This document shows positions 1 to 64,000 of a stretch of DNA of 64,000 nt, one piece after another. The position numbers and the translations under genes were made by a program. Each line of letters starts with the position of its first letter. Position 1 is the stretch's first letter. The notes below the pieces were generated by a model. That model was not told the DNA's origin, did no database searches, and worked only from the letters and a program-made list of their open reading frames with translations. The stretch lies in the sequence record NC_025447.1. One strand, 5' to 3'. This DNA is from Escherichia phage 121Q.

Positions 1-815
1 GTCATAAACAATGGAGAACTATTAGGCAAAGTACTTACAGGAACTGCACGGAATGTAGTCGTACCTGAACTAAGAAAGTTTGGAGTTTGACCACATACGA
101 AATATGATGTACCATTATAGTAATTGAATGCATTACCACCAATGGCTGCATCGATTACACCAGAACTACGCAATCCCCAAGTGTTAATTTGTGTTTGGTT
201 CCCCGTACCATGCTGTCCACTACTATTCCATCCAGAACTATATAGCTTATTATCTAATGTAAGATACATACTATCATTCGCATTGGTCATTACTTTACGA
301 ACGTTCGTAGCACATTGAGTTAATGTGTAAATTGATGAGGAACCAATACCCAAAGAACCACGATATCCATTATCTCCTGCACCATAGAGTACTGAATTAG
401 TGCTAAGTACAAATATTAAACCATTTGTACATACAATATTAGCAATTTCACTTACTGGTATAGCATTGGTAAACCAATTAGTCCTTTCAACTAATACAGT
501 ACTGTAAGAAGTAGTTGTAGAAGATGAGAACCAGTACGTTTGACCTGATGTCCATATCGTATTATCATTTTTAATAATAACAAGTGTACGATCACCCACG
601 AAAAAATTAGAAACATCTGCACTTACTAATATCCATGAAGATACCGTGTTGGTATTACCATTTCCAGATTCACCACCTTGATTTCTACCTATGTAATATA
701 AATCATGTGAATCAGTCAATAAGAATTGACCTTGTGTAGAAGCACCAACTTTAATTATATTTTTAGGACCAGGTACAATATTTCCGTACTTAACCATTCT
801 TGCAAAAGGTAACAT
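1..815 (-). CDS. RCC1-like repeat (beta-propeller) protein, paralog A; 3' end lies beyond window edge
   Basis: Reverse ORF with no stop inside window; start codon rc at 813-815; N-terminus MLPFARMVKYGN shared with the two paralogs; repeated [YW]xxGxNxxGQxGxG blades; SD GGAGGG (rc of 821-826). Confidence 0.65.
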   Translation of the reverse strand, partial: MLPFARMVKYGNIVPGPKNIIKVGASTQGQFLLTDSHDLYYIGRNQGGESGNGNTNTVSSWILVSADVSNFFVGDRTLVIIKNDNTIWTSGQTYWFSSSTTTSYSTVLVERTNWFTNAIPVSEIANIVCTNGLIFVLSTNSVLYGAGDNGYRGSLGIGSSSIYTLTQCATNVRKVMTNANDSMYLTLDNKLYSSGWNSSGQHGTGNQTQINTWGLRSSGVIDAAIGGNAFNYYNGTSYFVCGQTPNFLSSGTTTFRAVPVSTLPNSSPLFM

Positions 816-889
816 AATTCCCTCCTTTATTCATTATACTATATTTAATACAAAAAAGAAAAGCCAGTATCAAGTACTGGCATATTACA
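816..889. repeat. 74-bp intergenic repeat, copy 1 (identical to 2033-2106)
   Basis: Same sequence aattccctcctttattcattatactatatttaatacaaaaaagaaaagccagtatcaagtactggcatat at both loci; carries SD, -10-like TATAAT (minus strand) and terminator hairpin. Confidence 0.85.
852..881 (-). terminator. Rho-independent terminator (minus strand) after gene 890-2032
   Basis: Hairpin GCCAGTA-TCAAG-TACTGGC followed on the minus strand by a U-rich run (plus-strand caaaaaagaaaa). Confidence 0.6.
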
Positions 890-2032
890 TTATTTCCACG
901 GTAGAAGGGAATCGGGGACTCTGGTTGGAACTCTCACGGCTGGAACATTTCCAAGTTCAGCCAAACCACTCATATACAAATTGTTATTTTCATCAATTAT
1001 CATTGAATAGAAATTATCAATTACGAAGCCTGAAATTCGTCTTCCTTCTAATGCATCAAGAACCATTTCGGTGAAAGTTAATATATTTTCGGATGTTTGA
1101 TTAACACCACATGCACCATAGGTATTTCGACCACAAGTATATAACTTATTATTATTTTTAACAACACATCCATTCCCTTCGTTGTTGGATAAACCACCCA
1201 CCAACTCTATTTCACCTTGGAATGATAAATTGGGAATTAATGTACTCATTGGTACTGCTGATACTCTACCTACACCAGCTTGACCATATGCATTTGGTGA
1301 AGCAACCTTCACTGAACCATCATTAAGAAATATATATGAAGTACGGTATGTATTTACAGCTTGTATAGCATTGGTGATCGTATTGTCTTTTGTAAAACTT
1401 AATATATTTGATGTTGTTGTACTACCAGGAGCAACAGTATTTCCTGCATACCAATAGGAACCATCATCAAGAACTAACCCAGTACTGAGCAAAGAACAGC
1501 CATAACTTTTAACATTTTCTATAGTGCTGTATCTGAACGATGTGACATTAGCTGTTGACGCGTTACCAAATACACCACCCTCGCCAGCACCACAGTAGAA
1601 CCATTTTCCATTTTTCAAAAATACACGCAAATTCTGTCCAACAGCAATACCATCAATATCATCAGCACTGACACCAAAATCAGTGAAGTACTGGGTTACA
1701 TCAATCCAAACCCCATTTGTATTTGTTCCGATTTGTGGCATTACTATACTAGCACCTGTGAACCAAATAGTTCCATCATTCTTAATGGCAATGGAACCAA
1801 GAACACCACCCCAGTAACGTTCAATATTATTATTCACACGGGTCCATACGGTGGATGATTGTAATGAACCATTACCACCTTGTCCAAATGAAGATGAACC
1901 ATACCAGTACAAGTCACCATTAACATGCAAATAAAAACGAGTATTATAATTTGCTTGTAATCTATTTTTAAATAGAGGTTTTGGTTCTGGTGCTTCATTT
2001 CCGTACTTAACCATTCTTGCAAAAGGTAACAT
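890..2032 (-). CDS. RCC1-like repeat (beta-propeller) protein, paralog B; possible virion fibre or host-interaction protein
   Basis: 380-aa ORF; N-terminus MLPFARMVKYGN; Gly/Asn/Ser/Thr-rich blades such as YxxGxNxxGQxG; SD upstream. Confidence 0.75.
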   Translation of the reverse strand: MLPFARMVKYGNEAPEPKPLFKNRLQANYNTRFYLHVNGDLYWYGSSSFGQGGNGSLQSSTVWTRVNNNIERYWGGVLGSIAIKNDGTIWFTGASIVMPQIGTNTNGVWIDVTQYFTDFGVSADDIDGIAVGQNLRVFLKNGKWFYCGAGEGGVFGNASTANVTSFRYSTIENVKSYGCSLLSTGLVLDDGSYWYAGNTVAPGSTTTSNILSFTKDNTITNAIQAVNTYRTSYIFLNDGSVKVASPNAYGQAGVGRVSAVPMSTLIPNLSFQGEIELVGGLSNNEGNGCVVKNNNKLYTCGRNTYGACGVNQTSENILTFTEMVLDALEGRRISGFVIDNFYSMIIDENNNLYMSGLAELGNVPAVRVPTRVPDSLLPWK

Positions 2033-2106
2033 AATTCCCTCCTTTATTCATTATACTATATTTAATACAAAAAAGAAAAGCCAGTATCAAGTACTGGCAT
2101 ATCAAA
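2033..2106. repeat. 74-bp intergenic repeat, copy 2
   Basis: Identical to 816-889. Confidence 0.85.
2064..2098 (-). terminator. Rho-independent terminator (minus strand) after gene 2107-3255
   Basis: Same hairpin plus U-run as 852-881. Confidence 0.6.
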
Positions 2107-3255
2107 TCACTGCAAAAATGACATATCGACTTCGGTATAATTAAGAACGTTCTGTCCAGCAATACCTCCCATTACTACAATTGAAGCCCCACAATAATAT
2201 AACTTCGAAGTGTCAGTAAGTATAAGTGAACCAGATGGGGTGCGTACCAAATTACACGAAGTATTAAACGAAGTATATGAAGGGGTATAAGAGTACTGAT
2301 TAATATTATTACCAACACCTAATTGACCAGACGAGTTGCTTCCAGATGCATAAAGTACTTCATCACCTTTAACTATATGTGACGCCATGTTACCAACACA
2401 AGTATATAAACTATAAACTCCTGAACTCAATAATGTTGGAGTTTTGTATTGTATATCTGTAGATGAAGAAGTACCACCTGTGCCAAATTCGTTCCCGTAT
2501 TGTGCACCGAACTGTTTACCACAAGCGTACAAATTATTATCCGATTTAATAAAAAATGTACTCTGATAACTGACATTACAATCTATAACATCCGAAGAAA
2601 TCATCGTCACCCCAGTAATAGAAGTTTGATTGCCTGTACCTAACTGATAGTAATAGTTAAAACCACAACCCCATAAAGTATTATCTTCTTTTAGGTATAT
2701 GTTACCAACTGCCTTTTTAACCGAAGTTATAGTATCTACCCTTTTGAATGTGTTAAAAGAATTAATGTTTGTACCATCACCAAATGATGATAGGTTAGAG
2801 TTATTGTTAGCTCCACAACAATACAATGTACCATCGTTTGTTATCAAATTTACCTTCATATCATTAAAACTACTCATGTATTTTATATCAGAAACATTAA
2901 TACCACCTGATGTTATCCATGTAGTACAGTCCGTCCACAAAGTTTTTCTATCAGTTACACCAGTGAATGCCTTCGTGTTGCCAGTGATAAAAACTTTTCC
3001 CGTACCTTTCTCTTCGTACAATTGACAATCACTACTGTTATCTTCCAATAGAACTCGTTTAACATTCTCCGCACAAAGAATAAATTTACTCGATGCTACA
3101 CCTGTTCCAGTACCCCAATTCGTCGCAGAAGATGCATACAACTTATCAGTATAAGTATCATGAAGATACATGGAATCACTGGAATATATTTTAAAACGTC
3201 CATCATCACCAGGGGCAATATTCCCGTACTTAACCATTCTTGCAAAAGGTAACAT
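2107..3255 (-). CDS. RCC1-like repeat (beta-propeller) protein, paralog C
   Basis: ORF track gives 2107-3291; start trimmed to the Met of MLPFARMVKYGN (rc ATG 3253-3255), which has the same SD context as the paralogs; blades such as YASGSNSSGQLGVGN and WGCGFNYYYQLGTGN. Confidence 0.7.
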   Translation of the reverse strand: MLPFARMVKYGNIAPGDDGRFKIYSSDSMYLHDTYTDKLYASSATNWGTGTGVASSKFILCAENVKRVLLEDNSSDCQLYEEKGTGKVFITGNTKAFTGVTDRKTLWTDCTTWITSGGINVSDIKYMSSFNDMKVNLITNDGTLYCCGANNNSNLSSFGDGTNINSFNTFKRVDTITSVKKAVGNIYLKEDNTLWGCGFNYYYQLGTGNQTSITGVTMISSDVIDCNVSYQSTFFIKSDNNLYACGKQFGAQYGNEFGTGGTSSSTDIQYKTPTLLSSGVYSLYTCVGNMASHIVKGDEVLYASGSNSSGQLGVGNNINQYSYTPSYTSFNTSCNLVRTPSGSLILTDTSKLYYCGASIVVMGGIAGQNVLNYTEVDMSFLQ

Positions 3256-3303
3256 AATTCCCTCCTTATTCATTATATCATATTTACCCAATAAAGAAAA
3301 CCC

Positions 3304-3332
3304 TTGACATCCTTTCAGTACTGTTGTACTAT
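3304..3332 (+). promoter_or_regulatory. sigma70-like promoter for small-gene array 1
   Basis: TTGACA, 17-nt spacer containing CAGTACTG, TACTAT; divergent from the RCC1 genes. Confidence 0.55.
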
Positions 3333-3357
3333 AGAAGGAATATAAGGAGAACTACAC

Positions 3358-3585
3358 ATGACAAATACTCTTAAGTACTACCTCAATACTCTAAATGAAC
3401 TAGAGTACGGGGAGTTTCTCTCGGATAGTTCGTGGCTAATTGAGCTAAAAAATTATAATAGTCCAGGATGCACCCTTATGATGAACAATGCAATTGATAC
3501 CCTCATTGTGAGTATTTTACACAGCAACATCTGCGGGGATAGCAATAAACAATTATCAAAAATCTTAGTACTGCTATCTATATGA
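3358..3585 (+). CDS. family-1 small protein (~60-75 aa tandem paralog)
   Basis: SD AAGGAG; first gene of array. Confidence 0.6.
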   Translation: MTNTLKYYLNTLNELEYGEFLSDSSWLIELKNYNSPGCTLMMNNAIDTLIVSILHSNICGDSNKQLSKILVLLSI

Positions 3586-3785
3586 ATATCGAACAGTACT
3601 ACATCGATGCACTACCAACAAAAGGTCTACGAGAAAGCCTACTGTATACACAAAATACTATTATACACTACAAACGTTGTCCTAAACTCCTGAACTCGTA
3701 CAGGAATAATATCATAAGAAATGCTTTACAAGGGGCAGAAAGTATGCAATACTATTATATCCTTGCCCTTTTAATCGAGTACTAA
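3582..3785 (+). CDS. family-1 small protein
   Basis: ATGA stop/start overlap; C-terminus ...LALLIEY. Confidence 0.6.
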   Translation: MNIEQYYIDALPTKGLRESLLYTQNTIIHYKRCPKLLNSYRNNIIRNALQGAESMQYYYILALLIEY

Positions 3786-3786
3786 T

Positions 3787-3996
3787 ATGAATACTGAACA
3801 TAAAGAATTCTACACCAAATACCTTAGCAACGAAGAACAATTGTTTCTAAGGAGTGTATCACCTTTAAGTATAGATACACCACACGCCAGAGATTGCTTT
3901 AATAATTGTATACGTAGTACTCTAGAAGCAATCGAATGTAATAACAAAAATATTATGTACTCTGGTTTAATAGGACTAATATATTTCTATGAATAA
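3787..3996 (+). CDS. family-1 small protein
   Basis: N-terminus MNTEHKEFY; abuts previous stop. Confidence 0.6.
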   Translation: MNTEHKEFYTKYLSNEEQLFLRSVSPLSIDTPHARDCFNNCIRSTLEAIECNNKNIMYSGLIGLIYFYE

Positions 3997-4183
3997 TCAT
4001 AAAGATTTCTATTGTAGTAAACTACCCAAACAAGAACAGCTATCATTCTCTTTAGCACCACCTATGAGAAAGGATAATCTGTATTATAATTACGATTTCA
4101 GGATGGTGACACGTTATGCAATAGAACATACGTTCCCTGCAACTAAGTACCGCTCTATCCTGAACCTCATCTTTAAGTTCTAA
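3989..4183 (+). CDS. family-1 small protein
   Basis: N-terminus MNNHKDFY; overlaps previous gene end. Confidence 0.6.
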   Translation: MNNHKDFYCSKLPKQEQLSFSLAPPMRKDNLYYNYDFRMVTRYAIEHTFPATKYRSILNLIFKF

Positions 4184-4235
4184 AAGGTACACCAGGGACC
4201 GAGTACTTTAATATAGTAAGGCTAATTACATTATA

Positions 4236-4421
4236 ATGAATCATATAAGCTACTACTACCAACAACTATCCGACAGAGACAAGTACAGTCACAACTCCCA
4301 TGTGTGGTACTACAAACGCGGCAGTATAAGAGACAAACAACATTACTTCTGTATTTCTATTAAAGAAGCACTAACAACTAAGTACACGTACCGAGCAGTA
4401 CTTAAACTTATTGAAATGTAA
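4236..4421 (+). CDS. family-1 small protein
   Basis: Array member; C-terminus KLIEM. Confidence 0.55.
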   Translation: MNHISYYYQQLSDRDKYSHNSHVWYYKRGSIRDKQHYFCISIKEALTTKYTYRAVLKLIEM

Positions 4422-4429
4422 GGAAGAAA

Positions 4430-4612
4430 ATGAATATAGAATTCTATTTAACTAAACTACAACACGCCGAAAGATTCAACTTCAATAAGTTCAATATTTT
4501 CTACAATTGCGGGAACAAAAAAGATAAACACACCTTCCTATATGTCGTCACAAGAGATGCACAAAACGAAAAGTACACATACAGAGAAGTAATGAAACTA
4601 ATCGCTATTTAA
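4430..4612 (+). CDS. family-1 small protein
   Basis: Array member; C-terminus MKLIAI. Confidence 0.55.
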   Translation: MNIEFYLTKLQHAERFNFNKFNIFYNCGNKKDKHTFLYVVTRDAQNEKYTYREVMKLIAI

Positions 4613-4620
4613 GGAATACT

Positions 4621-4800
4621 ATGCAACAATTCTATATAGAACGTATAACCATAAAAGACCGTTTCATGTACGACACCTTCGTTGATTACTACAACCTAGG
4701 AACAAAAAGTACTAAAAATATTAATCTCAATAGCTGCATTTATGCTGTACTAACACAAGATAATCCCTACAGGGAAATCCTCGCACTGGCATCTATATAA
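4621..4800 (+). CDS. family-1 small protein (59 aa, below ORF-track cutoff)
   Basis: ATG 4621 after SD AAGGAA; translated by hand MQQFYIERITIKD...ILALASI; fills a gap in the array. Confidence 0.5.
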   Translation: MQQFYIERITIKDRFMYDTFVDYYNLGTKSTKNINLNSCIYAVLTQDNPYREILALASI

Positions 4801-4810
4801 AGGAAACCAA

Positions 4811-5482
4811 ATGAAACTTAATGCACACAGCAAACAATACCTTAAGCACTTTAAGTACCTCAATAGTATTCAGGCAGAATCCGTTACATCTGCATATACG
4901 TATCACCCGAATGTACTAAAGAAACGAAATAAAAAGGAAAAATCCAGTACAAATGGAGTTAACGTATCAAAGAACCTTGAATTGTACATGAAGAAAAATA
5001 ATATAGCTGTTCATTATATGAATATCTATAATACTGATTTAAAAGTATTGAGTACTAATACGAGCACGAAGGTACTAAAGAACGCATCCTTCATCATCAA
5101 TATGCAGTTGGATAATACCCCGTGCACTTTAATGCTATACTTCGGGAATACATACTTCTTCGGGAATTGTAACACCTCCCACGATGTCAATACAGCACAA
5201 TTCCAAATGGGTGGCATATACTCTACTGATGCAGAAAAAGTACACGAGAATATGCACTTCTGGCAAGCACAACGTACAGAAGAAACTAAATCAATTGTAG
5301 ATTTCCTCAAAGAACTAGAACACAAAGAACTACAGGAAGAAGAACTATTCATGTACAGTACTGTAATCGATAATCCAGTACTCTATAAAAACGCGTACAA
5401 TCTGACAAAACATGTACAGGAAATTATCAGTACTAATAAGAAAATGCATCACCTCATTACGTATATTACAAACTATGTATAA
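4811..5482 (+). CDS. hypothetical protein (223 aa) embedded in array 1
   Basis: Long ORF; SD AAGGAAACC; no family motif recognised. Confidence 0.55.
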   Translation: MKLNAHSKQYLKHFKYLNSIQAESVTSAYTYHPNVLKKRNKKEKSSTNGVNVSKNLELYMKKNNIAVHYMNIYNTDLKVLSTNTSTKVLKNASFIINMQLDNTPCTLMLYFGNTYFFGNCNTSHDVNTAQFQMGGIYSTDAEKVHENMHFWQAQRTEETKSIVDFLKELEHKELQEEELFMYSTVIDNPVLYKNAYNLTKHVQEIISTNKKMHHLITYITNYV

Positions 5483-5657
5483 AGAATACTATATCTCTAA
5501 ACTACCCGTGCAGCAAAAATACTTTGCTGCATACAAAGTTCTTCTCATAACTCGTGCCGCTCGATCTAACTACATGAATAGCGTAAAACGTGCTATAGAA
5601 AATGATGACGCAATGAACCAGTACTATAACATTTTACTACTAATATATAAGTACTAA
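5475..5657 (+). CDS. family-1 small protein
   Basis: Start trimmed from 5412 to MYKEYYISKLP, overlapping the stop of the previous gene. Confidence 0.55.
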   Translation: MYKEYYISKLPVQQKYFAAYKVLLITRAARSNYMNSVKRAIENDDAMNQYYNILLLIYKY

Positions 5658-5667
5658 AGAGAACAAC

Positions 5668-5850
5668 ATGCACAAAGAATACTACAGGGATAAAATACCT
5701 ATGCATCTCCAGCACCATATACCAACAGAACCAATAGGAATAAAAGATCACGCAAAGATAATGTTCCAACAATGTACTAAGTACACGCTCATATACGATG
5801 ATAATCCATATATGCTGTACTACGTAGTAATGCTAACATTCAGGTACTAA
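5668..5850 (+). CDS. family-1 small protein
   Basis: MHKEYY...MLTFRY. Confidence 0.6.
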   Translation: MHKEYYRDKIPMHLQHHIPTEPIGIKDHAKIMFQQCTKYTLIYDDNPYMLYYVVMLTFRY

Positions 5851-5851
5851 T

Positions 5852-6043
5852 ATGAATAACCACAAAGAATACTACATAGAGAAACTCCCAATGTATCTCC
5901 AACACCTTGTACCAACAGAACCATTGGGTATAGAAAAAAACTACGAAAAAGACTACTTCATTCAGTGCACTAAATCCTCGATATATATTGAAGACTATAA
6001 TCGAGTACTGTATCACATCCTTTTACTAATATATAAGTACTAA
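5852..6043 (+). CDS. family-1 small protein
   Basis: MNNHKEYY...LLLIYKY. Confidence 0.6.
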   Translation: MNNHKEYYIEKLPMYLQHLVPTEPLGIEKNYEKDYFIQCTKSSIYIEDYNRVLYHILLLIYKY

Positions 6044-6044
6044 T

Positions 6045-6227
6045 ATGCACAAAGAATACTACACACAATTTCTCCCCAGCATTTTTGAACACTACGCCAG
6101 ATATAAAGTCCCTCTGGATAACGATTTGGCAGTACTGGGATTCAATAACTGCATAGAACGAAGTATAGAAAATAGTAGTAGTTATGACCAGCTATATAAC
6201 ACTATCCTACTTATATTCAGGTACTAA
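6045..6227 (+). CDS. family-1 small protein
   Basis: MHKEYY...ILLIFRY. Confidence 0.6.
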   Translation: MHKEYYTQFLPSIFEHYARYKVPLDNDLAVLGFNNCIERSIENSSSYDQLYNTILLIFRY

Positions 6228-6228
6228 C

Positions 6229-6417
6229 ATGCATAAAGAATACTACACAAAATATTTCCCAATGTACCTCAGAACTAATCTATTAGATAAACCTCGCGGT
6301 ATCAATGCACAAAATGATAAAGTGTATTTTACTATGTGCACTAAAGCATGTATACTAGATTTTGACAGCTACCATCGAGTACTGTATCATACCCTGTACC
6401 TAGCTTTCGTATTCTAA
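6229..6417 (+). CDS. family-1 small protein
   Basis: Start trimmed from 6184 to MHKEYYTKYFP, immediately after previous stop. Confidence 0.6.
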   Translation: MHKEYYTKYFPMYLRTNLLDKPRGINAQNDKVYFTMCTKACILDFDSYHRVLYHTLYLAFVF

Positions 6418-6426
6418 GAGAACAAT

Positions 6427-6612
6427 ATGCATAAAGAATTCTACTTAAGCCATCTGGATCTAAACTCCCAAATGCTTATACCACTAATCCCAATAGATAT
6501 CAAGGATAAGAAAAATACCGAACAATTCATTTACCATACACAGTGTGCGATCACCCCAAATTACATTCCATATGAATTGTACTACATTCTCGCCCTAATA
6601 TATAGGTACTAA
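6427..6612 (+). CDS. family-1 small protein
   Basis: MHKEFY...LALIYRY. Confidence 0.6.
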   Translation: MHKEFYLSHLDLNSQMLIPLIPIDIKDKKNTEQFIYHTQCAITPNYIPYELYYILALIYRY

Positions 6613-6613
6613 T

Positions 6614-6799
6614 ATGCATAGAGAATACTACACACAATTTGTTAAAGGGAACTACAAACATGCCGTACCCAGAACCCCTTTAAATTCTCATGACCCAAGT
6701 ACTATATTCTTGTTTAATGACGCAATACGTACAGTACTCAATACTAAAGATGAAGATGTGCAGTACGTATTCTTACTATTACTTATATACAGACACTAA
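6614..6799 (+). CDS. family-1 small protein
   Basis: MHREYY...LLLIYRH. Confidence 0.6.
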   Translation: MHREYYTQFVKGNYKHAVPRTPLNSHDPSTIFLFNDAIRTVLNTKDEDVQYVFLLLLIYRH

Positions 6800-6804
6800 C
6801 TAAT

Positions 6805-6987
6805 ATGAATAAAGAACATAAAGAATTCTATATAAGAAAACTAACATTCGTCCCCGTAAGAATATATAAAGAATGCGACCCAAGATTATACCTATGGCAC
6901 TTCAATGAGTGCATAAAAGATTCTATATACCCTAAGAACTATAAAGAACAATTGTGCTCAGTACTAACACTAGTACTATCATATTAA
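6805..6987 (+). CDS. family-1 small protein
   Basis: MNKEHKEFY...TLVLSY. Confidence 0.6.
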   Translation: MNKEHKEFYIRKLTFVPVRIYKECDPRLYLWHFNECIKDSIYPKNYKEQLCSVLTLVLSY

Positions 6988-7002
6988 TTAATAGAGAATA
7001 CT

Positions 7003-7194
7003 ATGTATAAAAACTTCTATATAAGTAAACTAAAAGAAAATGAACAAGTATGGATTAGATCTATAATTCCACTGGCATTTAATAGATATGCATTTAACAG
7101 ATGTACCGAGATTGCTATAGACCCTTATAATATTAAAGAGAATGTACAGTATAATCAGTACTACTATATCTTAATGCTTATATATAGGAAGTAA
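7003..7194 (+). CDS. family-1 small protein (last of array)
   Basis: MYKNFYISKL...LMLIYRK. Confidence 0.6.
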   Translation: MYKNFYISKLKENEQVWIRSIIPLAFNRYAFNRCTEIAIDPYNIKENVQYNQYYYILMLIYRK

Positions 7195-7289
7195 TTAAAC
7201 ACAAGTAGACAGGGGAAGCTCCTAGTGAACAACCTTTATGTACAGGCGAATTGTTAAAATTCAGCCTGGACAAATGCGATCACTAGGAT

Positions 7290-7400
7290 TCTCCCCAGGC
7301 TAAACCCCGTAATCATAGGTAGTCATAAGTAATCATATATAAACATTTAAGTAATCATTTATAATCACTGTAGTGATCAGTAGTGATCAGTAGTGAGTAC
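7290..7400. repeat. Cluster of short direct repeats (GTAATCA x4; AGTAGTGA x3)
   Basis: cgtaatcatagg...agtaatcatatat...agtaatcattta...gtagtgatcagtagtgatcagtagtgagtact. Confidence 0.6.
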
Positions 7401-7821
7401 TAGAGTACAGGAATGTTCACGTTTAATCAAGAACGTAGCAGTACTGATATGCCACTAAGTAGGCAGAGGAAGTCTGCCGTACTTTGTAGTTTCCAAGCTC
7501 CTTTTCCATTTTGCAAATTACATCAAATGTAATCAAAAGTAATCACGCAATGATTAGTACTGAATTATTACTTTCACCTTAATTTCAATTACCCCTTTAC
7601 CCTTCGGGGTAAAATTCAATTACCCCTTGAGGCTCCAGCAAAAAGTTGGTTAGTACTCCATCCTAAATCTCGATCCTAAAAATTTTGGAGTACCTATGAA
7701 ATAAAAGTTGGATCTTCGAAAGTTGAAATTTACGTTGGGACATATAGGATTTGTGGGATATAATGAGTTTTGTAGCGATACAGATTATACGATTTCAGTA
7801 CTGAATAATGAAAGAAAGCTA

Positions 7822-7849
7822 TTGACATTATGATTCAGTACTGTATAAT
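7822..7849 (+). promoter_or_regulatory. sigma70-like promoter with no obvious downstream ORF (possible non-coding transcript)
   Basis: TTGACA, 16-nt spacer containing CAGTACTG, TATAAT; no SD plus ORF of useful length follows. Confidence 0.4.
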
Positions 7850-8033
7850 GTTCTACATAGAGAGATGAGTTGCTGCGAACAATTCATTTACTCTACCTCC
7901 TGTCGTGAGACAGTACAGAAAAGATAGTTCCTCCTGTGGTGGTACATCTTTTTGAACCTCATATGAAAATCGTAATAACAGTACTGATATTAACAGAATG
8001 GTGTCAGTACTGATTTTAATCTAAAGCATTATG

Positions 8034-8053
8034 CCACCAGCTTGTGCTGGTGG
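8034..8053. repeat. Perfect hairpin carrying Chi in both orientations
   Basis: CCACCAGC-TTGT-GCTGGTGG. Confidence 0.6.
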
Positions 8054-8209
8054 ATTCCCTCTAACAGTATTCAGTACTACATGATAGTCTTCATCCTCCT
8101 ACAGTAACAGTGAGGGCTATTGTGGCAGTACTGAATACTCCCTTTCAAAAGATAGATCTATGGTATAGTACTGACGGATTTTGGGCGTAGTAACCCTAGG
8201 TTGAATTTA

Positions 8210-8355
8210 GACGTAGAGATGTCTAGACCTCCAGATGGCTGGAAGTAAAGATGGCTATCCCTCTAGGCGGCTGGATGGCTAGATTTCTAGATGGCTGTAC
8301 TGCTAGACGTTTGGACGGCTAAACGGCTAGATGGTTACACGTCTGGATGTATAGA
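8210..8355. repeat. Iteron-like array of short degenerate repeats (approx. CTRGAYGGCT), followed by an A/T-rich tract
   Basis: agatggct x4, gacggct x2, ggctag x3, tctaga/gtctagac palindromes within ~140 bp; then aaatcaaaatttttattttatttttt. Confidence 0.55.
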
Positions 8356-8520
8356 CGGCTAAATCAAAATTTTTATTTTATTTTTTCCAATAGTTCCCCT
8401 ACCGCGTGGGGATGGTTTCCCCGCAGTATCTGGAGTTAGATTTTTCTGAATCTGGAATCATTATCCCCGTTTTCGCCTGGTATGTCAACCGTCTGGATGA
8501 ATAATTTTAAAAAATAATCT

Positions 8521-8580
8521 AGTACTGAATTTTGGGCGTAACTATGCACCCGGTGGGCTAGAGTCTTTCTCGACTTGATA
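8521..8580. repeat. ~60-bp direct repeat, copy 1 (partner 8739-8800)
   Basis: agtactgaattttgggcgtaactatgcacccggtgggctagagtctttctcg versus tactgaattttgggcgtaattccgcaccccctggggtatccgctttctcg; both contain a degenerate inverted CCCAC-GGGTGC box. Confidence 0.5.
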
Positions 8581-8738
8581 AAAATATTATAGCAGTACTG
8601 AATTATAAAAGCAATAGCCTGGATGTAAAAAGTTTTAATTAATTTGCTTGTCATCCTGGGGCGTACTATGGTACTATGATTCAGTACTGAGAAAGTGCTA
8701 TGACCTGCTAAGGTGCGGGAGTGTATCCTTTTTAAATT

Positions 8739-8800
8739 TACTGAATTTTGGGCGTAATTCCGCACCCCCTGGGGTATCCGCTTTCTCGCGTCTATGTAGT
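8739..8800. repeat. ~60-bp direct repeat, copy 2
   Basis: See 8521-8580. Confidence 0.5.
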
Positions 8801-8893
8801 AATTATACGCTTTTTTAGTACTGAGTCAATAGCTAAAAACAAAATAATTGAAAATAATTTAACGCGTTTAAACGGCCCGTAAAGCCCTGGTTA

Positions 8894-8901
8894 GCTGGTG
8901 G
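8894..8901 (+). other. Chi octamer GCTGGTGG
   Basis: Exact match, intergenic. Confidence 0.6.
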
Positions 8902-9076
8902 CGGTGCAAATGTATAGCTTAGGTGTATTAATGCGTTAGAATGCGATTGAGGACGTTTTACGGGGTATAGTACTGATTCAGTACTGAATAGTAGTACTGA
9001 AAGATTGTTCTCCCTGGATTGTTCCAGTACTCCTATATAGAAAGAAAACTATTTTAAAAGTATTTGTAGAAAGTAC

Positions 9077-9104
9077 TTGCAAAGTATTGGGAAAGGTGTA
9101 GAAT
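9077..9104 (+). promoter_or_regulatory. early-type sigma70 promoter with leader hairpin
   Basis: aAAGTACTTGCAA, 16-nt spacer, TAGAAT; hairpin ACGGGGG..CTCCCGT at ~9118-9137. Confidence 0.55.
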
Positions 9105-9160
9105 GTTTTACATCGAGACGGGGGAAACGCTCCCGTTGCACTTTAAAAGAGATTAAAACG

Positions 9161-9523
9161 ATGGCGACTCAAATCAATACTATCATGCTTAACCTGGTTT
9201 CTTTCCGTGAAGAGATGAAAGATCTTCCCGCTGAGACTGTACGGATTCACATTGCAGCTTATCGGGAATTGATTGCAATGCTGCCGCTTAAGCGTGAACA
9301 GTATGCCGCTACTGCTATGCTCGATGCAATGATCCATAAGATGATCCAGACTGATTTAACGATGGCTTATCAGTACATGGGCGAAATGTTTGCAGTGTAT
9401 AGCAAGCCAGTACCAGGAATGGAAAGTACAGAAGTATTGCACGGCTTAAACTTAAAACAAGATGCATGGGATAATATGCCTCGTTTCCTGGTATGGGCTG
9501 ACAGTGGCAAGATTTACGAATAA
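9161..9523 (+). CDS. hypothetical protein (120 aa)
   Basis: Start trimmed from 9077 to ATG 9161 (MATQINTIM), downstream of promoter and hairpin. Confidence 0.6.
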   Translation: MATQINTIMLNLVSFREEMKDLPAETVRIHIAAYRELIAMLPLKREQYAATAMLDAMIHKMIQTDLTMAYQYMGEMFAVYSKPVPGMESTEVLHGLNLKQDAWDNMPRFLVWADSGKIYE

Positions 9524-9537
9524 GTTTAATAAAGTAC

Positions 9538-9565
9538 TTGCAAACTAAGTTTAAAAGCGTATAAT
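9538..9565 (+). promoter_or_regulatory. early-type promoter with leader hairpin
   Basis: TTGCAA, 16-nt spacer, TATAAT; hairpin GTGGGGAA..TTCCCCAC 9578-9596. Confidence 0.6.
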
Positions 9566-9617
9566 GTTTTATATCAGGTGGGGAATAGTTCCCCACTATA
9601 ATAAAGAGGATTTAAAA

Positions 9618-9857
9618 ATGGCTAAATCAAAAATGTTCTTAGGACACAAAAACAAAACTCATTGGAATGTTTCCTTATGGATTAATAATGACGAATCATT
9701 ATACCGGTTGGCCCAGGACTTTATTGCCGCTAACACTAATCGTAATGATGCGGCCCGTCATATGATGCTATTTTTAGAACAGACTGGACAAGATAAAACT
9801 CCAGACGGCTTTAAGTATAGCACTACTGCGATCCGTGCGGCGATGGTTGGAATGTAA
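9618..9857 (+). CDS. hypothetical protein (79 aa)
   Basis: ATG 9618 after SD AAAGAGGA; MAKSKMF... Confidence 0.65.
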   Translation: MAKSKMFLGHKNKTHWNVSLWINNDESLYRLAQDFIAANTNRNDAARHMMLFLEQTGQDKTPDGFKYSTTAIRAAMVGM

Positions 9858-9875
9858 GAGAATAGATTAAAAGTA

Positions 9876-9903
9876 CTATTGCACGGTGATAGTACTTTAT
9901 AAT
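9876..9903 (+). promoter_or_regulatory. promoter-like element (deletion variant of the 21921 promoter)
   Basis: aaagtactattgcacggtgatagtactttataat; -35 degenerate. Confidence 0.35.
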
Positions 9904-9940
9904 AAAGTTCTTTTTGTACAACAACGATAGGGGTAACAGC

Positions 9941-10207
9941 ATGACTATTACATATTTTGCAACGCGTGAACTTGCTCGGATTGCCGCACGCCAGGACGGG
10001 GCGACGTTTAAAGATATGGGCGTACAATCTGAACGTGGTAAACGTTGGGCCGTAGTAAAGCAAAGTACAGCCCGATCAATTCAGTACTGGCGAGCGGCTT
10101 TAAAGCGTCCTGATAGTGTATCGCGTCGCGTGGTAGAAATAAAGCACGACCGCAAGGGCAATCGCGTTACCGTGTACCGTACTAAAAAGATTGCAGTACT
10201 TGAATAA
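9941..10207 (+). CDS. hypothetical protein; paralog of 21998-22393
   Basis: MTITYFATRELARIAAR...HDRKGNRVTVY shared with 21998 protein (MITKFFATREQARIVAR...HDRKGNRVTVY); start trimmed to ATG 9941. Confidence 0.65.
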   Translation: MTITYFATRELARIAARQDGATFKDMGVQSERGKRWAVVKQSTARSIQYWRAALKRPDSVSRRVVEIKHDRKGNRVTVYRTKKIAVLE

Positions 10208-10214
10208 AAAGTAC

Positions 10215-10242
10215 TTGCAAACTATGTTTAATGGCGTATAAT
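10215..10242 (+). promoter_or_regulatory. early-type promoter with leader hairpin
   Basis: TTGCAA, 16-nt spacer, TATAAT; hairpin GCGGGAA-CAC-TTCCCGC 10257-10273. Confidence 0.6.
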
Positions 10243-10294
10243 GTTTTACATCGAGAGCGGGAACACTTCCCGCCTATAACCTGGAGTAATAAAA

Positions 10295-10525
10295 ATGACT
10301 AATATGTATATGACTGAAGTTAAAACCGTAAAAGATACTACCACGAATAAAACTACTTACTTACAGCGGATCTGCGGTGTATGGCAACGTATCAGCAAAT
10401 CAAAGTACTTTAAATTAACATCATATGCCAATCGTTCGGATTCATTCAGTACTGAAATAAAAGGTAATAAAGTACACCAATACGGCACTTATTATTATTA
10501 TAGCCTGGACGCGATTGCAGTATAA
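10295..10525 (+). CDS. hypothetical protein (76 aa)
   Basis: SD CTGGAGT; ATG 10295. Confidence 0.65.
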   Translation: MTNMYMTEVKTVKDTTTNKTTYLQRICGVWQRISKSKYFKLTSYANRSDSFSTEIKGNKVHQYGTYYYYSLDAIAV

Positions 10526-10555
10526 GTAGTTTACAAATCTTTACAATTGCCAGTA

Positions 10556-10584
10556 TTGACTTATTTTGTCAGTACTGGCATAAT
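10556..10584 (+). promoter_or_regulatory. promoter (rightward) of convergent pair flanking box element
   Basis: TTGACT, 17-nt spacer containing CAGTACTGG, CATAAT. Confidence 0.5.
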
Positions 10585-10607
10585 GTATCTATTGAAACGA
10601 ACAATTT

Positions 10608-10683
10608 GGCCCACGGGGTGCGGGAGTGTATCTATAGAAAAAGTAGTTTATTACAGTTACAATTGTGCACCCGGTGGGTTAGC
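10608..10683. repeat. Inverted pair of the 'CCCACNGGGTGC' box (candidate small structured RNA)
   Basis: ggcccacggggtgcgggagtgtatctatag ... tgtgcacccggtgggttagc: ~12-bp imperfect arms around a ~45-nt loop. Confidence 0.45.
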
Positions 10684-10699
10684 TGTTGTCATGGGGTAT

Positions 10700-10728
10700 A
10701 TTATGCCAGTACTTGATAATGCTGTCAA
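10700..10728 (-). promoter_or_regulatory. promoter (leftward) of convergent pair
   Basis: Minus strand reads TTGACA, 17-nt spacer, CATAAT (plus strand attatg...tgtcaa). Confidence 0.5.
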
Positions 10729-10775
10729 TACTTTTTTTTTACTATTCAGTACTGAAAACTATTTTTAAAAAGTAC

Positions 10776-10803
10776 TTGCAAACTATGTTTAAAGGCGTAT
10801 AAT
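10776..10803 (+). promoter_or_regulatory. early-type promoter (first of tandem pair)
   Basis: TTGCAA, 16-nt spacer, TATAAT; followed by conserved ~85-nt leader also present at 20777-20862. Confidence 0.55.
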
Positions 10804-10893
10804 GTTTTACATCAGGACGGGGAATGAAATAAGTAACTCCCTGTTAAGTAGTCCAGGAGTAAGACATACGAAAACCTCCCCTGATAAAATAGT

Positions 10894-10921
10894 TTGACAA
10901 AGATTTATAAAAGCGTATAAT
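10894..10921 (+). promoter_or_regulatory. early-type promoter (second of tandem pair)
   Basis: TTGACA, 16-nt spacer, TATAAT. Confidence 0.55.
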
Positions 10922-10953
10922 ACTTACATCAACTACTGAATGAGGGTTACAAA

Positions 10954-11565
10954 ATGAAAACTATCACTACTACTACTTTCGTTATGGCTTTTTCTGAACT
11001 GAACGCAGAACAACAAACGGCGGCTATCGAACTGGTTCGGGATCGGGAACGTGCAAGTGAGGATAATTTCTTTGCTGAGTCAGTACTGGAATACTATAAA
11101 GAAACAGTACTACCAGAATACGGCATAGATGAAGCTGAATTGCAATACAGTGGTTTTTGGTCGCAAGGTGACGGTGCATCAATCAGTACTGACCACGTTG
11201 ACGCTGAGAAGTTTTTACGCAAGGTTAAGGCGTTAACGAAATATCGTTCCATCCGTCACCTGTTGAACGAAGATGATTTGGAAATGAGTGTAGAACGTTC
11301 CCAATCGCGTTATGCACACGAAAACACGGTAGGCGGTTGCGTTGATACTCGCTACACTGATTTAACTGTAAAACAGGCGGCGTTAGCTGAGGAACTGGAA
11401 AATTTACTGACTGACACGATCCGAGAATTATCTTGTAAGCTGTACCGTGATTTAGAAAATGCTTATGAAGACCAGTTTACTACTGAAAACATTGTAGGAC
11501 TGATTGAGGGTAACGAATATCAATTTAATGTTATCGATGGTGTAGTAGAATCTATCGCATATTAA
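10954..11565 (+). CDS. hypothetical acidic protein (203 aa)
   Basis: SD GAGGGT; long ORF with even codon structure; acidic composition. Confidence 0.7.
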   Translation: MKTITTTTFVMAFSELNAEQQTAAIELVRDRERASEDNFFAESVLEYYKETVLPEYGIDEAELQYSGFWSQGDGASISTDHVDAEKFLRKVKALTKYRSIRHLLNEDDLEMSVERSQSRYAHENTVGGCVDTRYTDLTVKQAALAEELENLLTDTIRELSCKLYRDLENAYEDQFTTENIVGLIEGNEYQFNVIDGVVESIAY

Positions 11566-11623
11566 TTCAGTACTGAATCACTGGCGGGGAATGGTTCCCG
11601 CCTATATCCCAGGAGTAAGAGAA

Positions 11624-11860
11624 ATGATCGAACAAATCAAAACTACAACGCCAAACGTAACGGGTACAGTATCACACTTCATTGGTGACGATTCGCGGGG
11701 CGTTCCTTATTGTGCAGTACATGTAAACAAAAATGGCGACTACTGGCTAACGGTTTACGGTTCTTATTCTTTCGGGCGTAGTGCACACCAAAAGATCCTG
11801 GATAAAGTACAACCAACGGGTAAAAATATCACCGCTGAGATGTTTTATAAAAAGCACTAA
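11624..11860 (+). CDS. hypothetical protein (78 aa)
   Basis: Start trimmed to ATG 11624 after SD CCAGGAGTAAGAG; preceded by hairpin GGCGGGGAATGGTTCCCGCC. Confidence 0.6.
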   Translation: MIEQIKTTTPNVTGTVSHFIGDDSRGVPYCAVHVNKNGDYWLTVYGSYSFGRSAHQKILDKVQPTGKNITAEMFYKKH

Positions 11861-11867
11861 AAAGTAC

Positions 11868-11895
11868 TTGCAAAGTAATTAGATTAACGTATAAT
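11868..11895 (+). promoter_or_regulatory. early-type promoter with leader hairpin
   Basis: TTGCAA, 16-nt spacer, TATAAT; hairpin 11910-11926. Confidence 0.6.
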
Positions 11896-11945
11896 ACTTT
11901 ATATCGAGAGCGGGAATAGTTCCCGCCTTTACTGAGGATTATCTA

Positions 11946-12230
11946 ATGGGTAAAGTAATTAACTATACAGTACTAAGCAAGTCATTATCTATTAGCCAGT
12001 GCACCGATGGTTTTTGGCTGTACGATGAAACGCGTGGCATGAATTTAGCTATGCAGGAGAAAACTACTGATGCGGCATATCTTAAAGCACTGGAATACTA
12101 CCAGAAGCGTTTAAAGGAAGTAGAAAACGATTATAATAACCTGAAAGCGAAAGTAGATCATTTCGTCGGTCAATTCATTGACGATGACGAGGACGGGCAC
12201 TACTGCGACCGTTGCGGATCTTACAATTGA
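11946..12230 (+). CDS. hypothetical protein (94 aa)
   Basis: SD CTGAGGAT; ATG 11946. Confidence 0.65.
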   Translation: MGKVINYTVLSKSLSISQCTDGFWLYDETRGMNLAMQEKTTDAAYLKALEYYQKRLKEVENDYNNLKAKVDHFVGQFIDDDEDGHYCDRCGSYN

Positions 12231-12247
12231 GTACTGAGGATTATCTA

Positions 12248-12451
12248 ATGAGTGATTTAATTAAACGTATCAAAGAGCTTGAAGAAAAAGAATTGCAGTT
12301 GATCGGGTTACGGAATAAAGTATTCCATGATTTAGGTGGCTTCATTAATGCCTGGGATAGTGGCGATCCTGATGCGTTACCTGCTAACCGCCAGGCGATG
12401 ATCAATGATGTGCGTGGTGTCTTTGATTATGTTTTAAAGCAATTAAATTAA
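12248..12451 (+). CDS. hypothetical protein (67 aa)
   Basis: Start trimmed to ATG 12248; duplicated SD context actgaggattatctaatg as at 11946. Confidence 0.6.
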   Translation: MSDLIKRIKELEEKELQLIGLRNKVFHDLGGFINAWDSGDPDALPANRQAMINDVRGVFDYVLKQLN

Positions 12452-12459
12452 AAAAGTAC

Positions 12460-12487
12460 TTGCAATTAGTTTTCAGTACTGTATAAT
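12460..12487 (+). promoter_or_regulatory. early-type promoter with leader hairpin
   Basis: TTGCAA, 16-nt spacer (ttagttttcagtactg), TATAAT; hairpin ~12500-12518. Confidence 0.6.
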
Positions 12488-12537
12488 AGTTTACATCAAG
12501 GGGGAAATGGTTCTCCCCACTAATAAGGAGTTTTACA

Positions 12538-12759
12538 ATGGCTAATATCACTACTCTTTCCCAGCTTGAAGCACTGGTTAAATCTATGCGGGAACATGCC
12601 GACAATATCGGCGTAGAAGATCCGGCTGTATGTTTTTGCGACGAAATAAATGATGATACGCTCGTCATTGCAGAAGTACAAGACGTTTCTAACTATTCAT
12701 CGCGTTACACTGGCGGCGTAGCAAAGAAAGGTGATTTTTGTTTATATCTTACTAAGTAA
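12538..12759 (+). CDS. hypothetical protein (73 aa)
   Basis: SD TAAGGAG; MANITTL... Confidence 0.65.
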   Translation: MANITTLSQLEALVKSMREHADNIGVEDPAVCFCDEINDDTLVIAEVQDVSNYSSRYTGGVAKKGDFCLYLTK

Positions 12760-12766
12760 TAACCAG

Positions 12767-12792
12767 GGGGATCAAACGATCCCCTTTATTTT
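12767..12792 (+). terminator. Rho-independent terminator
   Basis: GGGGATC-AAAC-GATCCCC followed by TTTATTTT. Confidence 0.6.
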
Positions 12793-12818
12793 GCAGTACT
12801 GAATCATTTAATAGACGG

Positions 12819-12850
12819 ATCTATGCACCCTGTGGGTTAGTGACTATCTC
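12819..12850 (-). repeat. 'CCCACAGGGTGCA' box element, minus orientation, downstream of minus-strand promoter
   Basis: Plus strand atctatgcaccctgtgggttagtgactatctc is the reverse complement of the box seen at 16977. Confidence 0.5.
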
Positions 12851-12864
12851 GTCTTTATGTAGGT

Positions 12865-12893
12865 ATTATGCCAGTACTGGATGCAGTTGTCAA
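12865..12893 (-). promoter_or_regulatory. minus-strand promoter driving the box element
   Basis: Minus strand TTGACA, 17-nt spacer, CATAAT; transcript would end at the 12767-12792 hairpin. Confidence 0.5.
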
Positions 12894-12927
12894 GACTTTT
12901 TTTTCAAATACTTTTATATTAAAGTAC

Positions 12928-12955
12928 TTGATAATAGTTTTTAAACGCGTATAAT
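12928..12955 (+). promoter_or_regulatory. early-type promoter
   Basis: TTGATA, 16-nt spacer, TATAAT. Confidence 0.5.
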
Positions 12956-13005
12956 GTTTTACATCTAATCGGGAATACTCCCTAGTACTAACAAAGGATA
13001 TACAA

Positions 13006-13305
13006 ATGAAAACTGCAATCATCGCCCTGGCTTTATCTGTTTCCTCTTTCGCTGTTAACGCTTCCGTTGATGTACAGAAAGAAAAATTCATTCAGTGCAC
13101 TGTTGCAATGACTAACGAGGAAACGGCTGAGATCGTTACCAAATCCCTGGAACTGGCCCCTGCAATGTTTGCTAATGGCCCGTACCATGAAGAAGATGAT
13201 CAGGGTAGCACGACCATCTATTACGATGCAAAAAGTAAACGCGGTTCTGTCACTGTAATGGATACAGAGAAAGTTACATTCACTGGCGTAATTAATTGTT
13301 TATAA
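13006..13305 (+). CDS. small secreted/periplasmic protein (99 aa)
   Basis: N-terminus MKTAIIALALSVSSFAVNA-S resembles a Sec signal peptide; SD AAAGGA. Confidence 0.6.
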   Translation: MKTAIIALALSVSSFAVNASVDVQKEKFIQCTVAMTNEETAEIVTKSLELAPAMFANGPYHEEDDQGSTTIYYDAKSKRGSVTVMDTEKVTFTGVINCL

Positions 13306-13323
13306 TATAGTACTGAATCACTA

Positions 13324-13352
13324 GCCCACTATAAGGAGTGGGCTTTTTTTAT
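13324..13352 (+). terminator. Rho-independent terminator
   Basis: AGCCCACT..AGTGGGCT followed by TTTTTTT. Confidence 0.7.
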
Positions 13353-13401
13353 TGTAGGATTGTAGTACTGGTATACTTTGAAAATAGTTTTAAAAAAGTA
13401 G

Positions 13402-13429
13402 TTGACATTACCAGGGAAAAGCGTAGAAT
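13402..13429 (+). promoter_or_regulatory. early-type promoter
   Basis: TTGACA, 16-nt spacer, TAGAAT. Confidence 0.55.
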
Positions 13430-13543
13430 GTATTACATCAAGACGGGGAACATTAAGTAGACCGCCAGTAAGTCGAATGAAAAACTGGACACGTCAAACA
13501 AACTTTGATAAACTAACTTAAACTTTAATTGAGGATTTATAAA

Positions 13544-14026
13544 ATGGCTAATGTAAAATCATTTCTGAAAGCACTGATTTCTAACGATACTGTCATTGCT
13601 GCTGAATTGCTGGCTGACCTGGATAATGATACCATGAAAGCAGTACGCAACAATTTTAACATTGCTTACAGTGAAGCGAAAGAACTACAAGCCAAAAAGG
13701 TAGCAGAACTGGAAGAACAGAAAAAAGCCCGTGAAGCAGAACTGCAAGCAACAATAGAAAGTATTCAGGCGGCGGTGTCTGGTTTAGATCTGGAAGTGGT
13801 TATTGAAATGGCACATAAAGCCCTGGCGGTTAAGTACGGTGAAGATAAGCCGGAATCTAAGCCTAAAAAATGGATTCAAGAACGTGTTACGGTTGTCCTT
13901 GATAACGGGGAAGAACATTTGATTCCTGTACGCGGTAACTGCATTGCGGTAGTACTGGATGCTATCAAAGAAAGCGGTATGACTCGCGAGGAATGGATCG
14001 AATCTCACCGCAAAATTGAAGCATAA
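13544..14026 (+). CDS. hypothetical protein (160 aa), coiled-coil-rich
   Basis: Start trimmed to ATG 13544 (MANVKSF) after SD GAGGAT. Confidence 0.65.
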   Translation: MANVKSFLKALISNDTVIAAELLADLDNDTMKAVRNNFNIAYSEAKELQAKKVAELEEQKKAREAELQATIESIQAAVSGLDLEVVIEMAHKALAVKYGEDKPESKPKKWIQERVTVVLDNGEEHLIPVRGNCIAVVLDAIKESGMTREEWIESHRKIEA

Positions 14027-14047
14027 CATTTAAAGTACTGAATCACT

Positions 14048-14074
14048 AGCCCACTTATACAGTGGGCTTTTTTG
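14048..14074 (+). terminator. Rho-independent terminator
   Basis: AGCCCACT-TATAC-AGTGGGCT followed by TTTTTTG. Confidence 0.7.
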
Positions 14075-14154
14075 TGTCTATAGTATTCCATGCCGTCAGC
14101 ACCTCATAGAATCGATTCTAACGCATTAAACTGATTATCTGATGCATCGCCCTA

Positions 14155-14162
14155 GCTGGTGG
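14155..14162 (+). other. Chi octamer GCTGGTGG
   Basis: Exact match, intergenic, next to repeated cgttagaatgcgattgag element. Confidence 0.6.
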
Positions 14163-14227
14163 AGTTAAGGCCGTTAGAATGCGATTGAGAGCGTTTAAAG
14201 TATTTTGCAAAAAGTAATAAAAAGTAC

Positions 14228-14255
14228 TTGCACGATTCAGAGATTAGCGTATAAT
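14228..14255 (+). promoter_or_regulatory. early-type promoter
   Basis: TTGCAC, 16-nt spacer, TATAAT. Confidence 0.55.
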
Positions 14256-14300
14256 GTTTTACATCAAGGCGAAACACCTTAACTAACTGAGGATATAAAG

Positions 14301-14453
14301 ATGAATACTTATGAACTGGATTGTTTCACGTTACAAGTAATGTCAGTATGCAGCAAGAAAGATTGGTCATCAAAGGAATTTAAAGCAGTTATTGCGTGTG
14401 CAAAACACGGCAAGACTATCAATGAAACGGCATCAATCATTGATAAACTTTAA
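14301..14453 (+). CDS. hypothetical small protein (50 aa; below ORF-track cutoff)
   Basis: SD CTGAGGAT then ATG 14301; MNTYELDCFTLQVMSV... Confidence 0.5.
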   Translation: MNTYELDCFTLQVMSVCSKKDWSSKEFKAVIACAKHGKTINETASIIDKL

Positions 14454-14461
14454 AAAATAGT

Positions 14462-14489
14462 TTGACAATAGTTTTAAGTACTGTATAAT
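14462..14489 (+). promoter_or_regulatory. early-type promoter
   Basis: TTGACA, 16-nt spacer (atagttttaagtactg), TATAAT. Confidence 0.6.
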
Positions 14490-14522
14490 ATTTTACATCA
14501 ACTACTGAGAAGGATTTAAAAA

Positions 14523-14750
14523 ATGGCTATCATCATCACTTACGTATCTGGCACTACTGGCACTTCTAGCACTGTTGCAGTACTGACCAACAAGAAAGGT
14601 GCGGAACTTCATTCTGCAATGAATACCTGGGCGGTGAATGAGTTCGGTCAGTGGGCTAGTGTAGAATACATTGAAACCTATCAAGTGCCGTCTATTAGCT
14701 TAACTGATTTAGGTGTAGATCGTATCCTTTGCCTGGATGAATTAAACTAA
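14523..14750 (+). CDS. hypothetical protein (75 aa)
   Basis: SD GAGAAGGA; MAIIITYVSG... Confidence 0.65.
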   Translation: MAIIITYVSGTTGTSSTVAVLTNKKGAELHSAMNTWAVNEFGQWASVEYIETYQVPSISLTDLGVDRILCLDELN

Positions 14751-14766
14751 AAAGTACTTGCAAAGT

Positions 14767-14794
14767 AAATCGGATAAAGTATAATACATTACAT
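14767..14794 (+). promoter_or_regulatory. early-type promoter with leader hairpin
   Basis: TTGCAA, 16-nt spacer, TATAAT; hairpin GGGGAGAA-ATGA-TTCTCCCC 14807-14826. Confidence 0.6.
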
Positions 14795-14835
14795 CAAGGG
14801 GAGAAATGATTCTCCCCACTAAGAGGAAACTAAAA

Positions 14836-14979
14836 ATGAAAACTTGTCAATGTGGTAAAAAATCTATCACTGGTTTGAAACGGGGCGTTGCTCTTTGTCA
14901 GTATCACTATAACGCTCAAGTATGGGGTAAAGAGTGGGCAGACCAGGTGGAAGCTGTAAAGAAAGCAAAAAGTAAGTAA
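14836..14979 (+). CDS. small Cys-containing protein (47 aa; possible zinc ribbon)
   Basis: SD AAGAGGAAA then ATG 14836; MKTCQCGKKSITGLKRGVALCQYHY; the ORF-track minus-strand ORF 14830-15039 is judged antisense noise. Confidence 0.5.
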   Translation: MKTCQCGKKSITGLKRGVALCQYHYNAQVWGKEWADQVEAVKKAKSK

Positions 14980-14998
14980 AATTATTATCACAGTACTA

Positions 14999-15027
14999 TT
15001 GACATAGTTTGATAGTACTGGCATAAT
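14999..15027 (+). promoter_or_regulatory. early-type promoter (variant 2)
   Basis: TTGACA, 17-nt spacer (tagtttgatagtactgg), CATAAT. Confidence 0.55.
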
Positions 15028-15060
15028 AGATTTTATCAAGACAACTAAGAGGAAACAATA

Positions 15061-15273
15061 ATGGCTATCATTACTAAAATCAAAGTTAACAAATCACTGG
15101 TTAAACTTGAACAAGTGAAAGCAGGTTATAAAGTATCGTGGTGCGGTATGTATCGGATGTTCACCGATATAGACAATGCAATCAAGTACTACACTGACAC
15201 CGTTGCCTCATTCGTTCGTTCTGATGTAGTACTGGCAGTACATGCACATAAAGCAGCGAAAGAAAGTAAGTAA
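15061..15273 (+). CDS. hypothetical protein (70 aa)
   Basis: SD TAAGAGGAAA; MAIITKIKVN. Confidence 0.65.
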   Translation: MAIITKIKVNKSLVKLEQVKAGYKVSWCGMYRMFTDIDNAIKYYTDTVASFVRSDVVLAVHAHKAAKESK

Positions 15274-15292
15274 AAATATTATCACAGTACTA

Positions 15293-15321
15293 TTGATATA
15301 GTTTGATAGTACTGGCATAAT
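15293..15321 (+). promoter_or_regulatory. early-type promoter (variant 2)
   Basis: TTGATA, 17-nt spacer, CATAAT. Confidence 0.5.
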
Positions 15322-15364
15322 AGATTTTATCAAGACAACACATATTAATTTAAGGAATACTAAA

Positions 15365-15688
15365 ATGGCTAAAACTATCATCAACACCGTTTCCCTGGCT
15401 GCAATCCGTGCAATCAATGTTGACGGTAAACGTTGGACTGATTCATATGGCAATACTTATCATTCTTGTCATGTAAGCGTCGAACTGGATAACGGTTTGA
15501 ATGATCTGGCGGTTGAATCATTTACTTATGGCTATGAAGATGCATATCAACAAACGGCGTTATCTCTCTTAAAGGAATCAGTAGACGGGCTTAATACTGA
15601 TGAAACCTCCCTTACTCGTTTGTGCAATGATCTTAATATCCCGTTGCATTGTACTGTACAGAATGTTAAACGCAAAAAAGATCTTTAA
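15365..15688 (+). CDS. hypothetical protein; paralog of 21575-21898
   Basis: Shared core RWTDSYGNTYHSCHVS...FTYGY...VKRKKD with the 21575 protein. Confidence 0.7.
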   Translation: MAKTIINTVSLAAIRAINVDGKRWTDSYGNTYHSCHVSVELDNGLNDLAVESFTYGYEDAYQQTALSLLKESVDGLNTDETSLTRLCNDLNIPLHCTVQNVKRKKDL

Positions 15689-15768
15689 TTAGCTTTACTT
15701 TATGCAGATACTTTTATATAGTGTCTGCATAGGGGAAAGAAATTAAATTAACTTAAGAGGATCGTATA

Positions 15769-16038
15769 ATGAAAAATATCAGTACTTTAATCGATGCAGG
15801 TACACATGTTCGTCGGTCAATGGTTGCAACCAGTACTACAAAACAAGTAGCAAGCGGTTATCTTGTATTTGTACACGAAGGAAAGCTATTGGAACGTTCA
15901 ATCAATTTTGATGTTAAAAACAATTGCCGTTTTATTATTTTTAAGCGTGAACAATATAAAATTGATTTGCCAGCAAAGCCCATAAGCGGGGCGTACAACG
16001 TGCAATCATTGTTTGAGCGTCAACCATACACCTATTAA
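15769..16038 (+). CDS. hypothetical protein (89 aa)
   Basis: SD AAGAGGAT; ATG 15769. Confidence 0.6.
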   Translation: MKNISTLIDAGTHVRRSMVATSTTKQVASGYLVFVHEGKLLERSINFDVKNNCRFIIFKREQYKIDLPAKPISGAYNVQSLFERQPYTY

Positions 16039-16089
16039 TCAAAACATCGTTAGCGGTCGATTTAGGCCGCTTATATTGGGGATTATACC

Positions 16090-16260
16090 ATGAACGTTAA
16101 TCAAGTACTGAATGAAGTTGAAAGCATCATTAAACCAATGAAACGTATTGATGCTGTTCCTACACCGGAAGAATGCCGCCTTTATGAGCGTTACAGTGTG
16201 GAACAAGCCCAGGAAATGGCCCGTATCCGTCCGGTTGCCAGTACTGATAAGGCGGCGTAA
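16090..16260 (+). CDS. hypothetical small protein (56 aa)
   Basis: ATG 16090 after GGGGATTA; stop abuts next start. Confidence 0.45.
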   Translation: MNVNQVLNEVESIIKPMKRIDAVPTPEECRLYERYSVEQAQEMARIRPVASTDKAA

Positions 16261-16261
16261 T

Positions 16262-16471
16262 ATGCTTACTGTACAGGATAAGATCGACATCTTAAAGGTT
16301 AATATGTATGTGATTGATGCAGATCCTGAAAAAGTATTTGCATACGATGATTCTAATCGTAGTCCTTTTTATTGTAGTCATGTAGTTGGATACGTGCCGT
16401 TAGGGTATGTTATCGAAAGAGTGGTTGATGAAGCATACAAACATTTTTTAGAAAATAATACTTGCAATTAG
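16262..16471 (+). CDS. hypothetical protein (69 aa)
   Basis: Start trimmed from 16148 to ATG 16262 (MLTVQDKIDIL), directly after the stop of the upstream ORF. Confidence 0.5.
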   Translation: MLTVQDKIDILKVNMYVIDADPEKVFAYDDSNRSPFYCSHVVGYVPLGYVIERVVDEAYKHFLENNTCN

Positions 16472-16489
16472 TTTTCAGTACTGTATAAT
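16462..16489 (+). promoter_or_regulatory. early-type promoter with leader hairpin
   Basis: TTGCAA, 16-nt spacer, TATAAT; hairpin GGGGGGAATGGTTCTCCCC 16502-16520. Confidence 0.6.
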
Positions 16490-16538
16490 TGTTTACATAG
16501 AGGGGGGAATGGTTCTCCCCGATACTAGGAGAATCAAA

Positions 16539-16691
16539 ATGAAACAATACAACGCTCGGTTTGATGTTACTATCGGCAACGGCAAAGGTCAATTTTCTTT
16601 CAGTACTCGTAGGAGTTATACAGAAAACTTCCTGCGTAATTGTGCACTGACCGCCGCACAAATTAAACATTACTTTCAGGCTAAAAAATGA
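16539..16691 (+). CDS. hypothetical small protein (50 aa)
   Basis: Start trimmed to ATG 16539 after SD TAGGAGAA. Confidence 0.6.
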   Translation: MKQYNARFDVTIGNGKGQFSFSTRRSYTENFLRNCALTAAQIKHYFQAKK

Positions 16692-16777
16692 AATCATTGG
16701 CTTATTACAGTTCGGCCCTGGTCGGTGCATTGATCGCGGCATTGTTAGTAACTTATCTATTCTTTATGGTGATTTAA
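16688..16777 (+). CDS. 29-aa hydrophobic peptide (single predicted TM helix)
   Basis: ATGA overlap with upstream stop; MKSLAYYSSALVGALIAALLVTYLFFMVI. Confidence 0.4.
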   Translation: MKSLAYYSSALVGALIAALLVTYLFFMVI

Positions 16778-16915
16778 ATGAATCCTAACGGTTTAATTTA
16801 CAGTACTCCTAAAACGAAAGCAGATAAAGCGAAAGCACGTAAAGCGAAAGTAAAGCAGTACATCAAGCAAGGCATGACACGCAAAGCGGCATTGCTTAAA
16901 GCTAAAAATAAATGA
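16778..16915 (+). CDS. 45-aa lysine-rich basic peptide
   Basis: TAAATG junction with upstream peptide; MNPNGLIYSTPKTKADKAKARKAKVKQYIKQG... Confidence 0.4.
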   Translation: MNPNGLIYSTPKTKADKAKARKAKVKQYIKQGMTRKAALLKAKNK

Positions 16916-16924
16916 AAAAAGTGG

Positions 16925-16953
16925 TTGACTTCGGTCAGCCATTTTGCTATTAT
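16925..16953 (+). promoter_or_regulatory. promoter with embedded inverted repeat, driving the box element
   Basis: TTGACT, 17-nt spacer (tcggtcagccattttgc), TATTAT. Confidence 0.5.
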
Positions 16954-16976
16954 ATATTCATTGAGAGATAGCTCAC

Positions 16977-17007
16977 TAGCCCACAGGGTGCAGGAGTGTA
17001 TCTATTG
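16977..17007 (+). repeat. 'CCCACAGGGTGCA...GTATCTAT' box element
   Basis: tagcccacagggtgcaggagtgtatctattg; family also at 10608, 12819(-), 18658, 20666, 23969, 25888. Confidence 0.55.
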
Positions 17008-17057
17008 TATAATGATTGAGTACTGAAAACTATTTTAAAGTATTTGATAAAAAGTAC

Positions 17058-17085
17058 TTGCAAACTATCTCAATGAGCGTATAAT
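17058..17085 (+). promoter_or_regulatory. early-type promoter with leader hairpin
   Basis: TTGCAA, 16-nt spacer, TATAAT; hairpin GGAAACGGTTTCC ~17102-17114. Confidence 0.6.
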
Positions 17086-17138
17086 GTTTTATATCGCAAG
17101 GGGAAACGGTTTCCTCTCCAAATAAAAGGAATACCAAA

Positions 17139-17477
17139 ATGATCTCTATCGCTCAATCTAACTTTGAAAACGAAATCATCGCTCAGGCACTGCGTTTAAA
17201 TGATGGTCGGGCCGAAATCAATTACGGTTTCAATAGTGGTGGATGTGAAAAATATCAGTACTTTGTAACGGCTGATGGCTGTGTCCTGGGTATCAATACA
17301 GTTATTGTAAACATTCAGAAAATTAATTTCAATGATCCAGACGATAGCCAGTTTTACATCACGGGCGTAGACGTGAACTATGAGGATGACTCACTAACTG
17401 ATGATCACACTGGCGAGAAGTTAGAAAGTGCATACGGTGAAGATGATTATCAGTCAGTACCAGAAGATTTTGAATAA
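17139..17477 (+). CDS. hypothetical acidic protein (112 aa)
   Basis: SD AAAAGGAAT; ATG 17139. Confidence 0.65.
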   Translation: MISIAQSNFENEIIAQALRLNDGRAEINYGFNSGGCEKYQYFVTADGCVLGINTVIVNIQKINFNDPDDSQFYITGVDVNYEDDSLTDDHTGEKLESAYGEDDYQSVPEDFE

Positions 17478-17491
17478 TATTAAAAAATAGT

Positions 17492-17519
17492 TTGACAATA
17501 GTTTTTAGTACTGTATAAT
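17492..17519 (+). promoter_or_regulatory. early-type promoter with leader hairpin
   Basis: TTGACA, 16-nt spacer, TATAAT; hairpin GGGGAGAATAGTTCTCCCC 17532-17550. Confidence 0.65.
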
Positions 17520-17572
17520 TAATTACATCAAGGGGAGAATAGTTCTCCCCACTAACAGAGAGAGAAAACAAA

Positions 17573-17785
17573 ATGGCTAATATCCGCACTGTACTGAAAA
17601 ATGCAAAACAAGTTTTATTTTCTGATCATGAAAATTTCAACAAGGATATCACTGGCGTTCGGAATATCAAAGATGTAAAAAATGTTATGGGTATCTATTG
17701 CAATATGAAACGTGTTGGCACGTTCGGCGATAAAGTACTATACCAGGCAGGGGATTACAATTTTACACTGACTATCATTAACTAA
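17573..17785 (+). CDS. hypothetical protein (70 aa)
   Basis: SD AGAGAGAGAAAA; MANIRTVLKN. Confidence 0.65.
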   Translation: MANIRTVLKNAKQVLFSDHENFNKDITGVRNIKDVKNVMGIYCNMKRVGTFGDKVLYQAGDYNFTLTIIN

Positions 17786-17804
17786 AAATATTATCACAGT
17801 ACTA

Positions 17805-17833
17805 TTGACAACGTTTGATAGTACTGGCATAAT
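17805..17833 (+). promoter_or_regulatory. early-type promoter (variant 2)
   Basis: TTGACA, 17-nt spacer, CATAAT. Confidence 0.55.
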
Positions 17834-17876
17834 AACTTTTATCAAGACAACGCATATTAATTTAAGGAATACTAAA

Positions 17877-18056
17877 ATGGCTATTATCGCAAAAACTGAA
17901 ATCATCGGCCTGGATTCTATCATCATGACGTTTGAAGATCAAAAAGGGATGTATGTAGTTTCCTATGGTGATTATGTTCGGGAGTATGAAACAGTAGACG
18001 AAGCCTTTGAAAGTTACATTCGCCAGGTTAATAAAGCATACGACGATTACCGCTAA
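17877..18056 (+). CDS. hypothetical protein (59 aa)
   Basis: Start trimmed from 17805 (which lies in the promoter) to ATG 17877 after SD TAAGGAAT; MAIIAKTEII. Confidence 0.6.
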   Translation: MAIIAKTEIIGLDSIIMTFEDQKGMYVVSYGDYVREYETVDEAFESYIRQVNKAYDDYR

Positions 18057-18083
18057 AATATATTACCAGTACTATTAAATCTA

Positions 18084-18111
18084 TTGACAATGTTTGATAG
18101 TACTGTATAAT
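18084..18111 (+). promoter_or_regulatory. early-type promoter
   Basis: TTGACA, 16-nt spacer, TATAAT. Confidence 0.55.
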
Positions 18112-18155
18112 AAGTTTTATAAACAGTAGTTAACTTAACCTAAGAGAGAAAAATC

Positions 18156-18299
18156 ATGACAGCATTAGATTCATTCATCGACGCAGTACTGGCAAAAACT
18201 GGCGAGGATCTGACCGCAGAACAATACGCGATGATCGAACAATGTCAGCAAGACGGTAAATCGGTGAAAGATACTGTTAAGATTATCCGCAAGATGTAA
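18156..18299 (+). CDS. hypothetical small protein (47 aa)
   Basis: SD TAAGAGAGAAAAA then ATG 18156; MTALDSFIDAVLAKTGEDL...; followed by terminator. Confidence 0.5.
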   Translation: MTALDSFIDAVLAKTGEDLTAEQYAMIEQCQQDGKSVKDTVKIIRKM

Positions 18300-18305
18300 G
18301 ATTAT

Positions 18306-18337
18306 AGCCCACTGGTTAACGCTGGTGGGCTTTAATC
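18306..18337 (+). terminator. terminator-like hairpin containing a Chi octamer
   Basis: AGCCCAC..GTGGGCT stem, then TTTAATC (weak U-tract). Confidence 0.45.
18321..18328 (+). other. Chi octamer GCTGGTGG
   Basis: Exact match inside hairpin loop/arm. Confidence 0.6.
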
Positions 18338-18404
18338 ATTTACCCTATACAATGCCAGTACTAAACCGTTTAACTCGTTAGAATGCGTTACAGGACGTTT
18401 AACA

Positions 18405-18602
18405 ATGATTAGCATGAAATCAGTACAAAAACAAATAGAAACATTATCAAAAATTAAACGTAAACAGTACTCATTAGAATATACAATCAATGGTAACTAT
18501 CATCTAATGAAAGAAAATAATTTTATAGTCATTGATGAATCATTGCAGATCATTAGTATAGTACTGAAAGCATTAATCAATGACAGAAAAAAGTTAAAAT
18601 AA
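18405..18602 (+). CDS. hypothetical protein (65 aa), uncertain
   Basis: ORF without convincing SD; preceded by repeated cgttagaatgcg element. Confidence 0.3.
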   Translation: MISMKSVQKQIETLSKIKRKQYSLEYTINGNYHLMKENNFIVIDESLQIISIVLKALINDRKKLK

Positions 18603-18606
18603 TCTA

Positions 18607-18635
18607 TTGACAATATTATCCAGTACTGGCATAAT
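18607..18635 (+). promoter_or_regulatory. early-type promoter (variant 2) in front of a ~290-nt leader
   Basis: TTGACA, 17-nt spacer, CATAAT; leader holds box element and GATC cluster. Confidence 0.5.
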
Positions 18636-18657
18636 ACTTACATCAAGACGAGAACGT

Positions 18658-18691
18658 CACTAACCCATAGGGTGCACAAATGTAACTATAT
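18658..18691 (+). repeat. 'CCCATAGGGTGCA' box element
   Basis: cactaacccatagggtgcacaaatgtaactatat. Confidence 0.5.
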
Positions 18692-18697
18692 AATATC

Positions 18698-18768
18698 GAT
18701 CAATAAATGATCAAAAAAGTACTGGATCAATTTAGCATAAGGCGTATAATTCTGATCAAATCTTGATC
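18698..18768. repeat. Cluster of five GATCAA repeats (Dam-type GATC sites)
   Basis: cgatcaat, tgatcaaa, ggatcaat, tgatcaaa, tgatcaaa within ~70 bp. Confidence 0.5.
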
Positions 18769-18931
18769 AAAGGCAATAAACGTAGTTGAAATTATATAGA
18801 AAGTACAAAGGCGTTACCATTCGTGGTAATGCTGGGGAATATGTAGTATCATACGGTTTGAATAAAATCAGTACTAGTAGTATTATTGTAGCATTACAGT
18901 ACTATAGTATTTTTATAATGAGGTTAAAATA

Positions 18932-19189
18932 ATGGCTGTTGGATTCGCGAAGGACGGGGCCGAGCAAGACGAGATTAACGCAGTGATTCAGGCCGCTGTA
19001 AACCACGCTAGAACGCAAATTAACGCACAAATAGAATCACTGATACATTGCCTCGACTGCGGCGATAAAATCCCTGAGAATCGCCGCCTGGCCGTTAAGG
19101 GGTGTAAGTACTGCATCACTTGCCAGGCTGATCATGATAGCATATTCAAACGCAATCCCCGTAATTGTTGGCATAGATCTATGAGATAA
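18932..19189 (+). CDS. TraR/DksA-family C4 zinc-finger protein (candidate RNA-polymerase-binding modulator)
   Basis: CLDCGDKIPENRRLAVKGCKYCITCQ matches the C-x2-C-x17-C-x2-C spacing and the CxxCGxxIPExRR...C..CQ pattern of TraR/DksA zinc fingers; SD TGAGGT. Confidence 0.55.
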   Translation: MAVGFAKDGAEQDEINAVIQAAVNHARTQINAQIESLIHCLDCGDKIPENRRLAVKGCKYCITCQADHDSIFKRNPRNCWHRSMR

Positions 19190-19195
19190 AAAGTA

Positions 19196-19223
19196 TTGAC
19201 AGTACTGTTAGTTAGTGTATAAT
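19196..19223 (+). promoter_or_regulatory. early-type promoter
   Basis: TTGACA, 16-nt spacer, TATAAT. Confidence 0.55.
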
Positions 19224-19252
19224 ATTTTATATCTTAACTGAGGATTGAAATC

Positions 19253-19609
19253 ATGGGTATACAACATATCACGCGTACTACAGACAATGGTGAGATCACT
19301 GGCTATCAAGTACAAGGCAAAGTAGCACAATTGCAGTACTGGTTTGTTAAACGTGGCATTGTTGCACCGGATCTTGATTATGATCGTGTAGCGTTTATTG
19401 ATTCTCTTTATGTTGATCCCGATAATCGCGGTAACGGTGAAGGTACTGAGTTAATGAATGCCTTTATTGATGCCGCCGATGATTCAGATTGTATCATCTT
19501 AGAATGCGATACTGGAGAAGATAACGAGTTTAATCTTAAAGAATGGTATGAAGGTTTTGGATTTGAAGTACTGATTAACTGCGAATATCCTATAATGATT
19601 TTATCCTAG
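19253..19609 (+). CDS. possible GNAT-family N-acetyltransferase (118 aa)
   Basis: LYVDPDNRGNGEGTELMNAF resembles GNAT motif A (R-G-x-G-x-G); SD CTGAGGAT. Confidence 0.4.
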   Translation: MGIQHITRTTDNGEITGYQVQGKVAQLQYWFVKRGIVAPDLDYDRVAFIDSLYVDPDNRGNGEGTELMNAFIDAADDSDCIILECDTGEDNEFNLKEWYEGFGFEVLINCEYPIMILS

Positions 19610-19611
19610 TA

Positions 19612-19639
19612 CTTGCAATTAGTTTTAAGTACTGTATAA
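19612..19639 (+). promoter_or_regulatory. early-type promoter with leader hairpin
   Basis: TTGCAA, 16-nt spacer, TATAAT; hairpin 19652-19670. Confidence 0.65.
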
Positions 19640-19688
19640 TAGTTTACATGAAGGGGAGAATAGTTCTCCCCACTACAAGGAAAGACAA

Positions 19689-19877
19689 ATGCAAAACTTA
19701 TCAAGTATTTTAGTACAAGATGATTTCGGTAATCCTGGAAGTGCTATCATCGTTCGGGGCAATAAGGCAACGTTTGTTATTGCTGGTGGACCTGTACAGC
19801 GTAGCATTAAAAACAATGCAGTTACAATCAATAATGTTCGCTATCGCTTAGATAAAGAATTGATTCATAAACTTTAA
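19689..19877 (+). CDS. hypothetical protein (62 aa)
   Basis: SD AAGGAAAGA; ATG 19689. Confidence 0.6.
   Translation: MQNLSSILVQDDFGNPGSAIIVRGNKATFVIAGGPVQRSIKNNAVTINNVRYRLDKELIHKL
19782..19789 (+). other. Chi octamer GCTGGTGG (inside CDS)
   Basis: Exact match, codes IAGG. Confidence 0.55.
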
Positions 19878-19885
19878 AAAAGTAT

Positions 19886-19913
19886 TTGACAAAGCATTGT
19901 AGTACTGTATAAT
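19886..19913 (+). promoter_or_regulatory. early-type promoter with leader hairpin
   Basis: TTGACA, 16-nt spacer, TATAAT; hairpin 19926-19945. Confidence 0.65.
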
Positions 19914-19962
19914 AGTTTACATGAAGGGGAGAAATGATTCTCCCCACTAAGAGGAAAGAAAC

Positions 19963-20175
19963 ATGCAAGGTCAACTAATCGTTCGTAAATGGTCTGATAC
20001 TAACGAAAAACCGTGGGATGTTCAATATATCGGACCGGACGGTGTTTCACGTTATCAACCTGGCGTAACGCATAGTACTGAGCAATATGCCGCCGCTCAC
20101 CGCGAACGCCTGTTAGAATCTATGAAACAGGGATTCTGTGAAAAATTCATTCAAGATCATTGGCTGAAAGATTAA
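19963..20175 (+). CDS. hypothetical protein (70 aa)
   Basis: SD AAGAGGAAAGAA; ATG 19963. Confidence 0.65.
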   Translation: MQGQLIVRKWSDTNEKPWDVQYIGPDGVSRYQPGVTHSTEQYAAAHRERLLESMKQGFCEKFIQDHWLKD

Positions 20176-20194
20176 TATATAAGGAGTACAGCTT

Positions 20195-20287
20195 ATGCAA
20201 ATGAATCCGATGATTGTTGTGTTAGCTGTACTTATGATCATTCATGCCATCGTAGAAGTACTAACACAATCAGGAGTAATACAATGA
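20195..20287 (+). CDS. 30-aa hydrophobic peptide
   Basis: SD AAGGAG then ATG 20195; MQMNPMIVVLAVLMIIHAIVEVL...; ATGA overlap with next ORF. Confidence 0.4.
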   Translation: MQMNPMIVVLAVLMIIHAIVEVLTQSGVIQ

Positions 20288-20454
20288 TCCAAGTAGAATT
20301 ATCAGTACTGAAAGATCTGTTTTATCGGTTAGGCACTACTGGCGAATACCCTAAAGGGGATACTGCTAAACTATACATTGCATTGGATGTATGGCAACGT
20401 AATGAACTGGCTAACGCCTGGCGTAAAGGTAAATCAGAGGGGATTGCAGCATGA
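20284..20454 (+). CDS. hypothetical small protein (56 aa)
   Basis: Coupled start; MIQVELSVLKDLFYRLG... Confidence 0.4.
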   Translation: MIQVELSVLKDLFYRLGTTGEYPKGDTAKLYIALDVWQRNELANAWRKGKSEGIAA

Positions 20455-20600
20455 AAGAATTTTTATTCGAAGTAGTGTTCCAGGGCGTAGGAAGTAACCA
20501 ACTGATTCGATCAAGTGGTTACAATGTTAACCAGGCATGGAATAACATTAAACAAATGTACCCGAACGCTATCACATATCGCAACCCAAAACAAGTTTAA
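20451..20600 (+). CDS. hypothetical small protein (49 aa)
   Basis: ATGA coupling; MKEFLFEVVFQGVGSNQLIRS... Confidence 0.4.
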   Translation: MKEFLFEVVFQGVGSNQLIRSSGYNVNQAWNNIKQMYPNAITYRNPKQV

Positions 20601-20618
20601 AAAGAATAAAAAAAGGGA

Positions 20619-20647
20619 TTGACTCCGGTCAGTCCCTTTGCTATTAT
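20619..20647 (+). promoter_or_regulatory. promoter with embedded inverted repeat, driving box element
   Basis: TTGACT, 17-nt spacer (ccggtcagtccctttgc), TATTAT. Confidence 0.5.
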
Positions 20648-20665
20648 ATACGCATAGACAAAAAC

Positions 20666-20696
20666 TAGCCCACAGGGTGCATAAATGTATCTATTA
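20666..20696 (+). repeat. 'CCCACAGGGTGCA' box element
   Basis: tagcccacagggtgcataaatgtatctattat. Confidence 0.55.
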
Positions 20697-20699
20697 TAT

Positions 20700-20707
20700 G
20701 CTGGTGG
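20700..20707 (+). other. Chi octamer GCTGGTGG
   Basis: Exact match, intergenic, directly 3' of box element. Confidence 0.6.
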
Positions 20708-20747
20708 CTAGTACTATCAAGTACTGAAAACTATTTTTAAAAAGTAC

Positions 20748-20775
20748 TTGCATTGTACTTAGAATCAAGTATAAT
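20748..20775 (+). promoter_or_regulatory. early-type promoter (first of tandem pair)
   Basis: TTGCAT, 16-nt spacer, TATAAT; followed by conserved ~85-nt leader. Confidence 0.55.
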
Positions 20776-20862
20776 GTTTTACATCAGGACGGGGAACGAA
20801 ACAAGTAACCCCGTTAAGTAGTCCAGGAGTAAGACATACGAAAACCTCCCCTGATAAAATAG

Positions 20863-20890
20863 TTTGACAATAGAAATTAAACAAGTATAA
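20863..20890 (+). promoter_or_regulatory. early-type promoter (second of tandem pair)
   Basis: TTGACA, 16-nt spacer, TATAAT. Confidence 0.55.
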
Positions 20891-20921
20891 TACTTACATC
20901 AACCACAAAGAGGAATACAAA

Positions 20922-21122
20922 ATGAAACATTTTACTTTCGGTGTAGTAGGCTTTACAGTATCCAGCGGCGTTTATAAATCAGAACGCGGTGCTAAAAATG
21001 CAGCAAGTCGGGCGTATGGTTCACAGCGTGACTTACAGGTCGGTTATATTAGTAACATTAATAACATGTTTATTCCTGTTTCACAGCGTAAAGCGGGTAA
21101 CATGAAATGGGAAACAATTTGA
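20922..21122 (+). CDS. hypothetical protein (66 aa)
   Basis: SD AAGAGGAAT; ATG 20922. Confidence 0.65.
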   Translation: MKHFTFGVVGFTVSSGVYKSERGAKNAASRAYGSQRDLQVGYISNINNMFIPVSQRKAGNMKWETI

Positions 21123-21131
21123 TAAAATAGT

Positions 21132-21159
21132 TTGACAATAGTTTTTAGTACTGTATAAT
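21132..21159 (+). promoter_or_regulatory. early-type promoter with leader hairpin
   Basis: TTGACA, 16-nt spacer, TATAAT; hairpin GTGGGGAATAGTTCCCCAC 21173-21190. Confidence 0.65.
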
Positions 21160-21211
21160 ATTTTACATCAAGTGGGGAATAGTTCCCCACCTAACAAAGA
21201 GAGAAATTAAA

Positions 21212-21487
21212 ATGCGGATTCTACTGACAGCTAACGAAATCGAGCAAGTACTGACTACTAACCTGGAAGACTGGAAACGTGATGCAGATATCCAGGCGGT
21301 GCAATGGCTCAATGATAAGTTAACGCCGGATGATTTAAGTAAGATTGTAGATCCACAATTCTATGAAGATATTCACGACACGGCTTTAAGCGTCGAGGAT
21401 GTACTTGATAAGCACTACATTGATATTGATTTGCAGGTTTACGGTCGTAAAAACTTTATCACTATTCACGACATTTATAATAATTAA
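21212..21487 (+). CDS. hypothetical protein (91 aa)
   Basis: SD AAAGAGAGAAA; ATG 21212. Confidence 0.65.
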   Translation: MRILLTANEIEQVLTTNLEDWKRDADIQAVQWLNDKLTPDDLSKIVDPQFYEDIHDTALSVEDVLDKHYIDIDLQVYGRKNFITIHDIYNN

Positions 21488-21489
21488 GT

Positions 21490-21517
21490 ATTGACAAAGT
21501 ATCTTAGTACTGTATAA
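21490..21517 (+). promoter_or_regulatory. early-type promoter with leader hairpin
   Basis: TTGACA, 16-nt spacer, TATAAT; hairpin AGGGGAATGGTTCCCCT 21534-21550. Confidence 0.65.
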
Positions 21518-21574
21518 TAGTTTACATCAAGGCAGGGGAATGGTTCCCCTCCTAACTAAAAGAGAGAAATTAAA

Positions 21575-21898
21575 ATGACTATGATCCTTACCCAGAAAGT
21601 AGAAATGAAAATTGTAACTTCCTTTGACATTAAAGTCAATCGGTGGACTGATAGCCACGGCAATACTTACCACTCATGCTACGTGTCTGCATTGATTGGT
21701 GACCGCTGGGAAGACCTGGGACATGAAACCTTTACTTACGGTTACGGTACACAAGGCGAATACACGGGCTTGGAGATCATTAAAGAAACTGTAATAGGTT
21801 TCAACCCGAAAGAGAAAGTACTACACAGAATTGAGGATGAGATCAACAAAGAAATTACAGTTCGTTACTACGATGTAAAACGTAAGAAAGATATGTAA
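21575..21898 (+). CDS. hypothetical protein; paralog of 15365-15688
   Basis: Shared core NRWTDSHGNTYHSCYVS...FTYGY...VKRKKD. Confidence 0.7.
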   Translation: MTMILTQKVEMKIVTSFDIKVNRWTDSHGNTYHSCYVSALIGDRWEDLGHETFTYGYGTQGEYTGLEIIKETVIGFNPKEKVLHRIEDEINKEITVRYYDVKRKKDM

Positions 21899-21920
21899 TA
21901 GAATCCATTTAAAGTACTAT

Positions 21921-21949
21921 TTGACATTGCCCAGATAGTACTTTATAAT
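21921..21949 (+). promoter_or_regulatory. early-type promoter
   Basis: TTGACA, 17-nt spacer, TATAAT. Confidence 0.55.
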
Positions 21950-21997
21950 AGACTCTAACTTGTAGTACTAATTAACTTAACTAATAGGATGTACACC

Positions 21998-22393
21998 ATG
22001 ATTACTAAATTCTTCGCTACCCGTGAACAAGCTCGCATCGTTGCCCGTGAAGAAGGTGAAACATTTAAAGACATGGGCAAAGATGCACCGAAAGGACAAC
22101 GCTGGGCGGTACAGTTCAAAGAGATCTCTGATATTGTGAATTCACCTGAGCCTGTACTTACAGCAGCAGAACTAAAGCAAGCTCAAGAACTGGCTGAAGT
22201 ACTGAACGCTCAAGATGACTTTTTGAAAGGTTCTGATATTGAAGTTACAGTTAACGCAAATGCATGGACTCACGCGGATCACCTGGCAAACCTTAAGCGT
22301 CCAAGTGAACTGATTCGTAACCAGAAAGAGATCCGTCATGACCGTAAAGGAAACCGTGTAACAGTATACAGTAAACGCCGCCAGGTTATCTAA
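21998..22393 (+). CDS. hypothetical protein; paralog of 9941-10207
   Basis: Start set to second ATG (21998), which has SD AGGA 9 nt upstream; N- and C-terminal similarity to the 9941 protein. Confidence 0.65.
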   Translation: MITKFFATREQARIVAREEGETFKDMGKDAPKGQRWAVQFKEISDIVNSPEPVLTAAELKQAQELAEVLNAQDDFLKGSDIEVTVNANAWTHADHLANLKRPSELIRNQKEIRHDRKGNRVTVYSKRRQVI

Positions 22394-22416
22394 TAACTTT
22401 GCAGTACTAACAACAC

Positions 22417-22442
22417 GGCGGGAATATTTCCCGCCTTTTTTA
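22417..22442 (+). terminator. Rho-independent terminator
   Basis: GGCGGGAA-TAT-TTCCCGCC followed by TTTTTTAT. Confidence 0.7.
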
Positions 22443-22455
22443 TAGGATAAACAAA

Positions 22456-22710
22456 ATGATTAAGGTTCAACTATCAAACGATAATGTATTACGGGTACAC
22501 TATAAAGCTCCACAGAGAATCATCACAAAGGCCGTACAGCTTGCTAATGAGTTTATTAATGGTAGTCTATTGCCTAGGAAGTTAAGCAACGGGAAACTAC
22601 GTGTAATCGACGTAGACACTAACAATAGAATAGTGATCGAGAGTACTGGAAAAATTAATCTATATGAACACCAACAATACAATAAAAAAATAAAACTAAT
22701 ATCACGTTGA
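22456..22710 (+). CDS. hypothetical protein (84 aa)
   Basis: SD TAGGAT; ATG 22456. Confidence 0.6.
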   Translation: MIKVQLSNDNVLRVHYKAPQRIITKAVQLANEFINGSLLPRKLSNGKLRVIDVDTNNRIVIESTGKINLYEHQQYNKKIKLISR

Positions 22711-22735
22711 CAGTACTCAAATGTTTTAGTATTAT
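22707..22735 (+). promoter_or_regulatory. promoter (duplicated module, copy 1)
   Basis: TTGACA, 17-nt spacer (gtactcaaatgttttag), TATTAT; near-identical module at 22983. Confidence 0.55.
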
Positions 22736-22763
22736 GTATCTATACCAACACAGGAGAAACAAA

Positions 22764-22982
22764 ATGAAATTATCTAAAATCGAAAAGAAAACTATTGATG
22801 AAGCAGTGAAGCACGGTTATACCTTTCGTAATGATTCACACTTCACCAGTTTTCAACAGGGAAACCGTACCATCAAAAAACTCATTGATAAAGGTTTACT
22901 CACTAAGGTTGATAACGGGAACGGTGTAGAATATCAACCGACAGAAGACGCATTATCACTAAAGAAATATTCTATTATCTAA
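22764..22982 (+). CDS. hypothetical protein (72 aa)
   Basis: Start trimmed from 22707 (in the promoter) to ATG 22764 after SD CAGGAGAAACAAA. Confidence 0.6.
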   Translation: MKLSKIEKKTIDEAVKHGYTFRNDSHFTSFQQGNRTIKKLIDKGLLTKVDNGNGVEYQPTEDALSLKKYSII

Positions 22983-23011
22983 TTGACAGTACTCAAATGT
23001 TTTAGTACTAT
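22983..23011 (+). promoter_or_regulatory. promoter (duplicated module, copy 2)
   Basis: TTGACA, 17-nt spacer, TACTAT. Confidence 0.55.
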
Positions 23012-23039
23012 GTACGCATACCAACACGGGGAAAACAAA

Positions 23040-23282
23040 ATGATTACTTTAGAAAAACGTATCAAAGAGACTACAACGCTGGTGGAACTGTTAACCGTTC
23101 TTAAATGCCGGGTAACTCCATTCAGTACACCGGACTTTATCAACATGGTGGACGTTAACGGTCGCTATCGTATTGCGGTCGAACAAGGTACGGCAAAAGT
23201 ATTCAGTACTAAAAATACGCGTGAAGTATTCCACGCAGTTCAAGTAAAAAAAGTAGTTGCCATTGATAGTAAAGTACTGTAA
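23040..23282 (+). CDS. hypothetical protein (80 aa)
   Basis: Start trimmed to ATG 23040 after SD CGGGGAAAACAAA; shares promoter/leader but not protein sequence with 22764. Confidence 0.6.
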   Translation: MITLEKRIKETTTLVELLTVLKCRVTPFSTPDFINMVDVNGRYRIAVEQGTAKVFSTKNTREVFHAVQVKKVVAIDSKVL

Positions 23283-23313
23283 TATAGTTTCATTAACTCA
23301 AGGAGTCAACACA

Positions 23314-23898
23314 ATGCGTAACTATACTAAATTCATCCGTTCACTTCATGCAATGGAAACCAACAAAGAGATCCTTTCAGCTTGTCGGTTAGCTGGACTG
23401 GAGATCGTCGGTGCGGGTTCTTCCCGTATTGTATTCGCTTTAAATGATCGGTTAGTGATTAAGGTCGCGAATTGTGATGCGGGTGTAGAACAAAATGAAA
23501 CTGAATGTAAGGTATGGAATTTTTTAGATTATGACCGTCCGCACCTTAAACAGTTCTTTGCCAAGGTGCATATGCATTTATGCGATCCTGATAATCTGCT
23601 TATTGTTATGGATCGTTTGAGTACTGCAAGCAAAGGCAGTGTAAAGCACGTAACCGCATGTAATGAGTTAAAGTACAATATTAAACGTAACACTATTGAA
23701 CGCCATCACCATTTCGCTGATGCTCTCAATCACGTTGATGATACATTATCCACACTAACGATAAGAGATATCAGAAAACAGAATATCGGCCAGGATCGCA
23801 ACGGCTTGATTAAAGTACTTGATTACGGTTTAACCCGCAATATCTGGAATCAGTACTATAAAAAACGTGATGTTAACGCGATAACTATAACACGATAA
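23314..23898 (+). CDS. putative protein-kinase-like protein (194 aa)
   Basis: Motif order resembles a kinase core: Gly-rich loop GAGSSRIVF, lysine in LVIKVAN, catalytic-loop-like RDIRKQNIG, DFG-like DYG; start trimmed to ATG 23314 after SD CAAGGAGT. Confidence 0.4.
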   Translation: MRNYTKFIRSLHAMETNKEILSACRLAGLEIVGAGSSRIVFALNDRLVIKVANCDAGVEQNETECKVWNFLDYDRPHLKQFFAKVHMHLCDPDNLLIVMDRLSTASKGSVKHVTACNELKYNIKRNTIERHHHFADALNHVDDTLSTLTIRDIRKQNIGQDRNGLIKVLDYGLTRNIWNQYYKKRDVNAITITR

Positions 23899-23916
23899 AA
23901 AAGATTAAAAAAGGGA

Positions 23917-23945
23917 TTGACTCCAGTCAGTCCCTTTGCTATTAT
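23917..23945 (+). promoter_or_regulatory. promoter with embedded inverted repeat, driving box element
   Basis: TTGACT, 17-nt spacer, TATTAT. Confidence 0.5.
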
Positions 23946-23968
23946 ATATTCATTGAGAGATAACTCAC

Positions 23969-24000
23969 TGACCCATAGGGTGCGGAAGTGTATCTATTAT
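23969..24000 (+). repeat. 'CCCATAGGGTGCG' box element
   Basis: tgacccatagggtgcggaagtgtatctattat. Confidence 0.55.
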
Positions 24001-24039
24001 ATAAGTATTCAGTACTGAAAACTATTTTATAAAAAGTAC

Positions 24040-24067
24040 TTGCAAACTATCTCAATGAGCGTATAAT
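24040..24067 (+). promoter_or_regulatory. early-type promoter with leader hairpin
   Basis: TTGCAA, 16-nt spacer, TATAAT; hairpin ~24078-24098; the 23917-24067 cassette is near-identical to 16925-17085. Confidence 0.6.
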
Positions 24068-24122
24068 GTTTTATATCGAGAGGGGGAAATGGTTCTCCCT
24101 GGTACTAAAAGGAATCAAGACG

Positions 24123-24344
24123 ATGGCTACTATGACCTGCGTTCACGCTTCAAATCTTCTGAATGATGCAGCATTTAAAGCAGGTGAAGAATATCAATGC
24201 TATCGGGATGAAAATAAAAAAGTTTTCGTCGTTGATGCTAACGGTTTCCATATTGAATTGCAATCCGGTTTCACTGGCATTGATGGTAAATCTGTATGGG
24301 GCGTCCAGGACGATAACGGCACATATCATTTTAAACGTAATTAA
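24123..24344 (+). CDS. hypothetical protein (73 aa)
   Basis: Start trimmed to ATG 24123 after SD AAAAGGAAT. Confidence 0.6.
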   Translation: MATMTCVHASNLLNDAAFKAGEEYQCYRDENKKVFVVDANGFHIELQSGFTGIDGKSVWGVQDDNGTYHFKRN

Positions 24345-24345
24345 G

Positions 24346-24373
24346 TATTGACAAAGTATATCAGTACTGTATA
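24346..24373 (+). promoter_or_regulatory. early-type promoter with leader hairpin
   Basis: TTGACA, 16-nt spacer, TATAAT; hairpin 24387-24405. Confidence 0.65.
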
Positions 24374-24428
24374 ATAGTTTACATCAAGGGGAGAATAGTT
24401 CTCCCCACCAATAAAAGGAAACAAAATT

Positions 24429-24701
24429 ATGTCCAGCTACTCCGCTACTATGATTATTAAAGATATGAACGGTAATCCTACTTCTGCTGGTGGATCATTT
24501 GGTAACATTAATTTAGATGGGCGGTTATCAATTGAATCAGCCATCAATGCAGCGAAAGAAGTTTTTAAGAATGAATGTACTGTAAGCAAGCTGGATTATA
24601 TGGGCTTCGCTATCGAGAAAACTAATCGTTTTGTGGACTACAAAAAACCACTGATGATTGATACTAACCTGAAAGCAAACGAAGTGGAATACTTATTATG
24701 A
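24429..24701 (+). CDS. hypothetical protein (90 aa)
   Basis: SD AAAAGGAAA; ATG 24429. Confidence 0.65.
   Translation: MSSYSATMIIKDMNGNPTSAGGSFGNINLDGRLSIESAINAAKEVFKNECTVSKLDYMGFAIEKTNRFVDYKKPLMIDTNLKANEVEYLL
24485..24492 (+). other. Chi octamer GCTGGTGG (inside CDS)
   Basis: Exact match, codes SAGG. Confidence 0.55.
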
Positions 24702-24889
24702 CAGTAGAAGAAGTTAAAAAAGTACTGGCAGTACTACGCTATCATAATCATTGTAAGGTGAAGAATGATCCTGATTATCTTGATTCATCGCTGGAAGAGG
24801 ATACACTACAAGCAATAAGCCATATGCAAAAAATGCTTAAGCGTATGACCGAAAAGAACAGGCCGGACTATATCGGAAATAAAATTTAA
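24698..24889 (+). CDS. hypothetical protein (63 aa)
   Basis: ATGA coupling to upstream gene. Confidence 0.55.
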   Translation: MTVEEVKKVLAVLRYHNHCKVKNDPDYLDSSLEEDTLQAISHMQKMLKRMTEKNRPDYIGNKI

Positions 24890-24895
24890 AAAGTA

Positions 24896-24923
24896 CTTGC
24901 ATTGTAAGTAAAACAAAGTATAA
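24896..24923 (+). promoter_or_regulatory. early-type promoter with leader hairpin
   Basis: TTGCAT, 16-nt spacer, TATAAT; hairpin GGGGGAGATATCCTCCCCC 24934-24952. Confidence 0.6.
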
Positions 24924-24972
24924 TGTTTTACATAGGGGGAGATATCCTCCCCCACTAATAAGGAGTACTAAA

Positions 24973-25197
24973 ATGGCTAACTTTGATGAACTGATGCGGG
25001 AAGTAGCTACCCTGGCAGAAGAGAAGAAATCATTTGATTCTATCTATAACACCGCTTACAGTGATTCAGTACTGGCATGTACTCAGGATCAAAAAGATGA
25101 ACTGATCGCCACCTATCATGAAGCATGGAAGTATTACCGCCAATGGGAGAAAGAAGAAAGCGAGTCTACCATCAACGGCATCAATAATCTAATCTAA
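24973..25197 (+). CDS. hypothetical protein (74 aa)
   Basis: SD TAAGGAGT; MANFDELMREV. Confidence 0.65.
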   Translation: MANFDELMREVATLAEEKKSFDSIYNTAYSDSVLACTQDQKDELIATYHEAWKYYRQWEKEESESTINGINNLI

Positions 25198-25215
25198 AGT
25201 TTTATTTCAGTACTA

Positions 25216-25244
25216 TTGACAATGCGTGATAGTACTGATGTGAT
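25216..25244 (+). promoter_or_regulatory. promoter-like element (weak -10)
   Basis: TTGACA, ~17-nt spacer, TGTGAT. Confidence 0.35.
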
Positions 25245-25271
25245 AACTTTACTAACTAAAGGGGAAACATA

Positions 25272-25529
25272 ATGGAACAGTTCACACAATATCGGGTAAA
25301 TCCTCAAGCTATGGCCTACGTAGAAGACCATAAAACGTTACCAGTACTAACACCAATTAAAGGCCATATCTATCGTGCTATGCAGTGGAATAACGCCTAT
25401 AATGGCTATAAAGCGGTATCCGCTGCAATGTACTTAGGGGATGGCGAATGGTTTGATCCAAATAATCCTGGTGCACTCGATAGTACTGAAAAAATGACAT
25501 GGGCCGACTATATCGAAGATATCTCATAA
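25272..25529 (+). CDS. hypothetical protein (85 aa)
   Basis: SD AAAGGGGAAA; ATG 25272. Confidence 0.6.
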   Translation: MEQFTQYRVNPQAMAYVEDHKTLPVLTPIKGHIYRAMQWNNAYNGYKAVSAAMYLGDGEWFDPNNPGALDSTEKMTWADYIEDIS

Positions 25530-25536
25530 AAACTAT

Positions 25537-25564
25537 TTGACAGTACTACAAGATAATGTATAAT
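25537..25564 (+). promoter_or_regulatory. early-type promoter with leader hairpin
   Basis: TTGACA, 16-nt spacer, TATAAT; hairpin GCGGGGGAATAGTTCTCCCGC 25577-25597. Confidence 0.6.
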
Positions 25565-25617
25565 GTTTTACATAGAGCGGGGGAATAGTTCTCCCGCACC
25601 TTTAGGAGTAAAACATT

Positions 25618-25818
25618 ATGTCAATCGCTAACGAATTGGTTGCAGTACTGAATGAAGCAAAAGCCAACTGCATCGATGTACAGATCAAAGAGCTTGGCAA
25701 TGGCTTGATCGGCTGTACTTGTACAGTGCAAACGGCTACCGATTATCGGGAAGTGGAATCACTCGAATCACTGGTACGGTATATTAAAATCCTGGTAGAA
25801 GATTGGAGAATCATCTAA
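25618..25818 (+). CDS. hypothetical protein (66 aa)
   Basis: SD TTAGGAGT; ATG 25618. Confidence 0.65.
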   Translation: MSIANELVAVLNEAKANCIDVQIKELGNGLIGCTCTVQTATDYREVESLESLVRYIKILVEDWRII

Positions 25819-25840
25819 CAAAAAAGAATAAAAAAAGGGA

Positions 25841-25869
25841 TTGACTCCGGTCAGTCCCTTTGCTATTAT
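25841..25869 (+). promoter_or_regulatory. promoter with embedded inverted repeat, driving box element
   Basis: TTGACT, 17-nt spacer, TATTAT. Confidence 0.5.
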
Positions 25870-25887
25870 ATACGCATAGACAAAAAC

Positions 25888-25918
25888 TAGCCCACTGGGT
25901 GCAGAGAAGTATCTGTAA
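25888..25918 (+). repeat. 'CCCACTGGGTGCA' box element
   Basis: tagcccactgggtgcagagaagtatctgtaag. Confidence 0.5.
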
Positions 25919-25946
25919 GATAGTTAATAACGGTGAGTAACTATCT

Positions 25947-25954
25947 GCTGGTGG
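25947..25954 (+). other. Chi octamer GCTGGTGG
   Basis: Exact match, intergenic. Confidence 0.6.
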
Positions 25955-25991
25955 ATGTAATTCCAGTACTCAAAACTATTTCAAAAAAGTA

Positions 25992-26020
25992 TTGACAAAG
26001 TATAGCAGTACTGAGATAAT
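25992..26020 (+). promoter_or_regulatory. promoter-like element
   Basis: TTGACA, 16-nt spacer (aagtatagcagtactg), AGATAA/GATAAT. Confidence 0.45.
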
Positions 26021-26074
26021 GTATCTCGTAGGGCGGCAATAGTGCAGCCCACCTCCAAAAGAGCGAGATATAAA

Positions 26075-26290
26075 ATGGCGTTAACCAAACAAGAAATTAT
26101 CGACCGTATCAAAGAGTCAACTGGCTGGTATGTTGGGGACCGTTTAATTGTTAAAGTTCTCGATTATTCAAATAATCCTCTTGCACCGGAACCAGTGGCA
26201 TACAAATTATCCTGGATATCTGCGTTTAGCGGTAAGCGTGAAAGATGTGTGTACTATCCGAACACCGTCGGGCTACAGTTCTGTAAATAA
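26075..26290 (+). CDS. hypothetical protein (71 aa)
   Basis: Start trimmed to ATG 26075 after SD AAAAGAGCGAGA. Confidence 0.6.
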   Translation: MALTKQEIIDRIKESTGWYVGDRLIVKVLDYSNNPLAPEPVAYKLSWISAFSGKRERCVYYPNTVGLQFCK

Positions 26291-26308
26291 ATTTTAATAG
26301 AAAAAGTA

Positions 26309-26337
26309 TTGACAAAGTATATCAGTACTGCAATAAT
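26309..26337 (+). promoter_or_regulatory. promoter-like element
   Basis: TTGACA, 16-nt spacer, CAATAA; same architecture as 25992. Confidence 0.45.
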
Positions 26338-26390
26338 GTATCTCGTAGGGCGGCAATGGTGCGACGGCCCACAAAGTTAGGAGATTCAAA

Positions 26391-26717
26391 ATGAGTACTT
26401 CAATCGCTATCGTTAAAGCTTTCATCCGTACCAATTTCGACCGCATTACTGTTGATGGTAATGATCGGGAAGTAGAATACTCTTTCATTGTTGCACAAAC
26501 CGCAAACGGTGCACGCTATATCTTAAATGACAGTGAAGCTAACCACTACTTCTATAATAAAGGATTACACTACATCCCTAGCGAAGTAGTCTACACTAAG
26601 ATGAATAAGCTGGTAGACAAGATTAACGCTAAAGGTACTATCGATTTACAGTACTGGAGCGAAACCGAACCAGAATACGGATCACATCGTTACCTGAATC
26701 CAGGAATTAAAATGTAA
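26391..26717 (+). CDS. hypothetical protein (108 aa)
   Basis: SD TTAGGAGAT; ATG 26391. Confidence 0.65.
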   Translation: MSTSIAIVKAFIRTNFDRITVDGNDREVEYSFIVAQTANGARYILNDSEANHYFYNKGLHYIPSEVVYTKMNKLVDKINAKGTIDLQYWSETEPEYGSHRYLNPGIKM

Positions 26718-26724
26718 AAAGTAC

Positions 26725-26752
26725 TTGCATTGTACTTAGAATCAAGTATAAT
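26725..26752 (+). promoter_or_regulatory. early-type promoter with leader hairpin
   Basis: TTGCAT, 16-nt spacer, TATAAT; hairpin 26766-26786. Confidence 0.6.
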
Positions 26753-26806
26753 GTTTTACATAGAGAGGGGGAAATGGTTCTCCCTCCTAAATTAAGGAGT
26801 TTTATC

Positions 26807-27208
26807 ATGACCTTCTCAATCACTTCCTTCGCTGACGTTTTAGTACTGGCTCGGACTTTTGGTAAAGATGCACTGGAGTACGCTGTAAGTAATGGCACTC
26901 TCCAACCGGAACAATGCCGCATCATTGGAAACTGTAAACGTTGGGCGGTATCCAATACTATTGCACTAGAAAACTTCAACGATGGTAACAATGAGTATTC
27001 AGTTGATGCAGTATTCGAAGCCGTTGATCTTGGCGGTATCTATAACACTAACCTAAATGATGTGCGTATCGTTCGCACGGGGTTCGGTGCTTATGATGTA
27101 TCTATCCGTGAAGCTATGAACACCGGATACATTAGTAAGGACTTACTTGCTCACATCATGCAGCTATGGACGGAACGTAACGAAGCACGCACTATCTTAG
27201 GACTATAA
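26807..27208 (+). CDS. hypothetical protein (133 aa)
   Basis: Start trimmed to ATG 26807 after SD TTAAGGAGT. Confidence 0.65.
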   Translation: MTFSITSFADVLVLARTFGKDALEYAVSNGTLQPEQCRIIGNCKRWAVSNTIALENFNDGNNEYSVDAVFEAVDLGGIYNTNLNDVRIVRTGFGAYDVSIREAMNTGYISKDLLAHIMQLWTERNEARTILGL

Positions 27209-27276
27209 GCATTACACATCACCAAACATCATAGGCCGCTCTCTAGCGGCCTTAACTATATCAGGAGTACATACAT

Positions 27277-27486
27277 ATGTTCTATACAGTATACAGCGTT
27301 CTAGGTACTATTGCTGGCGTACATGATAACGTCGCTGATGCTATGCGTACAGTACTAACACAAGTCCCCCTCAAGCCTAAGACTGTTAAGCAGATGACAG
27401 CTAGACTTACCAGGGCTGGCGATGGCGTGGAAGTATGGCAGGACTACGGGGATACACAGATAATCGTTAGCGTAACGAAGGATTAA
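27277..27486 (+). CDS. hypothetical protein (69 aa)
   Basis: SD CAGGAGTA; preceded by hairpin GGCCGCTCTCTAGCGGCC. Confidence 0.6.
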   Translation: MFYTVYSVLGTIAGVHDNVADAMRTVLTQVPLKPKTVKQMTARLTRAGDGVEVWQDYGDTQIIVSVTKD

Positions 27487-27514
27487 TGCGTAAAGGGATC
27501 TAGTACTGATTCAG

Positions 27515-27580
27515 AAAAAAGTCAAGGCGTTTTTAAAATTATGCGTTAAAAAAATGCATAGGTAATCCCTTGACTTTTTT
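27515..27580. repeat. Long inverted repeat at the boundary between early region and array 2 (possible bidirectional terminator)
   Basis: aaaaaagtcaagg ...~40 nt... ccttgactttttt. Confidence 0.5.
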
Positions 27581-27677
27581 GAAATAAAAGGGATTGGACT
27601 ATGGCAAAATGCGTGGGGGGCTAAAGTGCGGGTAACCTTAGCGACTTCGATAAAGGGGTATTACGAATAAAATGTTA

Positions 27678-27707
27678 TTGACTTTTTATACAATTCATAT
27701 ATTATAT
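27678..27707 (+). promoter_or_regulatory. promoter-like element upstream of array 2
   Basis: TTGACT, 17-nt spacer, ATTATA. Confidence 0.4.
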
Positions 27708-27735
27708 GATTGATATTATTTTCAAGGGAGTCCCT

Positions 27736-27933
27736 ATGCGTATTTTAACTCAAGCAGAACACCACGAAAGACTTATCAATAACATGGCTATGATAATGTA
27801 TAAGTCACATGAACGTGGTATTGCCTATAAGCGTGAATTAATTATGGCACTATTCATTGGAACTAACTTTCAGGAAAGGTATGTCAAGGATTGGATTTGG
27901 TATTTAATTGAAGATGTAACGAGTAAACTATGA
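27736..27933 (+). CDS. family-2 small protein (~70 aa)
   Basis: Start trimmed to ATG 27736 after SD AGGGAG; core FIGTNFQERYV. Confidence 0.6.
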   Translation: MRILTQAEHHERLINNMAMIMYKSHERGIAYKRELIMALFIGTNFQERYVKDWIWYLIEDVTSKL

Positions 27934-28130
27934 AAATGCGTAAATTAACCGAAAAAGAATATCAAGCACTGTTACGTAAAAACTTCACAAAGATTTATAA
28001 TACAGACTCACACGTAGAACGAATGGAGTTATACCTTTTGATTACATTGGGAACTAACTATCAGGATGCATGGGTAACGAAATATGTGGATACATTGAAA
28101 AATGAAATTTTGTCCACGAGGAAACAATGA
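27930..28130 (+). CDS. family-2 small protein
   Basis: ATGA coupling; core LGTNYQDAWV. Confidence 0.65.
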   Translation: MKMRKLTEKEYQALLRKNFTKIYNTDSHVERMELYLLITLGTNYQDAWVTKYVDTLKNEILSTRKQ

Positions 28131-28336
28131 AAACTATAACACGAACCCAATCATTCGGACTTATCTTGTAATACATGGACTTAATGGTGGATATCAGCAA
28201 AGACCTGCCTAAAACTGCAATTGAAGTTGCAAGAGCAGAGATCCGCATGTTGGCTGTACTGAACACAAACCATCAGGAAGAGTATGTTGACGATTGGATT
28301 CGATTTTTAATAGAAGATATTAAGAGTAAACTATGA
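28127..28336 (+). pseudogene. family-2 member interrupted by in-frame TAA
   Basis: Family-like frame starts at ATG 28127 (MKTITRTQSFGLIL), hits TAA at 28169-28171, then continues in the same frame to a family C-terminus (...MLAVLNTNHQEEYVDDWIRFLIEDIKSKL). Confidence 0.45.
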
Positions 28337-28545
28337 TTATATTAACACCTGAAGAATATAAGAAACGTTTTAAATCTGTCCAGGCTGAAATATTACTTAT
28401 ATACCTTTCAAATGCAGATCTTAACTTATCAAGGGTAATGGAGAAGGATTTACTTATGGGTGCATTTTTGGATACAGACTTTCAGGAGTATTATGTAGGG
28501 GAATACTTTATTGCACTTCAGAACCACATTAAGAGTAAACTATGA
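28333..28545 (+). CDS. family-2 small protein
   Basis: ATGA coupling; core FLDTDFQEYYV. Confidence 0.65.
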   Translation: MIILTPEEYKKRFKSVQAEILLIYLSNADLNLSRVMEKDLLMGAFLDTDFQEYYVGEYFIALQNHIKSKL

Positions 28546-28757
28546 TTATTCTAGAAAAATCATATCAATATACTGAACGCATCGCTGCCAGACAACTTGA
28601 AATCCTCATAATATACGAAGATACTTCTGATTTAAACTTAGCTGAGGTATTGGAAAATGAAATACTTTTGGGTGCATTCTTGGGAACAGACTATCAGGAG
28701 TATTATGAGGAAAAGTATTTGTCATCTCTTGAGAAATACATCAGGAGCAAATTATGA
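28542..28757 (+). CDS. family-2 small protein
   Basis: Coupled; core FLGTDYQEYY. Confidence 0.65.
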   Translation: MIILEKSYQYTERIAARQLEILIIYEDTSDLNLAEVLENEILLGAFLGTDYQEYYEEKYLSSLEKYIRSKL

Positions 28758-28990
28758 AAGTCATTACTGACTTTGAATATAAGGCTCGCTCAGTGAGTGC
28801 AGCGAAGAAAGAGAACACCATCTACCTCACGATGCAAGACATAGAATGGGATAAAATTGAAGAGATGGTTGCTGAAGTATGGCTTGACGCGTTCATGGAT
28901 ACACAGTATCAAAATACGTTCATAGGTAAGTATCTAAATGTTATTATGAAGCACATAGAAAGGAAATCAGCAAATGCGTCACTTAAATGA
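28754..28990 (+). CDS. family-2 small protein
   Basis: Coupled; core FMDTQYQNTF. Confidence 0.6.
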   Translation: MKVITDFEYKARSVSAAKKENTIYLTMQDIEWDKIEEMVAEVWLDAFMDTQYQNTFIGKYLNVIMKHIERKSANASLK

Positions 28991-29231
28991 TGATGAATAT
29001 TCAAAAAGAGTCAAAAAACTTACTCCGAATGCAAGACTAATCTACGATGACGGTGAACTTTCATGGAACGAGATGAAAGTGAAAGTTCATGAGCTATGGT
29101 TGCTGTACTTTATTGGGACTCAATATCAAGAGAAATATTGCACAGACTTCATAGAACAACTAATGGAACTTATACAGGAAAAAGTAAATGAAAGCATCAT
29201 CGCAAAATATAAAAACTTTATCAAGCACTGA
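28974..29231 (+). CDS. family-2 small protein
   Basis: Core FIGTQYQEKY. Confidence 0.6.
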   Translation: MRHLNDDEYSKRVKKLTPNARLIYDDGELSWNEMKVKVHELWLLYFIGTQYQEKYCTDFIEQLMELIQEKVNESIIAKYKNFIKH

Positions 29232-29460
29232 GTATCAAACTGCCCTCTTCTCCCTTCTAAACACTCTCCGCACGAACAATAAACTTTATAATTCCCGTGA
29301 AGCTGATATCGTCAACGGTGATGTGTTTCTTATGAAATTTATAGGAACGAACTATCAAGAAATGTTTGTTCTACGATACATCTCTGCACTGAGAAATCAA
29401 GTTCAAGAAAAAACCCGCCAAGCCCAAAGAGAATGGAAGAGACAATGCAACAAAGACTAA
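29188..29460 (+). CDS. family-2 small protein (start uncertain)
   Basis: Core FIGTNYQEMFV; the 44-nt overlap with the upstream gene suggests a later start. Confidence 0.5.
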   Translation: MKASSQNIKTLSSTEYQTALFSLLNTLRTNNKLYNSREADIVNGDVFLMKFIGTNYQEMFVLRYISALRNQVQEKTRQAQREWKRQCNKD

Positions 29461-29696
29461 ATCACAAAATGTATTTTAAACTATTACAGAATCTGGGACA
29501 AAAACACTATGATACAGTATCTGAAATATTACCCTATGATATCATGCGTTTAATTCATAGTGAGGCAGAGATGCTTGTACTGATGACAGGCACTGATAAA
29601 ACAGCAATTACCAAATCTATAGATATGTTCATCGATGCACACTGCCAACACATTAGAACCGAGATATGGAGACGTGAGAATGAAAATCCTGACTGA
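29433..29696 (+). CDS. family-2 small protein (divergent)
   Basis: Core MTGTDKTAITK; array position. Confidence 0.5.
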   Translation: MEETMQQRLNHKMYFKLLQNLGQKHYDTVSEILPYDIMRLIHSEAEMLVLMTGTDKTAITKSIDMFIDAHCQHIRTEIWRRENENPD

Positions 29697-29895
29697 GCAT
29701 GAGTATTACAATAGGTTAAGAACTATACAAGGAAAAGTCTCGTGGACTTTTTTAGATAATTCTATTGCAGAAGCGGACCGATGTGTTATAATAGCTGAAA
29801 TGAAGCTATTACTCTTCATTGGGACAAACTATCAAAGTATCTACATAGACGCATGGTTAAGCAGCTTACGTCTGAAGTCGGTGAGTTTAAAATGA
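29680..29895 (+). CDS. family-2 small protein
   Basis: Start trimmed to ATG 29680 (MKILTEHEY); core FIGTNYQSIY. Confidence 0.6.
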   Translation: MKILTEHEYYNRLRTIQGKVSWTFLDNSIAEADRCVIIAEMKLLLFIGTNYQSIYIDAWLSSLRLKSVSLK

Positions 29896-30110
29896 GAAAA
29901 TTAATAGGTTTCGAATATGTTAAGCTTCTACAAACCTGTGGAATCAGAAGGAGAATGATTCAAAAGGATAAAAGAATTGCCGAAGAACGAAAGTATATAA
30001 TGATAACTGAACTTTATGTCTTAACACTCTTAGGCACAAACTATCAACACACTTATGTAGACCTATGGATCGATGCACTACAGAAAGAGGTTAAAAGTAA
30101 ATGCAAATGA
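29892..30110 (+). CDS. family-2 small protein
   Basis: Start trimmed to ATG 29892 (MRKLIGFEY); core LLGTNYQHTYV. Confidence 0.6.
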   Translation: MRKLIGFEYVKLLQTCGIRRRMIQKDKRIAEERKYIMITELYVLTLLGTNYQHTYVDLWIDALQKEVKSKCK

Positions 30111-30331
30111 TTATTTTAACTTACATTGAATATCAAAAACGTTTAAATGCATCCAGAGACATAAGGATTCAAATATTCAATAACAAAAGATTGAAGCCTG
30201 ATATCAGGAAAATCAAAATCATAGAAGCAGAGTTGTGCAACTTTCTAGGGACGAACTATCAGGCAGGTAAGGTAGAAAACTATCTTATAGAACTCATGAA
30301 TAGTATTGAAAATAAATGTAAGGGTAATTAA
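30101..30331 (+). CDS. family-2 small protein
   Basis: Core FLGTNYQAGKV. Confidence 0.6.
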   Translation: MQMIILTYIEYQKRLNASRDIRIQIFNNKRLKPDIRKIKIIEAELCNFLGTNYQAGKVENYLIELMNSIENKCKGN

Positions 30332-30332
30332 C

Positions 30333-30599
30333 ATGAAAATGATCAATTTAAGTAAAGATGAATATAACGAGCGACGTGCAAAAATCTCAACTAAACGCAC
30401 CGAAATCTATTACAGCGAAGAAATCAAACACGACAAGAAGATGATTATGATACGTGAGTTGATAATGGGTGCTATGCTAGGAACTAACTATCAAGAACAA
30501 GAGGTACAACTCGTATTAAATGAATTACTAATGGAAATCAGAGGTAAGCTGTACTTTCATCAAATGACCCGCCCACTAAGGTGTACTAGGAATGATTAA
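30333..30599 (+). CDS. family-2 small protein
   Basis: Start trimmed to ATG 30333; core MLGTNYQEQEV. Confidence 0.6.
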   Translation: MKMINLSKDEYNERRAKISTKRTEIYYSEEIKHDKKMIMIRELIMGAMLGTNYQEQEVQLVLNELLMEIRGKLYFHQMTRPLRCTRND

Positions 30600-30807
30600 C
30601 ATCACATTACAAGAAAGGTTCATACGCATCAACTATGCAATTTCCAAATTAGATGCTACAATAGGATTTCAAAGTCTACCATTCAAAACAAGAATGATAT
30701 TAGAGTGTGAAGCCAAGTTAGGTGTACTGTTAGGGACGCAACACCAACAACGATATGTGGAAATCTGGATTGACCTTTTAACCCAAAATATATATGAGAG
30801 AATGTAA
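30592..30807 (+). CDS. family-2 small protein
   Basis: Core LLGTQHQQRYV. Confidence 0.6.
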   Translation: MINITLQERFIRINYAISKLDATIGFQSLPFKTRMILECEAKLGVLLGTQHQQRYVEIWIDLLTQNIYERM

Positions 30808-31044
30808 ATGCAAAATGAAATGATATACTTAACACCTGCTGAGTTAACAGAAAGACTAGTTAAATCCAGAAGATATACAAATCAACTTCCTCACAACCCA
30901 AACCAGACCCCAGCCGAAAGGAGTGCAGAAGTTTTATTCCAATCACTACCATACCTTCTTGGAACTAATAGACAAGAGTATCATATCGAACGTATAATTA
31001 AATATCTTAAAATTACTATTAAGGAAAAAGTAAATGCAAAATGA
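30808..31044 (+). CDS. family-2 small protein (recent duplicate of 31034-31279)
   Basis: MQNEMIYLT...LPYLLGTNRQEYHIERIIKYLKITIKEK, near-identical to next gene. Confidence 0.65.
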   Translation: MQNEMIYLTPAELTERLVKSRRYTNQLPHNPNQTPAERSAEVLFQSLPYLLGTNRQEYHIERIIKYLKITIKEKVNAK

Positions 31045-31279
31045 AATGATATACTTAACATATAATGAATACGTCGAGAGATTAGTTAGTGCCAAGAGAT
31101 ATGCCAATCAACTTCCTAATGATCCAAACCAAACCCCAGAGGAAAAGAATGCGGAAGCTCTATTCCAAGCACTACCATACCTTCTTGGAACTGATAGGCA
31201 GGAGTATCACGTTGAACGTATAATTAAATCTCTTAAAATCACTATTAAGGAAAAGATACATGAAACACTTGACAGATGA
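31034..31279 (+). CDS. family-2 small protein (recent duplicate of 30808-31044)
   Basis: MQNEMIYLT...LPYLLGTDRQEYHVERIIKSLKITIKEK. Confidence 0.65.
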   Translation: MQNEMIYLTYNEYVERLVSAKRYANQLPNDPNQTPEEKNAEALFQALPYLLGTDRQEYHVERIIKSLKITIKEKIHETLDR

Positions 31280-31490
31280 TGAACATGGGCTTATAGTAAT
31301 GGATGTAATCAACATCGAATACAAAAAGTTGATACGCTACCGTTGTTATGAAGATAAGCAACTAGTTCTAGCAGAACAGAAGTTGTTTCGACTCTTAAAC
31401 ACAAACTACCAAGCACAATACGAAGAATCGTATATGTACCTTTTGGCGAGGAAAGCAAAAAGAGATTATGAAAATTTTAAGCAAAGGTGA
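31260..31490 (+). CDS. family-2 small protein
   Basis: Core LLNTNYQAQY. Confidence 0.6.
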   Translation: MKHLTDDEHGLIVMDVINIEYKKLIRYRCYEDKQLVLAEQKLFRLLNTNYQAQYEESYMYLLARKAKRDYENFKQR

Positions 31491-31689
31491 TTCAGTAATA
31501 TTACTTATAGAGAGTTCAAGTAAATTCTTAAACATAACACTGTCTGATATAGATGAAGATGATAAAGAAGTACTGAGAGCAGATTTAAGAGTACTGTTAC
31601 ATCTCGGAACAAACCTACAAGAAGAATATGTAGAGTGCTACATCAATGAACTTAAAGAATCAGTACTGAGAAGATGCAAATGCAAATGA
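31468..31689 (+). CDS. family-2 small protein
   Basis: Core HLGTNLQEEYV. Confidence 0.6.
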   Translation: MKILSKGDSVILLIESSSKFLNITLSDIDEDDKEVLRADLRVLLHLGTNLQEEYVECYINELKESVLRRCKCK

Positions 31690-31907
31690 AAATGATTACC
31701 GACGAAGAATACCTAACAATTATAAATGGATTGTTTTTGAAGTTGTTTGTTATTAACACATCAGATATACCAGATATGGATAAAATTATTAAGAGAAATG
31801 AAATCTATGTTCTAGCTACCCTGGGAACTAACTATCAAGAATACGATATTAATGATTATATTAATACACTTAAACGAGCGATTGAACTAAAATGCCAAAA
31901 CCACTAG
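31674..31907 (+). CDS. family-2 small protein
   Basis: Core TLGTNYQEYDI. Confidence 0.6.
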   Translation: MQMQMKMITDEEYLTIINGLFLKLFVINTSDIPDMDKIIKRNEIYVLATLGTNYQEYDINDYINTLKRAIELKCQNH

Positions 31908-32107
31908 GAACAGCAGAATACATTGAACTCATGGGATTACACTTCTCATCCTTTCAGAAACTTATGCGAGAATCAAAGAATGATTTAGAATATACCATCA
32001 GAGGTTCAGATTTAAGAATGCTTCTCACCCTAGACACAGATTCCCAAGAGCGTTTTGTCAATGAGCACATTAGAGCACTTTTAATGGAAATTCAAAGTAA
32101 ACTATGA
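31892..32107 (+). CDS. family-2 small protein
   Basis: Core TLDTDSQERFV. Confidence 0.6.
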   Translation: MPKPLGTAEYIELMGLHFSSFQKLMRESKNDLEYTIRGSDLRMLLTLDTDSQERFVNEHIRALLMEIQSKL

Positions 32108-32319
32108 AGGTAATATCAAACCAAGAGTACTTGGCACTATTCAGGAAGAATAATCACAAATATATGGCACTTGATTCAAGAACTGATATAAGTGAACTTG
32201 AAAAAAATCTTTTGCGTTCAGAGATGATAGTACTGACACTCTTAGGAACACAGCATCAAGAAAGAACTGTTAATTCACACATAGAAATACTTAAGAAGCT
32301 TATACAGGAAAAGTTATGA
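32104..32319 (+). CDS. family-2 small protein
   Basis: Core LLGTQHQERTV. Confidence 0.6.
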   Translation: MKVISNQEYLALFRKNNHKYMALDSRTDISELEKNLLRSEMIVLTLLGTQHQERTVNSHIEILKKLIQEKL

Positions 32320-32537
32320 GAATCATAACACAACAAGATATTCTTAAGTTCACAAGGGTTCATGCATCTGAATTTGATGCTATATTATCAAAAAGTTACA
32401 ACAACCCTTATACAGAAGATGTACACTACAATGAATTATGGGTGTATATACTTTTAGGTACAGATCATCAAGAGCAAGCCGTACAGAGGTATTTGAGTGC
32501 TTTAAGTACTGCTACTGCTAATGGAGTATGTGTTTAA
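32316..32537 (+). CDS. family-2 small protein
   Basis: Core LLGTDHQEQAV. Confidence 0.6.
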   Translation: MRIITQQDILKFTRVHASEFDAILSKSYNNPYTEDVHYNELWVYILLGTDHQEQAVQRYLSALSTATANGVCV

Positions 32538-32538
32538 T

Positions 32539-32781
32539 ATGAAAGTACTATCTGAATTAGAAATGCATAATAGATTATACAAGTACTACCATTTACTTAA
32601 ACCTATACAGAGGATTAAGTGTCCCTTTGAAGTGAAACAGGTTTTAATTTATGAGCATAAGTTCTTTGTATCATTAGGTACGAACCATCAAGAGTACTTT
32701 TTGAAGTTGTACTTGATTACATTAATAGATTTAATTCACTATAAAACCAAACAAGCTAATAAAGAGAAATATGAAAACTAA
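32539..32781 (+). CDS. family-2 small protein
   Basis: Start trimmed to ATG 32539; core SLGTNHQEYFL. Confidence 0.6.
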   Translation: MKVLSELEMHNRLYKYYHLLKPIQRIKCPFEVKQVLIYEHKFFVSLGTNHQEYFLKLYLITLIDLIHYKTKQANKEKYEN

Positions 32782-33112
32782 AATTCAACTCAGGGTATAC
32801 ATATCGTATGAAAATATATACGTTAAAAGTAGTCTATGTAAAGATGTAATGGACTACAAAGGTAAACCATTCACAGTTACTTACAGTTTAACAGGAGGTT
32901 TATATATCTCTTTTGCTAATTACGAAAATAATATGTACGAACACATTGACATTGAAGATTTAAGTACTTTATCACCAGAGGAATACTTTCAGGAATCATT
33001 AGTATGGGATTTAGAGTTTCCTATGCCATTAGTACATAAGATGATAGTACTAATGAAAGAATCTAAACAGGAGCCTAATGGTGATTATGAAGAACACATT
33101 ATTGAGTATTAA
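32771..33112 (+). CDS. family-3 protein (EExYFQxS core)
   Basis: Core LSPEEYFQESLVWD. Confidence 0.6.
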   Translation: MKTKIQLRVYISYENIYVKSSLCKDVMDYKGKPFTVTYSLTGGLYISFANYENNMYEHIDIEDLSTLSPEEYFQESLVWDLEFPMPLVHKMIVLMKESKQEPNGDYEEHIIEY

Positions 33113-33144
33113 GAGTTCTGATAGTACTGATAGTACAAATGTTC

Positions 33145-33173
33145 TTGACAGTACTTTTCATTACTGATATAGT
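33145..33173 (+). promoter_or_regulatory. sigma70-like promoter inside array 3
   Basis: TTGACA, 17-nt spacer, TATAGT. Confidence 0.5.
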
Positions 33174-33202
33174 GCACCAACGTTAATCATAGGGTACAGA
33201 TT

Positions 33203-33448
33203 ATGTTAAAATTTTTAAATTTCCTTATCGTCTTGTGTATTGTTCTTGGAATTGCACCGTTTGTATTAGCGTATCTGGATTCAGATGAAATGCAGAAGAT
33301 GAATTGCACAAAGACAGGACAGAGTAGAGAAGAGACGGTTATGATGCCTGTAACGGTTATTGTGAATAACATACCAATTACGAACATGATTCCTACCCTA
33401 ACGACAACGTACCAGTACTCTTGTACAGATGGAGAGAGGTGGAGATGA
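33203..33448 (+). CDS. small membrane protein (81 aa)
   Basis: SD AGGGTACAGATT; hydrophobic N-terminus MLKFLNFLIVLCIVLGIAPFVLAYL. Confidence 0.5.
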   Translation: MLKFLNFLIVLCIVLGIAPFVLAYLDSDEMQKMNCTKTGQSREETVMMPVTVIVNNIPITNMIPTLTTTYQYSCTDGERWR

Positions 33449-33765
33449 AATTTAATATAGCAAAAACATCGAATGTATGTATATTTGGTTATGCAGATGA
33501 GTTAGGTGATATTGACATTCTTTTGTACAAAAAGGATGGTGTTATGCATTTCAAGTACCAGGATGAAGAGGCAGACAATTATCCTTTACCTAATTTAGTA
33601 CAAATGCAGGAAGAGGAATTATTCCAGTACAGCTTAGTATATGACATTGATATTTGCACGATGCCAGTACTAATTAATATTCAAAAAGTGATGCTCGATG
33701 TGTTTGATAGGCTAATACAAGGCACACAAGGAAGAACCATATATGTCAATGTACAAGACAATTAA
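33445..33765 (+). CDS. family-3 protein
   Basis: Start trimmed to ATG 33445 after SD GGAGAGGTGGAG; core QEEELFQYSLVYD. Confidence 0.6.
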   Translation: MKFNIAKTSNVCIFGYADELGDIDILLYKKDGVMHFKYQDEEADNYPLPNLVQMQEEELFQYSLVYDIDICTMPVLINIQKVMLDVFDRLIQGTQGRTIYVNVQDN

Positions 33766-33958
33766 TCAAGAATGGAAGACCCAAAAGTACAGGGAATTCA
33801 GTACTAGTTTAACAAAAGATGCATTGAATTTAAAAAGAACAGAGTTTGATATGTTTATTTTTCTTGGAACACGTTCACAGGAACAATACATTCATTATTA
33901 TATAAGTTCATTGCGAACGGAGATCGTATGCAAAACACAGGGTATTATAAAAAAGTAA
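33743..33958 (+). CDS. family-2-like small protein (outlier copy inside array 3)
   Basis: Core FLGTRSQEQYI. Confidence 0.55.
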   Translation: MSMYKTINQEWKTQKYREFSTSLTKDALNLKRTEFDMFIFLGTRSQEQYIHYYISSLRTEIVCKTQGIIKK

Positions 33959-34194
33959 ACCAATATTTGTACGCTACAAAGTACAGGGATTTTTGTTTAA
34001 AGGGTGGTGATGAAGATTTTTCTTTGCGATTATCAGAATTTAATCTGTTATTTTATCTTGGTACATCGGAACAAGAAGAAATGGCACAGAAATTTATCAA
34101 GCACCTTGAACAAAAAATTCATATGCAAATTTTGATGCTTAAGGTACATAATGAGATAAACAAATATGAACCCAACAATAGTACAGGATCTTAA
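33928..34194 (+). CDS. family-2-like small protein
   Basis: Core YLGTSEQEEMA. Confidence 0.55.
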   Translation: MQNTGYYKKVNQYLYATKYRDFCLKGGDEDFSLRLSEFNLLFYLGTSEQEEMAQKFIKHLEQKIHMQILMLKVHNEINKYEPNNSTGS

Positions 34195-34552
34195 ACAAGT
34201 AATATTCCTTTTGAATACAAGAAGTGAATTGTATACAGAGTTAGAAGAGATTAATGCATTTTATCAGAATTTTGTAATTCAAGAGTTCAGTGATTTAATT
34301 ACAGATGCATTATTTGAATTCTCGGAGAAATACAAAGGAACAGAGTTCAGTGTTAAGAATGTTATTCGTCCAATTACAAGGAAAATTATATTATCACATT
34401 TTACATTTGACAATAAAGATTTATTCAGTCATAATCCAAGTACAGCTTTATATTTTATTCCTGATTCAGACAAAAATCATCCTATTCATTACGGATGGAT
34501 TTTGTCGTACATAGTACAAGGAAAGGAGTATCCTATTAAATGGAACGATTAG
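34166..34552 (+). CDS. hypothetical protein (128 aa)
   Basis: ORF in array; family motif not evident. Confidence 0.5.
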   Translation: MNPTIVQDLKQVIFLLNTRSELYTELEEINAFYQNFVIQEFSDLITDALFEFSEKYKGTEFSVKNVIRPITRKIILSHFTFDNKDLFSHNPSTALYFIPDSDKNHPIHYGWILSYIVQGKEYPIKWND

Positions 34553-34700
34553 GGCGATTAGATTATTACACAATTAATACAAATTATTTGTTGCGTAATA
34601 TAAAATCCGATTACAAAATATGGATAAAGAACAGAGATAGTATGTGTTATGAATTTTATTTAGATTATGCCATCAAACGCTTTTTAAGAGAAGAACATTA

Positions 34701-34892
34701 ATGCACACCACGCACACAGAGCACAAAAATACAAAAACGATAAATGTTTTAAATGATTCTTTATTGGTGAGTATAAATTTATATTATAAAATTCATTTAA
34801 ATGGTGGTATTGAAAATTTTAGTTATTATTTGAGTACAATATCGCAAGAGCATTTAATATACCAAGATCATTTATTGCACCCGAATCCATAA
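34701..34892 (+). CDS. hypothetical protein (63 aa), uncertain
   Basis: ORF in a 350-bp gap; no clear SD. Confidence 0.3.
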   Translation: MHTTHTEHKNTKTINVLNDSLLVSINLYYKIHLNGGIENFSYYLSTISQEHLIYQDHLLHPNP

Positions 34893-34900
34893 GGCAAATT

Positions 34901-35446
34901 ATGAATGATATAGAATTATTAGCACACAAGATTAGTACAATAATGCTTATCCTCAATAACAACCATCCTATATCGAAGATAGATGGAATCCTGAGTCAGA
35001 GGACAGGTGGTAGTTTATATTTGACATTAACAGAGGTTATCGCAAGGAATTACATTGATATTGAAATCGAGAACAGTGATGCATCAGGAAAGGTTGATGT
35101 AGGTGCATTAATCAGTTCAAATCCAGTATCAGCATCCCCATTGACCAAAGGTGTTAGTACAGGATTCGAAGGGTATTTGTGGTACAATACCAATGATGAT
35201 TATTTTATATATCAGCATTCCAATACAAATTATGATGAAGACAAATTTCAGTTCATAGACCCTTATGATGAAGCTGAAGTATTTCAAAAATCATTAATCA
35301 CAAAACCGCATGAGATGATGTATCTAATGTTATTCAGTACAATGCATTTGAATCCATTAATTAAAGGTTTAAAATTTTATATTCAATTGAATTTAGTCCA
35401 TGTAGTTTATGATTTATTAATGCAAGGATATAGTTATGAAGTATAA
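34901..35446 (+). CDS. family-3 protein
   Basis: Core EAEVFQKSLI. Confidence 0.6.
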   Translation: MNDIELLAHKISTIMLILNNNHPISKIDGILSQRTGGSLYLTLTEVIARNYIDIEIENSDASGKVDVGALISSNPVSASPLTKGVSTGFEGYLWYNTNDDYFIYQHSNTNYDEDKFQFIDPYDEAEVFQKSLITKPHEMMYLMLFSTMHLNPLIKGLKFYIQLNLVHVVYDLLMQGYSYEV

Positions 35447-35753
35447 AATGCTTAATACAGTATCAGGGGTATATGTAGAATTAGAATCCGATTATTCAGA
35501 TGGATGGAATTTTATTAAACGACACGATAGAAATACATGGTACATGGCACATTTGGATAATGACGTAATAATAGATAATTTTGTCGATTTTAATACATTA
35601 TCAGAAGAAGAATTTTTCCAAATGCAATTTGTGCTTGATACAAATGGATTTGATTTGCTATTATTAAGGAATATTCAGAAAGCGGTTAATGAATTCATAA
35701 TCCAAAATAATTCAGGTAAAATGGGGATGTTCCATGATCTGGAAGTACAATGA
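35436..35753 (+). CDS. family-3 protein
   Basis: Core SEEEFFQMQFVLD. Confidence 0.6.
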   Translation: MKYKMLNTVSGVYVELESDYSDGWNFIKRHDRNTWYMAHLDNDVIIDNFVDFNTLSEEEFFQMQFVLDTNGFDLLLLRNIQKAVNEFIIQNNSGKMGMFHDLEVQ

Positions 35754-36291
35754 AATTCAGTACACCTACGCTAATGCAATCCTTATGGGACAAAAGTTAG
35801 CTTGTATTGTTGCAGCCTTATATAATGCCCAGAAATATCACAAGCGTCATTTCCACAAATGTATTGGTATTATTCCATCGAAGTACAATACATATATTGC
35901 GTGCACGAGTCATTTTGATAAACGATTCAATACACCTGATACCCCAAATGCCAGTAGTGTTATTGGTCTTTTGGATTTCGCACCTGGTGCTGTTATTGGA
36001 AAGAATGATTTAGAGTACACATGGTATAATAAAAATGCCCCGTTAGTAATGGTAAAATATGATACAGAAACGAATAAAACAATAGAGTACAATACATATA
36101 AATCAGAGGAAGAATTTTTCCAAGGTTCATTGCTTGTGCCAGTGCGTTTGTTGTTTTATAATGTCCTTATTAGTACAGTACACAATAGTCCATTACACAA
36201 GAATCACAAAATTAATTTCAATTTTTGTGCTTATGCGATTGATGGTGTGTATGAGTGTTTAATGGAGGTATTGAGTTATGAAGCTGAATAA
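35734..36291 (+). CDS. family-3 protein
   Basis: Core SEEEFFQGSLLV. Confidence 0.6.
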   Translation: MIWKYNEIQYTYANAILMGQKLACIVAALYNAQKYHKRHFHKCIGIIPSKYNTYIACTSHFDKRFNTPDTPNASSVIGLLDFAPGAVIGKNDLEYTWYNKNAPLVMVKYDTETNKTIEYNTYKSEEEFFQGSLLVPVRLLFYNVLISTVHNSPLHKNHKINFNFCAYAIDGVYECLMEVLSYEAE

Positions 36292-36619
36292 TACATTTGA
36301 TATTAATAAGTTAAGAGAATGGTTTTATAGTATTGAAATTGAAGCCATCCCGTATCATAGATATGAACAATATAATTTAACCAGTATTGATATCAGTGAG
36401 TTGTACGCGTATTATCAAAGTGCATTAGAGATGCATAAGTTATTTTTGAGTACAGATTTTGTTCTAAATTACAATTTTGAGGAATTTAATAATTATAATT
36501 TAGTACAGAAATATGTAGTAGCAAAGTATATGTACCTTCAAGGAATTACAAGTAATTTGGAATTCAATACAGTCCTTGCTTTAGTTGAGGTAATTTTATG
36601 CAGTACATGTATGATTTAG
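36278..36619 (+). CDS. family-3-like protein (degenerate core)
   Basis: ELYAYYQSALEM. Confidence 0.5.
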   Translation: MKLNNTFDINKLREWFYSIEIEAIPYHRYEQYNLTSIDISELYAYYQSALEMHKLFLSTDFVLNYNFEEFNNYNLVQKYVVAKYMYLQGITSNLEFNTVLALVEVILCSTCMI

Positions 36620-37104
36620 AGTTCAGCTTAGATGCTGCATTTAAATATGTTCACAAGATAGAAACAATATACAGTACATTATGTGCAATACAATCAGTAT
36701 CATCTGAGTTTGATGTTGGTGAAAAATATCAGGTATGGAATAATACATTTCTAAACAAAGAACGTTGCTCTACGGGGTTTAATATTTTAACATTTAATCC
36801 CAGCAATTGTTACCCAGAGAAGCATGAACGTTATCCGAATGACGACATGTGGTTTGATTACACAAAAGATGGTGATATGTCATCCCTTGTAGTTCCTGAT
36901 GATTTTAATGCCGAAGATTTAACGGAAGAGTGGTGGTTTCAACAGAATTTAGTACACGATGATATTGATTTATTTTTTTATGTAGTATTTAAAATGCTTT
37001 ACCACAACAATATATTAAAAGATAGTGTGTTTTTTTCATGTCTATATATTGATGATTTGTACAATGAAATCCAAATCAACATTCCCAGCACGCCTGTATC
37101 GTAA
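36598..37104 (+). CDS. family-3 protein
   Basis: Core TEEWWFQQNLVHDD. Confidence 0.6.
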   Translation: MQYMYDLEFSLDAAFKYVHKIETIYSTLCAIQSVSSEFDVGEKYQVWNNTFLNKERCSTGFNILTFNPSNCYPEKHERYPNDDMWFDYTKDGDMSSLVVPDDFNAEDLTEEWWFQQNLVHDDIDLFFYVVFKMLYHNNILKDSVFFSCLYIDDLYNEIQINIPSTPVS

Positions 37105-37129
37105 GATATGGGCTTTTTTCGTTTTGGTA

Positions 37130-37158
37130 TTGACAAAGAAGTGCAAAGCTGTTATCAT
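37130..37158 (+). promoter_or_regulatory. internal sigma70-like promoter in array 3
   Basis: TTGACA, 17-nt spacer, TATCAT; followed by SD AAGGAGAACAT. Confidence 0.5.
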
Positions 37159-37186
37159 GTGTAATCATTTTAAAGGAGAACATATA

Positions 37187-37687
37187 GTGAGTTTCATAAT
37201 CCCAAGTACATACGAAGATGCATCAAGTGCAGTTCATAAGATTCATTATATTTTTAATTTAATTATTAGATCTGCAAAAATTAAAATGTATGCACCTCTT
37301 GTGACAAATAATCGAAATGAAGAAATTTTTATTAGCACAGACAAAATTATTTTTCCATATTTCAATGAAGATAGATTGTGGTTCATACATTTAGCTGCAT
37401 TACAAAAATATAAGATGTCAATTCGTAATAATTTGGTTATACCGTTATATCATCCCGATATTGGAGAGGATGAGTATTTTCAGTACAGCACAGTACACCA
37501 CCATGAAGATATCTTTGCTGCTATGCTTATTGCTAAATTGAACACCGTTGATTTGGAGCAGTACAAATACAATAATAAATCATGTAAGATCATAATCCCT
37601 GCATTCATAGCTCTTTATGATTATGTGGTGCATAACAAAAAAGATGATACATATGCTTTCAATGAAGAGTATTTGAATTTTTTTTAA
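37187..37687 (+). CDS. family-3 protein (probable GTG start)
   Basis: ORF track gives 37025; start moved to GTG 37187 after SD AAGGAG (the next gene uses the same SD with ATG); core GEDEYFQYSTVHH. Confidence 0.5.
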   Translation: MSFIIPSTYEDASSAVHKIHYIFNLIIRSAKIKMYAPLVTNNRNEEIFISTDKIIFPYFNEDRLWFIHLAALQKYKMSIRNNLVIPLYHPDIGEDEYFQYSTVHHHEDIFAAMLIAKLNTVDLEQYKYNNKSCKIIIPAFIALYDYVVHNKKDDTYAFNEEYLNFF

Positions 37688-37696
37688 GGAGAACAT

Positions 37697-38224
37697 ATGA
37701 GCAGTGACGTGCAGAAATCAATGACATTCAATGAAATTGGTGCATTTAAAGATAAGATCATTGATTGTCTTGAATACATGATTTGTAGTAATATCGAAAG
37801 TATCGAGATATTTAACAAGACAAATCGCTCTTACCATATGATGTACATTGCAAACAATAATGGTATCATTCCATTTATTTCGGATAGTACAATATGGTAC
37901 GCATGTGATACGAAAAAAACCACAATAGGTTTACATTTATTTGAGACACATTATGATCTAATTATTCCTGAACATTGTATGCAAGAAGAAGAATATTTTC
38001 AAATGCAATGTATACATTCACCATTAGTGTTGTTTAGTTTATATATTATACCTTATATCACCAAATGTGTTCATGAGAATAAAGCTCCGTGGAATCATGA
38101 ATTTGTATCGTTGAAGTTATTGTATAATGTATTAGTAGAATATTATGATTACAGGCACAATGGTACAATCAGTGATGTATGGGATTTTGAATCGCTAAGG
38201 GTGAAAACATACACAGGTGAATGA
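37697..38224 (+). CDS. family-3 protein
   Basis: SD AAGGAGAACAT; core QEEEYFQMQCIH. Confidence 0.65.
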   Translation: MSSDVQKSMTFNEIGAFKDKIIDCLEYMICSNIESIEIFNKTNRSYHMMYIANNNGIIPFISDSTIWYACDTKKTTIGLHLFETHYDLIIPEHCMQEEEYFQMQCIHSPLVLFSLYIIPYITKCVHENKAPWNHEFVSLKLLYNVLVEYYDYRHNGTISDVWDFESLRVKTYTGE

Positions 38225-38840
38225 TATGACCAGAATTAAAATGTATGATTTGATGCAGTACAGTAAAATTGCCATTCCAGTGCTTAATAAAGTGCTGGAT
38301 GCATTCATTGCCAAATACCCTGAGAATTCAGTGTTATGTATTCCATTTAGTGTTCCAGATAAAGATGATATATTCCAAGTGAATGTCAGTACACGTGGTA
38401 TTACATTGCAGCAGAAATACATGGATACGGAATATTATGGAATAAAGTTGGATTCAGTACAGGGTTCAAAATCAGCCTATGATTTTTTTGTTCCTAATAA
38501 TATAGAGTCATGGGAAACAAACATTTCAAAGAAAGATGAAAATGATGTTCCTATTAGTGGTGTGTTCAACAATAAAGTTTTTTATTATTACGAAACCGAC
38601 AAATTCCCTGAAGAGTTATATTACAATTCAGAAATGAGTGAGGATATAGATGCATTCATGTTTCAATTATCTTTAGTACATGATATCATTGATGTTCAAG
38701 AGTTAAGAGCAGAAATCAATTTAGCTAAAGAGTTATCGGACATGCTGCCACCGTTTAGTATGCTTTTTTGTGAAGGAGGTTATTTTTCAAAAGAAGTGTT
38801 TGAACATTTCGTAGATGTTGTAAAAGGGTTGGATATATAG
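38217..38840 (+). CDS. family-3 protein
   Basis: Core DIDAFMFQLSLVHD. Confidence 0.6.
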   Translation: MNDMTRIKMYDLMQYSKIAIPVLNKVLDAFIAKYPENSVLCIPFSVPDKDDIFQVNVSTRGITLQQKYMDTEYYGIKLDSVQGSKSAYDFFVPNNIESWETNISKKDENDVPISGVFNNKVFYYYETDKFPEELYYNSEMSEDIDAFMFQLSLVHDIIDVQELRAEINLAKELSDMLPPFSMLFCEGGYFSKEVFEHFVDVVKGLDI

Positions 38841-38841
38841 T

Positions 38842-39036
38842 ATGCTTATAATTGATATTAAACAAAAATACCGTAAGTTTGATTGGTTCACCGATAGTTT
38901 CCAGCTTGAATTATTACATATGAATATCAGTGAAACATTATGTGCAGAAACACAAGATGAATTTGATGATAGAGTGATGAACATAGTAATGCTTTCTTGC
39001 TTTAAACATTTTGGTTATTTTTTCGGACAGAATTGA
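38842..39036 (+). CDS. hypothetical small protein (64 aa)
   Basis: Array position; weak core. Confidence 0.45.
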   Translation: MLIIDIKQKYRKFDWFTDSFQLELLHMNISETLCAETQDEFDDRVMNIVMLSCFKHFGYFFGQN

Positions 39037-39045
39037 GGTAAAAAA

Positions 39046-39561
39046 ATGCATCAACACAAGCATCATTCATATGATTTTGCAATTAACATTATGAAGTTCA
39101 TTCGAGCGTTGGAGGATGGGAAGCTTAGTCATAAGTACAGGAAAGAGGGTAACAATTGGTTCAGAAATGATTCCGAGTTCAGTTGTCATAAAATCGTGTA
39201 TAGTAATCAGTACAGTGCCAATTACCTACAAGATGTAGTGATGTGTTTTGAATACGTGTTGCAGTTCAGGGGTTCAATCCAAGATGAGTTGATGGAGAAC
39301 ATGTACATCCGATACCTTCCAATGCTCAAAGATGAAAATGTATTATTAAATTCAATATACCAACGAGTTCGTGAAATTGAGTGCAGGGATATATTAGATA
39401 CAGAAGAATCGTATTTCCAGCATTCCCTGATTTATTCACCTGATTTATTACAGGTACATAATTTGTTTAATACATTACGTCAGAACATCAGTACAGACAT
39501 ATTTTTGTCATTATCGGATTATGATACATTTGTCAAAGATTTAGAGGAAATAGGTTTATGA
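39046..39561 (+). CDS. family-3 protein
   Basis: Core TEESYFQHSLIY. Confidence 0.6.
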   Translation: MHQHKHHSYDFAINIMKFIRALEDGKLSHKYRKEGNNWFRNDSEFSCHKIVYSNQYSANYLQDVVMCFEYVLQFRGSIQDELMENMYIRYLPMLKDENVLLNSIYQRVREIECRDILDTEESYFQHSLIYSPDLLQVHNLFNTLRQNISTDIFLSLSDYDTFVKDLEEIGL

Positions 39562-39899
39562 GTCGATTTTCGGTTTGTGTGGTAAACATAAAAAGTGATG
39601 GTAGTTTAATTGAATTAGATGTATATGATGATGATAATGCATATGGTATTAAAGTACAGGACAATGATGTGCAGTTCAGTTCAAGAACAAATTTTGAAAA
39701 TCCAGTCCAAGTTCCTAATTTCATAGAAGATGAAGCAGCACGTTTCCAATACGAAACGGCATATGACAATGTACATATGCATATTATTATGCAACAAAGT
39801 TTAGTTCAATTAGTTCCTTTGTTCAGACAAAATATATATGTACATGAATTGTCGATCAATGACGTTCGCAGTTCCGTATTGTTCGATACAAATATGTAA
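39558..39899 (+). CDS. family-3 protein
   Basis: Core DEAARFQYETAYD. Confidence 0.55.
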   Translation: MSRFSVCVVNIKSDGSLIELDVYDDDNAYGIKVQDNDVQFSSRTNFENPVQVPNFIEDEAARFQYETAYDNVHMHIIMQQSLVQLVPLFRQNIYVHELSINDVRSSVLFDTNM

Positions 39900-39909
39900 G
39901 GAAAGTACA

Positions 39910-40461
39910 ATGAGTTCAATGAGTTTATTAGATACATTAGAAAAAGACAGAAGTGCAATTAAGCGTTTAAAAGAGCAAGTACAAAAGATTGTATACAACG
40001 TTGATAAGTTTGAAGTCCCAGGAAGATTTGGTGATATTTCCCATACGGAGATCAAATCCCTTAAGTCAGATTTGTTGATTAAAAATAAAAATGGGTTGAT
40101 TTTAGTTTTGAGTTCAGATATGATGGGGGCAACACATAGTTATAATGCAGTATCGGTGCGTTCCGAGTGTGAAGGTATATATCTATCACAGGGTTTCAAT
40201 AGCGAGACACAGGTTTGTTTTTGTGATGCAGTACATGATCCTATGAAGTTCACGAGAAGTGAAGCCCAAGCGTTATTAGAGCTATCAGACGAGAGTTTGT
40301 TTCAGTACAGTACAATGTATGACAATGATAAGCTTCGTTGTATGTACGCTGTAAAGCATTATACACAGGAGTTTTCTGGATTTGCATACCTTTTAGTTAG
40401 AACCAATACCAGATATATTGATATGTTAGAAGATTACATCGATAAAGTTGTTAATGTATGA
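39910..40461 (+). CDS. family-3 protein
   Basis: Start trimmed to ATG 39910 after SD AAGGAAAG; core DESLFQYSTMYD. Confidence 0.6.
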   Translation: MSSMSLLDTLEKDRSAIKRLKEQVQKIVYNVDKFEVPGRFGDISHTEIKSLKSDLLIKNKNGLILVLSSDMMGATHSYNAVSVRSECEGIYLSQGFNSETQVCFCDAVHDPMKFTRSEAQALLELSDESLFQYSTMYDNDKLRCMYAVKHYTQEFSGFAYLLVRTNTRYIDMLEDYIDKVVNV

Positions 40462-40482
40462 TTTTGTGATGGGATGATGCTA

Positions 40483-40653
40483 ATGAAAGAGTTATTTGAA
40501 GATCAGTTCAATACATATGTGGATAATATTCTTTATTCCAGTCGTGCCAGTCAACGAGGAAATCGTGCTTACAATATTGATTACCTATTGGTGGTGCTGA
40601 GTTCACAGTACACCAATGCGGTACAAAGGGTTTATTATGAAAAGTGCAAGTAA
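40483..40653 (+). CDS. hypothetical small protein (56 aa; below ORF-track cutoff)
   Basis: Hand-translated MKELFEDQFNTYVDNILYSS...; fills gap. Confidence 0.4.
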   Translation: MKELFEDQFNTYVDNILYSSRASQRGNRAYNIDYLLVVLSSQYTNAVQRVYYEKCK

Positions 40654-40846
40654 TAGTGATATTGCAAAGGAGAAGTTTAAGTGCAGTTTAGATTACGGTT
40701 TAAATGATTTTCTTACATGCACAATGTACAGGAATGATGATTATGAGCAATCCGTAATTTCGTTGCACAGATATTTCGAAATAATTTACGCAAGATATCT
40801 TAGAAGGTTAGAGGGAATAGGGGATTGGAATTATGATTACGTTTGA
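40637..40846 (+). CDS. hypothetical protein (69 aa)
   Basis: Start trimmed to ATG 40637. Confidence 0.45.
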   Translation: MKSASNSDIAKEKFKCSLDYGLNDFLTCTMYRNDDYEQSVISLHRYFEIIYARYLRRLEGIGDWNYDYV

Positions 40847-41069
40847 AGAACCAGAAACAATGAGTCCATATACGATGAAAGGTTTTGAATTCATGATGGA
40901 TTCGATTTTGAAGAATTCGTGTTTAGTACACAATCCTGAGCGTGCAACAGTGAGGGAATATCAGGACAATGCATTACAGCGTGTAATGAATATGTACAGG
41001 AATACGAGTCGCAAGCTTTGTGCGTTGAAAAGGATTGAAGAAATCAAGGTTTCTAGGCTGAATAAATAG
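40833..41069 (+). CDS. hypothetical protein (78 aa)
   Basis: Coupled ORF. Confidence 0.5.
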   Translation: MITFEEPETMSPYTMKGFEFMMDSILKNSCLVHNPERATVREYQDNALQRVMNMYRNTSRKLCALKRIEEIKVSRLNK

Positions 41070-41268
41070 AGACGTTTCATTTTGACAGGCCGCAGGGGGG
41101 GTCAAAAAAATTTCCGCTGAAAAACATGCTAAGGTATATGTTTAATATAAAGTTTTATATTGTGTTTTTCAGAGTACAGTTCATGTTTCCTGAAACAAAA
41201 AAAATACCCCGCCACCGAACGTGCTCTTTATATTGGAGTTTACCTTATTAATTATAGTAGAGATTAAG

Positions 41269-41646
41269 ATGGAAATAAAATATAATGAATTTTGTGCAAG
41301 GACATGGATGTACACTGGTGAGTTAGTTACGCACTCTAACTTATACAAGGGTGATTTAAACTACGCCAGGGACAAGATTTTAAAGTACTGGAATGCTGAC
41401 TTTTATTTGATGGATTTTAGTACTGGGTTTAGGGGTAAAGCAACCGAGATGTTGGACTATACAGTACTTGATGATGCTGCACTGTTTCAGGAGGCATTAG
41501 TATTTGATAAGAAGTACATCTGTACATTAGAAGAGATGATTGAATTACAGCGTAGAATTAAATGTATTCACAGGGAATGTATAGATATCTGGTGCAGTAC
41601 TGGTGAAGATAATTTTTGTAATCATTTCAATCTAGGGGAAGTGTGA
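41269..41646 (+). CDS. family-3 protein
   Basis: Start trimmed to ATG 41269; core DDAALFQEALVFDKKYICT. Confidence 0.6.
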   Translation: MEIKYNEFCARTWMYTGELVTHSNLYKGDLNYARDKILKYWNADFYLMDFSTGFRGKATEMLDYTVLDDAALFQEALVFDKKYICTLEEMIELQRRIKCIHRECIDIWCSTGEDNFCNHFNLGEV

Positions 41647-41870
41647 TGGAATTTGATTTTTTAATATCAGTACATACGGTCAAGGGTGCACCTCAGTACC
41701 TTTGTAATTTAAACAAAGGTGATTTGATTATGGATACAGATACAGAGGTTGTATACAGTTCTAATGTTCTGTGCAAGGAATTTCAGAATTCGAAAATGCT
41801 TGAGTTATTGTGCATTGCTGATTGTAATATTCTGTACAAATTCAGTACTAATCTGAAGGAGATTTTATGA
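41643..41870 (+). CDS. hypothetical protein (75 aa); N-terminus paralogous to 42235
   Basis: MEFDFLISVHTVKG...CNLNKGDL as in the 42235 protein. Confidence 0.55.
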   Translation: MMEFDFLISVHTVKGAPQYLCNLNKGDLIMDTDTEVVYSSNVLCKEFQNSKMLELLCIADCNILYKFSTNLKEIL

Positions 41871-42235
41871 AAAAAGAAATTAGAATCCAATTCGGTATGA
41901 GGAAAAAAGAGGTCATCTGTACACTGAATCATGCGGACGTGGAAATGGGTGGTGCATTACAAAAATTCTCACATTTTGTTCTTGTACTATATGAAAATGG
42001 GTCTTTTAAAATCTTCACATATGATGATTCAAAAAATTACCGTAATGATTTTGTAAATCTTACAGTACTGTCAGAAGAGGAATTCTTTCAGGAAAGTACT
42101 GTCTGGAATTTACAAGGAGCACCAATTGAATACGTCCGTGCTACACAGGTAGAGATGATCAAAACAATGCAGAACTATCCAGAAGATTATATGACTAAGT
42201 TTCATGAATCTTTTAATGTAGAGGTTGAGTACTGA
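41867..42235 (+). CDS. family-3 protein
   Basis: Core SEEEFFQESTVWN. Confidence 0.6.
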   Translation: MKKEIRIQFGMRKKEVICTLNHADVEMGGALQKFSHFVLVLYENGSFKIFTYDDSKNYRNDFVNLTVLSEEEFFQESTVWNLQGAPIEYVRATQVEMIKTMQNYPEDYMTKFHESFNVEVEY

Positions 42236-42591
42236 TGGAATTTGATTTTTTAATATCAGTACATTCTTTTAAGCACAGTTTTCAGTACTTTTGTAATTTA
42301 AACAAAGGTGATTTAATGCACAGTGCGAATGAGTATATTCATTTTACTGATGGTAAATTCTCATTTATTGATTACAGTTCATTAGATTTTCCATACACTG
42401 ATATGCCGGACTATACATTGATGGATGCTGGTGAACTATTTCAAGCTGCATTAGTATTTGACAAGAAGTACATCTGTACATTTGAAGAAGTAATTACTAT
42501 ACAAAATGAAATGAAGGTGTATGCATCGTTGAATAAACCTAATGAATGTATTAATCAAGAATACAAATTCAATATAGGAATTCCAAAATGA
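42235..42591 (+). CDS. family-3 protein
   Basis: Core DAGELFQAALVFDKKYICTFEE. Confidence 0.6.
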   Translation: MEFDFLISVHSFKHSFQYFCNLNKGDLMHSANEYIHFTDGKFSFIDYSSLDFPYTDMPDYTLMDAGELFQAALVFDKKYICTFEEVITIQNEMKVYASLNKPNECINQEYKFNIGIPK

Positions 42592-42947
42592 CATATGATT
42601 ATTCTATGTACTATTATAAGTTACCTAAAGGATGGGACTTGTGCTGTAATCTTATTAAGGGAGACTCGGAACATGAGTTGAGTTTATATATGCACTACAA
42701 AGATTCTTGTTTTAAATTTATTCATGTATTACATGATGGCTATGACTATGAATCTGAGAGTCTTATAGATTATACAGTACTGGACGATGGTGAACTATTT
42801 CAGGAAGCATTAGTGTTTGATAAGAATAAGTACTCCTGTACATTTGAAGAAATGGTTTCTTTGCAAAATGAAATGAAGAGATTTGAAAAAGAAAACGTAT
42901 TTAATCCATCCCCATCAAGAACGAATAATTATTATTTCAATATATGA
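42588..42947 (+). CDS. family-3 protein
   Basis: Core DDGELFQEALVFDKNKYSCTFEE. Confidence 0.6.
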   Translation: MTYDYSMYYYKLPKGWDLCCNLIKGDSEHELSLYMHYKDSCFKFIHVLHDGYDYESESLIDYTVLDDGELFQEALVFDKNKYSCTFEEMVSLQNEMKRFEKENVFNPSPSRTNNYYFNI

Positions 42948-42956
42948 GATTATAAA

Positions 42957-43451
42957 ATGACATTACAGAGTTCATTGGAAAAAGCAAAGAAGATTCATGA
43001 GTACATGAATATGGTAAAAGAAGGTTCAGTTTACGGTGTTTTCAAAGACACAAGTACTCAATATTATGTGCCAGATAACCTCCTTTATAATGACTGCTCA
43101 GATACAGAAACGTGCGTACTGGATACAGAAACGTGTGTACTGGATACCGACCCTAATGATTATGAATGTTTCATTGATATGCATAATGAGTACATGGTCT
43201 ATATTAATGATGCAGATATTACCATATACAGTACTGACTGCGATTCCGATGACATTATAATTCCGAGTGAAGTACTAGAAGGTCAGTGGGATAGTGAAGA
43301 GTATTACTTCCAACAAAGTACTGTTTACGATGATGAAGTACTTGATGTTATTATAATTATGTGGTACTTTAAAAGTATTGGTTCTGGGAACTTCTATTTC
43401 GATTACAAATACGTAAAGAAAACTGTAGATAACGGTATTAACAGGTGTTGA
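42957..43451 (+). CDS. family-3 protein (subfamily SEEYYFQQSTVYDDEVLD)
   Basis: Core plus internal 21-bp tandem duplication (DTETCVL x2). Confidence 0.65.
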   Translation: MTLQSSLEKAKKIHEYMNMVKEGSVYGVFKDTSTQYYVPDNLLYNDCSDTETCVLDTETCVLDTDPNDYECFIDMHNEYMVYINDADITIYSTDCDSDDIIIPSEVLEGQWDSEEYYFQQSTVYDDEVLDVIIIMWYFKSIGSGNFYFDYKYVKKTVDNGINRC

Positions 43452-43452
43452 A

Positions 43453-43923
43453 ATGAGTTTAGAAAGAGCATTAGAGATTGCGAAGTTAATTGATTTATGC
43501 AGCAAAGAAATTGTATCAAATTGTCTCAATGGATATCTATTCAAGGAAGGTAAATCATATTGTCGAATGATATACGATGACAGTAGTGAATATATCCATA
43601 TGTATGAAGAAAACTTAGATTCTTCTGAAACAACACTCAATGGGTGTGATGTTAATTTGGAAGATAATTACATGTACTTCTGTCGTGATGCTGATATTTT
43701 AATACAAGATTCTGACATTCTAACTGGTGGTGAAGAGAAACATCTTCCGTATTCAGTACTGGATAATAACTGGGGTAGTGAAGATTACTATTTCCAGCAG
43801 AGTACTATATATAATGAAGATATACTTGACAAACTTGTTATTTCTTGGTACTTTCATAACACGGATTATAGTAGCTTCTACATAGACTTGGATCTACTAA
43901 GAGTACTTAAAGAGGATATATGA
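43453..43923 (+). CDS. family-3 protein (same subfamily)
   Basis: Core SEDYYFQQSTIYNEDILD. Confidence 0.65.
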   Translation: MSLERALEIAKLIDLCSKEIVSNCLNGYLFKEGKSYCRMIYDDSSEYIHMYEENLDSSETTLNGCDVNLEDNYMYFCRDADILIQDSDILTGGEEKHLPYSVLDNNWGSEDYYFQQSTIYNEDILDKLVISWYFHNTDYSSFYIDLDLLRVLKEDI

Positions 43924-44360
43924 GTTTAGAAAAAGCACTAGAACTAGCCAACAAAATACATCAGTACCATGATAAAATAAAAAGTGGGTTCTATGCTGAT
44001 AAAGTACATGCATATGGGAATGAATATTACCTCACTGGAGTAAAGAGATACTCTAATGATATTTTACTTATGGGTCATGATAAAGACAATAATATACAGT
44101 ACTCTTCATGTAGTCAATATACTAGTTTTATGGTATATATTCCTGGTACTAAGATTACTTTTGACACATCAAATACACCTGTTGACTTCGAGGTACTTGA
44201 TGGCCCGTGGGGTACTGAAGAGTATTACTTCCAACAGAGTCTCATTTTTAACCAAGAAATGCTTGATTCCTTGGTTGTGTTGTGGTACTTTAAGGAATTG
44301 AATTTTGAACCATTCTTTCTTGACTGGGGATCATGTGAGTATTTAATTTCAGGGGAATAA
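43920..44360 (+). CDS. family-3 protein (same subfamily)
   Basis: Core TEEYYFQQSLIFNQEMLD. Confidence 0.65.
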   Translation: MSLEKALELANKIHQYHDKIKSGFYADKVHAYGNEYYLTGVKRYSNDILLMGHDKDNNIQYSSCSQYTSFMVYIPGTKITFDTSNTPVDFEVLDGPWGTEEYYFQQSLIFNQEMLDSLVVLWYFKELNFEPFFLDWGSCEYLISGE

Positions 44361-44362
44361 TA

Positions 44363-44851
44363 ATGTCATTACAAAGTGCGTTGAAAGAAGCAAAGAAGAT
44401 TCATGAGTACATGATTATGGTACAGGAAGGTTCAGTACCAGGTGTATACAAAACATCAGATACGGAATTCTTCGTTAAGGATAGAGATGATTATGACGAT
44501 TCAGAGGTATGTGCAGAAACATTAGTACTGCACACTGATACTGGTGACAGTGATAACTGTGAATATCATATGTACAATCAGTACATTAGTTATTGCCGTA
44601 ATGAAGATATTACCATCTACAACACAGATAGTGATGCTGATGACACTATCATTCCTTATTCAGTTCTGGAAGGTCAGTGGGATAGTGAAGAATATTACTT
44701 CCAGAATAGTACTATCTACAATGAAGAAGAACTGGATGTTATTGTGATTATGTGGTATTTCAAAAGTATTGACTCCAGTAGTTTCTATTTTGATTATGAA
44801 TATGTAGAGAATACAGTAGGAGAAGGTAATGTCATTACAAAGTGCTCTTGA
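44363..44851 (+). CDS. family-3 protein (same subfamily)
   Basis: Core SEEYYFQNSTIYNEEELD. Confidence 0.65.
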   Translation: MSLQSALKEAKKIHEYMIMVQEGSVPGVYKTSDTEFFVKDRDDYDDSEVCAETLVLHTDTGDSDNCEYHMYNQYISYCRNEDITIYNTDSDADDTIIPYSVLEGQWDSEEYYFQNSTIYNEEELDVIVIMWYFKSIDSSSFYFDYEYVENTVGEGNVITKCS

Positions 44852-45281
44852 AAAAGCAAAAGAACTACATGGATACTTTGAAGATATAAAGGCCGGAAAG
44901 TTCAAAGAAGTGTACAAAGCCGAGAACGGTAACTACTACAAAGATGAAATGTATAATAACTCCGTTGGTGTAAGGGTTATTCTTGGGTTGAATTCCAATA
45001 GCCCAGTGTCGTATTCGGAATACAATAGAGATGCAGAATTCATTAGTTATGTTGAAAATGGTAGCATTCGTTTTATTAATAGACAAAAACCATTAACATT
45101 GAATTGTGAAGTACTGAATGGTCCGTGGAATAGTGAAGAGTATTACTTCCAAAACAGTACTGTATATGATGATGAAGTACTTGAAGCATTAGTTATTATG
45201 TGGTACTTCAAGAGTGTTAGCTGTCCTCGATTTTATTTGGATTTCGAAGATCTTCGTAAAGTACCAGAAGGTATAGAATGA
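44829..45281 (+). CDS. family-3 protein (same subfamily)
   Basis: Core SEEYYFQNSTVYDDEVLE. Confidence 0.65.
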   Translation: MSLQSALEKAKELHGYFEDIKAGKFKEVYKAENGNYYKDEMYNNSVGVRVILGLNSNSPVSYSEYNRDAEFISYVENGSIRFINRQKPLTLNCEVLNGPWNSEEYYFQNSTVYDDEVLEALVIMWYFKSVSCPRFYLDFEDLRKVPEGIE

Positions 45282-45592
45282 AAAACTTATTCAGTGTTCA
45301 GTACGTTCCTGGTGAAATTGGTTTATTGTATCTATTTGACCATGATAATTCATTATTACTAGTAGTGAAGAAATGCCAAGCTAGTTCGTTTGTTGAATAC
45401 ATTCACGATAGTGAATACATTCCTGATTTCCTAGAGTGTGATTATCACGATGAACATGAATCATTTATTTTTCAGGAATCACTCGTATGGGATAAATCGA
45501 TCAACTTCTTTACGTTAATTGAATTACAAAAGCAGGTGAAGTATTATTGGGATTACTTAATTACACAGGATTACATTGAGATTGAAACATAA
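45278..45592 (+). CDS. family-3 protein
   Basis: Core HESFIFQESLVWD. Confidence 0.6.
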   Translation: MKNLFSVQYVPGEIGLLYLFDHDNSLLLVVKKCQASSFVEYIHDSEYIPDFLECDYHDEHESFIFQESLVWDKSINFFTLIELQKQVKYYWDYLITQDYIEIET

Positions 45593-45900
45593 TGACAAAA
45601 AATGAATTTGATTCACTTTGTACGGTTTATAATTCATTGACAGAAATACCTGACTTTATTAATTACATTTCAGCTTTAAATCAAATTATGAATAGTTTTG
45701 AACAATCGTTTGAAGAGAAATATGCAGGTAGAAAAGTTCTATGTCATATGTCAATGTACTTGGGAGATGGTGAGCCTTACACTACCAGTACTACATGTGA
45801 AATAAAAAAATATAATATATTATTGGGCACAATAGAATTCACAGTATCCAATGGTGGTAGTTATATGTACTTTAGAGATGGAGTGGTTGAATTATTATGA
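45592..45900 (+). CDS. hypothetical protein (102 aa)
   Basis: Coupled ORF; no family core. Confidence 0.5.
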   Translation: MTKNEFDSLCTVYNSLTEIPDFINYISALNQIMNSFEQSFEEKYAGRKVLCHMSMYLGDGEPYTTSTTCEIKKYNILLGTIEFTVSNGGSYMYFRDGVVELL

Positions 45901-46346
45901 GTTACGAAAGTGCAATCAAGAAAGCAAATGATATTCTAAAAGTTGTTCAGTTCTTCAAAGAAAATCCTGAATACTTAGCTGATGAAAACCATGATCACGA
46001 TGAGAGATTGAGACGAAAAATTGTCGCTTTATTTGACACTAATGCGGATAATTATAGTCTAATTGAGTTAGCATACGATTATATTTCATTGAACCGAAAC
46101 GGACATTTAGTTAATATAGAAAGACATGCGAGTGAAGAATCTTTTAAAATTTCAGACATTTTATCCCTGAGTACTGAAGAAGGGTACTTCCAGGGTAGTA
46201 CTGTTTATGAACAAGGAACACTTGACAATCTATGCACATTCAGTGTAATATATCAGAAATCAGTACTGGATGTATTTTATCTTGACACTGCTGAACTGGA
46301 TACACTAATCAATTTTGTTACTACTGAAGAGGCCACATTTGAGTGA
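45897..46346 (+). CDS. family-3 protein
   Basis: Core TEEGYFQGSTVYE. Confidence 0.6.
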   Translation: MSYESAIKKANDILKVVQFFKENPEYLADENHDHDERLRRKIVALFDTNADNYSLIELAYDYISLNRNGHLVNIERHASEESFKISDILSLSTEEGYFQGSTVYEQGTLDNLCTFSVIYQKSVLDVFYLDTAELDTLINFVTTEEATFE

Positions 46347-46879
46347 TGAAAGTTAACATCAATGACTTTGATGCATTACAAGATTTATCAAAAAAGATTC
46401 GCATAATCGTACCAGTACTCAAAAAATGCAGTACTGGTTTAATTGATCCTAGTACTGTTGTTAATGAGAAGTACAATTTTCATCGTGTATTACAGGGTAC
46501 AGGTGCATTTCAGAAGTGTGATGTACGTGAGAAACACGTAATTGATACATCATTGTTTTCTATTGGTGCACCTGTGTCGAATAATTCTATTTTCCTGGAT
46601 AACGCAGGAAATATTCAACAATTAACATTTAAGAAAAGGAAAAAGAACAATAACATTGGTGTGTACGCGATGAAGTGGGGTCAACCTGATTTGAAGCGTG
46701 AAATTCACATCCCTAAGTACAATTACAATGCATTTGACGAACAGTGTTTTCAACTATCGTGTACTGACCCTGACTATGCAATCATTCAGTTCTATATGGA
46801 ATTGCAGATAGCATTTAACAGTAATTTATATATTAACTTGTTGGCAATGAACATCGATGAAGTATTCAAAAACATTTAA
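46343..46879 (+). CDS. family-3 protein
   Basis: Core DEQCFQLSCTD. Confidence 0.55.
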   Translation: MMKVNINDFDALQDLSKKIRIIVPVLKKCSTGLIDPSTVVNEKYNFHRVLQGTGAFQKCDVREKHVIDTSLFSIGAPVSNNSIFLDNAGNIQQLTFKKRKKNNNIGVYAMKWGQPDLKREIHIPKYNYNAFDEQCFQLSCTDPDYAIIQFYMELQIAFNSNLYINLLAMNIDEVFKNI

Positions 46880-47075
46880 TCGAATTGAATACATGAGAAC
46901 TGTGAGTGCAGTGTGGGACATATGGTTCACTACTAAACCAAAAATGGATTACCATGACTTTAAGCTCTTGTTCTTCGTTGGCTCTAACAAACAGGATGTT
47001 GCAATGAAGGGTTATATTCAGCACTTACAGGAACTAATACAGAAGAGGGTTAATGAAAATAATAGACCAAGATGA
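46857..47075 (+). CDS. family-2-like small protein (outlier copy)
   Basis: Core FVGSNKQDVAMKGYIQHLQ. Confidence 0.55.
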   Translation: MKYSKTFNRIEYMRTVSAVWDIWFTTKPKMDYHDFKLLFFVGSNKQDVAMKGYIQHLQELIQKRVNENNRPR

Positions 47076-47244
47076 TATTGCTAAACTATTCAATATATAT
47101 TCTACTAGAATGATGCAAACAGACTCATATAGTACTGAATTCAAAGAGTTGAAAGTACTGATGTACTTGGGAACCCAATATCAGGAACAAGTTATTTTGG
47201 AATATATTAATTCGTTGAAGAAGGATATCCGTTATGTACGATGA
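47053..47244 (+). CDS. family-2-like small protein
   Basis: Core YLGTQYQEQVI. Confidence 0.55.
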   Translation: MKIIDQDDIAKLFNIYSTRMMQTDSYSTEFKELKVLMYLGTQYQEQVILEYINSLKKDIRYVR

Positions 47245-47794
47245 TTTAGATCTTGCGTTTGAACGTATGGTAATTTTAATGCAATGTGCAGAAATGCATG
47301 AAACAATCCGTCGCACCAAAGGGATTGAATATACAAGTAAACTATTCTCATACGAAAGTCGTCGAGGGATGGATCATTTTTACTGCACTGATTGTTCAAA
47401 GTTTTCAGTACTGAAATATTATCATCCTACTGTTTCCAATAATAGTTTAATATCCACATATGACGGTGATCTGTTTAGTGTAATGTATGACACATTACAT
47501 CCATCAATTTCAATCTATAAAGATTGCGATAGTAGTTTATCGTATATAATTGAAGATTACTTATCTCCTAATACTGAAGAGAATATTTTTCAGAACAGTG
47601 TGTTGCATGATGAATTAAGTATAAAATGCATCTATATGTTCAATAAGTTAAAAGAGTACGCCGATAATAATTACTTCATTGATGATTTAGCGGTATTGTC
47701 TGTTTCCGTTTTTAATACAAATGATATTGATATGAAATACTATAATGAGATTTGTAAAGTACATCATATGTATAAGGAACTATTATGTCAATAA
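47234..47794 (+). CDS. family-3 protein
   Basis: Core TEENIFQNSVLHD. Confidence 0.6.
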   Translation: MYDDLDLAFERMVILMQCAEMHETIRRTKGIEYTSKLFSYESRRGMDHFYCTDCSKFSVLKYYHPTVSNNSLISTYDGDLFSVMYDTLHPSISIYKDCDSSLSYIIEDYLSPNTEENIFQNSVLHDELSIKCIYMFNKLKEYADNNYFIDDLAVLSVSVFNTNDIDMKYYNEICKVHHMYKELLCQ

Positions 47795-48387
47795 ATGCAA
47801 ATAAATGTTGTAGTGCAGATGTGCATTTGTTTTTTAAGAAATTAGCAAATGATATTATATATATGCAGGAAATGATTTATCACAAACGAGCGGATTTAGA
47901 AAAAGCATTAGTACAGTTCTCATTTATGCTTGATGGTGATATATTTCTAGAGAGTGATGCATTGCAAATAGTATTAGACAAAAATGCTAAAAGATTTTTA
48001 TTTCATATAGATAATAAATTATGTTCCTCCGTATGTCGTACTTTTTATAATCGTGATTCGGACTTATATCAATTCCTTTATTCTAAAGGTGCAGTAGAAG
48101 CATCATATGGTGATGGTTATGCCCTAGGAAAGAGTATTCCATTTATGAAATCATTTAAAATAGAACACATCAGTACTGATGAAGATGCAATGTTCACAAA
48201 TGATATAACTATGGGACGTGAAGATGCAATGCGATATATTACAAATTCTATGCATACATTCTTTCAACGAACAGAATTTGATAATGTATATATATCAAAT
48301 GTAAATATTTTCAATGACCTGTGTCAGTACTTGAGAAGTGTTTGTAATTTCGATGAAAGCTATTGTAAGCTATATACTGAGGTATAA
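47785..48387 (+). CDS. hypothetical protein (200 aa)
   Basis: Coupled ORF; core degenerate. Confidence 0.5.
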   Translation: MSINANKCCSADVHLFFKKLANDIIYMQEMIYHKRADLEKALVQFSFMLDGDIFLESDALQIVLDKNAKRFLFHIDNKLCSSVCRTFYNRDSDLYQFLYSKGAVEASYGDGYALGKSIPFMKSFKIEHISTDEDAMFTNDITMGREDAMRYITNSMHTFFQRTEFDNVYISNVNIFNDLCQYLRSVCNFDESYCKLYTEV

Positions 48388-48392
48388 AACAA

Positions 48393-48755
48393 ATGAACAC
48401 ATTAAGTATTACATACTATACAACTAAAAAATTAGTTACTTGTTTAATATCTTTGAAGACAAACCATGATGATATGTTTGATATGGCTGCATATGAATTA
48501 GAATTATCAGAAGATGGCTTCAAGAGCTATGAAGTATATAGCTATGTCCGTGAAGATGTAATTGACACTACACTAATGCAAGAGGATGAGTTATTCCAAG
48601 AAAGTTTAGTATGGGATAATAAGTACGATTGTAACTTTGATTTCTTATGTTTAATCCAGAAAGAAATGAAAAGAATCTTTGATAATTATCCAATCAAACG
48701 TTTCAGTACTGCACCTGAGCAATATAAAAGGATTATATTCACCTATGAAGATTGA
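48393..48755 (+). CDS. family-3 protein
   Basis: Core QEDELFQESLVWDNKYDC. Confidence 0.6.
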   Translation: MNTLSITYYTTKKLVTCLISLKTNHDDMFDMAAYELELSEDGFKSYEVYSYVREDVIDTTLMQEDELFQESLVWDNKYDCNFDFLCLIQKEMKRIFDNYPIKRFSTAPEQYKRIIFTYED

Positions 48756-49122
48756 ATTTGAAGTTATTACATATAGTATAGGTGATGGTATCCGTTGCTA
48801 TGTACAAGCAAGGCATATGGTTCCTGATGATAAACTGTCACCCAAAAGCTTCTGTATCACACAAGATCTCTTAGATATCAACGGAGAGTACAAGTACATA
48901 TATTATCTTACTAAGGGTTATTGTAGTACACGTGGTTTTAATATTGTAGCTGTTTCTAGAGATGAAATTGATGATTTAACTGAGTACGGGGAAGAAGAGA
49001 TGTTCCAGTACAGTACTGTTTTTAATGAACTGGATGTGTTTCTGTTACGAAAAATACAACACATTATGCAAGAATGTTTGCATCATAAGAGAGGTATGGT
49101 ATGCGACGTGAATCTGAATTAG
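48745..49122 (+). CDS. family-3 protein
   Basis: Start trimmed to ATG 48745; core GEEEMFQYSTVFN. Confidence 0.6.
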   Translation: MKIEFEVITYSIGDGIRCYVQARHMVPDDKLSPKSFCITQDLLDINGEYKYIYYLTKGYCSTRGFNIVAVSRDEIDDLTEYGEEEMFQYSTVFNELDVFLLRKIQHIMQECLHHKRGMVCDVNLN

Positions 49123-49442
49123 TTAAAGTAATGTACGCTACTCATATTAAACTACTACTTGTTAAATTTGATTATAATAAAAAACATAATGATTTCTATA
49201 CTTTAATTCGTGATGAAAATACATTCTCCTTGCGATGCAACAATATACCCTTGAAGATAAATGATTTTACTTCACTTGACGAGGGGGAATTATTTCAAGA
49301 ATCATTAGTTTTTAATAGTAATATAAAAATTGATATAGAAGTTATTAAAAAATACCAGATTCTATTGAACAAAATTATGAATTGTTATCCATGTGAAATA
49401 GGTGGTCATATGCAGTTCAAATCAAAAATGTATGAATTATGA
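49101..49442 (+). CDS. family-3 protein
   Basis: Core DEGELFQESLVFN. Confidence 0.6.
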   Translation: MRRESELVKVMYATHIKLLLVKFDYNKKHNDFYTLIRDENTFSLRCNNIPLKINDFTSLDEGELFQESLVFNSNIKIDIEVIKKYQILLNKIMNCYPCEIGGHMQFKSKMYEL

Positions 49443-49449
49443 GGTTTAT

Positions 49450-49986
49450 ATGTTAGATAAAAAAATGAACTCTGGAACCCAATATAATCATCTTAAGTTG
49501 GATACATTCGAATCAGCTATCAGTACAGCACAAGATATAATTGATATTATCAAGTTCATTAAAGAAGATAAGTTCAAATGTTTGAAAATACTAAATCGTT
49601 CAATGTACCGTGATAAAAATATTCATGTATCAGTACGTAGACCGAAAGATCAAGAAAGTGGGAGAGATTTCTATAACAACAGTGAGCAGTTCGAATGTGA
49701 ATATGATCCAGAATTTAGAGGTGGTTTCATGTGTTACTGTATGAAGGATACCTCACACATTGAGATACGTTCATCGAAAGGTGGCATACGTACATTAGAG
49801 TTTATTGATATAGTTTTAAATCAGGAATACTACTTTCAACTATCATTATTGTTTCCTGCATACGATTTAGGAGTTCTATTCATGTATAAGTACTTTCATG
49901 AGCACTGGAATGAAGACTTCTATCTGGACTTAGAAGATTACCAATTAGTTTGGAAAGAAATGGTAGAACTTCGCAACCCATCTTGA
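49450..49986 (+). CDS. family-3 protein
   Basis: Start trimmed to ATG 49450; core NQEYYFQLSLLF. Confidence 0.6.
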   Translation: MLDKKMNSGTQYNHLKLDTFESAISTAQDIIDIIKFIKEDKFKCLKILNRSMYRDKNIHVSVRRPKDQESGRDFYNNSEQFECEYDPEFRGGFMCYCMKDTSHIEIRSSKGGIRTLEFIDIVLNQEYYFQLSLLFPAYDLGVLFMYKYFHEHWNEDFYLDLEDYQLVWKEMVELRNPS

Positions 49987-50012
49987 CACCCTCCGATTCT
50001 TTGTGATATAAT
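49983..50012 (+). promoter_or_regulatory. internal promoter with extended -10
   Basis: TTGACA, 18-nt spacer, TGaTATAAT. Confidence 0.5.
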
Positions 50013-50045
50013 CTCTTTATATTAATTGTAAAGGGTTATATCACA

Positions 50046-50522
50046 ATGTCCAAAGACCTATCATTTAGCAATGCACAAAAAATAGCAAAAGACATTATCA
50101 GGGTTTATAAATTCCTTACAAATGTTACTGAAGATTTTTCCGTGGGCAAACATACAGTCAAAAAACGAAATGGATACCTTTCCTTTATGGATGGGTTACT
50201 CTATAGTTCAGATGAATCAACTTGTAGTATTAGAGTGCTTGATGAAGTACCAAGTGGTGATTTTATTTCATACCATTTCCCAAGTTCAGATAATTTCAAA
50301 TACTACAATCATCATCTTATAAATGAAGGATTTGATACGGCTGAAATTAACACTGAAGAAGAGTTCTTCCAGTACAGTACTGTGTATCCAGAGAGGATTG
50401 TTTTCAGTTCAGTGATTTACACTGCCCTTAAAAATGAACTAAATTCAGATAGTGATCATTTCTACTTGGACCTGAACAATCTCGATTGTATTATTGAGTA
50501 CCTGGAGAAAAATGGTTTATGA
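50046..50522 (+). CDS. family-3 protein
   Basis: Core TEEEFFQYSTVYP. Confidence 0.65.
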   Translation: MSKDLSFSNAQKIAKDIIRVYKFLTNVTEDFSVGKHTVKKRNGYLSFMDGLLYSSDESTCSIRVLDEVPSGDFISYHFPSSDNFKYYNHHLINEGFDTAEINTEEEFFQYSTVYPERIVFSSVIYTALKNELNSDSDHFYLDLNNLDCIIEYLEKNGL

Positions 50523-51013
50523 TTACTACAGAATATGATTACGATGGTGTTTTAGAATTTGCAGACAATATCTATCGCATTGCAAAGGAGTTCAGAAGTC
50601 CTGACCCATTTGGTGGTATGTTCGAATACGATGAGTTTAGTTCATCCAAAGGAAGACTTGCGTTTACTAATGAAAGAGGTAATCAAATCTATGCCGAGTA
50701 CTTTGATGACAATGACTTTCATTACAAAGCCGGATACATTTCATATTGCCCTGGGTCTGATTTGAAGATTAATATTGACAATTATAGAGAAGCAGTATTT
50801 GTTAAGTATGATGATTTAGTGTTCATGTCAGAGGAAATGTACTTTCAGGGTTCTTGTATTCATGATGTAAAAGTACTTAATGCTATGTTATTTTATGGTG
50901 CACTACTTCATCATTACAAATACAAACAACGATTCTTTTTAGATTTAGTAGTATACTATAAATGCGTGGATTATTTGAATGCAAAATACGACAACAATTC
51001 AGTACATGACTGA
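50519..51013 (+). CDS. family-3 protein
   Basis: Core SEEMYFQGSCIHD. Confidence 0.6.
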   Translation: MITTEYDYDGVLEFADNIYRIAKEFRSPDPFGGMFEYDEFSSSKGRLAFTNERGNQIYAEYFDDNDFHYKAGYISYCPGSDLKINIDNYREAVFVKYDDLVFMSEEMYFQGSCIHDVKVLNAMLFYGALLHHYKYKQRFFLDLVVYYKCVDYLNAKYDNNSVHD

Positions 51014-51341
51014 TGGTACTGAATACTTTGTTTCAAGATATGTAATCAGACACAATCATTATGTAACCTATATTCCAGAATACAATCAATTTTATATCCA
51101 GATTTATCAAGACAATGGAAAGATAAATGATATATATTCAGAAATAAAAATCCCTGATTATAGTACTTTATCAGAAGAGGAATTGTTTCAGCAGAGCACT
51201 ATCAGTACTGAAGATGTGTACAAAATAATGGAATACCAGAAGGTACTTAAATATTTTCATGAAGTACAGGATATACAAATAGATATTCTTACTGCGTGGA
51301 GTTATATCACACACGAGGTAAATTATGTTCGAAATGATTAA
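51006..51341 (+). CDS. family-3 protein
   Basis: Start trimmed from 50979; core SEEELFQQSTIS. Confidence 0.55.
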   Translation: MTDGTEYFVSRYVIRHNHYVTYIPEYNQFYIQIYQDNGKINDIYSEIKIPDYSTLSEEELFQQSTISTEDVYKIMEYQKVLKYFHEVQDIQIDILTAWSYITHEVNYVRND

Positions 51342-51738
51342 AATTATGCAACGATGTGTTGTTGACCAACACGGGATATATGGATATCGTTTAAGTGCTC
51401 CTATTGACAAAAATAAAACAACCTATGTAAGCTATAATGCTGTACAAGGATTTGATATATTCATTAGTACTAATTATCAAATCAATCAAGCTAAAGATGT
51501 GTCTATAATGACCCCTGATGAGTTATTTCAGTACAGCTTAGTCTTTCCTTCATGTATCGATTTACAACGTCTAGGAGCGATACAGAAGGTTTTACGCGAA
51601 CATAAAGTACAACCCAATAAAGTCACACACATTCCAGAAACAATCTTCAAAACCATAGAAGTAGAAACTCCTGATTATATGTTAAGTGATGATGAGTACT
51701 ACGAGAAACACTTCCCTGGTAAAGTTTGGAGAGATTGA
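51325..51738 (+). CDS. family-3 protein
   Basis: Core TPDELFQYSLVF. Confidence 0.6.
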   Translation: MFEMIKIMQRCVVDQHGIYGYRLSAPIDKNKTTYVSYNAVQGFDIFISTNYQINQAKDVSIMTPDELFQYSLVFPSCIDLQRLGAIQKVLREHKVQPNKVTHIPETIFKTIEVETPDYMLSDDEYYEKHFPGKVWRD

Positions 51739-52229
51739 TGAACCGAAAGTACAGAGAAACTATGAAGTTCGCTAGGGAGTGTTTAGAAGTGTTTGAGTTC
51801 ATCAATGCTCATAAAGATTTACTCCATAGATACATTGCAATCAGTGAGACAGATGACCATAGGTACATATGTTCTCGAATTCAAGATAAGATATATAAGA
51901 TTGTGTTCTCGGAAACATACACAGATACATCTAATTCACTATATGATTTTGCACGTACTGATTACGTTTCATACAAATCTTGGTCTGATAGTATTAAAAT
52001 TGTGCACAAGCAAAATACATTTTATTCTTTTCTTACGGACATTTCCGAAGAAAGTTACTTTCAAAACAGTTTAATTTATACAGAAAAAGAACTCAAAATG
52101 TTATATATTATGTCGTACTTTAAAAAGTACTGCAAATTTAATACATTATCTTTTGAGATTTCTGCAATGAAAGTATTCATTAAAAATGTAAAAGAACTAA
52201 AGAGGGCTTTTAATGTACATAGAAAATGA
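51726..52229 (+). CDS. family-3 protein
   Basis: Core SEESYFQNSLIY. Confidence 0.6.
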   Translation: MERLMNRKYRETMKFARECLEVFEFINAHKDLLHRYIAISETDDHRYICSRIQDKIYKIVFSETYTDTSNSLYDFARTDYVSYKSWSDSIKIVHKQNTFYSFLTDISEESYFQNSLIYTEKELKMLYIMSYFKKYCKFNTLSFEISAMKVFIKNVKELKRAFNVHRK

Positions 52230-52755
52230 GAATGTAAAATGCATTACTGAAATTTGTATAAAATTAATGAAAATTTTCATTAACCCAAAATACAAAAAAC
52301 GTTCATTACATCATAATATTGATGAGCATTGTACCATTAATATACTAGGTAGTATTCTTGATGTAAAATATGATGGTAGAATGTTATTTGGCATAAGAGA
52401 AGAGAAAATAGATGATGCATTCTTTTCCTGTAAAGATAAATTTGAACCTTCTGATTATAAAGTAATTATTCGTGATGATAGCATCTACATTAGTAGTGAT
52501 TATTCAAATTACTTCGATAAAATATACAATGAAAACGTTGACTACCATTATGAAATGATAGATTTACCAGTAACAGACATTGATATGGAGAGAATCAAAT
52601 TTTCATTATCAGATAATGAGTACTTAGGTATACAAACATATTATTCACTACAAGGAAAGATTCCACCTGCTATGTATATAAGGATTGAGATTGGTAATGT
52701 ATTCAATGATAAGGTTATATCTATTGCTGATAAAATATTGAGGGTTGAATTATGA
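52213..52755 (+). CDS. hypothetical protein (180 aa)
   Basis: Coupled ORF; core degenerate. Confidence 0.5.
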   Translation: MYIENENVKCITEICIKLMKIFINPKYKKRSLHHNIDEHCTINILGSILDVKYDGRMLFGIREEKIDDAFFSCKDKFEPSDYKVIIRDDSIYISSDYSNYFDKIYNENVDYHYEMIDLPVTDIDMERIKFSLSDNEYLGIQTYYSLQGKIPPAMYIRIEIGNVFNDKVISIADKILRVEL

Positions 52756-53315
52756 ATATCAATGATTACCAATTTCATAGGCTTGAATTTCGTCATTGTG
52801 TTGCATTTGCAAAAACATTGATGTGCATCATTGACACTCTTTCATCCAAACAATTTCGTAAGGATAATGATTTATTTCTGAAAAAAGGTCGTGTAACATC
52901 AACCGATATCGGTATTGAACTATTTGTTGATATCAGTGTTGATACCGGAGACAGTACAAGGGTTGGTTGTATAGGTCATATTGGTACACATTGCTTCACA
53001 TGGAATCCAAATACAAGTCAAGTACGAGTTGATTATAGAAATTCACGTTGGGTTGATCTTAGTACTGAATCAGATTTAGAATCAGCTATGTTCCAGCTAA
53101 GTTTAATTCACAATCCTAATGAACTTCTTTACATTATTACTTTCAGTTATCTGTTACAAAACTACGATAATCCATCAGGATTTTTCATAGAATCAGATAT
53201 AGATGAAATTATGGAAGAGATTCCCAGTTTAAAGAATATTCTCGAAGAAAAAGATTTCTATGAAGACTTCAGAGATTTATACGACATGCACTTGGAGTTA
53301 TTTAAGAATGGATAA
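52752..53315 (+). CDS. family-3 protein
   Basis: Core LESAMFQLSLIHN. Confidence 0.6.
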   Translation: MNINDYQFHRLEFRHCVAFAKTLMCIIDTLSSKQFRKDNDLFLKKGRVTSTDIGIELFVDISVDTGDSTRVGCIGHIGTHCFTWNPNTSQVRVDYRNSRWVDLSTESDLESAMFQLSLIHNPNELLYIITFSYLLQNYDNPSGFFIESDIDEIMEEIPSLKNILEEKDFYEDFRDLYDMHLELFKNG

Positions 53316-53826
53316 AGATGATATTCTAATTAGACTAATTAATAGTTTAATAAAGTTCTCAAATAATGATGTCGATACATACAAAGTGGGGGATATTGAA
53401 TTTAAATCATTTGGTATGTACGGTGAGGATAAAACATATTATGCGTCAATGAAATTTCAAGATTTTCACGAGATGTTAATATCGTTATCATATGAAGATG
53501 TTGATCCAAGATGGAGTTCCAGTATTTCACTATCGAGAATGGTAATTCGTAGTAAGCATCGTTATATTTCGTCAAAGAATACTCCTAACTTGATTAATAT
53601 TGTGTTGAATGAAAATACAAATCCCCTATCTAAACATGATATCGTACCGTTAACCGATGAAGTTCTTTTTCAATTGAGTACCATTTGTGATGAAGATGTG
53701 ATATCATGTATGAAAATTTATGAGAAGGTTGGGAGTGATATTCCCATGAACTATTACCTAACTATAGATGGAACGTACCTTCGAGATGAGGTTCTAGCGT
53801 ACATTGACAGTGTTTTACCAAAATAA
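53308..53826 (+). CDS. family-3 protein
   Basis: Start trimmed to ATG 53308; core TDEVLFQLSTICD. Confidence 0.55.
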   Translation: MDKDDILIRLINSLIKFSNNDVDTYKVGDIEFKSFGMYGEDKTYYASMKFQDFHEMLISLSYEDVDPRWSSSISLSRMVIRSKHRYISSKNTPNLINIVLNENTNPLSKHDIVPLTDEVLFQLSTICDEDVISCMKIYEKVGSDIPMNYYLTIDGTYLRDEVLAYIDSVLPK

Positions 53827-53847
53827 AGACCCGTATGGGTCTTTTTG
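53827..53847 (+). terminator. Rho-independent terminator
   Basis: AGACCC-GTAT-GGGTCT followed by TTTTTG. Confidence 0.65.
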
Positions 53848-53858
53848 TGTTTATGGCT

Positions 53859-53886
53859 TTACAAGAGCATTCAGGTGTGTTATACT
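53859..53886 (+). promoter_or_regulatory. promoter-like element
   Basis: TTACAA, 16-nt spacer, TATACT. Confidence 0.4.
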
Positions 53887-53913
53887 TGATTTTAACTAGA
53901 GTTGGAGGAATCT

Positions 53914-54480
53914 ATGAGTACTGAATTAATTAAAGAAGTCACATTACTTCTGAAGCATTGTTTTAAGTTCATTCCTGATACTGGCTCACGCCAGTACATT
54001 AAAGTTAATGAGAAATATAACATCAATATCCTTGTATCTGAAACTGCGAGCAGTTATGCTAACATTGAGTTGGATTCTGAAGAAAAATATACAGTATTAC
54101 AAATCATAGCAGATGTACAACGTAAACAAGATTATCGTTCTTCATTTTACAACGATTATCTGTGCGTTTGCTCAAACTTCAGTGAGAATAAAATTGTGTA
54201 TAAGAATTTATACACACATGAAGTGATTGATACATATAATTATAAAATTTCATCTGATGAATACAATGTTCTAATGTTCAACGCAAACCTTTTGTATGAT
54301 GCCAGTACTGTACGCTGTTTAGAGTTAGCATATAAAATTCCAAAGATCATGGAAAGAAAAGATTTGATTCACTTTAAAACAATTTTAAAATACAGTACAA
54401 AAGAATTAGAGGATTTAGTACAGGCTCTTAAGAATTTCATTAATGAACATGTACCTGTTAAATTCGAGGATGCACAATGA
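53914..54480 (+). CDS. hypothetical protein (188 aa), family-3-like
   Basis: Start trimmed to ATG 53914 after SD GGAGGAAT. Confidence 0.55.
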   Translation: MSTELIKEVTLLLKHCFKFIPDTGSRQYIKVNEKYNINILVSETASSYANIELDSEEKYTVLQIIADVQRKQDYRSSFYNDYLCVCSNFSENKIVYKNLYTHEVIDTYNYKISSDEYNVLMFNANLLYDASTVRCLELAYKIPKIMERKDLIHFKTILKYSTKELEDLVQALKNFINEHVPVKFEDAQ

Positions 54481-55061
54481 ACCATATCAGAACTAAAATT
54501 TTGAGACTCATGCATGACATTGCAGAACTTTCAGAGATTCATGACATTACGGAAATTGTTGAATTTGATAATTATCGACTGAAAATTGAAAACAAATCCA
54601 AACATCGTTTTGGTTCAGTTCAGTTGGATGTATATAAAACTTATGAATTTTCTAAAAAAATTAAAAGTTCATGGGATACGATTACTATGTACATTCGCAC
54701 ATCCAGAAATCGTGAACGTATTGGTTCTATTTCTTCTAATATGGTATTTGCGAATGCATTACATGAAAAAATGAATAAAATTGTAGAATCTGATTTCAGT
54801 GAAGATGATGGTTTTATTGGGTTGGATGTTCCACCAGAATTAGACCAAAGTGAAGATATTCGAGATGCATTCATTTTCCAGAAATCATTGTTGGACAATT
54901 ACAAAGAATTCGAGTACTTAATGCTTTGTTACGATACTGCAAAAATTCTTGATTGTGGTGAACTAGTTATGTACAATGATTTTATCAATTGCAAGACTGA
55001 TGTTCTGAATACACTACTTCAAAATATAGAATCTGTTAAGGAAAAATATGAACGCTTATAG
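54477..55061 (+). CDS. family-3 protein
   Basis: Core RDAFIFQKSLLDN. Confidence 0.6.
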   Translation: MNHIRTKILRLMHDIAELSEIHDITEIVEFDNYRLKIENKSKHRFGSVQLDVYKTYEFSKKIKSSWDTITMYIRTSRNRERIGSISSNMVFANALHEKMNKIVESDFSEDDGFIGLDVPPELDQSEDIRDAFIFQKSLLDNYKEFEYLMLCYDTAKILDCGELVMYNDFINCKTDVLNTLLQNIESVKEKYERL

Positions 55062-55629
55062 TTATATGACAGAACGCCATCAGTTATTATATGATATCAG
55101 TAAAAAAATGCTATCAATTGTTGGTAGTGCGAAAGAAATTGAAAAACAATATCTCATCCGTGATGTAGCAATTTCATCTAAATGTTGGTCAAATGAATAT
55201 TACGACCACGGTATTCTTACTATTTCTGGGGCTAGAAATATTTGTATTGTAAAAAATAAAAGTAAAAGTAATGAAGAGTGTGAGATTAGAACCGATATAC
55301 AAATTAAGGATGATGGAAGTTTTTCACACCACCCATTCCATATTAGTACTATTGGTGTTTTATATAATATTAAAGTACTATTCGGTGATGAAGAGTATGT
55401 GTTAAAAGCTATCAATCCAGATTCAAGTACAGTTGAAGAAGAACTGTTCCAGATGAGCACTGTTATACCTGAAGAGGTTCTTAGTACTGTTGTTTTTTGT
55501 AGTTTAATTTATCATACATACAAAAAGAACCAATTCGATTTCCACATTTTAGGAACGTACATCTTCAATACTTTGAATGTTGATCGTTTAAAAGCATTAA
55601 ATGCAGCAATGGATAAGGTGCTACAATGA
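55048..55629 (+). CDS. family-3 protein
   Basis: Core VEEELFQMSTVIP. Confidence 0.6.
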   Translation: MNAYSYMTERHQLLYDISKKMLSIVGSAKEIEKQYLIRDVAISSKCWSNEYYDHGILTISGARNICIVKNKSKSNEECEIRTDIQIKDDGSFSHHPFHISTIGVLYNIKVLFGDEEYVLKAINPDSSTVEEELFQMSTVIPEEVLSTVVFCSLIYHTYKKNQFDFHILGTYIFNTLNVDRLKALNAAMDKVLQ

Positions 55630-56054
55630 CAAGAGATGATTGTTTGTACATATGGGATATAATTGAAACTACACTTTCAAATCCAGAAAATTATAAAACA
55701 AAAAAAAGACAACGACACAAAATATGGATAGATTTGTTCGTTGAGGGCATACACGCAGTGACTATTTGGGATTCACCGAGGGCATCAGCATCTACTCTAT
55801 TGGACAATGAATGCATTGATTGCATTAATTCCACTTTTCATCTCTACGGTACTACATTTTTCGGTACATTTCTGGATATTGAAAGTAAAGATGATATTGA
55901 TTCACTTGCGTTACAATACCAAGTACTGTATAATACTAAATTAATTTACGATTTAGTACTAGCTTCTTATGTGTATAAATTAATGATGAAATATAATCAT
56001 ATTTCTGTTTCAGTTTATACTAAGGATATTCTTTCATTAAGAGACAAAACATGA
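55626..56054 (+). CDS. hypothetical protein (142 aa)
   Basis: Coupled ORF; core degenerate. Confidence 0.5.
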   Translation: MTRDDCLYIWDIIETTLSNPENYKTKKRQRHKIWIDLFVEGIHAVTIWDSPRASASTLLDNECIDCINSTFHLYGTTFFGTFLDIESKDDIDSLALQYQVLYNTKLIYDLVLASYVYKLMMKYNHISVSVYTKDILSLRDKT

Positions 56055-56560
56055 GTTTATTAAATGCACGCGAATTAGTTGAGATGTATGAGATTTTGTC
56101 TTCATATAAAAATTCTCATGGAGATGTGATTCTCGACAAAAAGTTCCATGTCAGTGTTGAACATATATCAAATATAGATATGATTTCTTTGGTGGAAAGT
56201 AATAAGTCAGGTCTTGAACGCGATATCATGCGTTTGATTTATATTCCCAAACCATCATATACTAATGATAGTTCAATTAGTAATGAGACATTCATGTATA
56301 GTCCTGGTACGGATTCTACTATAGTATCGCTGTCCAATAAATCAATGGGTACTTTCCAATTCATCTATACCAGTACTGATAACATTGAAGAAATTGAATT
56401 TCAAAACAATACATTAAGTCCATGTAGTAGTGTTATAACCTTTATGTCATATCTATGGTCAACTAAAACAAGTGCTGTTGTATATAGTTCAAATTATACA
56501 CAAGATAGTATTGTTGAATCATATAAAGTTCTAAAGGAATACTATGAAAATAACAAATGA
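56051..56560 (+). CDS. family-3 protein
   Basis: Core IEEIEFQNNTLS. Confidence 0.55.
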   Translation: MSLLNARELVEMYEILSSYKNSHGDVILDKKFHVSVEHISNIDMISLVESNKSGLERDIMRLIYIPKPSYTNDSSISNETFMYSPGTDSTIVSLSNKSMGTFQFIYTSTDNIEEIEFQNNTLSPCSSVITFMSYLWSTKTSAVVYSSNYTQDSIVESYKVLKEYYENNK

Positions 56561-57125
56561 TTTTATTAAAAGTGTAGTACACCCTATGCTTAGTATTATG
56601 AAAAAAATACAGAATCTACCGGAAGATAACGATTACAAGTTTAATCGTTTTGATTCAGATGTGTTTTGTATTGAAATTGAAATTAATAACAATCGCAATT
56701 TACATTTAAAATTCAAAGAATCGTCAAGTCCGTACTACAACTTTGATATGAATTTTAAAATAGATACTGACATTGAAGAAAACGTAATATCAAATCATAC
56801 TAGCAAAAATGGTTTTATGCATAGAACTACTATGTACAATAATAAAAATAGTATTATATCTAAATGGAATCATCAATTCACTAAAATTTGTGAAATTGAA
56901 TATAGTGATTTTGGTGAAGAGAATTACTTTCAGTTAAGTACAATTCATGAACTTCCACCGTATGATTATGTTAAAACATGGTTTGATATTCATAATATAA
57001 TTGATGATGCAATCAAACTTCCTTTTGGTGTGTCAATATCATATACTGCTCCTAAAACATTTGTTTTTACTGAAGATATGATTATGAAAAAGATATGGGC
57101 AATTATCCCACTTATGATGGATTAA
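56544..57125 (+). CDS. family-3 protein
   Basis: Core GEENYFQLSTIHE. Confidence 0.6.
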   Translation: MKITNDFIKSVVHPMLSIMKKIQNLPEDNDYKFNRFDSDVFCIEIEINNNRNLHLKFKESSSPYYNFDMNFKIDTDIEENVISNHTSKNGFMHRTTMYNNKNSIISKWNHQFTKICEIEYSDFGEENYFQLSTIHELPPYDYVKTWFDIHNIIDDAIKLPFGVSISYTAPKTFVFTEDMIMKKIWAIIPLMMD

Positions 57126-57130
57126 ATTCG

Positions 57131-57157
57131 TACCAGGGGTTGACTCTGGTATTTTTG
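57131..57157 (+). terminator. terminator-like hairpin
   Basis: TACCAG..CTGGTA followed by TTTTTG. Confidence 0.45.
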
Positions 57158-57186
57158 TATGATACATTGTCCTAAAGGAGAATTTT

Positions 57187-57738
57187 ATGAACTACAATCA
57201 TGATCTTTTTACATTATGTGCATCCAAATGTGTTGATGGATGGACAGATAAAATCAATACCATAATTCATCGATATCTGGTCTTTAGTTCTCGTGCACGA
57301 AGTGAGGGGGCTATGGATTTCAAATATACACTATCTATTGATGGTGTAACTATCCATGCAGACGAAGAACGTCTGAGCATTAATTTGTATGATTCATGTG
57401 TATTTGCTATTCACCAAAAGATGGGGAAAGGATGGGGTTGTAATAACATTAACTCAAAAGCTATCTTTTGGGTTGGTCACCACCAGACAGTACTTGATCC
57501 TTCAATCAAATCTAATCTTTTATCCGATAATATGGTTTATGATTTATTGTACTCCGAAGAACAACATTTTCAGTTAAGTACATTACATGATCTGGCACAG
57601 TACGAGGATTGTTACAAAACATTAGAACTATGCCATTCCCTTGAACTTAAAGATAAATTGATACAAGTTTACCCTTCATTCTTTCATGAAGAAGTACAAA
57701 GTACACTAGATCATATTTTATATGGATACGATAAATGA
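57187..57738 (+). CDS. family-3 protein
   Basis: SD AAAGGAGAAT; core SEEQHFQLSTLHD. Confidence 0.65.
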   Translation: MNYNHDLFTLCASKCVDGWTDKINTIIHRYLVFSSRARSEGAMDFKYTLSIDGVTIHADEERLSINLYDSCVFAIHQKMGKGWGCNNINSKAIFWVGHHQTVLDPSIKSNLLSDNMVYDLLYSEEQHFQLSTLHDLAQYEDCYKTLELCHSLELKDKLIQVYPSFFHEEVQSTLDHILYGYDK

Positions 57739-58337
57739 GAAAAAGTTATCAAGAAGCTATTGACTTAATTCGTGAAGTTATCAAGGTGGCTCCTGCTGCT
57801 ATTGAGTTCAAGAAGTCCATATACAAGAAGTATGGTTCAATGTCGAGTATGTGCTTTCAAAAGAAACGTAGAGCATTCACTACCCAGTACTGGAATGATT
57901 CTATCATCCTGAGCAATGAGACTCAGCGTATTTTAACACTAGAATCTGAACCTAATGAGTACGGGGAAGGGAACATTTGTGTACCTGATTATGATGAAAT
58001 TAACTTCAACTGCGGTGATTTTGAAACAACATTATTACTTCATGAGGGTTATCCAGAAGGTGATGTATTAGCTGAGTACAATCCAAAAACTAAAATTCTC
58101 AAAAGAGGAATCCAGTTCACTATTAATAACAAAGATGATGTTCAAGCAGCACTGATGCAACTGAGTACAAGTGAACCTATCACTATTAGTGTAGAAGAGT
58201 TATGGGGAATTATTTCAGTACTCAATGAGTGCTACAAAGTAAAATCATTGCGTAAACACAGCATTATATTACATACCAATATGGCAAATATAAAATGTAA
58301 GCACATTCAAGAAATGGTGGTTCCAGATGGACTTTAA
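57735..58337 (+). CDS. family-3 protein
   Basis: Core QAALMQLSTSEP. Confidence 0.55.
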   Translation: MRKSYQEAIDLIREVIKVAPAAIEFKKSIYKKYGSMSSMCFQKKRRAFTTQYWNDSIILSNETQRILTLESEPNEYGEGNICVPDYDEINFNCGDFETTLLLHEGYPEGDVLAEYNPKTKILKRGIQFTINNKDDVQAALMQLSTSEPITISVEELWGIISVLNECYKVKSLRKHSIILHTNMANIKCKHIQEMVVPDGL

Positions 58338-58911
58338 AGAAATTGAAAGTAAATTAAAGTACTTCAAAGATATCAAACTTCTTTGGAAAAAGTATAAAGT
58401 TGATTACAATTTCAGTGATGATGAGACAATAAAATACATTGAGATTAATATCAAAATCAAGTTCAAGAATAATAATTATGGTGAAGTAACCTTAAATCAT
58501 ACTGGTATATCACTCAAGGACTATGATGGTACAACACTCGCATATTTTGACTTCACACCAGAACCAGGTGAAACACTACTTAGTGAGATAAATTCCTATG
58601 ACATGGAAGTGTTCGGCGGGAATCCGTTACTGTTCCGACTTTCTGAAGAGTGGAGTGAAGAGTACTACACTTACAAAGATGGTGTAGTACTTGACATTCA
58701 TGGAGAAGTTGTGAATGACTTGGAAGAACGTTTGTTCCAAGAATTGTGTGTTTCAAATACTTCATATGCATACAATCATATCCTTGACATGTTTGATTTA
58801 TATAGTAAAATAGATGCTGAAATGAAGGCACATGGTATTCATTACCTTACAATTAACGACTATGCTCAACTCGAAACCGCTGTGAAAGCATTGACTAAAG
58901 TACTGAAATAG
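58327..58911 (+). CDS. family-3 protein
   Basis: Core LEERLFQELCVSN. Confidence 0.55.
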   Translation: MDFKEIESKLKYFKDIKLLWKKYKVDYNFSDDETIKYIEINIKIKFKNNNYGEVTLNHTGISLKDYDGTTLAYFDFTPEPGETLLSEINSYDMEVFGGNPLLFRLSEEWSEEYYTYKDGVVLDIHGEVVNDLEERLFQELCVSNTSYAYNHILDMFDLYSKIDAEMKAHGIHYLTINDYAQLETAVKALTKVLK

Positions 58912-58920
58912 GAATGAAAT

Positions 58921-59334
58921 ATGAAACTGTATCATGCGAGTACTGTAAAAATTGATAACTTTTATATCCCGTATGGTGGTCTTCATATGGGAGGTAAACA
59001 CAGTGCTTTGGAAGCTGCATTACGCAAGCTGAGAAGCCCACTGAACGTAGTAGACGCATGTACAGTATACTTGCATACCTTAGAAGTTGATGTTGATAAC
59101 GTGCTTCTGTGTGAAGATTTAGGCAGTGATGATGAGTGGCGTTCACTTATTGAGAATTGCACTGCTCAAGGTTATGATGCTGTTCAGTACAAAAATGATT
59201 ACGAGCCAGACAATGTTCCTAGCTTTATGATTTGGGATGCATCTAAAGTTCGCATCATTGAAGTTGATGCTATGCATATGGATGAAGCTGAAATGATTAT
59301 CGAAGATTTTCTTGATGAATATGAAGGTGTATAA
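58921..59334 (+). CDS. hypothetical protein (137 aa), not family 3
   Basis: SD AATAGGAATGAAAT; ATG 58921. Confidence 0.6.
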   Translation: MKLYHASTVKIDNFYIPYGGLHMGGKHSALEAALRKLRSPLNVVDACTVYLHTLEVDVDNVLLCEDLGSDDEWRSLIENCTAQGYDAVQYKNDYEPDNVPSFMIWDASKVRIIEVDAMHMDEAEMIIEDFLDEYEGV

Positions 59335-59870
59335 TGTCTGACCCGATGGTAGCACTGGCACGTACAAAATTACTATTAAAGATTGGTGAGATTTTTACGG
59401 TTCTTCTGTCCAATAATATTGATATCACTGAGCTAGATATTAAGCAACCGTGGGAAGTGACTATGTTCTCGGCGTTCCACCGATTGTCATATAAAGGTGA
59501 AAGTGTTCTTGATTTTAACCCTAAAGCAAAATTCATAGATTATGCTGCGTTGTACAGAGAGTTGCACCGAAATATTTATTCCGGTTGTATAACCAATAAC
59601 TTCAAAGAAATTAAAGTTCAAACTGCATCACATGAGTTCAATGATTTACTTTATCCAGAATTTAATCTAACGGAAGAATTACTCTTTCAGTACTCGTTAA
59701 TTCTCACAAATCTCGAAACGCTAGAGTACTACAAAGAGTTAGTAGATATTTTTATGAATACACGACTTTCAAAAGATATTGTGATATTCTGGTATACAGA
59801 GCATGTTACGGAGGAATTGCTTACTGAATTTCTTCTAAATATGACAGCTATAAAGGAGAAGTTATGTTAG
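59334..59870 (+). CDS. family-3 protein
   Basis: Core TEELLFQYSLIL. Confidence 0.6.
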   Translation: MSDPMVALARTKLLLKIGEIFTVLLSNNIDITELDIKQPWEVTMFSAFHRLSYKGESVLDFNPKAKFIDYAALYRELHRNIYSGCITNNFKEIKVQTASHEFNDLLYPEFNLTEELLFQYSLILTNLETLEYYKELVDIFMNTRLSKDIVIFWYTEHVTEELLTEFLLNMTAIKEKLC

Positions 59871-60337
59871 ATATTTTAGGAAACATCGATACTGCAAATT
59901 ATTTTATCCAGGACGCACTGTTCAATACAGTTCAACAAGGATTAGAAGTTCGTCATAACGTTTACCAAGGTGATGGTTATTTCGTTGATATTGTTGAGGC
60001 ACGAAAGAATACGTTTAATGTTAACATTACAACACTGGGTAGACAGAACATTGCACGAATTTTAGTAAGTAAAGATGAAATTGTATTGAGATACAGTGCT
60101 AAGTTTATGTTGACTTATAAGAAAAAAACTGATATGTTCAGTACTAATTTATTTGATGAACCATTTGACCTTGAAGATATTGAAGCTACTTTCTTTACTC
60201 AAAGTACTATGGTAAAATACACTGATGTTCAATTTTCTGCTGATGTAATGTCAGAAACATTACAAATGATCAAGGTATTATTTTATGCATTTGAGCAATT
60301 TAGAGAAGAAAGAAACAAGGTTAACAACCACAGATGA
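59864..60337 (+). CDS. family-3 protein
   Basis: Core EATFFTQSTMV. Confidence 0.55.
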   Translation: MLDILGNIDTANYFIQDALFNTVQQGLEVRHNVYQGDGYFVDIVEARKNTFNVNITTLGRQNIARILVSKDEIVLRYSAKFMLTYKKKTDMFSTNLFDEPFDLEDIEATFFTQSTMVKYTDVQFSADVMSETLQMIKVLFYAFEQFREERNKVNNHR

Positions 60338-60698
60338 ACTAATAGAGGCGATCACTAAGGAGTCAAAATACCACAAAGGGATTCGTCTATATTTTATAGA
60401 TATTGGTTCAATGGAAGGCATATACATTTATGGTTCACAATCTTTATCTTATGATGTAATGCCAAAAAAACATGTAAAAATCTTTTTAGGTTCAAATAAA
60501 AAAACTTTCTTGACAATTAATGATAAAAACGTTATTATGAATTCGTTGGGTCATGATAAGGTGGAAATTGATCTAAACACGCTTGAGGATATTGATTTTT
60601 TTCAATACGAGTGTTTAGGTGTTGACTTACATGGCATTAGTAGCGATAAGATAAAATCATTAATCAAATATTTCGAAGGTGTTCATAAATGTATCTAA
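60285..60698 (+). CDS. family-3 protein (start uncertain)
   Basis: Core EDIDFFQYECLGVD; the 53-nt overlap with the upstream gene suggests a later start. Confidence 0.5.
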   Translation: MHLSNLEKKETRLTTTDELIEAITKESKYHKGIRLYFIDIGSMEGIYIYGSQSLSYDVMPKKHVKIFLGSNKKTFLTINDKNVIMNSLGHDKVEIDLNTLEDIDFFQYECLGVDLHGISSDKIKSLIKYFEGVHKCI

Positions 60699-61186
60699 CT
60701 AAATCAATGAAAAATTCATTTGATAAAATCAAGAGTTGTCTTGATGGGGAAAATATTACAAGTGTTACACAAACTGCTGACCAAATTCAAAGCAGTTCAA
60801 ATGATTGTACTGTTATTTTAGGTTTACATAGTCTACGTTTATCAATAGTAAATAATATTGACAACACTGCTATTGTAATCACACCATGCCATATTCAAAA
60901 TGAGAATGGTGTATATCTTCATCACATGGGAACAGTATTTCATATTTTCAATACAAACGAAAACATTGTTAAGGAATACAAATCTCTTAATATTGATTCA
61001 GGTGAATTATTTCAAATGAGTACTTTGTACTCATGTAATTTTACAGATACTTCATGTATTTTGCCATTTTTCTTGGAAATTATTAAGAAAATGGAAAATT
61101 TAAAACGTGAATACAATAAAGAAATGGTTCCTGAAGCTATATTAAATATTACTAATGCTATAGAGAAGTATAATGCAGTGACTTAA
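60689..61186 (+). CDS. family-3 protein
   Basis: Core DSGELFQMSTLYS. Confidence 0.6.
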   Translation: MYLTKSMKNSFDKIKSCLDGENITSVTQTADQIQSSSNDCTVILGLHSLRLSIVNNIDNTAIVITPCHIQNENGVYLHHMGTVFHIFNTNENIVKEYKSLNIDSGELFQMSTLYSCNFTDTSCILPFFLEIIKKMENLKREYNKEMVPEAILNITNAIEKYNAVT

Positions 61187-61228
61187 TAAAAACGCACATG
61201 GAGTGCATTAGAAGATCAAGGATAGATC

Positions 61229-61702
61229 ATGGAGATTAAAACTGTTGAAAATGGGAAAATTGATGACATTTTAGAGTTGGACGCATTCAAAGTTCATGAT
61301 ATAATGTTTAATGTGAAGGACATTATTCAATGTCTATTTTTGTGTAGCAAGACAATGCATGATTTTTTTCACAACCCAAATACTAACGTTTTTATACTAA
61401 CAATCAGTACTGAAAACTCGTTTATCATGGGTATGCCTATGAGTACAAATGAACAATATATTGATTGTGTTATTCGTAATAACGATAGTATTACGCCACA
61501 ATCTGAAGTACGTAAAAAGAAAAACACCTACACAATCAAAGATGATAAAATTATGATGTGCTGTAGTAAAGGGTTTATATTAGATAATTTTATCGTCAAA
61601 GACAGTTATCATGACTTTAAAGTGTCTGAAAATCAATCCAATGTAGTTCTTTATGCGAGTGACATAGAAAGTCTAACAGTTAAAGACCCCAGTTTGGAGT
61701 AA
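61229..61702 (+). CDS. hypothetical protein (157 aa)
   Basis: ORF after short gap; no family core. Confidence 0.55.
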   Translation: MEIKTVENGKIDDILELDAFKVHDIMFNVKDIIQCLFLCSKTMHDFFHNPNTNVFILTISTENSFIMGMPMSTNEQYIDCVIRNNDSITPQSEVRKKKNTYTIKDDKIMMCCSKGFILDNFIVKDSYHDFKVSENQSNVVLYASDIESLTVKDPSLE

Positions 61703-61705
61703 GTA

Positions 61706-61837
61706 TGGCTAAGAAAGTAAACAATTTCGTACAGAAACACATGAATGAGTTTAACAAGCCTCAGACACATGTGGATCGTAAAAAAGAAATGAAAAATGGT
61801 AAAGTAAAACACAAGTCGAGATTTATTCTCGACTAAT
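61706..61837 (+). CDS. small basic protein (43 aa; below ORF-track cutoff)
   Basis: SD GGAGTAAGT then ATG 61706; MAKKVNNFVQKHMNEFNKPQTHVDRKKEMKNGKVKHK... Confidence 0.45.
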
Positions 61838-61859
61838 TTTTTGTCTAAATTTATGAGGA

Positions 61860-62714
61860 TTGTATATGTTAGACATTTCAGATTTTCTTAATTTTAAAAA
61901 ATATTCAGTACTTGAACATATCAACGAATTTCTGAATTCTACTACACCATTTGGTATCAGTACATCAGATGCATACGATGGATATACAATCTTCCCATAC
62001 AATGACTTTCAAATTTCCGTCAAAAAAGGTTTTACAAAAGAAGTTGCAATTCGTGATGTAGTAATGTATAGCGATTCTTCTATTTCTTACTGTCATGACG
62101 TGAACAAGTTTGAATCTCTTTCAACACCTAATTGTTCATACTACAAATCCCATGACACGATGATGTATAAAGAACAACATATTAATGGTGTTTCGTTCTA
62201 TAAAACTAGCAGTGATAAATCATATACATCTAGAGATGATTTTGGAAAATACACATGTACTATGCACACGGATAATGAAAAAACAAATTACACTCATTCA
62301 TTCGAGTCCAAATTCCAAGAGAGTGAAGTTTCAAATATCACTATACAAGAACAGGTTTCAGAAGGCATTGTATATCGTAGTACTGCATTCTTTCGCATGA
62401 AAGATATTGCCACAGGCAGACCAATGATGTACAATATTGACATATACATGAAAGGTGATATATCCGAAGTAGTGATTAGTACTGGTTATCGTGAAAAATA
62501 TACAGTTACAATGGAATCACCAGATGCATCATTAGTTCACCTCTTTAACAATTTATATACATTCCAATTCGAACTTAGTTTCGATCCAAATGAATATCAA
62601 ATATTTGATATATTAAAAAGTAATATTATTAATAAGTTAGAATATTACTACAAGTTAGGTGGTAAGATGTGCATAGTTAATACTATGTTACATAACATAA
62701 AAGAAACATTATAA
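61860..62714 (+). CDS. hypothetical protein (284 aa)
   Basis: SD TGAGGATT; long ORF. Confidence 0.65.
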   Translation: MYMLDISDFLNFKKYSVLEHINEFLNSTTPFGISTSDAYDGYTIFPYNDFQISVKKGFTKEVAIRDVVMYSDSSISYCHDVNKFESLSTPNCSYYKSHDTMMYKEQHINGVSFYKTSSDKSYTSRDDFGKYTCTMHTDNEKTNYTHSFESKFQESEVSNITIQEQVSEGIVYRSTAFFRMKDIATGRPMMYNIDIYMKGDISEVVISTGYREKYTVTMESPDASLVHLFNNLYTFQFELSFDPNEYQIFDILKSNIINKLEYYYKLGGKMCIVNTMLHNIKETL

Positions 62715-62730
62715 ATCTGGAGGATTTGGT

Positions 62731-63027
62731 ATGGATACTAAATTCAAAATTATTTTTAAAACTAAGCCGTATATTCCACATACAGCAGAACGTTTTATAC
62801 CACATGGTGCTGAGGAAATTATTCACCAAGATGGTACTAAGTTATACCTTGTTCCTTGTTCTTATGAACGTGCAGTAGAAATGTTACTAATGAATGCTAG
62901 ACTATGCAAAAACAAGTACATTAGTTACCTATACAATGAACATATTTTAGATTTCAATGATGAAAATATGTTCATTCTAGCAATTGAGGATTTTGATAAC
63001 TGGTACAATATTATTAAAATCCAATGA
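62731..63027 (+). CDS. hypothetical protein (98 aa)
   Basis: SD TGGAGGATT; ATG 62731. Confidence 0.6.
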   Translation: MDTKFKIIFKTKPYIPHTAERFIPHGAEEIIHQDGTKLYLVPCSYERAVEMLLMNARLCKNKYISYLYNEHILDFNDENMFILAIEDFDNWYNIIKIQ

Positions 63028-63034
63028 AAATAAT

Positions 63035-63063
63035 GTGAACATATTAGATTCTTGTGATATAAT
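63035..63063 (+). promoter_or_regulatory. promoter with extended -10, overlapping a hairpin
   Basis: TGaTATAAT at 63055-63063; inverted repeat TGTGAACAT..ATGTTCACA plus T8 could also act as terminator for the upstream gene. Confidence 0.45.
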
Positions 63064-63096
63064 GTTCACATCTTTTTTTTGATAACGGAGATATAG

Positions 63097-63483
63097 ATGA
63101 ATACAAGTTCAGTCCTAAAAGCAATTGGTGGTGTTTTACTCATTGAAGTAAAAGGTGAGCCAAAGCTATGCTGTTTAGAAGATATGAAGAATACAAAACA
63201 CTTCAGTACTGGTCAGATTTTCAATGCCATTCGTATTCTAAATGACAAATCCATTGCTGATTATGGAAAAGTTTGGCCTGTATATCAAAATGCTGATGGT
63301 GATATCAGTACTGATTGGAAAACAATTGAGGCGGTACGACAAAGTTGTGAGAGTGATTGGGACTTCATTGTTGAAGTTTGTGATCAACTACAAGAAGATG
63401 TTCCAGAAATTGTTGAACGAAAAGAAGTTCTAGCACGACTTGAAAAATTCCGTCACGGAACACTACAGTATGACACAATCTAA
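63097..63483 (+). CDS. hypothetical protein (128 aa)
   Basis: SD AACGGAGATATAG; ATG 63097. Confidence 0.65.
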   Translation: MNTSSVLKAIGGVLLIEVKGEPKLCCLEDMKNTKHFSTGQIFNAIRILNDKSIADYGKVWPVYQNADGDISTDWKTIEAVRQSCESDWDFIVEVCDQLQEDVPEIVERKEVLARLEKFRHGTLQYDTI

Positions 63484-63532
63484 TCTGCTTATTAAAAATA
63501 TCTAATTAACATTATATAAAAGGAATTTAAAA

Positions 63533-63838
63533 ATGGAAGACAATGGAATGAAATTTGATATGTTTGAAGGTGTACCAGAGTTCGATTTCAACAAACTTGA
63601 AGAAGGTGAGGAATCAGAACTAGTTAGTGTTACGCTTAAAGCAGATTCTAAAAAGAAATATTCATCATCAGTACGTTCACGTTCACAAGAAGAATACGAA
63701 ACATTTATTGAAAGTATTCATTATGAAACATTCCATCACGCAGATGGAACTCCATATGAAGTACGTGTAACAGTACTGAAGCCTGAAGTAAATCCAATGG
63801 AAAATCTACGTCCTGTTTACTGCTGGGCAAGTCACTAA
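63533..63838 (+). CDS. hypothetical acidic protein (101 aa)
   Basis: SD AAAGGAAT; ATG 63533. Confidence 0.65.
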   Translation: MEDNGMKFDMFEGVPEFDFNKLEEGEESELVSVTLKADSKKKYSSSVRSRSQEEYETFIESIHYETFHHADGTPYEVRVTVLKPEVNPMENLRPVYCWASH

Positions 63839-63846
63839 TAAACCAA

Positions 63847-63878
63847 AGGACGGGATTTGTTATCTCGTCCTTTTTTTG
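63847..63878 (+). terminator. Rho-independent terminator
   Basis: AGGACGGGA..TCGTCCT followed by TTTTTTTG. Confidence 0.6.
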
Positions 63879-63889
63879 TCTGGAGATGT

Positions 63890-64000
63890 ATGAAACTTTA
63901 TCTAATCGTTGACTACAATAAGGATTATGCTGGTAACTTCACCGAAGATTCGGATGGATATTGCACATCGACTAATGTCAATGTACGTAGCAGTAGTGCT
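63890..64000 (+). CDS. hypothetical protein, 5' fragment (runs off window end)
   Basis: SD GGAG then ATG 63890; open frame to position 64000 (MKLYLIVDYNKDYAGNFTEDSDGYC...). Confidence 0.5.
   Translation, partial: MKLYLIVDYNKDYAGNFTEDSDGYCTSTNVNVRSSSA

Follow-up and report, generated by a model that had tools for sequence, protein, structure and literature searches.

The stretch of DNA analysed here (64,000 nucleotides, referred to as the window) shows 86–92% nucleotide identity to many genomes of Asteriusvirus-like jumbo coliphages (PBECO4/121Q/G17-type) and represents their early-gene region. About 30 near-consensus sigma-70 promoters are found on the + strand of this region, and nearly all of them lead into a stereotyped leader made up of an acatca-GGGGAGAAuaguUCUCCCC hairpin, a Shine-Dalgarno (SD) sequence and an ATG. 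At two loci the promoter leads into a segment of approximately 75 nt, here called the type I element, which opens like the ordinary early leaders, then diverges from them and has no start codon.

Copy A of this element (10811–10885, + strand) runs from the predicted transcription start of a sigma-70 promoter at 10776–10803 (TTGCAA-16-TATAAT, with the −35 hexamer at 10776–10781 and the −10 hexamer at 10798–10803) to the end of the outermost predicted helix, P0. The start, A10811, is set 7 nt past the −10 hexamer by analogy with T7 A1 (GATACTtacagccATCGAG). A second sigma-70 promoter follows at 10894–10921 (TTGACA-16-TATAAT), with a short leader and then the gene starting at 10954. Copy B (20783–20855, + strand) is likewise preceded by a promoter at 20748–20775 (TTGCAT-16-TATAAT, predicted +1 A20783) and followed by another at 20864–20891 (TTGACA-16-TATAAT), the next gene starting at 20922. 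The gene downstream belongs to phrog_5162 (203 aa) in the case of copy A and to phrog_7744 (66 aa) in that of copy B. In the pairwise alignment of the two loci the identity covers the hexamers of the upstream promoter, continues through the element and takes in the second −35 hexamer, whereas the 16-nt spacers of both promoters are completely different. Within this, a 43-nt core, GTTAAGTAGTCCAGGAGTAAGACATACGAAAACCTCCCCTGAT, is identical at 10843–10885 and 20813–20855, where no chance match would be expected. The preliminary description of both loci, as a conserved segment between two promoters ahead of different genes, is thus borne out by the alignment, the promoter scan and the gene families. 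Of the segment, only the final 12 nt or so (GATAAAATAGT) form part of the generic upstream sequence of the second promoter, and the same string recurs without the element at 21120–21131.

The core includes a GGAG that had been described as SD-like but lacking a start codon, and there is indeed no ATG, GTG or TTG at a suitable spacing from it. Its resemblance to the SD region of the gene at 11624 is also correct, the 12-mer CCAGGAGTAAGA being found again at 11609–11620 ahead of the ATG at 11624. In the suggested alignment with the region 11600–11626 this 12-nt match is real, but it was chosen post hoc and has no counterpart in the wider family described below.

A covariance model built for the element (R1) finds exactly three copies in the window, at 10844–10881, 13453–13490 and 20814–20851, with scores of 49–53 bits and E-values of at most 1.5e-12. 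The middle one is a diverged copy, here called type II, which the preliminary description had missed. It lies at 13437–13509 on the + strand, starts with AUCAAGACGGGG at the predicted +1 (A13437) of a sigma-70 promoter at 13402–13429 (TTGACA-16-TAGAAT), and its core (13453–13490) is the best match to the model in the window (53.4 bits, E = 1e-13), aligning to the type I core without gaps. No promoter follows this copy; its leader of about 105 nt is a true 5′ UTR, with an SD sequence at 13531–13535 and an ATG at 13544.

Matches to the sigma-70 consensus, judged by sequence, are found 8–45 nt upstream of each of the three copies on the sense strand. Intrinsic terminator-like sites are present downstream of each of them, while in the sequence scan no terminator belonging to the element itself was found and no processing site was evident. 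All three copies fall inside the region that is annotated in phage vB_Ec-M-J as a direct terminal repeat of 21.5 kb.

A predicted pseudoknot and its covariation

In the fold predicted for copy A, the first six nucleotides of the transcript, AUCAGG (10811–10816), pair with CCUGAU (10880–10885) to form P0, which is invariant within type I and would sequester the 5′ end. P0 encloses a hairpin, P1 (10817–10844, ACGGGG(A)...(U)CCCUGU with a variable loop of 14 nt), and the core of an H-type pseudoknot (10846–10879), which is matched by the covariance model over 10844–10881 with 49.4 bits and an E-value of 1.5e-12. In the pseudoknot P2 is formed by G10848, U10849, G10851, U10852 and C10853, with A10850 bulged, pairing with G10863, A10864, C10865, A10866 and U10867. 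P3 is formed by GGAG (G10856–G10859) and CUCC (C10876–C10879), the 3′ strand directly abutting that of P0. The loops are CA (L1), UAA (L2) and ACGAAAAC (L3). The minimum free energy (MFE) structure contains P0, P1 and P3, at −17.5 kcal/mol. The corresponding parts of copy B are P0 at 20783–20788 with 20850–20855, P1 at 20789–20814 and the pseudoknot core at 20816–20849 (model match 20814–20851, 49.4 bits; fold −19.2 kcal/mol). Its P1 is CGGGG/CCCCG, with a loop 2 nt shorter than that of copy A. Among the type I relatives the P1 stem is retained, a G-C pair being replaced by G-U in two variants, and the P1 loop shows substitutions and indels of 1–4 nt, in contrast to the 43-nt core, which hardly changes. 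In this fold the SD-like GGAG would be base-paired, as it provides the 5′ strand of P3.

The core follows the scheme UAAGUAG-N-C, L1, P3 5′ strand, UAA, G-N′-C-R-Y, NNGAAAA, P3 3′ strand. Copies A and B match the pattern UAAGUAG-N-C...UAAG-N′-C-NNNN-GAAAA as UAAGUAGUC...UAAGACAUACGAAAA, with U-A as the N/N′ pair, and the type II copy as UAAGUAGAC...UAAGUCGAAUGAAAA, with A-U as the middle pair of P2. Between type I and type II, GGAGU/ACUCC is replaced by CCAGU/ACUGG (13465–13469 with 13484–13488) in P3, and G-U-C/G-A-C by G-A-C/G-U-C in P2. The type II copy has no P1 hairpin. Its tail pairs back through GACG (13442–13445) with CGUC (13492–13495), and through AUCAAG with UUUGAU (13504–13509), a closing stem that was paired manually and is absent from the MFE structure.

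Covariation was assessed over 29 distinct cores aligned in 39 columns, with the 10 base pairs of P2 and P3. Of the cells at these pairs 95.9% can pair, a figure that is inflated by members having been chosen for P3 complementarity, and five of the ten pairs change on both sides. The covariation score was 0.393, compared with 0.159 ± 0.02 after shuffling (none of 500 shuffles reached the observed value) and with at most 0.07 in the slid controls. P3 occurs as nine different helices: GGAGU/ACUCC, CCAGU/ACUGG, GCCUG/CAGGC, GCUUG/CAAGC, ACCUG/CAGGU, ACUUGU/ACAAGU, AGCCAG/CUGGUU, UCCUG/CAGGA and GCCAG/CUGGU. The requirement for P3 complementarity, by which true members were told from chance matches, does not inflate this diversity. 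The middle pair of P2 is A-U, C-G or U-A across the members. The invariance of AAGTAG.C, TAAG.C and GAAAA was in part imposed by the pattern used to search IMG/VR. Type I taken alone shows weak covariation, at a single pair and probably through a single event, and phage EmilieFrey provides one exception.

The regions outside the core are also consistent with a folded RNA. In the T7-like phages, each of whose genomes has one match to the model, the P1 hairpin covaries, and its loop pairs with the 5–6 nt after P3 in differing sequences (GUCAA/UUGAC, GAUUAG/CUAAUC, GUCGGU/ACCGAC, GUCAC/GUGAC, GUCAUC/GAUGAC). In every lineage the tail that follows P3 has a pairing partner further 5′, again in differing sequences, either the P1 loop, as in the T7-like phages, or the 5′ end of the transcript, as in P0; in further lineages the closing helices with the 5′ end are GCGGC/GUCGC, UCAACGAA/UUCGUUGG, AUCGAA/UUCGGU and GACGG/CCGUC. 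All matches to the model lie on the transcribed strand, and G-U pairs, which are possible only in the + strand RNA, are frequent. The predicted fold is thus closed and doubly knotted, and its junctions and loops contain invariant nucleotides (AAGUAG, UAA and GAAAA). We consider it very probable from these comparisons that the element is an RNA structure of the + strand, and a member of a widespread, unannotated family of 5′-leader RNAs, as opposed to a coding or DNA-level feature. The structured leader RNA that had been put forward as one of two possibilities for the segment is in this way strongly supported by covariation across diverged relatives.

Distribution among phages and occurrence in T7

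By BLAST, type I is found in 43 phage records. It is present in every Asteriusvirus, as two copies or, in records that spell out the terminal repeat twice, as four. Four Vequintavirinae (A73, W70, A7_1 and A5-4) and three Justusliebigvirus (muut, outra and EmilieFrey) have one copy each. In all of these records the copies lie between two sigma-70 promoters ahead of differing genes, and are either unannotated or covered by a doubtful 'hypothetical protein' call. Across the family the downstream genes include phrog_5162, phrog_7744, phrog_27871, phrog_8099 and others. A link to the 203-aa gene downstream of copy A was rejected, since ordinary leaders with a single promoter precede its homologues in rV5, PHA46 and KP13-7.

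Asteriusvirus genomes are at least 94% identical over the whole region, and conservation inside the genus is therefore uninformative on selection. The small early genes that are pooled among these phage groups share 69–90% nucleotide identity, and the element, at 86–94%, is at the top of this range. It is dispensable in most Justusliebigvirus and Vequintavirinae, where it is absent. In other Justusliebigvirus the promoter and the first 14 nucleotides transcribed from it are the same but lead into an ordinary hairpin-SD-ATG leader instead of the element, so that the element behaves as a cassette swapped by way of homology in the promoter and leader.

The type II copy at 13437, used as a BLAST query, gave 37 records. 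More diverged relatives of it are found in Asteriusvirus EJP2, in LTH01 of the Vequintavirinae and in the Erwinia jumbo phage Hallingskeid, each with another complementary P3. When the Hallingskeid version (core and flanks) was used as the query there were 561 records, and among the matches listed beyond itself and Asteriusvirus nearly all were T7-like or other Autographiviridae, with the core covered and T7 nt 551–586 included. The hosts of these listed Autographiviridae are Escherichia, Klebsiella, Salmonella, Enterobacter, Yersinia, Citrobacter, Serratia and Pantoea. The core is 85–92% identical between 121Q and the T7-like podophages, which have nothing else in common with it. LIMEzero-like and Aeromonas podophages also bear the motif. 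Scanning IMG/VR with the pattern yielded 74 loci, and the removal of evident chance matches in coding sequence left about 40 distinct members.

The leader between the T7 promoters A1 and A2 (T7 nt ~498–600) belongs to the same family. It contains UAAGUAGACAGCCUGAUAAGUCGCACGAAAAACAGGU, with the motif at nt ~550–589, and the T7 sequence ...CACCGGGGTCAACCGGATAAGTAGACAGCCTGATAAGTCGCACGAAAAACAGGTATTGACA..., lying between A1 (+1 at 498) and A2 (−35 TTGACA), confirms the match. A P1 hairpin (CCGG-GGUCAA-CCGG) precedes the motif and the next sigma-70 promoter follows at once, giving the same order of strong early promoter, folded segment and promoter as in 121Q. The T7 leader differs in having a separate 5′ stem-loop upstream of the motif, in its P3 (GCCUG/CAGGU, compared with GGAGU/ACUCC in type I), and in the pairing of the tail after P3 with the P1 loop (GUCAA/UUGAC), where UUGAC is at the DNA level the −35 of A2. 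To our knowledge this stretch of T7 has served as a transcription template and has not been described as an RNA element.

The RNA family appears to be undescribed so far. Our literature search found no paper on the motif, the string occurring only in the T7 fragment used as a template, although older, non-indexed T7 literature may differ. Rfam 15 gave no match at the gathering threshold for the whole 64-kb window, only noise (E ≥ 1.2) in a permissive search of 10700–11000, and nothing covering the motif at E-values up to 1 for T7, Hallingskeid and LTH01. Hammerhead, twister and pistol ribozymes were rejected, there being no Rfam support for them, and a scan for tRNA and tmRNA found nothing. 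Strict IMG/VR pattern scans for type I gave no matches, and the metagenome and genome scans gave only Asteriusvirus-like contigs and two chance matches (L012 and L017). In E. coli genomes there was no copy of the element and no homology or antisense match to it. The gene 32 mRNA of phages T4 and T2 likewise has an H-type pseudoknot in its 5′ leader; that pseudoknot is gene-specific, nucleates autoregulation by gp32 and has no sequence similarity to the element, whose downstream genes vary.

Possible functions of the element

The best explanation overall, to which as a whole we would give a probability of about 0.6 from the comparisons above, combines a family of folded early-leader RNAs with a proposed action in cis. 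As to mechanism, which is much less certain than the structure, the largest single share, well below an even chance, goes tentatively and by analogy to a co-transcriptional element that is recognised by the host elongation machinery. The nascent RNA would fold and act in cis during transcription, and would be recognised by a conserved host elongation component, either RNA polymerase itself or a Nus or ribosomal-protein factor. Polymerases from the upstream-most promoter would as a result resist Rho or intrinsic terminators, or elongate faster. Analogous cases would be the put RNAs of phage HK022 and the boxB-boxA leaders of rrn operons and phage lambda.

Several observations are consistent with such a cis-acting RNA. 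In all members the element has a strong sigma-70 early promoter upstream and lies within the first 100 nt or so of the RNA, starting at the predicted +1 in the myophages; having no terminator of its own, it heads whatever is downstream, whether a second promoter, a boxA, or a ribosome-binding site (RBS) and gene. The loop nucleotides are invariant in unrelated phage families that have the host group alone in common, the element is positioned ahead of other promoters, and the identity of the downstream gene is irrelevant. A boxA of the rrn type lies alongside it in the T7-like and LIMEzero-like phages: in the LIMEzero-like phages, as at locus L059, a boxA identical to that of rrnB is found within about 15 nt past the pseudoknot, which occupies the boxB position, and in the T7-like leaders this boxA is further downstream. 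The rrn and lambda leaders, boxB-boxA(-boxC), differ in that their boxB is a simple hairpin, and the rrnB leader was rejected as a homologue of the pseudoknot, giving no match to the covariance model. Against a cis-acting role, none of the three copies in the window has a boxA ((Y)GCUCUUUAACAA, within 2 mismatches) nearby, matches in the window being at chance level, so that a Nus-dependent site was rejected there and dependence on Nus factors cannot be general. In addition, only two of about seven terminators in the region 8–24 kb are followed by a promoter bearing the element, and most Justusliebigvirus and Vequintavirinae do without it.

The putL and putR RNAs of HK022, which are factor-independent processive antiterminators, are also cis-acting folded RNAs located just past early promoters used by the host polymerase. 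They act on their own polymerase irrespective of the downstream sequence and are the functional analogy that we favour for the fold predicted here. They have two stem-loops, no pseudoknot and no sequence similarity to the element. We count this difference in fold against the cis-acting model, which is argued from position and conservation.

An alternative, which we regard as unlikely but as a serious rival, is that the fold protects the 5′ end of the transcript. P0 would bury the triphosphate end, and the pseudoknot would block RppH and the 5′-end-dependent entry or scanning of RNase E, stabilising the long transcript that originates at the upstream promoter. With much the same reservation, the element would then be an elaborate version of the simple 5′ hairpins on nearly all other early leaders. 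P0 does begin at the predicted +1, a 5′-proximal hairpin (GGGGAGAA...UUCUCCCC) follows nearly every other early promoter in the window, the element takes the place of this hairpin at the syntenic Justusliebigvirus locus, and there is no dependence on the identity of the downstream gene. A plain obstacle, however, would not require some 20 nucleotides in loops and junctions to stay invariant in phage families that are unrelated. In the T7-like phages the pseudoknot is not 5′-terminal, being preceded by the separate 5′ stem-loop. In T7, RNase III cleaves at R0.3 and separates the leader from the 0.3 mRNA, so that the leader cannot stabilise that message. The known 5′ stabilisers, such as the ompA hairpin and the STAB-SD and SP82 polypurine sequences of Bacillus, are alike in being 5′-terminal structures, and type I also has an SD-like sequence without a start codon; in the element, though, this sequence is unconserved and predicted to be paired, and the constraint is far above what a stabiliser hairpin needs.

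Slightly less likely, though also a serious rival, is an RNA that acts in trans as a decoy or anti-defence factor, in which an abundant immediate-early pseudoknot, released or still attached, would bind and titrate a conserved host protein such as an RNase, an RNA chaperone, ribosomal protein S1 or a defence sensor. Phage pseudo-ToxI pseudoknot RNAs, which neutralise ToxN, provide the analogy. The near-consensus promoters and the three copies per jumbo genome would suit such a role, as would the location of all three in the terminal repeat, the part of the genome that possibly enters the cell first. The same is true of the invariant loops, the absence from host genomes, and a distribution that is accessory and horizontally mobile, across lytic phages which are unrelated but infect one group of hosts. 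However, a small RNA is not delimited by any terminator or obvious processing site, and there is no candidate partner. A type III antitoxin of the ToxI kind was rejected, as the copies are single and 2.6–10 kb apart without tandem repeats of 34–36 nt, no toxin-like gene adjoins them and the neighbouring proteins have no Pfam domain. A sponge for CsrA, suggested by two CAGGA motifs, was also rejected, the GGA not being conserved in the family.

A ligand-sensing aptamer, in which binding of a metabolite or ion would alter the folding of the leader in the manner of a riboswitch, is improbable. Aptamers are typically small H-type pseudoknots of this kind with invariant loops, and the size, the pseudoknot topology and the A-rich L3 do resemble the small aptamer classes, and nucleotide conservation is high, but there is no match to an Rfam riboswitch even at E-values up to 10. 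Nor is there a conserved expression platform, the pseudoknot being followed in some members by a promoter or a boxA and in others by an RBS at a distance of 40 nt.

There is little room for the proposal, made in the preliminary description, that the segment is a remnant gene start. By this account a cassette of promoter, leader and SD sequence would have lost its open reading frame (ORF), leaving a neutral spacer that was spread by recombination between repeated promoters. The identity of CCAGGAGTAAGA to the RBS of the gene at 11624, the opening of the element like that of ordinary leaders, and an ordinary leader in Klebsiella phage KP13-7 that ends in ...UCCCUGUUAAGGAGUAAUUACUAUG would all be consistent with such an origin, as would conservation of at least 94% over the whole Asteriusvirus region, in which the element is not exceptional. 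In the family, however, it is the base-pairing that is conserved and not the GGAG. GGAG(U) is replaced by CCAGU, GCCUG, GCUUG, ACUUGU, UCCUG or AGCCAG, and the partner strand 20 nt downstream changes to match, indicating that a helix is maintained and not a ribosome-binding sequence. A neutral spacer is also difficult to reconcile with a P1 loop that varies freely next to a nearly fixed 43-nt core, and with the retention of that core in T7-like podophages. No ORF is conserved on either strand, there is no start codon 5–10 nt past the SD-like sequence, and this sequence is replaced in type II and in the T7-like phages, so that a functional RBS was rejected too. An upstream ORF from ATA (IRKPPLIK*) was likewise set aside: the ATA is ACA in some relatives, and a 1-nt insertion in muut breaks the frame from ATA to TAG.

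Least probable of all is a DNA-level element, either an UP element or protein site for the second promoter or, as a minor variant, an ORF on the minus strand: the 3′ strand of the T7-like P3 does abut the −35 of A2, with a GAAAAA run where an UP-element subsite would fall, and both type I copies have GGAGG-N7-ATG on the minus strand, but the copy at 13453 and that of EJP2 have no downstream promoter, the sequence after P3 in L028, L045, L050 and L100 is not a −35 hexamer and yet covaries with the P1 loop, and the many G-U pairs would turn into A-C mismatches in the opposite strand. On these grounds the alternative that the segment is simply an UP element, against which the preliminary description had set its own reading, is excluded. 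The minus-strand mini-ORF (MSYSWTT*) was rejected as well: it loses its stop in the GTTGAG variants, and of its three other variable positions two are amino-acid changes and the third turns the ATG into GTG.

Returning to the family of folded leader RNAs, it is possible, with somewhat less than an even chance on the comparative evidence, that the element is a mobile, doubly pseudoknotted RNA of unrelated lytic phages of Enterobacterales and Aeromonas that hijacks a conserved host factor, serving either as a new class of processive antiterminator or elongation enhancer for E. coli RNA polymerase, or as a new anti-nuclease or anti-defence decoy. The phages concerned comprise T7-like and LIMEzero-like podophages, rV5-like and Justusliebigvirus myophages and jumbo phages of 350 kb. 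If that were so, one of the earliest molecules produced once the DNA has entered the cell would have gone unnoticed for 40 years between T7 A1 and A2. For genome annotation, ORF calls across the element are to be avoided, several records bearing a 'hypothetical protein' there. The motif is also present in many expression and in vitro transcription constructs derived from T7 A1, and the element, as a compact and portable module of about 40–75 nt, is a leader part that can be tested. If confirmed, it would be a new class of structured RNA, unusually broad among virulent coliphages and lying inside a template, T7 A1, on which transcription biochemistry has relied for decades. The invariant loops point to a specific host partner, whose identification could reveal how phages tune early transcription by the host RNA polymerase, or the survival of the RNA, during the first minute of infection, and in T7 there is a possible bearing on transcription-driven entry of the genome.

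Promoters, leaders and repeated motifs around the element copies

About 30 near-consensus sigma-70 promoters lie on the + strand between 7800 and 25600 of the window, and behind each of them is a stereotyped 5' leader consisting of acatca(a/g), a hairpin of the type GGGGAGAA-uagu-UUCUCCCC, a Shine-Dalgarno sequence and ATG. The RNA made from the T7 early promoter A1 resembles these early leaders at its start (AUCGAGAGGGA...UCCC..UCGA). The palindrome CAGTACTG occurs 61 times in the whole window against 0.78 expected, with examples at 10447, 10570, 10747, 11568, 12474, 16476 and 18621. It is frequently found in the promoter spacer, immediately 5' of the -10 (..agtactgTATAAT), and also at gene ends, as TTCAGTACTGAA. 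Its excess and its placement in these two settings suggest a phage-specific site for protein binding or modification.

Upstream of copy A are two convergent promoter-like sites, at 10556-10584 on the + strand and at 10728-10700 on the - strand, both with ..agtactggCATAAT, and between them lies the inverted repeat GGCCCACGGGGTGC ... GCACCCGGTGGGTT. Copy B is preceded by a related motif, gcccacagggtgc, and motifs similar to the 10556-10728 region are present near 20660 and 18667. The arrangement upstream of copy A may represent another non-coding element, or else a terminator that works in both directions. Terminator-like hairpins (AAAGGGATTGACTCCGGTCAGTCCCTTT + GCTATTAT) are repeated at 16918-16945, 20612-20639 and 23910-23937, with a TTGACT -35 hexamer within the stem and a TATTAT -10 directly after it. 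As read from the sequence, the hairpin and the promoter at 16918, 20612 and 23910 are a single fused module.

Low-scoring matches and the genes behind the type II copy

The covariance model gives a weak match at window 7201-7224 (ACAAGUAGACAGGG..CCUA; 12 bits, E 0.13), covering only the 5' half of the motif, which is probably due to chance. In the copy of phage CMSTMSU (2039-2070 of locus L006; MH494197.1, an 'UNVERIFIED_ORG' record), CCAGGAG is missing its CAG and the C-run is one C short, which removes two P3 pairs and lowers the score to 32.8 bits. Either the copy has degenerated or the record contains a sequencing error.

In the window phage and EJP2 the type II copy is followed by related genes of unknown function (phrog_27871 / phrog_20181); the genes downstream of type II copies lie at 13544-14023 in the window, at 706-1263 in the compared locus L027 and from 774 onward in L025. 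Erwinia phage Hallingskeid also appears to have a related downstream gene, as judged from the N-terminus (MSKSIVTLK vs MAKNIVTLK), while in LTH01 phrog_8099 is found in its place. There may be a gene-specific link, limited to type II.

Likeness to the rrnB leader and position in the terminal repeat

The P1-P2 leader of E. coli rrnB and the early leaders of three T7-like IMG/VR contigs (L100, L045 and L050) share, at similar spacing, the short colinear identities GACACGG, ACGGCAA, CGCCGGGTCA (10 nt) and boxA, TGCTCTTTAACAAT (14 nt, E 6e-4). Taken singly, none of the short matches is significant. Nucleotides 155-198 of rrnB correspond to the position taken by the pseudoknot in the T7-like leaders, and this, with the colinearity and spacing, is a hint of mimicry of the rRNA operon leader by T7-type early leaders.

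In vB_Ec-M-J the annotated 21.5-kb direct terminal repeat (OQ718158.1, 1-21525) contains all three element copies, at distances from the left end of ~3.7, 6.7 and 14.2 kb (equivalent to 10.8, 13.4 and 20.8 kb in the window). Every virion genome therefore carries each of them twice, and the three copies may lie on the DNA that enters the cell first.

Follow-up and report, generated by a model that had tools for sequence, protein, structure and literature searches.

The window analysed here, a stretch of 64,000 nucleotides of Escherichia phage 121Q (NC_025447.1), shows ~90% nucleotide identity to Asteriusvirus genomes (the PBECO4/121Q/G17/fEgEco12 group) and carries two putative operons of very small genes, together with several small open reading frames (ORFs) outside them. 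The first operon is made up of the following features.

16462..16489, + strand: putative sigma-70-type promoter of operon 1, TTGCAA-16-TATAAT with an A-rich tract upstream (10/12 matches in the promoter scan)
16502..16520, + strand: 5' leader hairpin GGGGGGAA-TGG-TTCTCCCC (RNA fold, centroid -12.3 kcal/mol)
16539..16691, + strand: A50, a 50-aa basic protein, phrog_7119, cistron 1
16688..16777, + strand: B29, a 29-aa predicted single-pass membrane peptide, with an ATGA overlap with A50 at 16688-16691
16778..16915, + strand: C45, a 45-aa lysine-rich protein (14 K+R), phrog_29913, with a TAAATG junction with B29 at 16775-16780
16918..16945, + strand: terminator-like hairpin closing operon 1 (12-bp stem, -15.9 kcal/mol, z -4.8; terminator and promoter scans agree)

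A50 is preceded by a Shine-Dalgarno (SD) sequence, AGGAG, 7 nt upstream of its start; an in-frame upstream ATG at 16509 was rejected as the start, lying in the loop of the leader hairpin without an SD. The equivalent loop ATG in the leader of operon 2 is out of frame with the gene, the other leader copies have no loop ATG, and the A50 gene is annotated at 153 nt in all annotating relatives except PBECO4 (132 nt). The stem of the closing hairpin holds a TTGACT -35 box, with the -10 box of the next promoter, TATTAT, at 16948-16953, and the homologous site in G17 is annotated as an ARNold terminator. The window is without a 147-nt gene that relatives have upstream of A50, in the 16471-16539 interval. 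The second operon lies downstream.

19886..19913, + strand: perfect consensus sigma-70 promoter, TTGACA-16-TATAAT (12/12 matches)
19926..19945, + strand: 5' leader hairpin GGGGAGAA-ATGA-TTCTCCCC (-13.9 kcal/mol, z -2.7)
19963..20175, + strand: 70-aa gene, the true cistron 1 of operon 2 (pN/pS 0.15)
20184..20233, + strand: possible hairpin in which the D30 SD/start region GAGUACAGCU pairs with codons 11-14 AGCUGUACUU
20195..20287, + strand: D30, a 30-aa predicted single-pass membrane peptide with a strong SD of its own (AAGGAG, 8-nt spacing)
20284..20454, + strand: E56, a 56-aa protein, phrog_10572, with an ATGA overlap with D30 at 20284-20287
20451..20600, + strand: F49, a 49-aa protein, phrog_37188, with an ATGA overlap with E56 at 20451-20454
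20612..20639, + strand: terminator-like hairpin closing operon 2 (-19.9 kcal/mol, z -6.0), whose stem includes a TTGACT -35 box; the scan agrees

No promoter lies between 20175 and 20195, which makes D30, E56 and F49 the second to fourth cistrons of an operon beginning with the promoter at 19886. The preliminary description had presented them as a trio similar to A50-B29-C45; its ATGA junctions are confirmed, but the stand-alone trio gives way to a four-gene operon. The ATGA and TAAATG junctions that it reported for the first trio, and the promoter/terminator hairpin that follows, can be read directly in the sequence, and the bounding of both units by such modules is borne out by the strength of the closing hairpins. 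The possible hairpin over the D30 start is weak and not significant (the minimum free energy fold of 20176-20300 has z -1.66, and 13/200 shuffles are equally stable); its pairing segments are conserved in PBECO4, G17 and UB. The other small ORFs are listed below.

14301..14453, + strand: 50-aa gene with its own promoter (-35 at 14228, -10 at 14250)
14836..14979, + strand: 47-aa Cys-rich basic gene with promoter 14758-14785, leader hairpin and SD
18156..18299, + strand: 47-aa acidic gene, phrog_34103, with consensus promoter 18084-18111, leader and SD, and a closing hairpin at 18306-18331 (-23.4 kcal/mol)
61705..61836, + strand: 43-aa basic protein, Pfam DUF7230/phrog_1359, starting 2 nt after the stop of an upstream 157-aa ORF

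All four had been described as served by promoters, and for the first three this holds, each having a promoter, a leader and an SD. The fourth is an ORF as claimed, but it had been placed one nucleotide too far along (61706-61837), and it is coupled to the upstream gene, lacks a separate promoter and is not part of the block in which promoters are dense. Its product matches DUF7230 at 62.4 bits against a cut-off of 27 (residues 3-41 on profile positions 1-39 of 42), and a hairpin at 61815-61833 with a T-run accompanies the gene (-10.6 kcal/mol, z -4.6). The proteins encoded at 14301 and 18156 share a GK[ST][IV]x[DE]T..II.K tail, but BLASTP gave no alignment, and the idea of paralogy was dropped.

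The coding status of these frames was assessed from the excess of synonymous variation and from pooled pN/pS in each frame, across 15 or more relatives. All nine ORFs showed a synonymous excess in the claimed frame only, with P values from 0.03 (the 29-aa ORF) to 8e-8, and the pooled pN/pS of the small ORFs was 0.03-0.36, while frames that overlap them or are spurious gave 0.6 or more. The signal was clear for A50 (pN/pS 0.11, P = 2e-7), C45 (0.28, P = 1.4e-4), E56 (0.31, P = 1e-3) and F49 (0.057, P = 8e-8), as well as for the single genes at 14836-14979 (0.11, P = 5e-6; annotated at 144 nt in relatives), 18156-18299 (0.03, P = 2e-6) and 14301-14453 (0.04 from three homologues only, P = 0.003). 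D30 gave a pN/pS of 0.18-0.36 (P = 0.005). For B29, the claimed frame has a pN/pS of 0.25 and the two other frames 3.2 and 0.69, the synonymous excess (P = 0.031) coming from 15 variant sites and giving modest support; the frame is intact in 15/15 relatives. RNA structure was rejected as the cause of B29 conservation, the fold being nothing unusual (z +0.28). The junctions are invariant in the relatives that have both neighbouring genes, up to 15. Each of the named ORFs also has an SD and, in relatives, an uninterrupted frame.

The negative-control ORF at 16925-17026, annotated by some records, fails the test (pN/pS 3.3, P = 0.92; 1.04 with two more loci), and a hydrophobic + strand ORF at 23531-23620 was rejected as a gene (pN/pS 1.41, intact in 0/9). 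Among six-frame ORFs of 25-60 aa in this AT-rich window, 7/507 (~1.4%) reach a comparable hydrophobicity score, and hydrophobicity alone is weak evidence of coding. Full-length matches to PHROG families 7119 (A50, E = 7e-28), 29913 (C45, E = 2.5e-32), 10572 (E56, E = 3e-28), 37188 (F49, E = 4e-40) and 34103, spanning E values of 7e-28 to 4e-40, all carry the label 'unknown function', and NCBIfam and PADLOC gave no matches from which a function could be assigned by homology; sub-threshold Pfam matches (SAM_SMF, T3SS_ATPase_C and others) fell below their cut-offs and were disregarded. Among the papers searched on this phage group, none reports expression, ribosome occupancy or peptides for these genes. 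The pattern of substitution supports the view of the preliminary description that the very short frames are genuine protein-coding genes, and they are conserved: in at least 15 relatives the frames are intact and under purifying selection confined to the claimed frame. Its further point, that a 60-aa ORF cut-off undercounts genes here, agrees with our own count, in which 12 of ~27 supported genes at 13.5-21.5 kb are shorter than 60 aa.

The same ORFs are already present in several records as hypothetical proteins (fEgEco12 g021-g023, WPEC3 CDS039-041, SHEFM2K M2K_0192-0194 and 0177-0179, G17_00020-22 and 121Q_298, with D30 itself being G17_00022/121Q_298); these counterparts are 85-100% identical, and no record gives a function. 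Gene lists in this phage group are inconsistent: B29 is unannotated in 10/15 of the relatives' records retrieved (JNE01, CRJP21, SP27, UE-S1, UB, PBECO4, G17, Ecwhy_1, BF17 and slurp01), and in its place certain pipelines predict a 33-aa ORF that is spurious and lies on a non-coding repeat. Testing each frame for selection, as was done here, offers a clean rule for deciding which mini-ORFs to keep.

Both trios lie inside a direct terminal repeat (DTR) of ~21 kb. By mapping, window position 7458 is the counterpart of position 1 of the fEgEco12 genome, whose DTR is 20,993 bp (PMC13070987); the B29 homologue in vB_Ec-M-J falls under an annotated 'Direct Terminal Repeats' feature, and records spanning both repeats contain B29 twice. 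Of the perfect 12/12 sigma-70 matches in the window, 13 are on the + strand at 7.8-25.5 kb and one is elsewhere. Leader hairpins of the GGGGAGAA...TTCTCCCC type stand behind at least 8 of the 13 perfect promoters in the DTR block, and the leader-hairpin motif of operon 1 recurs behind the promoters at 14758, 17492, 19886, 21132, 21491, 24348 and 25537. In the parts of the relatives' repeats that were retrieved, ~35-45 genes are annotated.

We propose that these are genuine tiny immediate-early host-takeover genes in the Asteriusvirus DTR, organized in coupled operons and encoding accessory effectors, a reading to which we give a probability of about 0.8. Host sigma-70 RNA polymerase would start at the near-consensus promoters, and each transcript would begin with a G/C-rich leader hairpin, followed by the SD and the first cistron. 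Later cistrons may be translated by termination-reinitiation coupling at the ATGA, TAAATG or TAATG junctions, which are themselves plain in the sequence, and a unit would close with a strong hairpin in which the -35 box of the next promoter is embedded; the terminator-like hairpins have short U-tracts. Early timing is suggested by the promoter type together with the DTR location. The 47-56-aa products would be small soluble proteins, and the set may serve as accessory early effectors in host takeover, superinfection exclusion or counter-defence. Single genes would be gained or lost as cassettes through recombination between the repeated promoter/stem-loop sequences.

C45 deserves its earlier designation as lysine-rich and occurs among relatives in two variants that differ by an in-frame 6-nt indel. 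Its AlphaFold2 model (pLDDT 80) has a helix at 14-30, a turn and a helix at 35-43, and as modelled it is a strongly basic helix-turn-helix hairpin, whose probable ligand is nucleic acid or an acidic partner; Foldseek found no match to the model in the PDB. An NCBIfam assignment of C45 to aureocin_A53 was rejected, the score being below the cut-off. A50 has homologues in 180 phage records and only three clusters in a protein-cluster homologue search, and its AlphaFold2 model (pLDDT 66) is too uncertain for a fold search.

The two hydrophobic peptides were recognized as such in the preliminary description, and both have strongly hydrophobic 18-residue cores. Taking as single-pass a stretch of at least 18 hydrophobic residues with a Kyte-Doolittle mean above 1.6, we obtained 2.63 for residues 12-29 of B29, 2.84 for residues 6-23 of D30 and 2.31 for the Turkey5 variant of D30, and B29 and D30 are accordingly predicted to be single-pass inner-membrane peptides. 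B29 is found in 33 Asteriusvirus records with 90-100% amino acid identity, and its metagenomic variants have L>V and V>I changes next to two synonymous ones. D30 is found in 18 records, and Turkey5 and A4 have a 29-aa variant of ~50% identity that is served by a separate promoter, with the length, the hydrophobic core and polar positions 17 (H/Q) and 21 (E) kept. When 1.84 billion representatives were searched exhaustively with D30 by HMMER, its own cluster was the only one returned, at the low sensitivity inherent in 30 aa. In fEgEco12 and WPEC3, a promoter/stem-loop cassette stands in place of D30, which is, judged by this comparison of sequences, a dispensable module.

In other lineages, too, the 50-aa gene is followed by a diverged membrane mini-ORF. 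A metagenomic 33-aa peptide encoded after an A50 homologue of 72% identity aligns with B29 at 39% identity (E = 2e-4), flush at the C-terminus; a metagenome scan gave five loci, and an IMG/VR scan nine with the broader alignment and none with the shallow one. The pairing is seen in Asteriusvirus (33 genomes) and a metagenomic relative, and it may extend to RaK2-like phages, in which the A50 homologue is followed by a 38-aa ORF that lies across a canonical early promoter, has no similarity to the other peptides and may not be a gene; the pairing is absent in EJP2, Eneladus-like, rV5-like and CR3-like phages. It is tempting to speculate that A50 and the following peptide form a conserved two-component early effector, and that together with D30 they represent a class of jumbo-phage membrane micro-proteins that manipulate the host envelope or exclude competing phages, yet we consider this extension doubtful. 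Within it, A50 might be a soluble factor whose recruitment or neutralisation takes place at the inner membrane.

An alternative of still lower standing, which we regard as improbable, is that B29 and D30 are non-functional spacer or relay frames, handing ribosomes to the next cistron or filling an intergenic gap, or decayed promoter/leader cassettes, so that the peptide sequence is irrelevant. The replacement of the dispensable D30 by a promoter cassette of similar length, the early promoter overlapping the RaK2-type ORF at the equivalent position, the occurrence of chance hydrophobic ORFs in the window, the P value of only 0.031 for B29 and the omission of both ORFs by most annotators would all fit this idea. 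However, the synonymous excess and low pN/pS are restricted to the claimed frames, amino acids are exchanged for similar ones (K>R, S>T, L>M, L>V, V>I), the diverged D30 variants retain length, transmembrane core and polar positions, and B29 is alignable with the metagenomic peptide. In addition, D30 has a strong SD of its own, and E56 has its own SD with or without D30; in fEgEco12 this SD is present without D30, so coupling would not be obligatory at the D30/E56 junction, and expression of E56 from its own SD regardless of D30, as its sequence suggests, would make a relay unnecessary.

Least probable of all, in our view, are membrane-depolarising type I-like toxins (similar to TisB, DinQ, Hok or Ibs) or holin/antiholin-like lysis-timing peptides held in check by RNA structure or antisense RNA: the size of 29-30 aa with a single transmembrane helix, the conserved polar residues on one helix face of D30, the possible SD-sequestering hairpin over its start and a minus-strand site at 20397 that weakly resembles an antisense promoter are offset by an NCBIfam hmmscan that found no type I toxin or holin family (B29 had no match at all, and the sole match of D30, to NF033695, the KPN_01571 family of 30-aa transporter-adjacent proteins, scored 17.4 bits against a cut-off of 35), by the lack of PADLOC matches, by the location in an early-promoter terminal repeat and not beside lysis genes, by the non-significance of that hairpin and by a background level of antisense promoter matches (50 sites versus 32.5 expected). 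Rfam gave no matches in the window.

The reading of the two operons as early host-takeover genes does not overturn current understanding, as it describes an ordinary phage early-gene architecture; large virulent phages normally have early genes that are small, coupled and dense in promoters. It would extend the early host-takeover repertoire of a jumbo-phage genus in therapeutic use by two membrane micro-proteins and several proteins shorter than 60 aa, and it points to single tiny genes being gained and lost as cassettes beyond the T4-type phages in which such cassettes have been described.

Small membrane proteins of bacteria and phages include TisB, DinQ and Ibs, the regulators AcrZ, MgrB and KdpF, and the T4 exclusion proteins Imm and Sp. 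B29 and D30 resemble this class of 20-50-aa single-helix inner-membrane peptides, and D30 likewise has polar residues inside its helix; unlike these proteins, they have no family match and no evident antisense RNA partner, and they lie inside a coupled phage operon. The arrangement of the genes is reminiscent of the PeSL (promoter-early stem-loop) cassettes of the T4-type phages RB49/phi1, PST and nt-1 (Arbiol et al. 2010, PMC2839356; Comeau et al. 2014, PMC4122927), in which the stem-loop acts as a terminator and recombination between cassettes produces mini-circles (Arbiol 2010, PMC2839356). Shared features are repeated cassettes of ~100 bp in which a near-consensus sigma-70 promoter, with an AT-rich tract upstream of it, is combined with a G/C stem-loop, an SD and an ATG; small ORFan genes flanked by cassettes in a plastic region; and close relatives that differ by the indel or replacement of a single gene exactly at the cassettes, represented here by the alternation of D30 with a promoter cassette, the D30 variant with its own cassette and the absent 147-nt gene. 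The lineage is different, however, being that of Asteriusvirus, RaK2-like jumbo phages, and most PeSLs differ in that the leader hairpin here lies 3' of the -10 box and would therefore form a hairpin at the 5' end of the mRNA. Hairpins of another type, with a -35 box in the stem, are also present here, and several units are coupled operons of 2-4 genes, not single ORFans.

A second parallel is the terminal repeat of T5, which contains 17 pre-early ORFs, of which 13 are dispensable and seven toxic, and one of whose proteins, with two predicted transmembrane domains, damages membrane integrity (bioRxiv 10.64898/2026.04.02.716235). Common to both are many small genes in a long direct terminal repeat and transcription by host sigma-70 polymerase, as would apply here (10.64898/2026.04.02.716235; 10.1101/866236). 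No sequence homology was found between the two sets, and two-step DNA injection is a T5 feature that is not known for Asteriusvirus. Compared with that of T5, the repeat described here has twice the length and roughly twice the genes, and it includes peptides of 29-30 aa. The T5 pre-early genes are mostly dispensable and accessory, with several toxic and one encoding a membrane protein, and by this likeness the role that best suits the small genes described here would be that of accessory immediate-early effectors of host takeover or exclusion.

Both clusters of very small genes in the window are real, and the preliminary description interpreted them essentially correctly; for each, the reported coordinates, junctions and peptide properties were confirmed from the sequence. 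Trio 1 (A50, 50 aa; the hydrophobic B29, 29 aa; and the lysine-rich C45, 45 aa) forms a self-contained unit, operon 1.

16462-16489, + strand: promoter, at which the unit starts
16502-16520, + strand: leader hairpin, followed by an AGGAG site
16539-16691, + strand: A50, first cistron
16688-16777, + strand: B29, ATGA junction to A50
16778-16915, + strand: C45, TAAATG junction to B29
16918-16945, + strand: closing hairpin, with the next -35 box in its stem

Trio 2 consists of D30 (30 aa, hydrophobic), E56 (56 aa) and F49 (49 aa). Its ORFs and junctions stood, but its status as a separate unit did not: it lacks its own promoter and begins 19 nt after a 70-aa gene (19963-20175), and therefore belongs to a four-gene operon that extends from a promoter at 19886 to a hairpin at 20612-20639. 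Three single ORFs (14301-14453, 14836-14979 and 18156-18299) are promoter-served, as had been described. Another, placed at 61706-61837, is indeed a small ORF, but it lies one base away (61705-61836) and is not promoter-served; it abuts an upstream 157-aa ORF and encodes a 43-aa basic protein (Pfam DUF7230 / phrog_1359). An intrinsic-terminator-like hairpin and T-run follow this ORF, which is described as coupled to the 157-aa ORF, and its surroundings are AT-rich and unlike the terminal repeat in character.

Coding status was assessed with 15 homologous loci from relatives (L001-L015) and two with diverged variants (L016 and L017), using pooled Nei-Gojobori pN/pS in three frames for + strand ORFs of at least 25 aa in 13.5-21.5 kb, and a site-wise binomial test for an excess of synonymous variants. 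The pN/pS ratio and frame integrity together separated genes from non-genes; supported genes gave 0.03-0.36, and overlapping or spurious frames gave at least 0.6 or were broken in relatives. By pN/pS, all nine ORFs under study that these loci cover fall in the gene class, and the binomial test found no significant synonymous excess in their other two frames.

Coding statistics of the nine ORFs (pN/pS; binomial P for synonymous excess)
A50: 0.11; 2e-7
B29: 0.25; 0.031
C45: 0.28; 1.4e-4
D30: 0.18-0.36; 0.005
E56: 0.31; 1e-3
F49: 0.06; 8e-8
14301: 0.04; 3e-3
14836: 0.11; 5e-6
18156: 0.03; 2e-6

B29, whose statistics are the weakest of the nine, is intact in 15 of 15 relatives, and D30 in 7 of 7. 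Coding support also came from the conservative replacements in B29 (K>R, S>T, L>M, T>A, L>V, V>I) and from a 6-nt, in-frame indel among relatives in C45. RNA structure as the cause of B29 conservation was rejected (z +0.28). The gene structure, junctions, hairpins, promoter consensus and conservation are direct observations. Among about 27 supported genes between 13.5 and 21.5 kb, we counted 12 below 60 aa, which bears out the earlier claim that a 60-aa cutoff undercounts genes in these 8 kb.

The negative control, ORF 16925-17026, gave a pN/pS of 3.3 (1.04 with two more loci; P = 0.92), and is annotated in WPEC3, SHEFM2K and SD-15_S21. It lies on a repeated non-coding element at 16920-17075, other copies of which have their cores at these positions.

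+ strand: 10610, 18664, 20669, 23972, 25891
Minus strand: 12836, 10678, 8557; a variant at about 8829

The element carries a sigma-70 promoter with an extended -10, the -35 box often lying within a terminator hairpin, and its core, about 20-30 nt downstream of the promoter, reads cTAGCCCAC(N)GGGTGCA..GTATCTAT; within CCC-AYN-GGG the stem is invariant and the loop bases are variable. Within 16400-17140, nothing else is kept in other genera (RaK2, K64-1, GAP32 and CBB), in which the element is present, unannotated, in 4-28 copies per genome. The element has no Rfam or tRNA match and may be a small RNA, a leader element or a protein-binding site. At 10556-10728, two copies converge and overlap in antisense orientation, their promoters lying at 10556 (+) and 10728 (-). 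Three 29-33-aa ORFs lie on the element.

16925-17026
20638-20727
23917-24018

With pN/pS values of 0.55-3.3 and no coding signature, they are probably false gene calls; homologues of the first two are annotated as genes (WPEC3 CDS038/CDS023, SHEFM2K M2K_0191/0176). Many -10 boxes read TATAATG (9564, 10802, 24066) and many leader loops hold an ATG (14806, 16509); these create ORFs (MFYIR..., MILP...) that begin within the promoter or leader and can over-extend N-termini in gene calls. For this reason A50 is called as 60 aa long in a metagenomic cluster (P0001).

The window belongs to an Asteriusvirus jumbo coliphage (PBECO4, 121Q, G17, phAPEC6, fEgEco12 and others; about 86-92% nucleotide identity by megablast and blastn), and synteny with these relatives is interrupted solely by whole-gene insertions or deletions. 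Position 1 of the fEgEco12 genome aligns at window 7458, and the direct terminal repeat (DTR) is 20,993 bp in fEgEco12, with experimental support (PMC13070987), and 20,668 bp in Sharanji (PMC11895373). Window ~7.5-28 kb is therefore the DTR, and the physical genome end and the entire ~21-kb repeat (7458 to ~28400) lie inside the window. Both trios are located in this block, as is directly observed, and a B29 homologue lies under an annotated DTR feature in vB_Ec-M-J and occurs in two copies in records holding both repeats. Perfect + strand TTGACA-N16/17-TATAAT promoters number 13 in the DTR block versus 1 in the remaining window, and the consensus-promoter-dense block coincides with the repeat. 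Relative to fEgEco12, window 7458-14000 has about 3.2 kb of additional gene modules. More tight gene pairs (TAAtATG, TAATG and ATGA junctions) occur in or just past the repeat, one of them a 48-aa ORF immediately upstream of a DksA-like zinc-finger gene, and coupling is thus common here rather than peculiar to the two trios.

16090-16260/16263-16471: tightly joined pair
18786-18932/18932-19189: tightly joined pair
24429-24701/24698-24889: tightly joined pair
27706-27933/27930-28130: tightly joined pair
28175-28336/28333-28545: tightly joined pair

B29 is found in 33 Asteriusvirus records and D30 in 18, both at 90-100% identity, and C45 in 31 records. In Turkey5 and A4, D30 is represented by a 29-aa version (MHMNPFIVVIAIMMAVQAVLEYLSKAGVI; ~50% identity) that has a promoter, a leader hairpin and an SD of its own; fEgEco12 and WPEC3 are without D30, and a promoter and stem-loop cassette exactly in its position drives E56 directly. 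Since D30 can bring its own cassette or be replaced by one, it is a gene module in its own right that can be dispensed with, and E56 expression does not require it. Such cassette-style presence and absence of genes is itself observed; likewise, the window's lone promoter cassette at 16471-16539 stands where relatives have, between a 210-nt gene and A50, a 147-nt gene served by its own promoter (L001 6553-6699), another single-gene cassette indel. The D30 SD and start codon could be sequestered by a 10-bp stem (20184-20233) whose complementary segments are also kept in PBECO4, G17 and UB; the fold falls short of significance (z -1.66).

A50 (phrog_7119) is widespread: 180 phage records contain it, among them RaK2-like, rV5-like, CR3-like and Eneladus-like phages (42-57% identity). 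For 20 loci of other lineages we examined what lies downstream of it. Where A50 is 72% identical, in a metagenomic relative (L022, L023), a 33-aa ORF (MKKWLMLVLTYSTITITAAVMAVLAVFLFFTLI) begins one base past the stop; a 23-residue stretch of it, aligned flush to the C-terminus, is 39% identical to B29 (pairwise E = 2e-4). The A50 homologue of RaK2, of RCIP0023 and of a metagenomic RaK2-like contig is followed by a 38-aa hydrophobic ORF that overlaps the upstream stop (TAATG or TTGA), the downstream start (ATGA) and a canonical early promoter; it has no similarity to B29, and its status is ambiguous. A promoter or terminator directly follows A50 in EJP2, Hallingskeid-like phages and contigs (Eneladus-like), rV5-like and CR3/phiTE-like phages. 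The pairing of A50 with a TM peptide is therefore recurrent, not universal, and we consider it unlikely that the two form a conserved effector pair; this pairing is the sole part of the finding that goes past routine annotation. B29 and C45 (16688-16915) share a reading frame, with a single TAA between them that is invariant in all relatives; hypothetical read-through would yield a 75-aa TM-anchored basic protein, and nothing points to its occurrence.

B29 (MKSLAYYSSALVGALIAALLVTYLFFMVI) and D30 reach 18-residue Kyte-Doolittle window means of 2.63 and 2.84, and because their sequences have no lipobox or cleavage motif, we read them as predicted single-pass inner-membrane peptides. The diverged D30 variant retains the length, the hydrophobic core and polar residues at 17 (H/Q) and 21 (E), as would be expected of a functional TM helix with a polar face; a search of 1.84 billion representative proteins found no D30 relatives outside its own cluster. 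C45 has 14 K+R in 45 residues (pI 10.8), and its AlphaFold2 model (helix 14-30, turn, helix 35-43; pLDDT 80) has no fold match in the PDB. A50 is predicted, with low confidence, to form a beta-hairpin and helix. The trio proteins match no NCBIfam, PADLOC or Pfam family above threshold, their PHROGs are all of 'unknown function', and the literature searched reports no expression or function for these genes. Three 47-50-aa proteins (14301-14453, 18156-18299 and L024 1066-1209) share a C-terminal pattern, (G)[KR][ST][ILV]x[DE][TI]..I..K, that resembles a helix-turn-helix; the two window copies give no significant BLASTP alignment with each other.

Several GenBank records already give these ORFs as hypothetical proteins, and the finding is ordinary phage early-region architecture. 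We propose that host sigma-70 RNA polymerase would transcribe the genes immediate-early, that the 5' hairpin would stabilise or insulate the transcripts and that termination-reinitiation would couple cistrons at the junctions; B29 and D30 would insert in the membrane, and the products may have accessory roles in host takeover, exclusion or counter-defence. The closest functional analogy is the terminal repeat of T5, where 13 of 17 pre-early ORFs are dispensable, seven are toxic and a two-TM protein compromises membrane integrity (bioRxiv 10.64898/2026.04.02.716235). The closest architectural analogy is the promoter-early stem-loop (PeSL) cassettes of T4-type phages (PMC2839356, PMC4122927), whose defining sequence features and link to indels are found in the window, a likeness at the sequence level.
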